From a virus, in UHGV virus genome UHGV-0094592: a stretch of DNA of 13,829 bases. One strand, written 5' to 3'. Below, piece after piece: positions 1 through 13,829 of this stretch. Position 1 is the stretch's first letter; the number at the start of each line of letters is the position of its first letter. The translations under genes were made by a program, and so were the position numbers. The notes under the pieces were generated by a model. The model was not told where the DNA came from and did not search any database. It saw nothing but the letters and a program-made list of their open reading frames with translations.

Positions 1-1409
1 CCATGGTCAGAGCCGAAGAACAGGAAGTTTTTACGACCCAGACTGACCGCCCGCAAGGCATTTTCAGCGATGTTGTTGTCGATTTCCACCCAGCCATTAC
101 TGCAGTACACGTTCAGGGCCTTCCACTGTTTCAGTAGGTATGCGAACGCTTTTGCCGTATCCGAGTGACGCGACAGTGTTTTCATCTGTTGCTGTATCCG
201 GTCATACAGTGACTGCATCAGTGGCGCGGCTCTTGCTTTTCTTGCCGCCAGACGCTGTTCTGCTGAACATCCCCGGACTTCTGCCTCGATGGTATACAGT
301 TCACCGATACGCTGCAGGGCTTCCGTGGTGATGTCGGTTGGCACTCTTGCATGCACATCGTGGATTTTTCTCCGGGCATGGGCCATACACGCAGCTTCCG
401 TTATTCTGCCGGATTCGTATAACGCCCGGTAACCACCGTAAGCATCTGCCTGAAGCACACCGCTGTAACCGGCTAGGTGATTCTGTGGATGGATACCTTT
501 CCGGTCCGGGCTGTACGCGAACCAGACCGCCGGGGGCATCTGTGAACCGGCGTTACGGTCATCACGGACATAGACCCACAGCCGGGCAGTTCTTGTTTTA
601 CCACTGCCCGGCTCCTGGACCGGAACGGGGATATCATCCGCATGAACTTTACCGGGCATCAGTACATACTGGCGCAGGACGTCATACAGCGGCTCCAGCA
701 GTTCAGCAACGGCACCGGTCCAGCGACCCAGTGTGGCACGGCTCAGCTCCACGCCCTGACGACGGTATATTTCTGACTGGCGGTATAACGGCAGATGGTC
801 TGCATATTTTCCAGCGACAACATGGGCCAGAAGCCCCGCTCCGGCATAACTGCGTGCAATGGGTTTTGAAGGCACCGGAGCCTGCACGATATGGTCGCAC
901 CGGCAACAGGCCAGTTTCGGACGTTGTGTTTCGATAACCTTAAAGGCGCTGCTGATAAGCTCCAGTTGCTCTGACACATCACATCCCAGAGAACTGAGTT
1001 CGCCACCACAGGCAGGACAGCATTCCTCTTCCGGCCGGATAACCCGGGTTTCTCGGGGAAGTGAGGCCGGTAACGGTTTACGGGCTGAAGACTGGCGCAG
1101 TGCAGATGGCAGTGCCGGGTCATATTGCTCACCCAGCGTTTCCGCCATTTCTTCCTGAAGTGCGCTGATTCGCTCCTGTGCTTCCTGTATCTGTCGTTCG
1201 GTTTTTGCGCGAAGTTTTTCTGAGCTTTTACCGAACTGCATGCGCTGCAGTTTTGCAATCAGCGCCTTCAGCCGGTTGATTTCGGAAGCATAAGCCGCCA
1301 CCCGCAGTGAGAGCAGGCGGTTATATTCGGCCATCTGGCGGATGGTGTCCTGTTGCGTCTGCAACAGCGCCCGCAGGCGGGCATTCTCATGAGCAAGTGA
1401 GGTGTCCAT
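1..1409 (-). CDS. tnpC: IS66-family transposase TnpC (orf3), 5' 469 codons; 3' end lies beyond the left window edge
   Basis: Uninterrupted minus-strand frame from ATG at 1409-1407 to the window edge (codon phase 5..3); absent from the ORF track because there is no in-window stop. Translation starts [25 protein letters not shown] and contains a CPACGG...CCRCDH zinc-finger-like motif and the conserved IS66 transposase core ending ...[13 protein letters not shown] at the edge. RBS GTGAGGA lies just upstream. Confidence 0.9.
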
Positions 1410-1428
1410 ATCCTCACTTTACAACGGG

Positions 1429-1776
1429 TTATATACGGATTCCAGCGCGTTCTGTTCGTTTCGGGTGCTTCCAGTTGATACCTTCAAGAAGCATAGATAA
1501 CTGAGCCGGAGTAAGGTGAACCTTTCCATCGCGGGTGACCGGCCAGACGAAGCGGCCCCGTTCCAGGCGTTTGGTGAAGAGGCACAGTCCGTCGCTGTCA
1601 GCCCACAACACTTTTATCTGGTCACCCCGGCGTCCGCAAAAGATGAACAGATGCCCGGAGAACGGGTCATCCTTCAGGACGTTCTGAACTTTTGATGCCA
1701 GGCCGTTAAAACCATTTCGCATATCGGTAATACCGGCAACCAGCCAGATACGCGAACCGGCAGGGAGAGATATAAT
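1429..1776 (-). CDS. tnpB: IS66-family TnpB (orf2); conserved N-terminus begins at a non-ATG codon
   Basis: ORF track gives 1429..1722 (MRNGFNGLASKVQNVLKDDPFSGHLFIFCGRRGD...), but the same frame continues upstream without a stop as ISLPAGSRIWLVAGITD-MRNGFNGL, matching the IS66 TnpB N-terminus as I recall it. The only codon at the conserved start position is ATT (1776-1774), overlapping the tnpA TGA stop. Confidence 0.75.
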   Translation of the reverse strand: MISLPAGSRIWLVAGITDMRNGFNGLASKVQNVLKDDPFSGHLFIFCGRRGDQIKVLWADSDGLCLFTKRLERGRFVWPVTRDGKVHLTPAQLSMLLEGINWKHPKRTERAGIRI

Positions 1777-2387
1777 CAGTGGCTGCTCCCTTTCATTTCG
1801 CGGATAAGTGTCTGTAATAACGCCGGCGTCAGTTCACCTTTCAGCCTGAGAGTTCCGGCCGGCAGAACCAGCTCACAGCACAGACTGTCGGGCGGTGTAT
1901 TTATCTGCTCAGGTTCCTGTGCGGGTGCCGGGATTTTATTATCCGGCTCCGGCGTTAACGTCACGGGAAGTAGCGATGTTTCATGTTCGCCGGGCGGCTG
2001 CAGGCCGCCGTTACGCCAGAGATGCCGCCAGTTAAAGAGCAGGTTATCGTTGATTCCGTTCTCGCGAGCTATTTGTGCGACACAGGCACCGGGTAAAAGA
2101 GTTTGCTGAACAAGTCTCCATTTAAACTCCTGTGAAAATCGGTTCCGGCGGTTTTTCTCTGTTTTCACAGTCTGAGTTACTGTCGGGGCTGAAGGGTATC
2201 GCCCCGGGAAAAGAGCCCGGGCCAGTTGCATGCAGGAATATTCACCGGAAAGAGGCCAGTCAGCGAATATCTGGTGAAATCGCCTCACCAGAGAAAAAAT
2301 GGCGGTTTTGCTGACACCGGTCTGCGCAGAAATGCGCGGGTACGACAGTGACTCGTCAAATCTCAGTTGTAGCACACGCAGGATCAA
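1776..2387 (-). CDS. tnpA: IS66-family accessory protein TnpA (orf1) with a predicted N-terminal HTH; start codon uncertain (TTG at 2387 or downstream)
   Basis: 203-codon minus ORF directly upstream of tnpB. HTH-like segment ISAQTGVSKTAIFSLVRRF and the conserved IAREN-GINDNLLFNWRHLWRNG motif typical of IS66 orf1. Confidence 0.8.
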   Translation of the reverse strand: MILRVLQLRFDESLSYPRISAQTGVSKTAIFSLVRRFHQIFADWPLSGEYSCMQLARALFPGRYPSAPTVTQTVKTEKNRRNRFSQEFKWRLVQQTLLPGACVAQIARENGINDNLLFNWRHLWRNGGLQPPGEHETSLLPVTLTPEPDNKIPAPAQEPEQINTPPDSLCCELVLPAGTLRLKGELTPALLQTLIREMKGSSH

Positions 2388-2420
2388 TTCCGGATTATCT
2401 GCCAGTACCGCCTTTTGTGC

Positions 2421-2453
2421 GTAAGCGTCAACGGAGCACCGTATTGACGCTTA
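2421..2453. repeat. IS66-type terminal inverted-repeat-like sequence (GTAAGCGTCAA...TTGACGCTTAT), internally palindromic
   Basis: Plus strand reads GTAAGCGTCAACGGAGCACCGTATTGACGCTTAT. IS66-family ends characteristically start GTAAGCG. It sits between the tnpC 3' fragment stop (2451-2453) and the tnpA start. Confidence 0.6.
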
Positions 2454-2636
2454 TTTATTGGTGAGTACTACGTTCCATGGCAGGAGTTCGCCAACTCGGT
2501 TGGAAGGCCATTCCGGCAGTACGCTCAGAATATGGCGCAGATACGCTTCCGGATCGATACCGTTCAGACGGCAGGTGCCGATCAGCCCGTACAGCAGTGC
2601 TCCACGCTCGCCGCCGTGATCGCTACCGAAGAACAC
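2451..2636 (-). pseudogene. Detached 3' fragment of an IS66 transposase (TnpC C-terminal 61 codons)
   Basis: Translation VFFGSDHGGERGALLYGLIGTCRLNGIDPEAYLRHILSVLPEWPSNRVGELLPWNVVLTNK is the C-terminal tail of IS66 TnpC. Its first residues (FFGSDHG) duplicate the last residues of the tnpC copy cut by the window edge. Homology stops abruptly near 2637. Confidence 0.85.
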
Positions 2637-2699
2637 GTAGATGATATGACCTTTATATACTCACTATAGCATTGGTGGGATATTCCAGAGGAGGTCATC

Positions 2700-2954
2700 A
2701 TGCATTCGGAAAATATTGCGGCTTACGTCGGGCTGGATGTGCATAAAGAAACGTTGGCGGTTGCTATTGCTGCACCTGAACGGCTTGGCGAAGTTCGTTA
2801 TTATGGTACGATTAACAACGAAGCCCAGGCTGTACGTCGATTATTTCAGAAATTGCAGGGACTTTACGGAAACATTCTTTCCTGCTATGAGGCTGGCCCC
2901 TGTGGTTTTGGGCTATATCATCAACTCACGATATTTATAATTAAATGCGCATAA
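2700..2954 (+). pseudogene. IS110-family transposase, N-terminal fragment (84 codons, truncated)
   Basis: MHSENIAAYVGLDVHKETLAVAIA...CYEAGPCGFGLYHQL carries the IS110-family N-terminal signatures (GxDxxK and CYEAxG). Strong RBS GGAGG 7 nt upstream. Full-length IS110-family transposases are several-fold longer as far as I recall, and this ORF ends after only 84 codons. Confidence 0.75.
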
Positions 2955-3005
2955 CTTATTGAATTTAACCAACAAACATCGCTGCAAATAACGTTAAAAA
3001 TCGCA

Positions 3006-3030
3006 AATTAACTACACCATTAACTACACC
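3006..3030. repeat. Island-boundary direct repeat, left copy (AATTAACTACACCATTAACTACACC; tandem 12-mer ATTAACTACACC x2); candidate att/arm site
   Basis: Perfect 25/25 identity to 13622-13646; imperfect homology continues about 45 bp to the right of both copies. Confidence 0.75.
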
Positions 3031-3521
3031 GTTCGGTGCACTGTATGCAACAATGCGGAACAAATAGACACAAGCGACGGGCTATACCGTTATCATTTTC
3101 CGGCTATCCGCCATGAAGCTGGTGGATGATCACGGATAAACCGTTATGGAAGTCCCCATATCGGCATCATGCCCACCAGCGAGATTAGTTATCTGGTTGC
3201 TGATGGGAGGCTGACGAACCTCGATGCTAGGGTGCGCAAAACTAGTGAGACCTTTTTTCTCTGCAACAGGCCCATAATTCGCGTTTTCTTTGTCTGCCGT
3301 AAGGTGGGGGATTTTTGGCGGATCCAGCAATGGCGCGGATTTTGTGATTTTTTATAGATAGACCTCATCTATCAATCCCGTGCACACCTTCCCAAAAAAA
3401 GTTTTCGAACCTGCGGCGATGTGAACAAGGGTAGGCGGGCGGTCCCATAAGCAATGAGGTGTAGGGATTTCTATCCCCCTGGGGGTATTAAACACCACCC
3501 GATTTAAATACCGTCTTTTTT

Positions 3522-3556
3522 GTCACTGTGTGTCACTCTCCGTCACGGTATGTCAC
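3522..3556. promoter_or_regulatory. Four helically phased GTCAC repeats (10-bp period); candidate protein-binding array
   Basis: GTCAC at 3522, 3532, 3542 and 3552, immediately downstream of the 93-aa gene stop (3563). Confidence 0.45.
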
Positions 3557-3562
3557 CACAAG

Positions 3563-3844
3563 TTAACGTCGTAACCGTTCCGGCTTCTTCCAGTGGTAAG
3601 TAATTTTTTCTTTCTCTTGGTACATCTGCACGCGGCGACGGTACGACAACATCTCCAGAACTCTGGCGCGTATGTTGCGCATATCCACGCCGTTAAGCTC
3701 GATACCGTCACGGCGCATCACCTCAGCAACAACACGCACATAATTTTCAGCGGTCACGCTGTCCGGCTGCGTGGCCTGTTCGTCAGCCTGCTGGCTGATT
3801 CCGGTAACGCGGCGGATTAATCGCAGTATTTCGGCTTCTGTCAT
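3563..3844 (-). CDS. Hypothetical protein (93 aa) downstream of TerS; possible packaging accessory factor
   Basis: ORF with RBS GGGGG 4 nt upstream of the ATG (3844); basic C-terminus. No recognisable family from sequence alone. Confidence 0.6.
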   Translation of the reverse strand: MTEAEILRLIRRVTGISQQADEQATQPDSVTAENYVRVVAEVMRRDGIELNGVDMRNIRARVLEMLSYRRRVQMYQEKEKITYHWKKPERLRR

Positions 3845-3917
3845 TGTGCCCCCATCGCTCTGATAGCCTGGTGTCGTCAGGTCCTTCCTGGAATTATGGC
3901 CCGTTACGGGGCGGCGG

Positions 3918-4460
3918 TTACTCGCCTTTGTTCTGTAGCAACTTCTCAGGCGCGCTTCCGGTAGTTTCCATCAGGTAATCAGCCAGTATCTGTGGCAGGT
4001 TTTCGTCAAGTCTTGCACATGCGTTACATGCTTTGGCTATTTCCCTTTTTAGTTCATCCAGCATATACGGCCTTATATCGGGAAAGCGCCTTTGCATTGT
4101 GAGCGGGAGGCTGTCCATGATTGATGAAATCTGACTCGCTAGTTTTGAAATCGCGTAGATGCAAAACTTTGTATCAATCACCTCGCCGCGTTCGCGCTCG
4201 TTTTTAAGTTCCTGCGCTTCCGCCTGTGCTGTCAGCAATCTGATTCTTACGCGTAAAAGTTCATCATCATCAATCTCGCCTTTGTCGTTTGTAAGCTGGT
4301 TAATTGCATTGTTAACCCTATTGTCTATCACGCTAGCAACATCATAAAACGCCTCACGGCCTTTACGCTCAACGGGAGTTACTCCCCACTTGTCGAACGC
4401 TGTCGCACTTACGCGGCAGCTTTGCGCCATAGTTTTTTTGTTCATCAGGTGCGATTTCAT
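3918..4460 (-). CDS. Terminase small subunit, phage lambda Nu1-like
   Basis: Translation (...RLLTAQAEAQELKNERERGEVIDTKFCIYAISKLASQISSIMDSLPLTMQRRFPD...) matches lambda gpNu1 as I recall it (RLTRAQADAQELKNARDSAEVVETAFCTFVLSRIAGEIASILDGLPLSVQRRFPE). ORF track start is GTG 4472; ATG at 4460 has RBS GGGGA and ATG at 4445 aligns with the Nu1 N-terminus (M..NKK). Confidence 0.85.
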   Translation of the reverse strand: MKSHLMNKKTMAQSCRVSATAFDKWGVTPVERKGREAFYDVASVIDNRVNNAINQLTNDKGEIDDDELLRVRIRLLTAQAEAQELKNERERGEVIDTKFCIYAISKLASQISSIMDSLPLTMQRRFPDIRPYMLDELKREIAKACNACARLDENLPQILADYLMETTGSAPEKLLQNKGE

Positions 4461-4472
4461 CAATATCCCCAC

Positions 4473-4637
4473 TTAGTTAAGGTTTCAGGTTGGTGTGTTG
4501 GTGTTATCTTTCCCTTTTTATTCATAGAGATAGAGCGAAAAACAAAACCACCACCACCAACCCGAAAAGGCTCATAAATAGCGAAAATCCGCAAGGTCGC
4601 CGCCCCGTAACGGGTCCATATGCCGGAAAGGACCCGT
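4473..4637 (-). other. Lambda-type cos site (cosQ-cosN-cosB) with exact cosN 12-mer GGGCGGCGACCT (minus strand, 4605..4594)
   Basis: Minus strand reads ...TTTACGGGTCCTTTCCGG-CATATGGACCCGTTACG-GGGCGGCGACCT-TGCGGATTTTCGCTATTTATGAGCCTTTTCGGG. Lambda right and left ends read ...TTTACGGGTCCTTTCCGGTGATCCGACAGGTTACG / GGGCGGCGACCTCGCGGGTTTTCGCTATTTATGAAAATTTTCCGG. It lies directly upstream of the Nu1-like gene, as in lambda. Confidence 0.85.
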
Positions 4638-4660
4638 AAAAAAAGCCGGATTTCTCCGGC
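4638..4660 (-). terminator. Rho-independent terminator after the capsid operon (stem GCCGGA/TCCGGC, 7-T run on minus strand)
   Basis: Hairpin 4645-4660 followed on the minus strand by TTTTTTT (4644..4638), 6 bp downstream of the 137-aa gene stop. Confidence 0.7.
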
Positions 4661-4666
4661 CTTATG

Positions 4667-5080
4667 TCAGATGGTTTTCAGTATGCGATCGACGTCGCCT
4701 TCATCGCCCTGGTTTCTGCCGTCGTATGCCATGCCGGGTGATACGGCTTTCGGGCTGTGCATGTCCATAAAGTTTTCAAAGGCTGCGGTAAGCTCCGGCG
4801 CAACCTTCGGGCGCTCCTGCTCTATGGTCATGTTCAGGATTTCACGAGCATTATCGACGCTAATACATGGCACGTTTGCCATTGCACGTAACAGCGGCTG
4901 ATAGTCGTTATGTTCATGAAGCGCCATAATCGCATCAGCGCGCGGCTTGTCCTGCTCTTCCAGTTTGTTGAGTTGATATACGGCCTCGTAGGTTGATAAA
5001 CCTCTGTCAGCCATTGCCCGCGCTTCTGCTTTAAATTTACTCGCCAGCGGTAGCGCCATGATGCTTTCATTCGTTGCCAT
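4667..5080 (-). CDS. Hypothetical capsid-module protein (137 aa), acidic; possible scaffold or size-determination factor
   Basis: ORF with RBS AGGGGAA 3 nt upstream of ATG 5080; sits between the gpD-like gene and the terminator/cos. No confident family assignment. Confidence 0.6.
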   Translation of the reverse strand: MATNESIMALPLASKFKAEARAMADRGLSTYEAVYQLNKLEEQDKPRADAIMALHEHNDYQPLLRAMANVPCISVDNAREILNMTIEQERPKVAPELTAAFENFMDMHSPKAVSPGMAYDGRNQGDEGDVDRILKTI

Positions 5081-5092
5081 CGTTTCCCCTGC

Positions 5093-5428
5093 TTATCGCG
5101 CCAGCGGCTGAACGGATACGCCAGAACCCGCAAAGGCGGCGCATTTTTTCGCGTCAGTGTCGGCGCTCTCAGGCCAGTTTACGGCGGCGATATTAAATAT
5201 CCCCGTCTTGTAACACTGTGCTGATTTCTGCTTTGACGTGTCCACGGGGTACGAGGTCAGATAAACAGCCTTCCCAGATTCCTGACCATCCCACGGCTTA
5301 AACTCGCCATTGTCCGCCAGCATCAGCGGGGTAAATTCCTGAATAACGCCAGCATCAGCGGCAAAATGTACCAGCGTCGTGGATACCTGCTGACTGCCTG
5401 CAAATAACTCAATGTATGGAGTGTCCAT
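5093..5428 (-). CDS. Head decoration protein, lambda gpD-like
   Basis: ...FTPLMLADNGEFKPWDGQ...YKTGIFNIAAVNWPESADTDAKKCAAFAGSGVSV versus recalled lambda gpD ...MTPLMLDTSSRKLVAWDGT...[44 protein letters not shown] 4 nt upstream of the ATG. Confidence 0.8.
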   Translation of the reverse strand: MDTPYIELFAGSQQVSTTLVHFAADAGVIQEFTPLMLADNGEFKPWDGQESGKAVYLTSYPVDTSKQKSAQCYKTGIFNIAAVNWPESADTDAKKCAAFAGSGVSVQPLAR

Positions 5429-5439
5429 AGAATCCCCCG

Positions 5440-6495
5440 TTAAGCAATTTTGACGGTAACAAATTTGCGAATATCTGCCGGAACCGGCTGCGGTGCGCTG
5501 TGCGTCTGCACGTACTCAATCGCCGGATCGCCGTCCTCAATCCAGTTTTTCGGGTAGTACATGTTTTGCGTTGCGCCTGTTCTTACCGCTTCCTGATCCA
5601 TAATCGCACCATAGGCCACCAGCCCTTTGTTGTTGGTGTTGCCCAGGACCAGCAAATCAGGATCAAGGAAATATTTTTCTGTGCCGTCGCTGTCAGTGTA
5701 TTTGCCGGAATAGACGATAAGGGCCAGATCACCAAGATAGCCTTTAAAGCTCACCACTTCGCCCAGGTTTTTACATGCCAGCTCTGCGGCGGATTCTGAA
5801 CCACGGGAGAGATCGTACAGTTCACGGAATTTTTTAAAGCTGCGTAACATGCGCCATACATCAACGCCCATAATCATGACGTTTGCGGGGCAACCTGCCT
5901 GATCTGCGTATAGCTCAATGTCATAGATTGGGTCGTGTATGTCTTTGTCCTGCTCTGACCATTTTTTACCGTCGGCCTGCTCTATGATGTTTTTTTCCGG
6001 TATCTTCCAGTCGATTTCATAGCGCTCTATGCCTTCGCCCTCAATGATGTTTTTTCCGGTCGTTATCGCATTCACCGCCAGCCATTCCACGCGCGCTTTA
6101 ATGGCGTTTATCTGGCGGCGCATGTTGCCAGTAATCAGGCGCATACGGCGGTAGGTAGGGTCGTTAAGCTGTGCCGGATCTTCTCCAGCCATGCGCATTA
6201 TTGTTTTTAATGGATCGATTTCGTGTTTTGGCTTCATGTAGCCAGGGCGAATAATGCTGGTTTCGTACCCTTTATCGCGCTGAACCTGGCTACCAACCAT
6301 AGGCGAACAAAACGCCGACATAGTGACTTCTTCAATATCCAGGTTATCTAACATGATGTCCTGTGTGTTGAATGTCGCCACGTTCGGGAAAAACAGCGCG
6401 GTAAACAGCGGACTAAATTTAAATTCCGCAATATCCTCGCGATTCAGGTACGCGAAAAGCTGGTGTGTGTTAAGTGCCATTGCTTTGACTGCCAT
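5440..6495 (-). CDS. Major capsid protein, lambda gpE-like (351 aa)
   Basis: Conserved blocks EFKFSPLF, RPGYMKPKHEIDP, EDPAQLNDPTYRRMRLI, WSEQDKDIHDP, VSFKGYLGDLALIVYSGKYTD, LLVLGNTNNKGLVAYGAIMD and YPKNWIEDGDPAIE align with recalled lambda gpE (KFKFDPLF, TPGYVKPKHEVNP, EDPQNLADPAYRRRRII, WSKRDKSTYDP, VSYKGMYGDVAIVVYSGQYVE, MVLGNTQARGLRTYGCIQD, YPKNWVTTGDPAREF). [11 protein letters not shown]; start overlaps the upstream stop (TAATG). Confidence 0.9.
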   Translation of the reverse strand: MAVKAMALNTHQLFAYLNREDIAEFKFSPLFTALFFPNVATFNTQDIMLDNLDIEEVTMSAFCSPMVGSQVQRDKGYETSIIRPGYMKPKHEIDPLKTIMRMAGEDPAQLNDPTYRRMRLITGNMRRQINAIKARVEWLAVNAITTGKNIIEGEGIERYEIDWKIPEKNIIEQADGKKWSEQDKDIHDPIYDIELYADQAGCPANVMIMGVDVWRMLRSFKKFRELYDLSRGSESAAELACKNLGEVVSFKGYLGDLALIVYSGKYTDSDGTEKYFLDPDLLVLGNTNNKGLVAYGAIMDQEAVRTGATQNMYYPKNWIEDGDPAIEYVQTHSAPQPVPADIRKFVTVKIA

Positions 6496-6701
6496 TATTC
6501 ACCCCCATGAGTCTGATTTATGCCCAGCGCCGCGCGTAAATAGGAGCGTACCTGCCAGCCTGTTGACGGCTCAACCATCGCCAGCGGATCAAGTCCTGCC
6601 GCAATGCCTGCTTTTACGTTCTGCTGGTGGCGTTCCTTGAGCGCCTTCACGATGTCGGGGCTTATGTACACCGAAACACCGCCTTTTTTCTCTTCAGCCA
6701 T
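6495..6701 (-). CDS. Hypothetical small protein (68 aa), first gene of the capsid operon, translationally coupled to the major capsid gene
   Basis: RBS AAGAGGAA 7 nt upstream of ATG 6701; its stop overlaps the capsid ATG. Confidence 0.6.
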   Translation of the reverse strand: MAEEKKGGVSVYISPDIVKALKERHQQNVKAGIAAGLDPLAMVEPSTGWQVRSYLRAALGINQTHGGE

Positions 6702-6729
6702 AGTAAGAAATTCCTCTTTGACTTAAAAA

Positions 6730-6786
6730 ATTATAACTGGATGTTCATCCAGCTCTGATTATAATCAGGATTGCATTTTGTGCAAT
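6730..6786 (-). promoter_or_regulatory. Candidate capsid-operon promoter (perfect -10 TATAAT on minus strand, weak -35) with three adjacent palindromes upstream
   Basis: Minus-strand TATAAT at 6735..6730. Palindromes TGGATGttCATCCA (6738-6751), CTGATTATAATCAG (6755-6768) and ATTGCAttttgTGCAAT (6770-6786) lie immediately upstream in minus sense. Confidence 0.5.
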
Positions 6787-6866
6787 GATATTGAGTTGTG
6801 TTGCAAATTATGAAATGATGATCCCGCTCATGTGTGTCAGTGCACCAAAAAGCCTCATATGCAAAA

Positions 6867-6903
6867 GCCCGATAAGCCACCTCTGACCTTATCGGGCTTT
6901 TTT
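6867..6903 (+). terminator. Strong hairpin with a T-run on both strands (plus-strand T6); bidirectional terminator-like element
   Basis: Stem GCCCGATAAG/CTTATCGGGC (10 bp, 11-nt loop) followed by TTTTTT on plus and TTTT on minus. Confidence 0.55.
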
Positions 6904-7078
6904 ATCTGCCTGCAAAGATGTCGAACGAAAATTAACCACAACCATCATCTTTTTTGCATCAAAACAATTAAAAACAATAAATTACGCTCATGATGATGAT
7001 GACGATAAAATCACAAAAATGCGCTTTTTTCCGCGCCTCCCGCCCCGTGTTCAGGCCCACCCCGCCAGGAGGACCCGT

Positions 7079-7100
7079 AAAAAAGCCGGATTGCTCCGGC
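7079..7100 (-). terminator. Rho-independent terminator after ssb; sequence paralog of the cosQ-side terminator at 4638-4660
   Basis: Stem GCCGGA/TCCGGC with loop, followed on minus strand by TTTTTT; 17 bp downstream of the ssb stop. About 35 bp are near-identical to 4631-4660. Confidence 0.7.
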
Positions 7101-7116
7101 TTCTGTCACTCGTCGC

Positions 7117-7539
7117 TTAAAACGGTATGTTATCCCCGTACGGATCATCATTCCCCGCCTGTTGTTTTGCCCTGTTCAGCGCGTCAGTAGCCTGGCCCTG
7201 TTGACCTTTTTTGCCGCCCAGTCGCGCCGTTCGCGCACTGATTACACTGTCTGCGATAACCTGCCAGCCCTGCCGCGTTTCTCCGTTCTGCCCAGTCCAC
7301 TGGCTGATCTGCATGTTACCCGCCACGCTCAGGAGTTCACCCTTGCGGTGCCTTTCCAGTGCTTCGGCCTGTCTGCCAAATGCCAGGACGGATAACCACA
7401 TCGTCGCCGTTCCGTCATCTGCCTGGCTGCACGGAAGGGGGACCGCCATACGCGCCAGCGTCATCGGTGTGCCCTTGCTGGTCTGTTTTACCTGCGGGTC
7501 GTCCACCAGCCGCCCGTAAGCTGCTATCTGTGCTGTCAT
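7117..7539 (-). CDS. ssb: Single-stranded DNA-binding protein (SSB-like OB-fold with C-terminal ...DNIPF tail)
   Basis: 140 aa. N-terminal OB-fold pattern resembles E. coli SSB; the protein ends ...NDDPYGDNIPF, an acidic IPF tail like the DDDIPF tail of E. coli SSB. Start overlaps the upstream gene stop (ATGA). Confidence 0.8.
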   Translation of the reverse strand: MTAQIAAYGRLVDDPQVKQTSKGTPMTLARMAVPLPCSQADDGTATMWLSVLAFGRQAEALERHRKGELLSVAGNMQISQWTGQNGETRQGWQVIADSVISARTARLGGKKGQQGQATDALNRAKQQAGNDDPYGDNIPF

Positions 7540-7787
7540 GATTCCACCTCTCCGGTTTTAACGTTGATGGTTGTTACCTGTTCCGCTTCGGCAATCTCCC
7601 GCTCTGTCAGCGTGGCAAAATTTGCCGCCGTCGTGGTCATGAATGCGCTTATCAGTTCGGGATGTGCTTTCGCGTATCCTTCCCCCGCGTGGCGGTCTAT
7701 CGTTCTGATTGCCACCTTTAAAGCGTGCTCTGTCATGTCTAACGCTTTATATTTTGGCGCTGTCTTATCTCTGGTTTTTCTGGTCAT
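7536..7787 (-). CDS. Hypothetical protein (83 aa), translationally coupled to ssb
   Basis: ORF immediately downstream of the iteron region; stop overlaps the ssb start. Confidence 0.55.
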   Translation of the reverse strand: MTRKTRDKTAPKYKALDMTEHALKVAIRTIDRHAGEGYAKAHPELISAFMTTTAANFATLTEREIAEAEQVTTINVKTGEVES

Positions 7788-7796
7788 TCCTCACTG

Positions 7797-7990
7797 CTCC
7801 CCACTTTTACTACCCACTTTTTGAAATTACCCAACGTCTCCCCACTTCTTTTTTTTGTGATTCTAACGTGATGTTTTTCAATGTGTTTTTTATTCCCCAC
7901 TTTTTGGGGTATATACAGGTGGGAAAGTGGGGAATCACGTTTCAATTTTGTTAAATTCCCCACACTCCCCACTTTTACTACCCACTTTTT
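7797..7990. repeat. Putative origin of replication: iteron array (CCCCACTTTT family) flanking an AT-rich core
   Basis: 23-bp direct repeat CTCCCCACTTTTACTACCCACTTTT at 7797-7821 and 7965-7989. Additional TCCCCACTT copies at 7837-7848, 7893-7905, 7957-7966 and an inverted copy at 7924-7934. Located directly 3' of the helicase gene. Confidence 0.7.
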
Positions 7991-9404
7991 ACAGTGGGCG
8001 CACGTCATCACCGTCAATAGCAATAACGCCATCACCTTCCAGCTTGTACAGCCAGCGCCGGAAGTGTTTCATCTCATACCCCAGCTTTTTCATATCATCG
8101 CGCAACAACGGAATAGTGCATTTATCTCCGCGCTGTGTGCGTGAACGGATACAGCCCCATAGCGCGGCATGATTCTCCGTCTTGTTCCCGGCTTCCTCGA
8201 TGCGCTCCAGTTCAACGGGTGGGCGCGGCTTATCCACAACAACCAGCGACGTGATTAACTCCCCGTCAGTGTCGGTAAAAAGCTCCACCACACGTAAATC
8301 GTATGCGGCCTCTTTCAGTTCCTCCGCGTCCTTCATTTTTGTGCAGGAGATAACCAGGGCTTCACTGTCTGCACCTTCACGGCGAATACGGTATTCAGCG
8401 TCCAGAGATGCACGAAATGCACTGGAACCACGCGCCCCCTTTGTTTCATCCTTGCCGGAATGGTGAACCACCAGCACCGTGGCCCCTGTGCGGCGTTTCA
8501 GTTCGTCACATCCACGGATAAACGCCCCCATATCCCGCGCGTCATTTTCATCATTACCGCCAAAGCAACGCGCCAGCGTATCAAGAATAATCATGCGTAC
8601 CGGTTTACCCGTTTCCCGTTCAACCTGGCGGGAAGCGATGACCATTTCATCAACATCAAGCGGGACTGCCGGAAAAATCGGGCGGTTTACCAGGTACAGA
8701 TTTTCCACCCGTTCATCATTAACGATTTCCCATGCCTTGATACGGCGGGGGACACCAATGCCACCTTCACCGACAACATACATCACCGAACCATGCGCCA
8801 CCCTGCGGCCTCCCCAGTGACGGCCAGTGGCAACATGACACGCCCAGGAACACGCGAGGAACGATTTATAGGAACCGCTCGCGCCGTATGTGCTGCACAA
8901 TGAATTAGCCGGAATCACGCCCTTAACGACATAATCAAGCTGTGTGTCGTACCCTGCAGATCCAATGCTCATTGGTAGCGTGGTTTTTCGCTGGCTGTAT
9001 TGCTCGTCAGTAAGTATTTCCCCGCGCTCTGCCTGTTCGCGGATCCGTTGCAGGTAGTCGTGCCAGTTCTCCAGCTTCTGGCTGTGCATTCCATCAGGGT
9101 AATAATTCGCATCCCGTACACCTGCCGCCGCCAGCTTTTGCCCGATAGCATTAATATTTGACGGCTTGATGTGGCCTGCCTTGTACAGCCGGACACAATA
9201 GCGACCATCGTCGATAATTTTCAGGTCTGCCAGTTCGTCAAGCTGGCTGTCTCCCAGCCATACAGGCGGGACGTTATCACCAGCAAGTCGCCCGTCCTGT
9301 TCCTGCCACTGTTTCGCGTGCGCCCAGGCATCACTACCCGCAAAAATAATGACTTCGGTCATTTTGTCGTGTGGCTGTTTTTTTAAGTTCGGTGCCAGTT
9401 TCAT
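7989..9404 (-). CDS. Replication helicase, RepA/AAA_25-like P-loop NTPase with an N-terminal domain of unknown function
   Basis: 471 aa. P-loop-like YGASGSYKSF, Walker B-like RMIILDTLARCFGG and the VLVVHHSGKD motif typical of RepA/AAA_25-type helicases. RBS AGGGG. Start overlaps the upstream stop (ATGA). Confidence 0.8.
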   Translation of the reverse strand: MKLAPNLKKQPHDKMTEVIIFAGSDAWAHAKQWQEQDGRLAGDNVPPVWLGDSQLDELADLKIIDDGRYCVRLYKAGHIKPSNINAIGQKLAAAGVRDANYYPDGMHSQKLENWHDYLQRIREQAERGEILTDEQYSQRKTTLPMSIGSAGYDTQLDYVVKGVIPANSLCSTYGASGSYKSFLACSWACHVATGRHWGGRRVAHGSVMYVVGEGGIGVPRRIKAWEIVNDERVENLYLVNRPIFPAVPLDVDEMVIASRQVERETGKPVRMIILDTLARCFGGNDENDARDMGAFIRGCDELKRRTGATVLVVHHSGKDETKGARGSSAFRASLDAEYRIRREGADSEALVISCTKMKDAEELKEAAYDLRVVELFTDTDGELITSLVVVDKPRPPVELERIEEAGNKTENHAALWGCIRSRTQRGDKCTIPLLRDDMKKLGYEMKHFRRWLYKLEGDGVIAIDGDDVRPL

Positions 9405-9700
9405 TTTTTGCCCCTGAATGCGTTAATCATGTTTTTCATTTTCTGAATATTTGCCCGTGCCTTTGCGTTGCTGGTGGGCTGTTTGCGTGGTGTGGCCTGT
9501 ATCAGTGAAAAATCACGCCGGAACTGATAAGCAGGCATCACGCAGTCATAGCCGTACCCATCACGGCGGTAAGTAACGCACCGCCCCGCCACGCTTTTAA
9601 TCGTTACCGTGCCACCGTAGTTATCCCGGAAAATATCGCCGGGGCGGATTTCAGGCCGAGGGAGACCACTGGCAGTAAAGCCAGAATTTTTCTGTTTCAT
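9401..9700 (-). CDS. Hypothetical protein (99 aa), basic
   Basis: ORF with GGAG upstream; operon member immediately 5' of the helicase gene. Confidence 0.55.
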   Translation of the reverse strand: MKQKNSGFTASGLPRPEIRPGDIFRDNYGGTVTIKSVAGRCVTYRRDGYGYDCVMPAYQFRRDFSLIQATPRKQPTSNAKARANIQKMKNMINAFRGKK

Positions 9701-9706
9701 GTTTTT

Positions 9707-9925
9707 TTACTCCAGAGGCAGATTTTTAGCGGCGAGTTCAATATCAGATGTCAGAGAAACCTGTGTATTTGCCAGGTCTAACAACAAAGAAATAAGAATT
9801 TCCTCTCTGCTATCGGATTCATCGGTGCTAAGGCTGTTCATCCACATATTGACGACTTCCCTGATTTTTTTCGCAGAGTGCAGGGCTTCAAATGCCAGGT
9901 CTTCAATATCATGTTTATTTCGCAT
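9707..9925 (-). CDS. Hypothetical protein (72 aa from internal ATG; ORF track lists 9707..9991)
   Basis: ATG at 9925 has RBS GGGGG and avoids overlap with the upstream gene; the longer track ORF would overlap it by 77 nt. Confidence 0.5.
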   Translation of the reverse strand: MRNKHDIEDLAFEALHSAKKIREVVNMWMNSLSTDESDSREEILISLLLDLANTQVSLTSDIELAAKNLPLE

Positions 9926-10127
9926 AATCGCCCCCGCGTAACTGGTCTGCACTAACACCCGATTTAGTGAGCATTTCAGAAAATCCCGCAAGAGTGCTGA
10001 TAAATTCGTTTTCCATTAAACGGCACTGGCATTTAACCCGGCCTTTTTCCAGATACACCAGTACGCGCCCCGTATAATCTGACGGCACATTCAGCACTAC
10101 AGATAAGTGCGCTTCATTATTATTCAT
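9915..10127 (-). CDS. Hypothetical protein (70 aa)
   Basis: Strong RBS GGAGGTG 7 nt upstream of ATG 10127. Confidence 0.55.
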   Translation of the reverse strand: MNNNEAHLSVVLNVPSDYTGRVLVYLEKGRVKCQCRLMENEFISTLAGFSEMLTKSGVSADQLRGGDYAK

Positions 10128-10356
10128 GGCTCACCACCTCCATATCAGCCATGATAATTTTGCTGGCCTCATTCAGTGCCATATCAGCACTAAGTTGCAT
10201 TACAGCCAGTGAATGAGGAACGAAAGCCCCGGCATATTCTGTTTCACTGGTAGCGTGCTTATGCGCCCTGTCCGCGATAACAGAAATATCAATCAGCGCA
10301 TCAATCAGTGTTTTGATTGCTTCGGCGGCTGCGTCCGGACGGGTGTTATTGCACAT
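10120..10356 (-). CDS. Hypothetical protein (78 aa)
   Basis: RBS GGGGG upstream of ATG 10356; 8-nt overlap with the downstream gene. Confidence 0.55.
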   Translation of the reverse strand: MCNNTRPDAAAEAIKTLIDALIDISVIADRAHKHATSETEYAGAFVPHSLAVMQLSADMALNEASKIIMADMEVVSHE

Positions 10357-10552
10357 GGTGCACCCCCTGACGAATACGGGCGGCGAATACCATCACGCAG
10401 CCAGCCGGTGATTGCTGACGGGCTTCCTGTTCGCTGGTGGCCTCAATGGTAATCACGCGCGGTTGTGCCGTACTCAGGGCGATAAAACGCCAGATGTATT
10501 TATTCAGGTTGTGCGAGTCCCGCCCTTGCGGGTGTATGGTATGATTTCTCAT
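10346..10552 (-). CDS. Hypothetical protein (68 aa), first gene of the replication-module operon (ORF track lists a TTG-start version 10346..10642)
   Basis: ATG at 10552 is preceded by GAGG. The longer version would extend into the operator/promoter region. Confidence 0.5.
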   Translation of the reverse strand: MRNHTIHPQGRDSHNLNKYIWRFIALSTAQPRVITIEATSEQEARQQSPAGCVMVFAARIRQGVHHVQ

Positions 10553-10571
10553 AGCAGCCTCGATAATCTTG

Positions 10572-11762
10572 CTATCGTTGGTGGTTAGACGCCCCGTATG
10601 TGTTTCCGGCACTGCGGGGCGTTGCTCTTTGTATTTCAACAATTCTTTTGGTGTGTTTCATGTTATGAGCGCATGAAACACACGTCAAGGCTTTTTGTAT
10701 TTCTTTTTTTGTGTATACTGAAACACACCGATGATTAGGAGTTTCAGAAATGGCAACGGCTAACAAAAACGCAAAATCACAACTGACAACTGTCAGAGTC
10801 CCACTAGATGTTATGCAAGGGATGGAATCCGTTAAGCTGGACGGCGAAAGCAATGCCGGATTTATCGTAACCGCCATGCGCGGAGAAATAGCCCGCCGCC
10901 AAGCAGAAGGCAGCGGAGAAAATCCCCTTGTGTCGTCACTGGATGCCCTGGCTAAGGTCGAACAAATCGGCATCAAAGCAGCGGAAGAAATCGGGCAGCT
11001 TGTCACCGTTGCACGCGAAGAACTCCAGCGTCGCAAGACCAAAGAACCAGAGTAATCACCATCAGCGCCGTGGTGTAAGGTATTACGGCGCATTGCTATG
11101 CAGGACAACACAATGACCGATAAAGAATTGACCAAAACATTATCACCGGCACGGAAAAGACGGCGCAGAAAGATAGAGCATGAATCAGAAAGATTCGCGC
11201 CATGTGCTTTTGCTCTTGAGAAATTCCTTAAAGAGCACAGGAAAAAGCTCTCGTTGCAAACCTTGGAACGAACCAAATCTGACTGATCACATTGCCCACC
11301 AGCCGCAAATGTGGCATTGTTGGTGATGCTCATGCGTTGGGGATAACGTGTAGCTTGTGTCGAGGGGCCACCGTAGCGGGTGGCCTTTGTTTTGCCTGTT
11401 ATCCGGCAATTGTGGCGCTTCGCCACACGGTTGATATAATCCCACTGCTCAGATTCATTTTTTGCGCAGTAGGTTAATTGTTCACAAAGGCGCTCCGGCA
11501 ACGGGGCGCTTTTTGTTTTTATTAGTTTGTAGAAACCTGACTCAGAGATAATGCTCATATTCTGATTGCCGTCAGGGGTGTAAGTTAAATTTACTCCCTT
11601 TTTATCATCAAACATCTGCAACGCTCTGGCGTTAACAATATTGGTTTCACTCCCGCCAGTAAGGCCGGAAATAACCGGAATAATTTCGGCAAAATTTTGC
11701 AGATTCTGTTTTTCAGGACGAACGAAGCCCCGCCCTTGTTCGGGAGAATATCCAGTATTCAT
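10572..11762 (-). CDS. Long open frame; only the N-terminal ~100 codons (from ATG 11762) look protein-like, with a possible Bro-N/KilA-N-like motif. The rest is probably non-coding or a pseudogene remnant
   Basis: N-terminus contains IISESGFYKLIKTKS, resembling a Bro-N-type motif as I recall it. The C-terminal two thirds are Ser/Cys/Arg-rich and antisense to two plus-strand ORFs with good RBSs, and span two plus-oriented terminators. Confidence 0.3.
   Translation of the reverse strand: MNTGYSPEQGRGFVRPEKQNLQNFAEIIPVISGLTGGSETNIVNARALQMFDDKKGVNLTYTPDGNQNMSIISESGFYKLIKTKSAPLPERLCEQLTYCAKNESEQWDYINRVAKRHNCRITGKTKATRYGGPSTQATRYPQRMSITNNATFAAGGQCDQSDLVRSKVCNESFFLCSLRNFSRAKAHGANLSDSCSIFLRRLFRAGDNVLVNSLSVIVLSCIAMRRNTLHHGADGDYSGSLVLRRWSSSRATVTSCPISSAALMPICSTLARASSDDTRGFSPLPSAWRRAISPRMAVTINPALLSPSSLTDSIPCITSSGTLTVVSCDFAFLLAVAISETPNHRCVSVYTKKEIQKALTCVSCAHNMKHTKRIVEIQRATPRSAGNTYGASNHQR
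10651..10688 (-). promoter_or_regulatory. Sigma70-like promoter for the minus-strand operon (TTGACG-17-TAACAT) fully overlapped by a 12-bp inverted-repeat operator
   Basis: Minus strand -35 TTGACG (10688..10683) and -10 TAACAT (10665..10660). Operator GTGTGTTTCATG-9bp-CATGAAACACAC spans 10651-10683. Related GAAACACA sites lie at 10720-10728 and in the hairpin loop at 10596-10627. Confidence 0.6.
10750..11055 (+). CDS. Hypothetical regulator-like protein (101 aa), divergently transcribed from the island operons; candidate repressor
   Basis: Strong RBS TAGGAG 8 nt upstream. Plausible -10 TATACT (10714-10719) with an operator half-site at the predicted start. Balanced composition; N-terminal beta-strand plus helix pattern (TTVRVPLDVMQGMESVKL) reminiscent of ribbon-helix-helix proteins. 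Confidence 0.6.
   Translation: MATANKNAKSQLTTVRVPLDVMQGMESVKLDGESNAGFIVTAMRGEIARRQAEGSGENPLVSSLDALAKVEQIGIKAAEEIGQLVTVAREELQRRKTKEPE
11113..11286 (+). CDS. Hypothetical small basic protein (57 aa; ORF track lists 11098..11286)
   Basis: ATG at 11113 has AGGA 7 nt upstream; very basic (RKRRRRK) N-terminal segment. Confidence 0.45.
   Translation: MTDKELTKTLSPARKRRRRKIEHESERFAPCAFALEKFLKEHRKKLSLQTLERTKSD
11366..11393 (+). terminator. Rho-independent terminator (stem GGCCACC/GGTGGCC, then TTTGTTTT) for the plus-strand unit
   Basis: Perfect 7-bp stem with 6-nt loop and a T-rich tail on the plus strand. Confidence 0.6.
11490..11520 (+). terminator. Second plus-strand rho-independent terminator (stem GCGCTCCG/CGGGGCGC, GCAA tetraloop, TTTTTGTTTTT)
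   Basis: 8-bp stem with one G-U pair, GNRA-type loop, and 11-nt T-rich tail. Confidence 0.65.
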
Positions 11763-11814
11763 GGTTAGATCTCTGTATTAGTGGATGGGTGGCGGCTGTG
11801 TGCCGCCAGCCTGA

Positions 11815-12003
11815 TTAGTGAACTGCCTCGCAGCTTTCCTTCCATGCCAGAACTTCGGATAAAGACCAGCCAACGGAACGACCGCCGAGCTTACGCCGTG
11901 ATGGGAATTGTCCGGTTTTTTCCAGGCGGTACCGACATGAACGGCTCAGGCCTGTAAGTTGCTGACATTCTTTTTCACGTATAAAGCGATCTGTGCTTAA
12001 CAC
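11815..12003 (-). CDS. alpA: AlpA-family (prophage CP4-57-type) transcriptional regulator, 62 aa from GTG start
   Basis: Motif ...CQQLTGLSRSCRYRLEKTGQFPSRRKLGGRSVGWSLSEVLAWKESC is the AlpA/Vis-type HTH signature. GTG at 12003 is preceded by AGGGGGA. ORF track lists a longer 11815..12171 version. Confidence 0.8.
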   Translation of the reverse strand: MLSTDRFIREKECQQLTGLSRSCRYRLEKTGQFPSRRKLGGRSVGWSLSEVLAWKESCEAVH

Positions 12004-12288
12004 AATTCCCCCTTTGATATTTCTTAAAGAGTTATTTGGTGTCCTATTGTGTTGTGGTGCGTCGGATTGTGTCAGGGTGTTTATGGAATGGCAAACACTG
12101 GCGGCGGTCATTTTACAGAAGTGTGGTAATGAGAATAAAAACTCTTTTAATTCATTGTGGTGCAAAGGCATAAAATTCTGTTTTTACGCCTTTTTTACAT
12201 GTTTTTAAGAGTGATTCGCCAATGTACAAAAAGCCAGTAAAACGACTGAAAATCAACTTTTTAGGGTGTCAGTCAGATGTTAATCAAG

Positions 12289-12346
12289 TTTGTTCCAGAT
12301 TGTTCGCCGTTGTTCGTCGTGGTGTCTCGTTGTTTCACGTTGTGTC
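12289..12346. promoter_or_regulatory. Cluster of TTGTTCG-like direct repeats between int and alpA; candidate regulator binding sites
   Basis: TGTTCC 12291, TTGTTCG 12300, TTGTTCG 12310 (10-bp spacing), TTGTTTC 12330, TTGTGTC 12340. Confidence 0.4.
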
Positions 12347-12370
12347 AGTTCTAAAAAATCGCAAAAAAAA

Positions 12371-13621
12371 TTATATTTCTCTGGCTATTGGCAGTGTGGT
12401 TACGTTTTTGTGAGTACCCGCCAGTATCTCTAACCGCTCTGTCCACATGTCCAGCGCATTACGTTTCGCATCGAGATAACGGGAGTGGTTATAGACTCGC
12501 TGCATCCCTGGCATCTGGTGAGCGGTGAGTTGTTCGACAATATGCGGATCCACGCCTAAATCGTTCAGCATCGTGGTAAACGTGCGCCGTATATCGTGTA
12601 GTGACCAGTGCGGATGGTTTAATTTTTTGTGCATGAATCTGCCGTATTGCGACACACTGGCTTCCTGTTTCAGTTCCCCGAGTAATAGCCCTGTGTGTCT
12701 GTTCTGCTCCACCAGCTGCGTGACGAACGGTAAAATGCTTTCCGGTATTGGCCTGAATATGGCGACCTTCGTTTTGCTGTGCTCTTTCGGTACTGTCCAG
12801 AGCATTTCCTTAAAATCCCACTCCCTGATCTCCGATAATCTCAGTTCTCCGGTTCGGCAGCCGAACACAATCAGGAGGCGGATTAGTGCGCTGTAGTAGG
12901 GCGGGAATATTTTTTTATCCAGCGCCTGTAATAATTCGCCAAGTTCTTTGTTGCTCAGCACGCGTTCGCTTATGCCTGGTTTTTTGCCAACGTCCACCAC
13001 GTTAAGATCATCCAGAACGTTACTGACTGCGTAGCGACGTTTACGGCAGAACTTAAGCGCCTGTTTACACGCCTGCATCATGTGACCAGACGTTACAGGG
13101 GATTTTTTGCGTATCCGGTCAAAACAGGCCAGCCAGTGACGTAACTCGCATTTATCCAGTGGCATATTGCCAATATGCTGTATGACGTGATTATTCAGGC
13201 GGCTTTTCAGGCATACGTAATCGACACGGTTTTCCTTTACGTGCATTTCCAGCCAGTAGCTGATCGCATCACCCACCGTTACCGGCTTTAGTGCTTCCTG
13301 TATGGAGTAATTAAGCTCATGGCGTGGATTTTTTCCTTCTGCCAGCCATGCGCGACACTGTGCCGCTTTTTCCCTGGCTGCTTTCAGGCTCAGATCAGGA
13401 TAATTTCCCAGCTTCAGGCGTTCCGGTGATACCTGGCGTCCAGCTCCTGCTCTGTAGGTGAAATACCAGGTTAATAAGCCGCTGGTGGAATGCCTGACGC
13501 TCAGGTTTCCACCGTCATTAAGAAATGTGGTTTTTGGGGCTGGTGTGCCGTTGATTTTTCTTAGCTGTGTATCGCTCAGTTTGTTAAGTGCTCTGCTCAT
13601 AATTTTGAATCCGGTCATCAC
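12371..13621 (-). CDS. int: Tyrosine recombinase / integrase, P4-type
   Basis: 416-codon ORF. N-terminal region LSDTQLRKI...YPDLSLKAAREKAAQ resembles P4-family integrase N-termini. C-terminal catalytic motifs include HDIRRTF (HxxR) and a tyrosine within RVYNHSRYLD. ORF-track start is GTG 13621; in-frame ATGs at 13618 and 13600 are alternative starts. Confidence 0.9.
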   Translation of the reverse strand: MMTGFKIMSRALNKLSDTQLRKINGTPAPKTTFLNDGGNLSVRHSTSGLLTWYFTYRAGAGRQVSPERLKLGNYPDLSLKAAREKAAQCRAWLAEGKNPRHELNYSIQEALKPVTVGDAISYWLEMHVKENRVDYVCLKSRLNNHVIQHIGNMPLDKCELRHWLACFDRIRKKSPVTSGHMMQACKQALKFCRKRRYAVSNVLDDLNVVDVGKKPGISERVLSNKELGELLQALDKKIFPPYYSALIRLLIVFGCRTGELRLSEIREWDFKEMLWTVPKEHSKTKVAIFRPIPESILPFVTQLVEQNRHTGLLLGELKQEASVSQYGRFMHKKLNHPHWSLHDIRRTFTTMLNDLGVDPHIVEQLTAHQMPGMQRVYNHSRYLDAKRNALDMWTERLEILAGTHKNVTTLPIAREI

Positions 13622-13646
13622 AATTAACTACACCATTAACTACACC
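13622..13646. repeat. Island-boundary direct repeat, right copy (AATTAACTACACCATTAACTACACC), immediately upstream of int
   Basis: Identical to 3006-3030. Confidence 0.75.
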
Positions 13647-13829
13647 GATCATTGCACAAGGGGGTACAACGTGGAACAAGTTGGAACAAGAAAAATTGCA
13701 ATGAGCTTAAAAATCAAAAACATAATGAACAACGTGGCACATTATGAAACAGCAAAAAACACTAATTTATAAAATCACAGCGATGAATATAAAATGCCAG
13801 GTTATTGCCCCTTCCCGCATACCAAAATC

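Follow-up and report, generated by a model that had tools for sequence, protein, structure and literature searches.

The window analysed here, a stretch of 13,829 nucleotides from a virus genome (UHGV-0094592), is an Escherichia coli capsid-encoding PICI satellite that carries int, alpA, a long open frame, an icd-like gene, repA and a capsid gene. The long frame runs for 396 codons on the minus strand (10572-11762; ATG at 11760-11762, TAG at 10572-10574) between alpA and the icd-like gene. With a probability that we put at roughly 65%, it represents the eta-like frame that a P4/PICI-type satellite has in its Bro zone, kept stop-free so that ribosomes reach icd and shield the transcript from Rho. 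An apparent annotation oddity becomes in this way a testable regulatory design, the frame being apparently maintained so that ribosomes accompany RNA polymerase across a regulatory cassette of opposite orientation.

The long frame and its neighbours

The gene order on the minus strand is alpA (11815-12003), the long frame, icd (10346-10552) and repA (7989-9404), and the PICI zones in the window are Integration (int, alpA), Bro (the long frame), Replication (repA) and Late (capsid, terS). A scan for tRNA and tmRNA genes found none. The alpA gene, annotated by PGAP, encodes a homologue of P4 vis/ORF88 (Pfam Phage_AlpA, E 1.3e-17) and lies directly upstream of the long frame, the ATG of which is 52 nt downstream of the alpA stop, without overlap, and follows a weak Shine-Dalgarno sequence (CAGAG). 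At its other end the frame stops 19 nt ahead of the ATG of icd, which is read in a different frame and has its own Shine-Dalgarno sequence (GAGG). The icd-like gene, also annotated by PGAP, is a homologue of P4 kil: its product scores 69.8 bits against the NCBIfam model phage_ICD_like (NF033153, the Icd-like/P4 Kil family; cut-off 25 bits), and the C-terminus of P4 eta scores 73.1 bits (E 1.4e-20) against the phage_ICD_like model. The relationship between the Icd of the window and P4 Kil is detectable only through this HMM; a tblastn search of GenBank phages with Icd returned a single satellite-like record and did not detect P4 by sequence.

Across 10572-11762 there are no internal stops in the frame of the ORF (p mod 3 = 0), whereas the remaining minus-strand frames contain 26 and 21, and the probability of 396 open codons, calculated from base composition, is ~1.6e-9; the frame is therefore far longer than chance allows, and a chance ORF was rejected. 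It is antisense to ylcI (10750-11055, plus strand) and to a 62-codon ORF, ORF62 (11098-11286, plus strand), and within its span lie two plus-oriented hairpins (11363-11388 and 11486-11513) that resemble intrinsic terminators and have a T-run after them. The initial annotation had described a frame running antisense through two genes and two terminators, with some 300 codons after the N-terminus lying opposite well-supported plus-strand features, and the stop counts, the profile matches and the hairpins bear out this description. Plus-strand coding accounts for 495 of the 1191 nt of the span, and the middle of the frame is a Ser/Cys/Arg-rich antisense translation that is wholly swapped from locus to locus.

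The first of the nested genes belongs to the YlcI/YnfO family (models NF041551/DUF3950), scoring 63.2 bits against NCBIfam YlcI_YnfO_N (cut-off 30) and matching PHROG 6522 (E 1e-63). Its wobble positions coincide with those of the long frame, and among 16 loci examined it lies in this phase in 15; in the remaining one, L007, it was not detected. A tblastn search of GenBank phages with YlcI gave no match. The order of its secondary-structure elements (extended-helix-helix and a long helix) only suggests an RHH fold, the best PDB sequence match to its profile being the P22 Arc repressor at a non-significant E of 0.6. ORF62, which shares the frame of ylcI and is not annotated by PGAP, matches PHROG 21027 (E 1.9e-14); it is present or absent among relatives, and the differences between its variants fall 18/14/23 by codon position. 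Literature searches on Icd-like/AlpA and on YlcI/YnfO proteins returned no mention of the long frame or of an antisense ylcI.

Conservation of openness

Relatives were gathered blind to the long frame, through the icd gene only (n=14) or through ylcI only (n=83). The icd-anchored set comprises six E. coli loci, sampled evenly across 1449 genomes, and eight from other species and genera that include upstream sequence; the ylcI-anchored set comprises 80 viral contigs together with Photorhabdus, Yersinia and Edwardsiella. The icd frame is open upstream in 14/14 icd-anchored loci, over 193-378 codons. It extends for 193-310 codons in all eight loci from outside E. coli and for 235-378 codons in all six from E. 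coli, in which the neighbouring genes are annotated and the upstream limit of the frame could be placed at the alpA stop codon, within the 3' end of alpA or inside the last part of a BRO-N gene. Among viral contigs anchored on ylcI, each of the 80 has 179-819 codons open, and Photorhabdus, Yersinia and Edwardsiella hold 391, 301 and 298, respectively. Every sampled locus, from more than 10 genera, keeps the frame open, and the earlier view of the frame as an anomaly of one locus is not sustained. Comparison with orthologous loci also revealed relatives with collinear frames of 400-470 codons at 60-86% identity, an outcome that the initial annotation had itself named as counting against its reading.

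The frame persists although the cassettes within it differ completely between loci, and it persists through a tandem duplication (819 codons). The cassettes of the ylcI-icd spacer are so dissimilar that they cannot be aligned, and an indel-length test of the spacer is reduced to a crude length-mod-3 count. A sequence of GGAGG, AGGAG or GGGGG precedes the first Met of the frame in most genera, and the frame of relatives starts right at the alpA stop or overlaps it, preceded by a good Shine-Dalgarno sequence. In each of the 14 icd-anchored relatives, and in most of the ylcI-anchored ones, the Icd domain lies in frame at the C-terminus of the frame, but not in the window; a stop 18-19 nt before the next ATG is found in the window, Photorhabdus and Yersinia.

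Selection at the amino-acid level acts on the antisense YlcI and not on the long frame, where openness and the SD-like start are conserved instead. Within the ylcI overlap, variability by ylcI codon position is 0.39/0.31/0.59, a pattern that fits YlcI, and position 2 of the long frame varies more than its position 1 (0.39 vs 0.31). Codons 96-160 of the long frame show no third-position excess (13/8/5), and amino-acid constraint in both frames was not seen in a dual-coding test, the power of which is limited by the coincidence of the wobble positions. Because of this positional variability, the lack of a codon pattern in codons 96-160 and the persistence of the frame across swapped cassettes, selection is placed on openness and not on sequence. 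Of the three explanations put forward in the initial annotation, a genuinely overprinted region comes closest, in that openness and an SD-like start are conserved, but the amino-acid sequence is not.

Proposed passage through the opposing cassette

Transcription from alpA would have to cross ~1.2 kb before icd/kil and the replication genes, and this 1.2 kb would confront it with an opposing regulatory cassette made up of ylcI, ORF62, two terminators and an operator/promoter region. With the operon strand stop-free in one frame, ribosomes starting just past alpA could translate through to icd and, by analogy with P4 eta, would shield the transcript from Rho-dependent termination; transcription that is induced and shielded in this manner would override the immunity of the element. 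Since the frame ends 19 nt before the Shine-Dalgarno sequence and ATG that belong to icd itself, the link between the two in the window would be termination-reinitiation coupling and not an in-frame fusion. We infer that the frame is actually translated, that its transcript is Rho-dependent and that YlcI and the plus-strand RNAs have regulatory roles. The C/G profile of the minus-strand RNA, which is not diagnostic, gave no clear rut-like C>G signal.

The corresponding frame of P4 (L183:8168-8812, 214 codons) overlaps the 3' end of vis/ORF88 and ends in a phage_ICD_like domain. Translation of P4 eta as such was reported to prevent Rho-dependent or premature termination (Forti et al. 1999, J Bacteriol 181:5225, as related in PMC10111431), a role with which the conservation of openness agrees. 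The window and P4 share the same order of a vis/alpA homologue, a long frame, a Kil/Icd-like domain and replication genes, and in both the frame spans the immunity and promoter region of the element. The frame of the window differs in being twice as long, in its Bro-N remnant start beyond alpA and in stopping short of icd, whereas P4 kil is nested in the frame. The P4 frame holds co-oriented isrK/seqA and C4/CI immunity RNAs, both of which are also carried by locus L066; the window has neither, its frame instead running antisense through a ylcI cassette with terminators of its own. Searches for C4, isrK or any other Rfam family found none in the whole window at the gathering score, nor between 10200 and 12300 at E <= 1. 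One part of the P4 eta frame is matched by the Pfam model Phage_ASH, and the matches to isrK and C4/CI RNA fall in this part too.

The likeness to P4 would carry the eta/kil paradigm over to PICIs that form capsids and to elements without C4/isrK RNAs, and a different immunity module is suggested, consisting of an antisense RHH-like gene and a candidate sRNA. Terminator T1 (11363-11395, plus strand) would mark the end of the ylcI-ORF62 transcript, and its reverse complement encodes 'GKTKA' in the long frame; the motif 'KTKA' is kept beside the first Met of the frame in several loci (for example L005, L007, L008, L009 and L015/L016). In minimal loci the plus-strand terminators sit precisely across from where the frame starts. 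Further along, an extended -10 sequence, TGATATAAT (11432-11440), is followed by ~75 nt and then by terminator T2 (11486-11513 and its T-run), and this region (11432-11524, plus strand) is a candidate antisense sRNA. The -10 is invariant, and the -10 and body are conserved in at least 14 variants, the flanks of which vary. The predicted fold has an energy of -25.5 kcal/mol (z -3.9), and a covariation analysis of the candidate, in which there is too little variation, found no compensatory pairs.

Between ylcI and icd the long frame contains operator-like repeats TGTGTTTC/GAAACACA at 10599, 10652, 10675 and 10720 (within 10599-10728), the 9-mer occurring three times against 0.14 expected, as well as a promoter-like site on the minus strand (-35 at 10688-10683, -10 at 10665-10660). 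The latter may be analogous to the P4 PLE promoter inside eta, and read-through from alpA may be less important if this site drives icd alone.

It is plausible that the long frame is regulated by antisense. A more specific proposal, which we regard as tentative and less likely than not, is that in this widespread class of PICI/P4-like satellites a cis-antisense module nested in the eta-like frame replaces the trans-acting immunity RNA of P4. The RHH gene ylcI would be held in a fixed, wobble-coincident overlap, and the 3' end of its mRNA and/or the 75-nt sRNA, complementary to the start of the ORF, would pair with it and stop the frame from being translated; the transcript would then be open to Rho and the island would stay silent, until AlpA-driven transcription and efficient translation override it. 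If true, this would be a stop-free frame of several hundred codons, conserved across the Enterobacterales, whose sole selected property is being translated, and a natural case of a protein-coding gene doubling as an antisense regulator of an overlapping frame.

Parts of such an arrangement are familiar from phage immunity regions. In P1 immI, translation of icd is under an antisense-type RNA and an antirepressor (Ant/Bro) gene is associated; Icd translation is reportedly needed for transcription into the downstream genes. The order there is c4 RNA, icd, ant, and no long upstream frame or antisense protein gene is known from it; the window differs from it in having a Bro remnant upstream of icd and no detected C4 RNA. 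P22 immI (arc, mnt, ant, sar RNA) brings together RHH repressors, an antirepressor gene and a small cis-antisense RNA; no long anti-polarity frame is known from it, and the likeness of the window to this region would be at the level of modules only.

A reading that dispenses with Rho, in which the frame is kept open and translated mainly to manage the antisense relationship, by unwinding or outcompeting pairing with ylcI mRNA or sRNA, or else to supply icd with ribosomes through coupling, is rather unlikely. It would accommodate the terminators opposite the frame start in minimal loci, the conservation of the sRNA candidate and the short distance from the stop to the next ATG in the window, Photorhabdus and Yersinia, but the P4 precedent points to Rho and the reading largely overlaps with the eta-like explanation.

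The Bro-N remnant and other possible origins for the frame

Near its N-terminus the long frame contains a degenerate Bro-N remnant with the motif IISESGFYKLI (11490-11618, minus strand; aa 49-91). The Pfam Bro-N model (PF02498) matches aa 52-91 at profile positions 37-85 of 96 with 14.5 bits, below its cut-off of 25.6, and PHROG Ant families match at E ~5e-5 over aa 49-90 only. Over 47 aa, the same region shares 47% identity with the middle of a 193-aa BRO-N protein (L013:3202-3783), which occupies the same position in an O157:H7 satellite and scores 68 bits over profile positions 1-96; in the long frame both ends of the domain are missing. The N-terminus had been described as of KilA-N/Bro-N type, and this stands for a degenerate part of Bro-N, whereas KilA-N had no match in Pfam, PHROGs or NCBIfam.

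We consider it unlikely that the product of the long frame is a functional 'Bro-network' protein of several domains, with a Bro-N-like head, a variable middle and an Icd/Kil tail, whose amino-acid sequence matters and which would be in true dual coding with ylcI. PICI Bro-zone ORFs have been treated as domain-swapping proteins of a Bro network, sometimes with CI/seqA homologues (Mageeney et al. 2023, PMC10111431), proteins of 400-470 aa are annotated as 'Icd-like' by PGAP and others, codons 1-95 show a weak third-position excess of substitutions (4/3/8), and coinciding wobble positions are the least constraining phase for dual coding. Against these observations, the positional variability fits YlcI and codons 96-160 are without a codon pattern, the middle is replaced wholesale between loci, family models match nothing but the Icd tail, the Bro-N match being sub-threshold, and the frame of the window is severed from Icd. 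Unlike the Bro-zone proteins of PMC10111431, the 'protein' of the window is mostly antisense translation of ylcI/ORF62 and of non-coding elements; the word 'antisense' has 0 occurrences in that paper, and an antisense gene inside Bro-zone ORFs is not mentioned. For annotation, our preferred eta-like reading would mean that database entries such as the 'Icd-like' proteins of 400-470 aa and many 'pseudogene' fragments, with perhaps some 'Bro-network domains' as well, consist mostly of antisense translation.

The leading idea of the initial annotation, a truncated Bro/Ant antirepressor gene that lost its stop and reads into adjoining DNA as a functionless, decaying pseudogene, is improbable. The degenerate Bro-N fragment is what such decay would leave, the motif serine is changed in some relatives (ISEPGF), and full Bro-N or AntA genes occupy the same position in O157:H7, Photorhabdus, Yersinia and Edwardsiella satellites. 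Decay would account for the head of the frame but not for the ~300 stop-free codons after it. The frame is also open in loci that never had a Bro remnant (L015, L016 and other genera), some loci have a complete Bro/AntA gene followed by a separate open frame, and the collinear frames of relatives likewise speak against the mere loss of a stop. A simple stop-loss pseudogene was rejected as the whole explanation.

Least probable by far is a passive 'shadow' ORF, to which the codon and amino-acid make-up of the plus-strand genes (no Tyr/His, few T-ending codons before Gln) would have given rise and which chance would have lengthened: ylcI and ORF62 do share one plus-strand frame, and lambdoid ylcI genes have 0-1 stops within the gene in the same antisense phase vs 3-5 in the other phases, but plus-strand coding covers less than half of the span and the frame is kept in every sampled locus. 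Outside the antisense genes and the icd domain, 9270 nt of non-overlapping sequence from 16 loci hold 190 and 216 stops in the other frames, and about a dozen per locus would therefore be expected in the open frame. In the lambdoid ylcI controls, which have no icd neighbour, the corresponding antisense phase is stop-free for no more than 39-90 codons; a 'shadow' of ylcI can thus account for that part of the frame only, and a pure shadow ORF was rejected as contradicted by these controls.

The long frame and its setting

The window (13.8 kb) is a capsid-encoding PICI, a type of phage satellite, from E. coli. Positions 10300-12200 match, at 100% identity, an island present in several E. coli chromosomes; in E. 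coli WCHEC020032 this island has smrA on one side and abgR on the other. The minus strand carries int (12371-13621), alpA (11815-12003), the long ORF (10572-11762), the icd-like gene (10346-10552; a homologue of P4 kil), several small ORFs, a RepA-family helicase gene (7989-9404) and the SSB, major capsid, decoration and small-terminase genes. The PGAP annotation of the WCHEC020032 island record has no feature within 11056-11814, and other annotators give the 396-aa ORF as a hypothetical protein. At the left end of the window, where GC is higher, the translations of four ORFs (1429-1722 (-), 1776-2387 (-), 2451-2636 (-) and 2700-2954 (+)) seem to us to resemble insertion-sequence fragments, presumably IS66-family accessory and transposase pieces and an IS110-like N-terminus.

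The 396-codon frame described in the initial annotation holds no internal stops, against 26 and 21 in the other minus-strand frames over the same 1191 nt; from base composition, the probability of 396 open codons is ~1.6e-9. It does run, as had been claimed, antisense through two plus-strand genes, ylcI (10750-11055; YlcI/YnfO family) and ORF62 (a 62-codon ORF, 11098-11286), and across two plus-oriented terminator hairpins, T1 and T2. Since ylcI and ORF62 share one plus-strand frame, the wobble positions of both genes and of the long frame coincide.

The Bro-N-type N-terminus proposed earlier is real but degenerate, with Pfam Bro-N scoring 14.5 bits (cut-off 25.6) at aa 52-91 and PHROG Ant families matching at E ~5e-5. 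Over 47 residues the remnant shares 47% identity with the mid-part of a genuine 193-aa BRO-N protein; that protein, encoded at the corresponding position of an O157:H7 satellite, scores 68 bits across the full Bro-N domain. Complete Bro-N or AntA genes (193-280 aa) occupy this position in that satellite (L013:3202-3783 (-)) and in three other relatives (L184, L185 and L186); the 3' end of the gene overlaps the start of a separate eta-like frame in three of the four (L013, L184 and L185), and in L186 the frame begins ~270 nt downstream. The presence of complete Bro genes beside separate frames indicates two distinct units, a Bro gene and a stop-free frame, which have become fused in the window. 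In most loci the first Met of the frame follows GGAGG, AGGAG or GGGGG and lies 2-4 codons ahead of KTKA, a motif read from the strand opposite the ylcI terminator's T-run and stem. This ancestral start is now internal in the window (aa ~121-126, ATG to ATA), and ahead of it lies an extra module comprising the Bro-N remnant and a second terminator. Residues 1-17 of the long ORF (…GRGFVRPE) are invariant, even where relatives diverge downstream, and a GC-rich hairpin (GGCGGC ACACA GCCGCC, plus-strand 11789-11805, no T-run) lies between the alpA stop and the long-ORF ATG; a conserved nucleic-acid element is suggested at this start (11763-11814 (-) region).

Conservation of the open frame

The comparison with orthologues proposed in the initial annotation returned ~1500 relatives by protein search, many of 400-470 aa that align collinearly across 98% of the query (60-86% identity), most of them running on in frame into an Icd-like C-terminus. 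Because such matches favour long ORFs, loci were also sampled blind to the frame. Used alone as the query, the 68-aa Icd protein gave nine loci from other species and genera (E. ruysiae, Cedecea, Citrobacter, Rahnella, Enterobacter, Rosenbergiella, Superficieibacter, Intestinirhabdus and Tenebrionibacter), and the icd frame was open for 193-310 codons upstream in all eight non-E. coli loci with upstream sequence. It was likewise open for 235-378 codons in six of six E. coli loci, taken at even steps through 1449 icd-matching genomes: three of these frames reach exactly to the alpA stop, two extend into the 3' end of alpA, and one enters the terminal part of a full BRO-N gene.

Among YlcI-anchored loci from the viral collection, icd was adjacent in 80/80 and the antisense frame was open for 179-819 codons, the shortest being limited by contig ends. 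The maximum (L082:961-3421 (-)) carries the whole ylcI-antisense module twice in tandem, together with an ash/C4-type segment, and still forms a single frame ending in Icd. In Photorhabdus, Yersinia and Edwardsiella the frame is open for 391, 301 and 298 codons, respectively, whereas the other phases reach 21-108. Across 16 loci, 9270 nt lie outside both the antisense genes and the Icd domain; there the other two frames hold 190 and 216 stops, and about a dozen would therefore be expected per locus in the open frame. The long frame is thus a conserved feature rather than a local accident, which leaves little room for a stop-loss pseudogene as the whole explanation.

Coding constraint and the antisense cassette

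The plus-strand cassette within the frame consists of ylcI, with a strong SD, followed by ORF62 and T1. That the frame is a pure shadow of ylcI holds only in part. In DLP12-type ylcI genes of lambdoid prophages, which lack an icd neighbour and served as the control, the same antisense phase has 0-1 stops within the gene's 64 codons, yet stays open for only 39-90 codons, so the shadow accounts for roughly the ylcI segment and leaves the terminators, the 3'-UTR, the operator/promoter spacer and the head of the frame unexplained.

A functional long protein, to which the collinear relatives might point, is at odds with the substitution patterns. Mean pairwise differences at ylcI codon positions 1/2/3 (15 diverged genes) are 0.39, 0.31 and 0.59, which is normal for a coding gene and makes position 2 of the long frame more variable than its position 1; for ORF62 the differences are 18/14/23. 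When the window is set against three relatives, its long frame has a weak third-position excess in codons 1-95 (4/3/8) and none in codons 96-160 (13/8/5). The ylcI-icd spacer is wholly different among loci and open in every one. Together these patterns suggest that openness is maintained while the amino-acid sequence is essentially unconstrained.

In the YlcI model, elements in the order extended-helix-helix are joined by a long helix at the C-terminus. Among PDB sequences Arc repressor matches it best, though not significantly, and some UniRef homologues are named 'Arc-like'. Four copies of the repeats TGTGTTTC/GAAACACA lie in the ylcI-icd spacer (10599-10728; 3 occurrences of the 9-mer against 0.14 expected), two of them forming a 12-bp perfect palindrome (10651-10662 and 10672-10683). 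A promoter-like TTGACG-17-TAACAT on the minus strand overlaps these repeats, which are likely an operator for YlcI or AlpA. An invariant extended -10, TGATATAAT (11432-11440), precedes a candidate antisense sRNA of ~75 nt that terminates at T2, a strong intrinsic terminator (11432-11524 in all, plus strand). The body of this candidate is more conserved than its flanks among 14 or more variants, and some relatives carry it antisense to roughly the first 25 codons of the long frame; neither an Rfam family match nor covariation was found for it.

Relation to P4 eta and kil

P4 has the architecture of the window: its alpA homologue (ORF88/vis) is followed by a long frame, which in P4 overlaps that gene and has 214 codons (L183 8168-8812 (-)). 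This is eta, with kil nested at its end; it contains the Rfam isrK and C4 RNAs, and its C-terminal domain scores 73 bits on NCBIfam phage_ICD_like. The P4 terminator that eta translation would counter, timm, is Rho-dependent. In the window, Rfam finds neither C4 nor isrK, and the plus-strand ylcI cassette stands in their place, while the repeats and the minus-strand promoter-like site may be analogous to the P4 PLE promoter within eta. The window frame is also not fused to icd, stopping 19 nt ahead of its GAGG-ATG. Photorhabdus and Yersinia share this layout, which may therefore represent another way of coupling and not decay.

The gene order, the conserved open frame, its usual SD-like sequence and Met, the unconstrained protein and the Icd-like/Kil homology are established here, and from these we favour an eta-like anti-polarity role for the long frame, with a probability of roughly 0.65. 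On induction, transcripts from the alpA promoter would be translated through the frame, and the ribosomes would bar Rho from terminating inside the antisense cassette and carry translation on to icd, through either fusion or reinitiation. Under repression, YlcI at the repeats and/or plus-strand RNAs paired to the frame would leave it untranslated. A less likely rival, which overlaps largely with this anti-polarity role, is that the frame mainly manages its antisense relationship without Rho; the P4 precedent points to Rho.

The kind of arrangement is already known from P4 eta/kil and from the corresponding 'Bro zone' of PICIs (Mageeney et al. 2023, PMC10111431); where that paper cites Forti et al. 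(1999), full-length Eta is said to come solely from the upstream late promoter, and its translation as such to prevent transcription termination. In the literature searched, we found no description of a nested antisense RHH-like gene in fixed phase, of the absence of C4/isrK, or of frame conservation in every sampled Enterobacterales locus. Pfam Phage_ASH (PF10554), given as the 'epsilon' profile in the Methods of a survey of P4-like satellites (PMC8628076), does not match the P4 epsilon gene (7888-8175). Its match falls on aa 37-161 of the eta frame in P4, where the same DNA carries the isrK and C4/CI matches, and as a marker it may really follow the eta/cI region.
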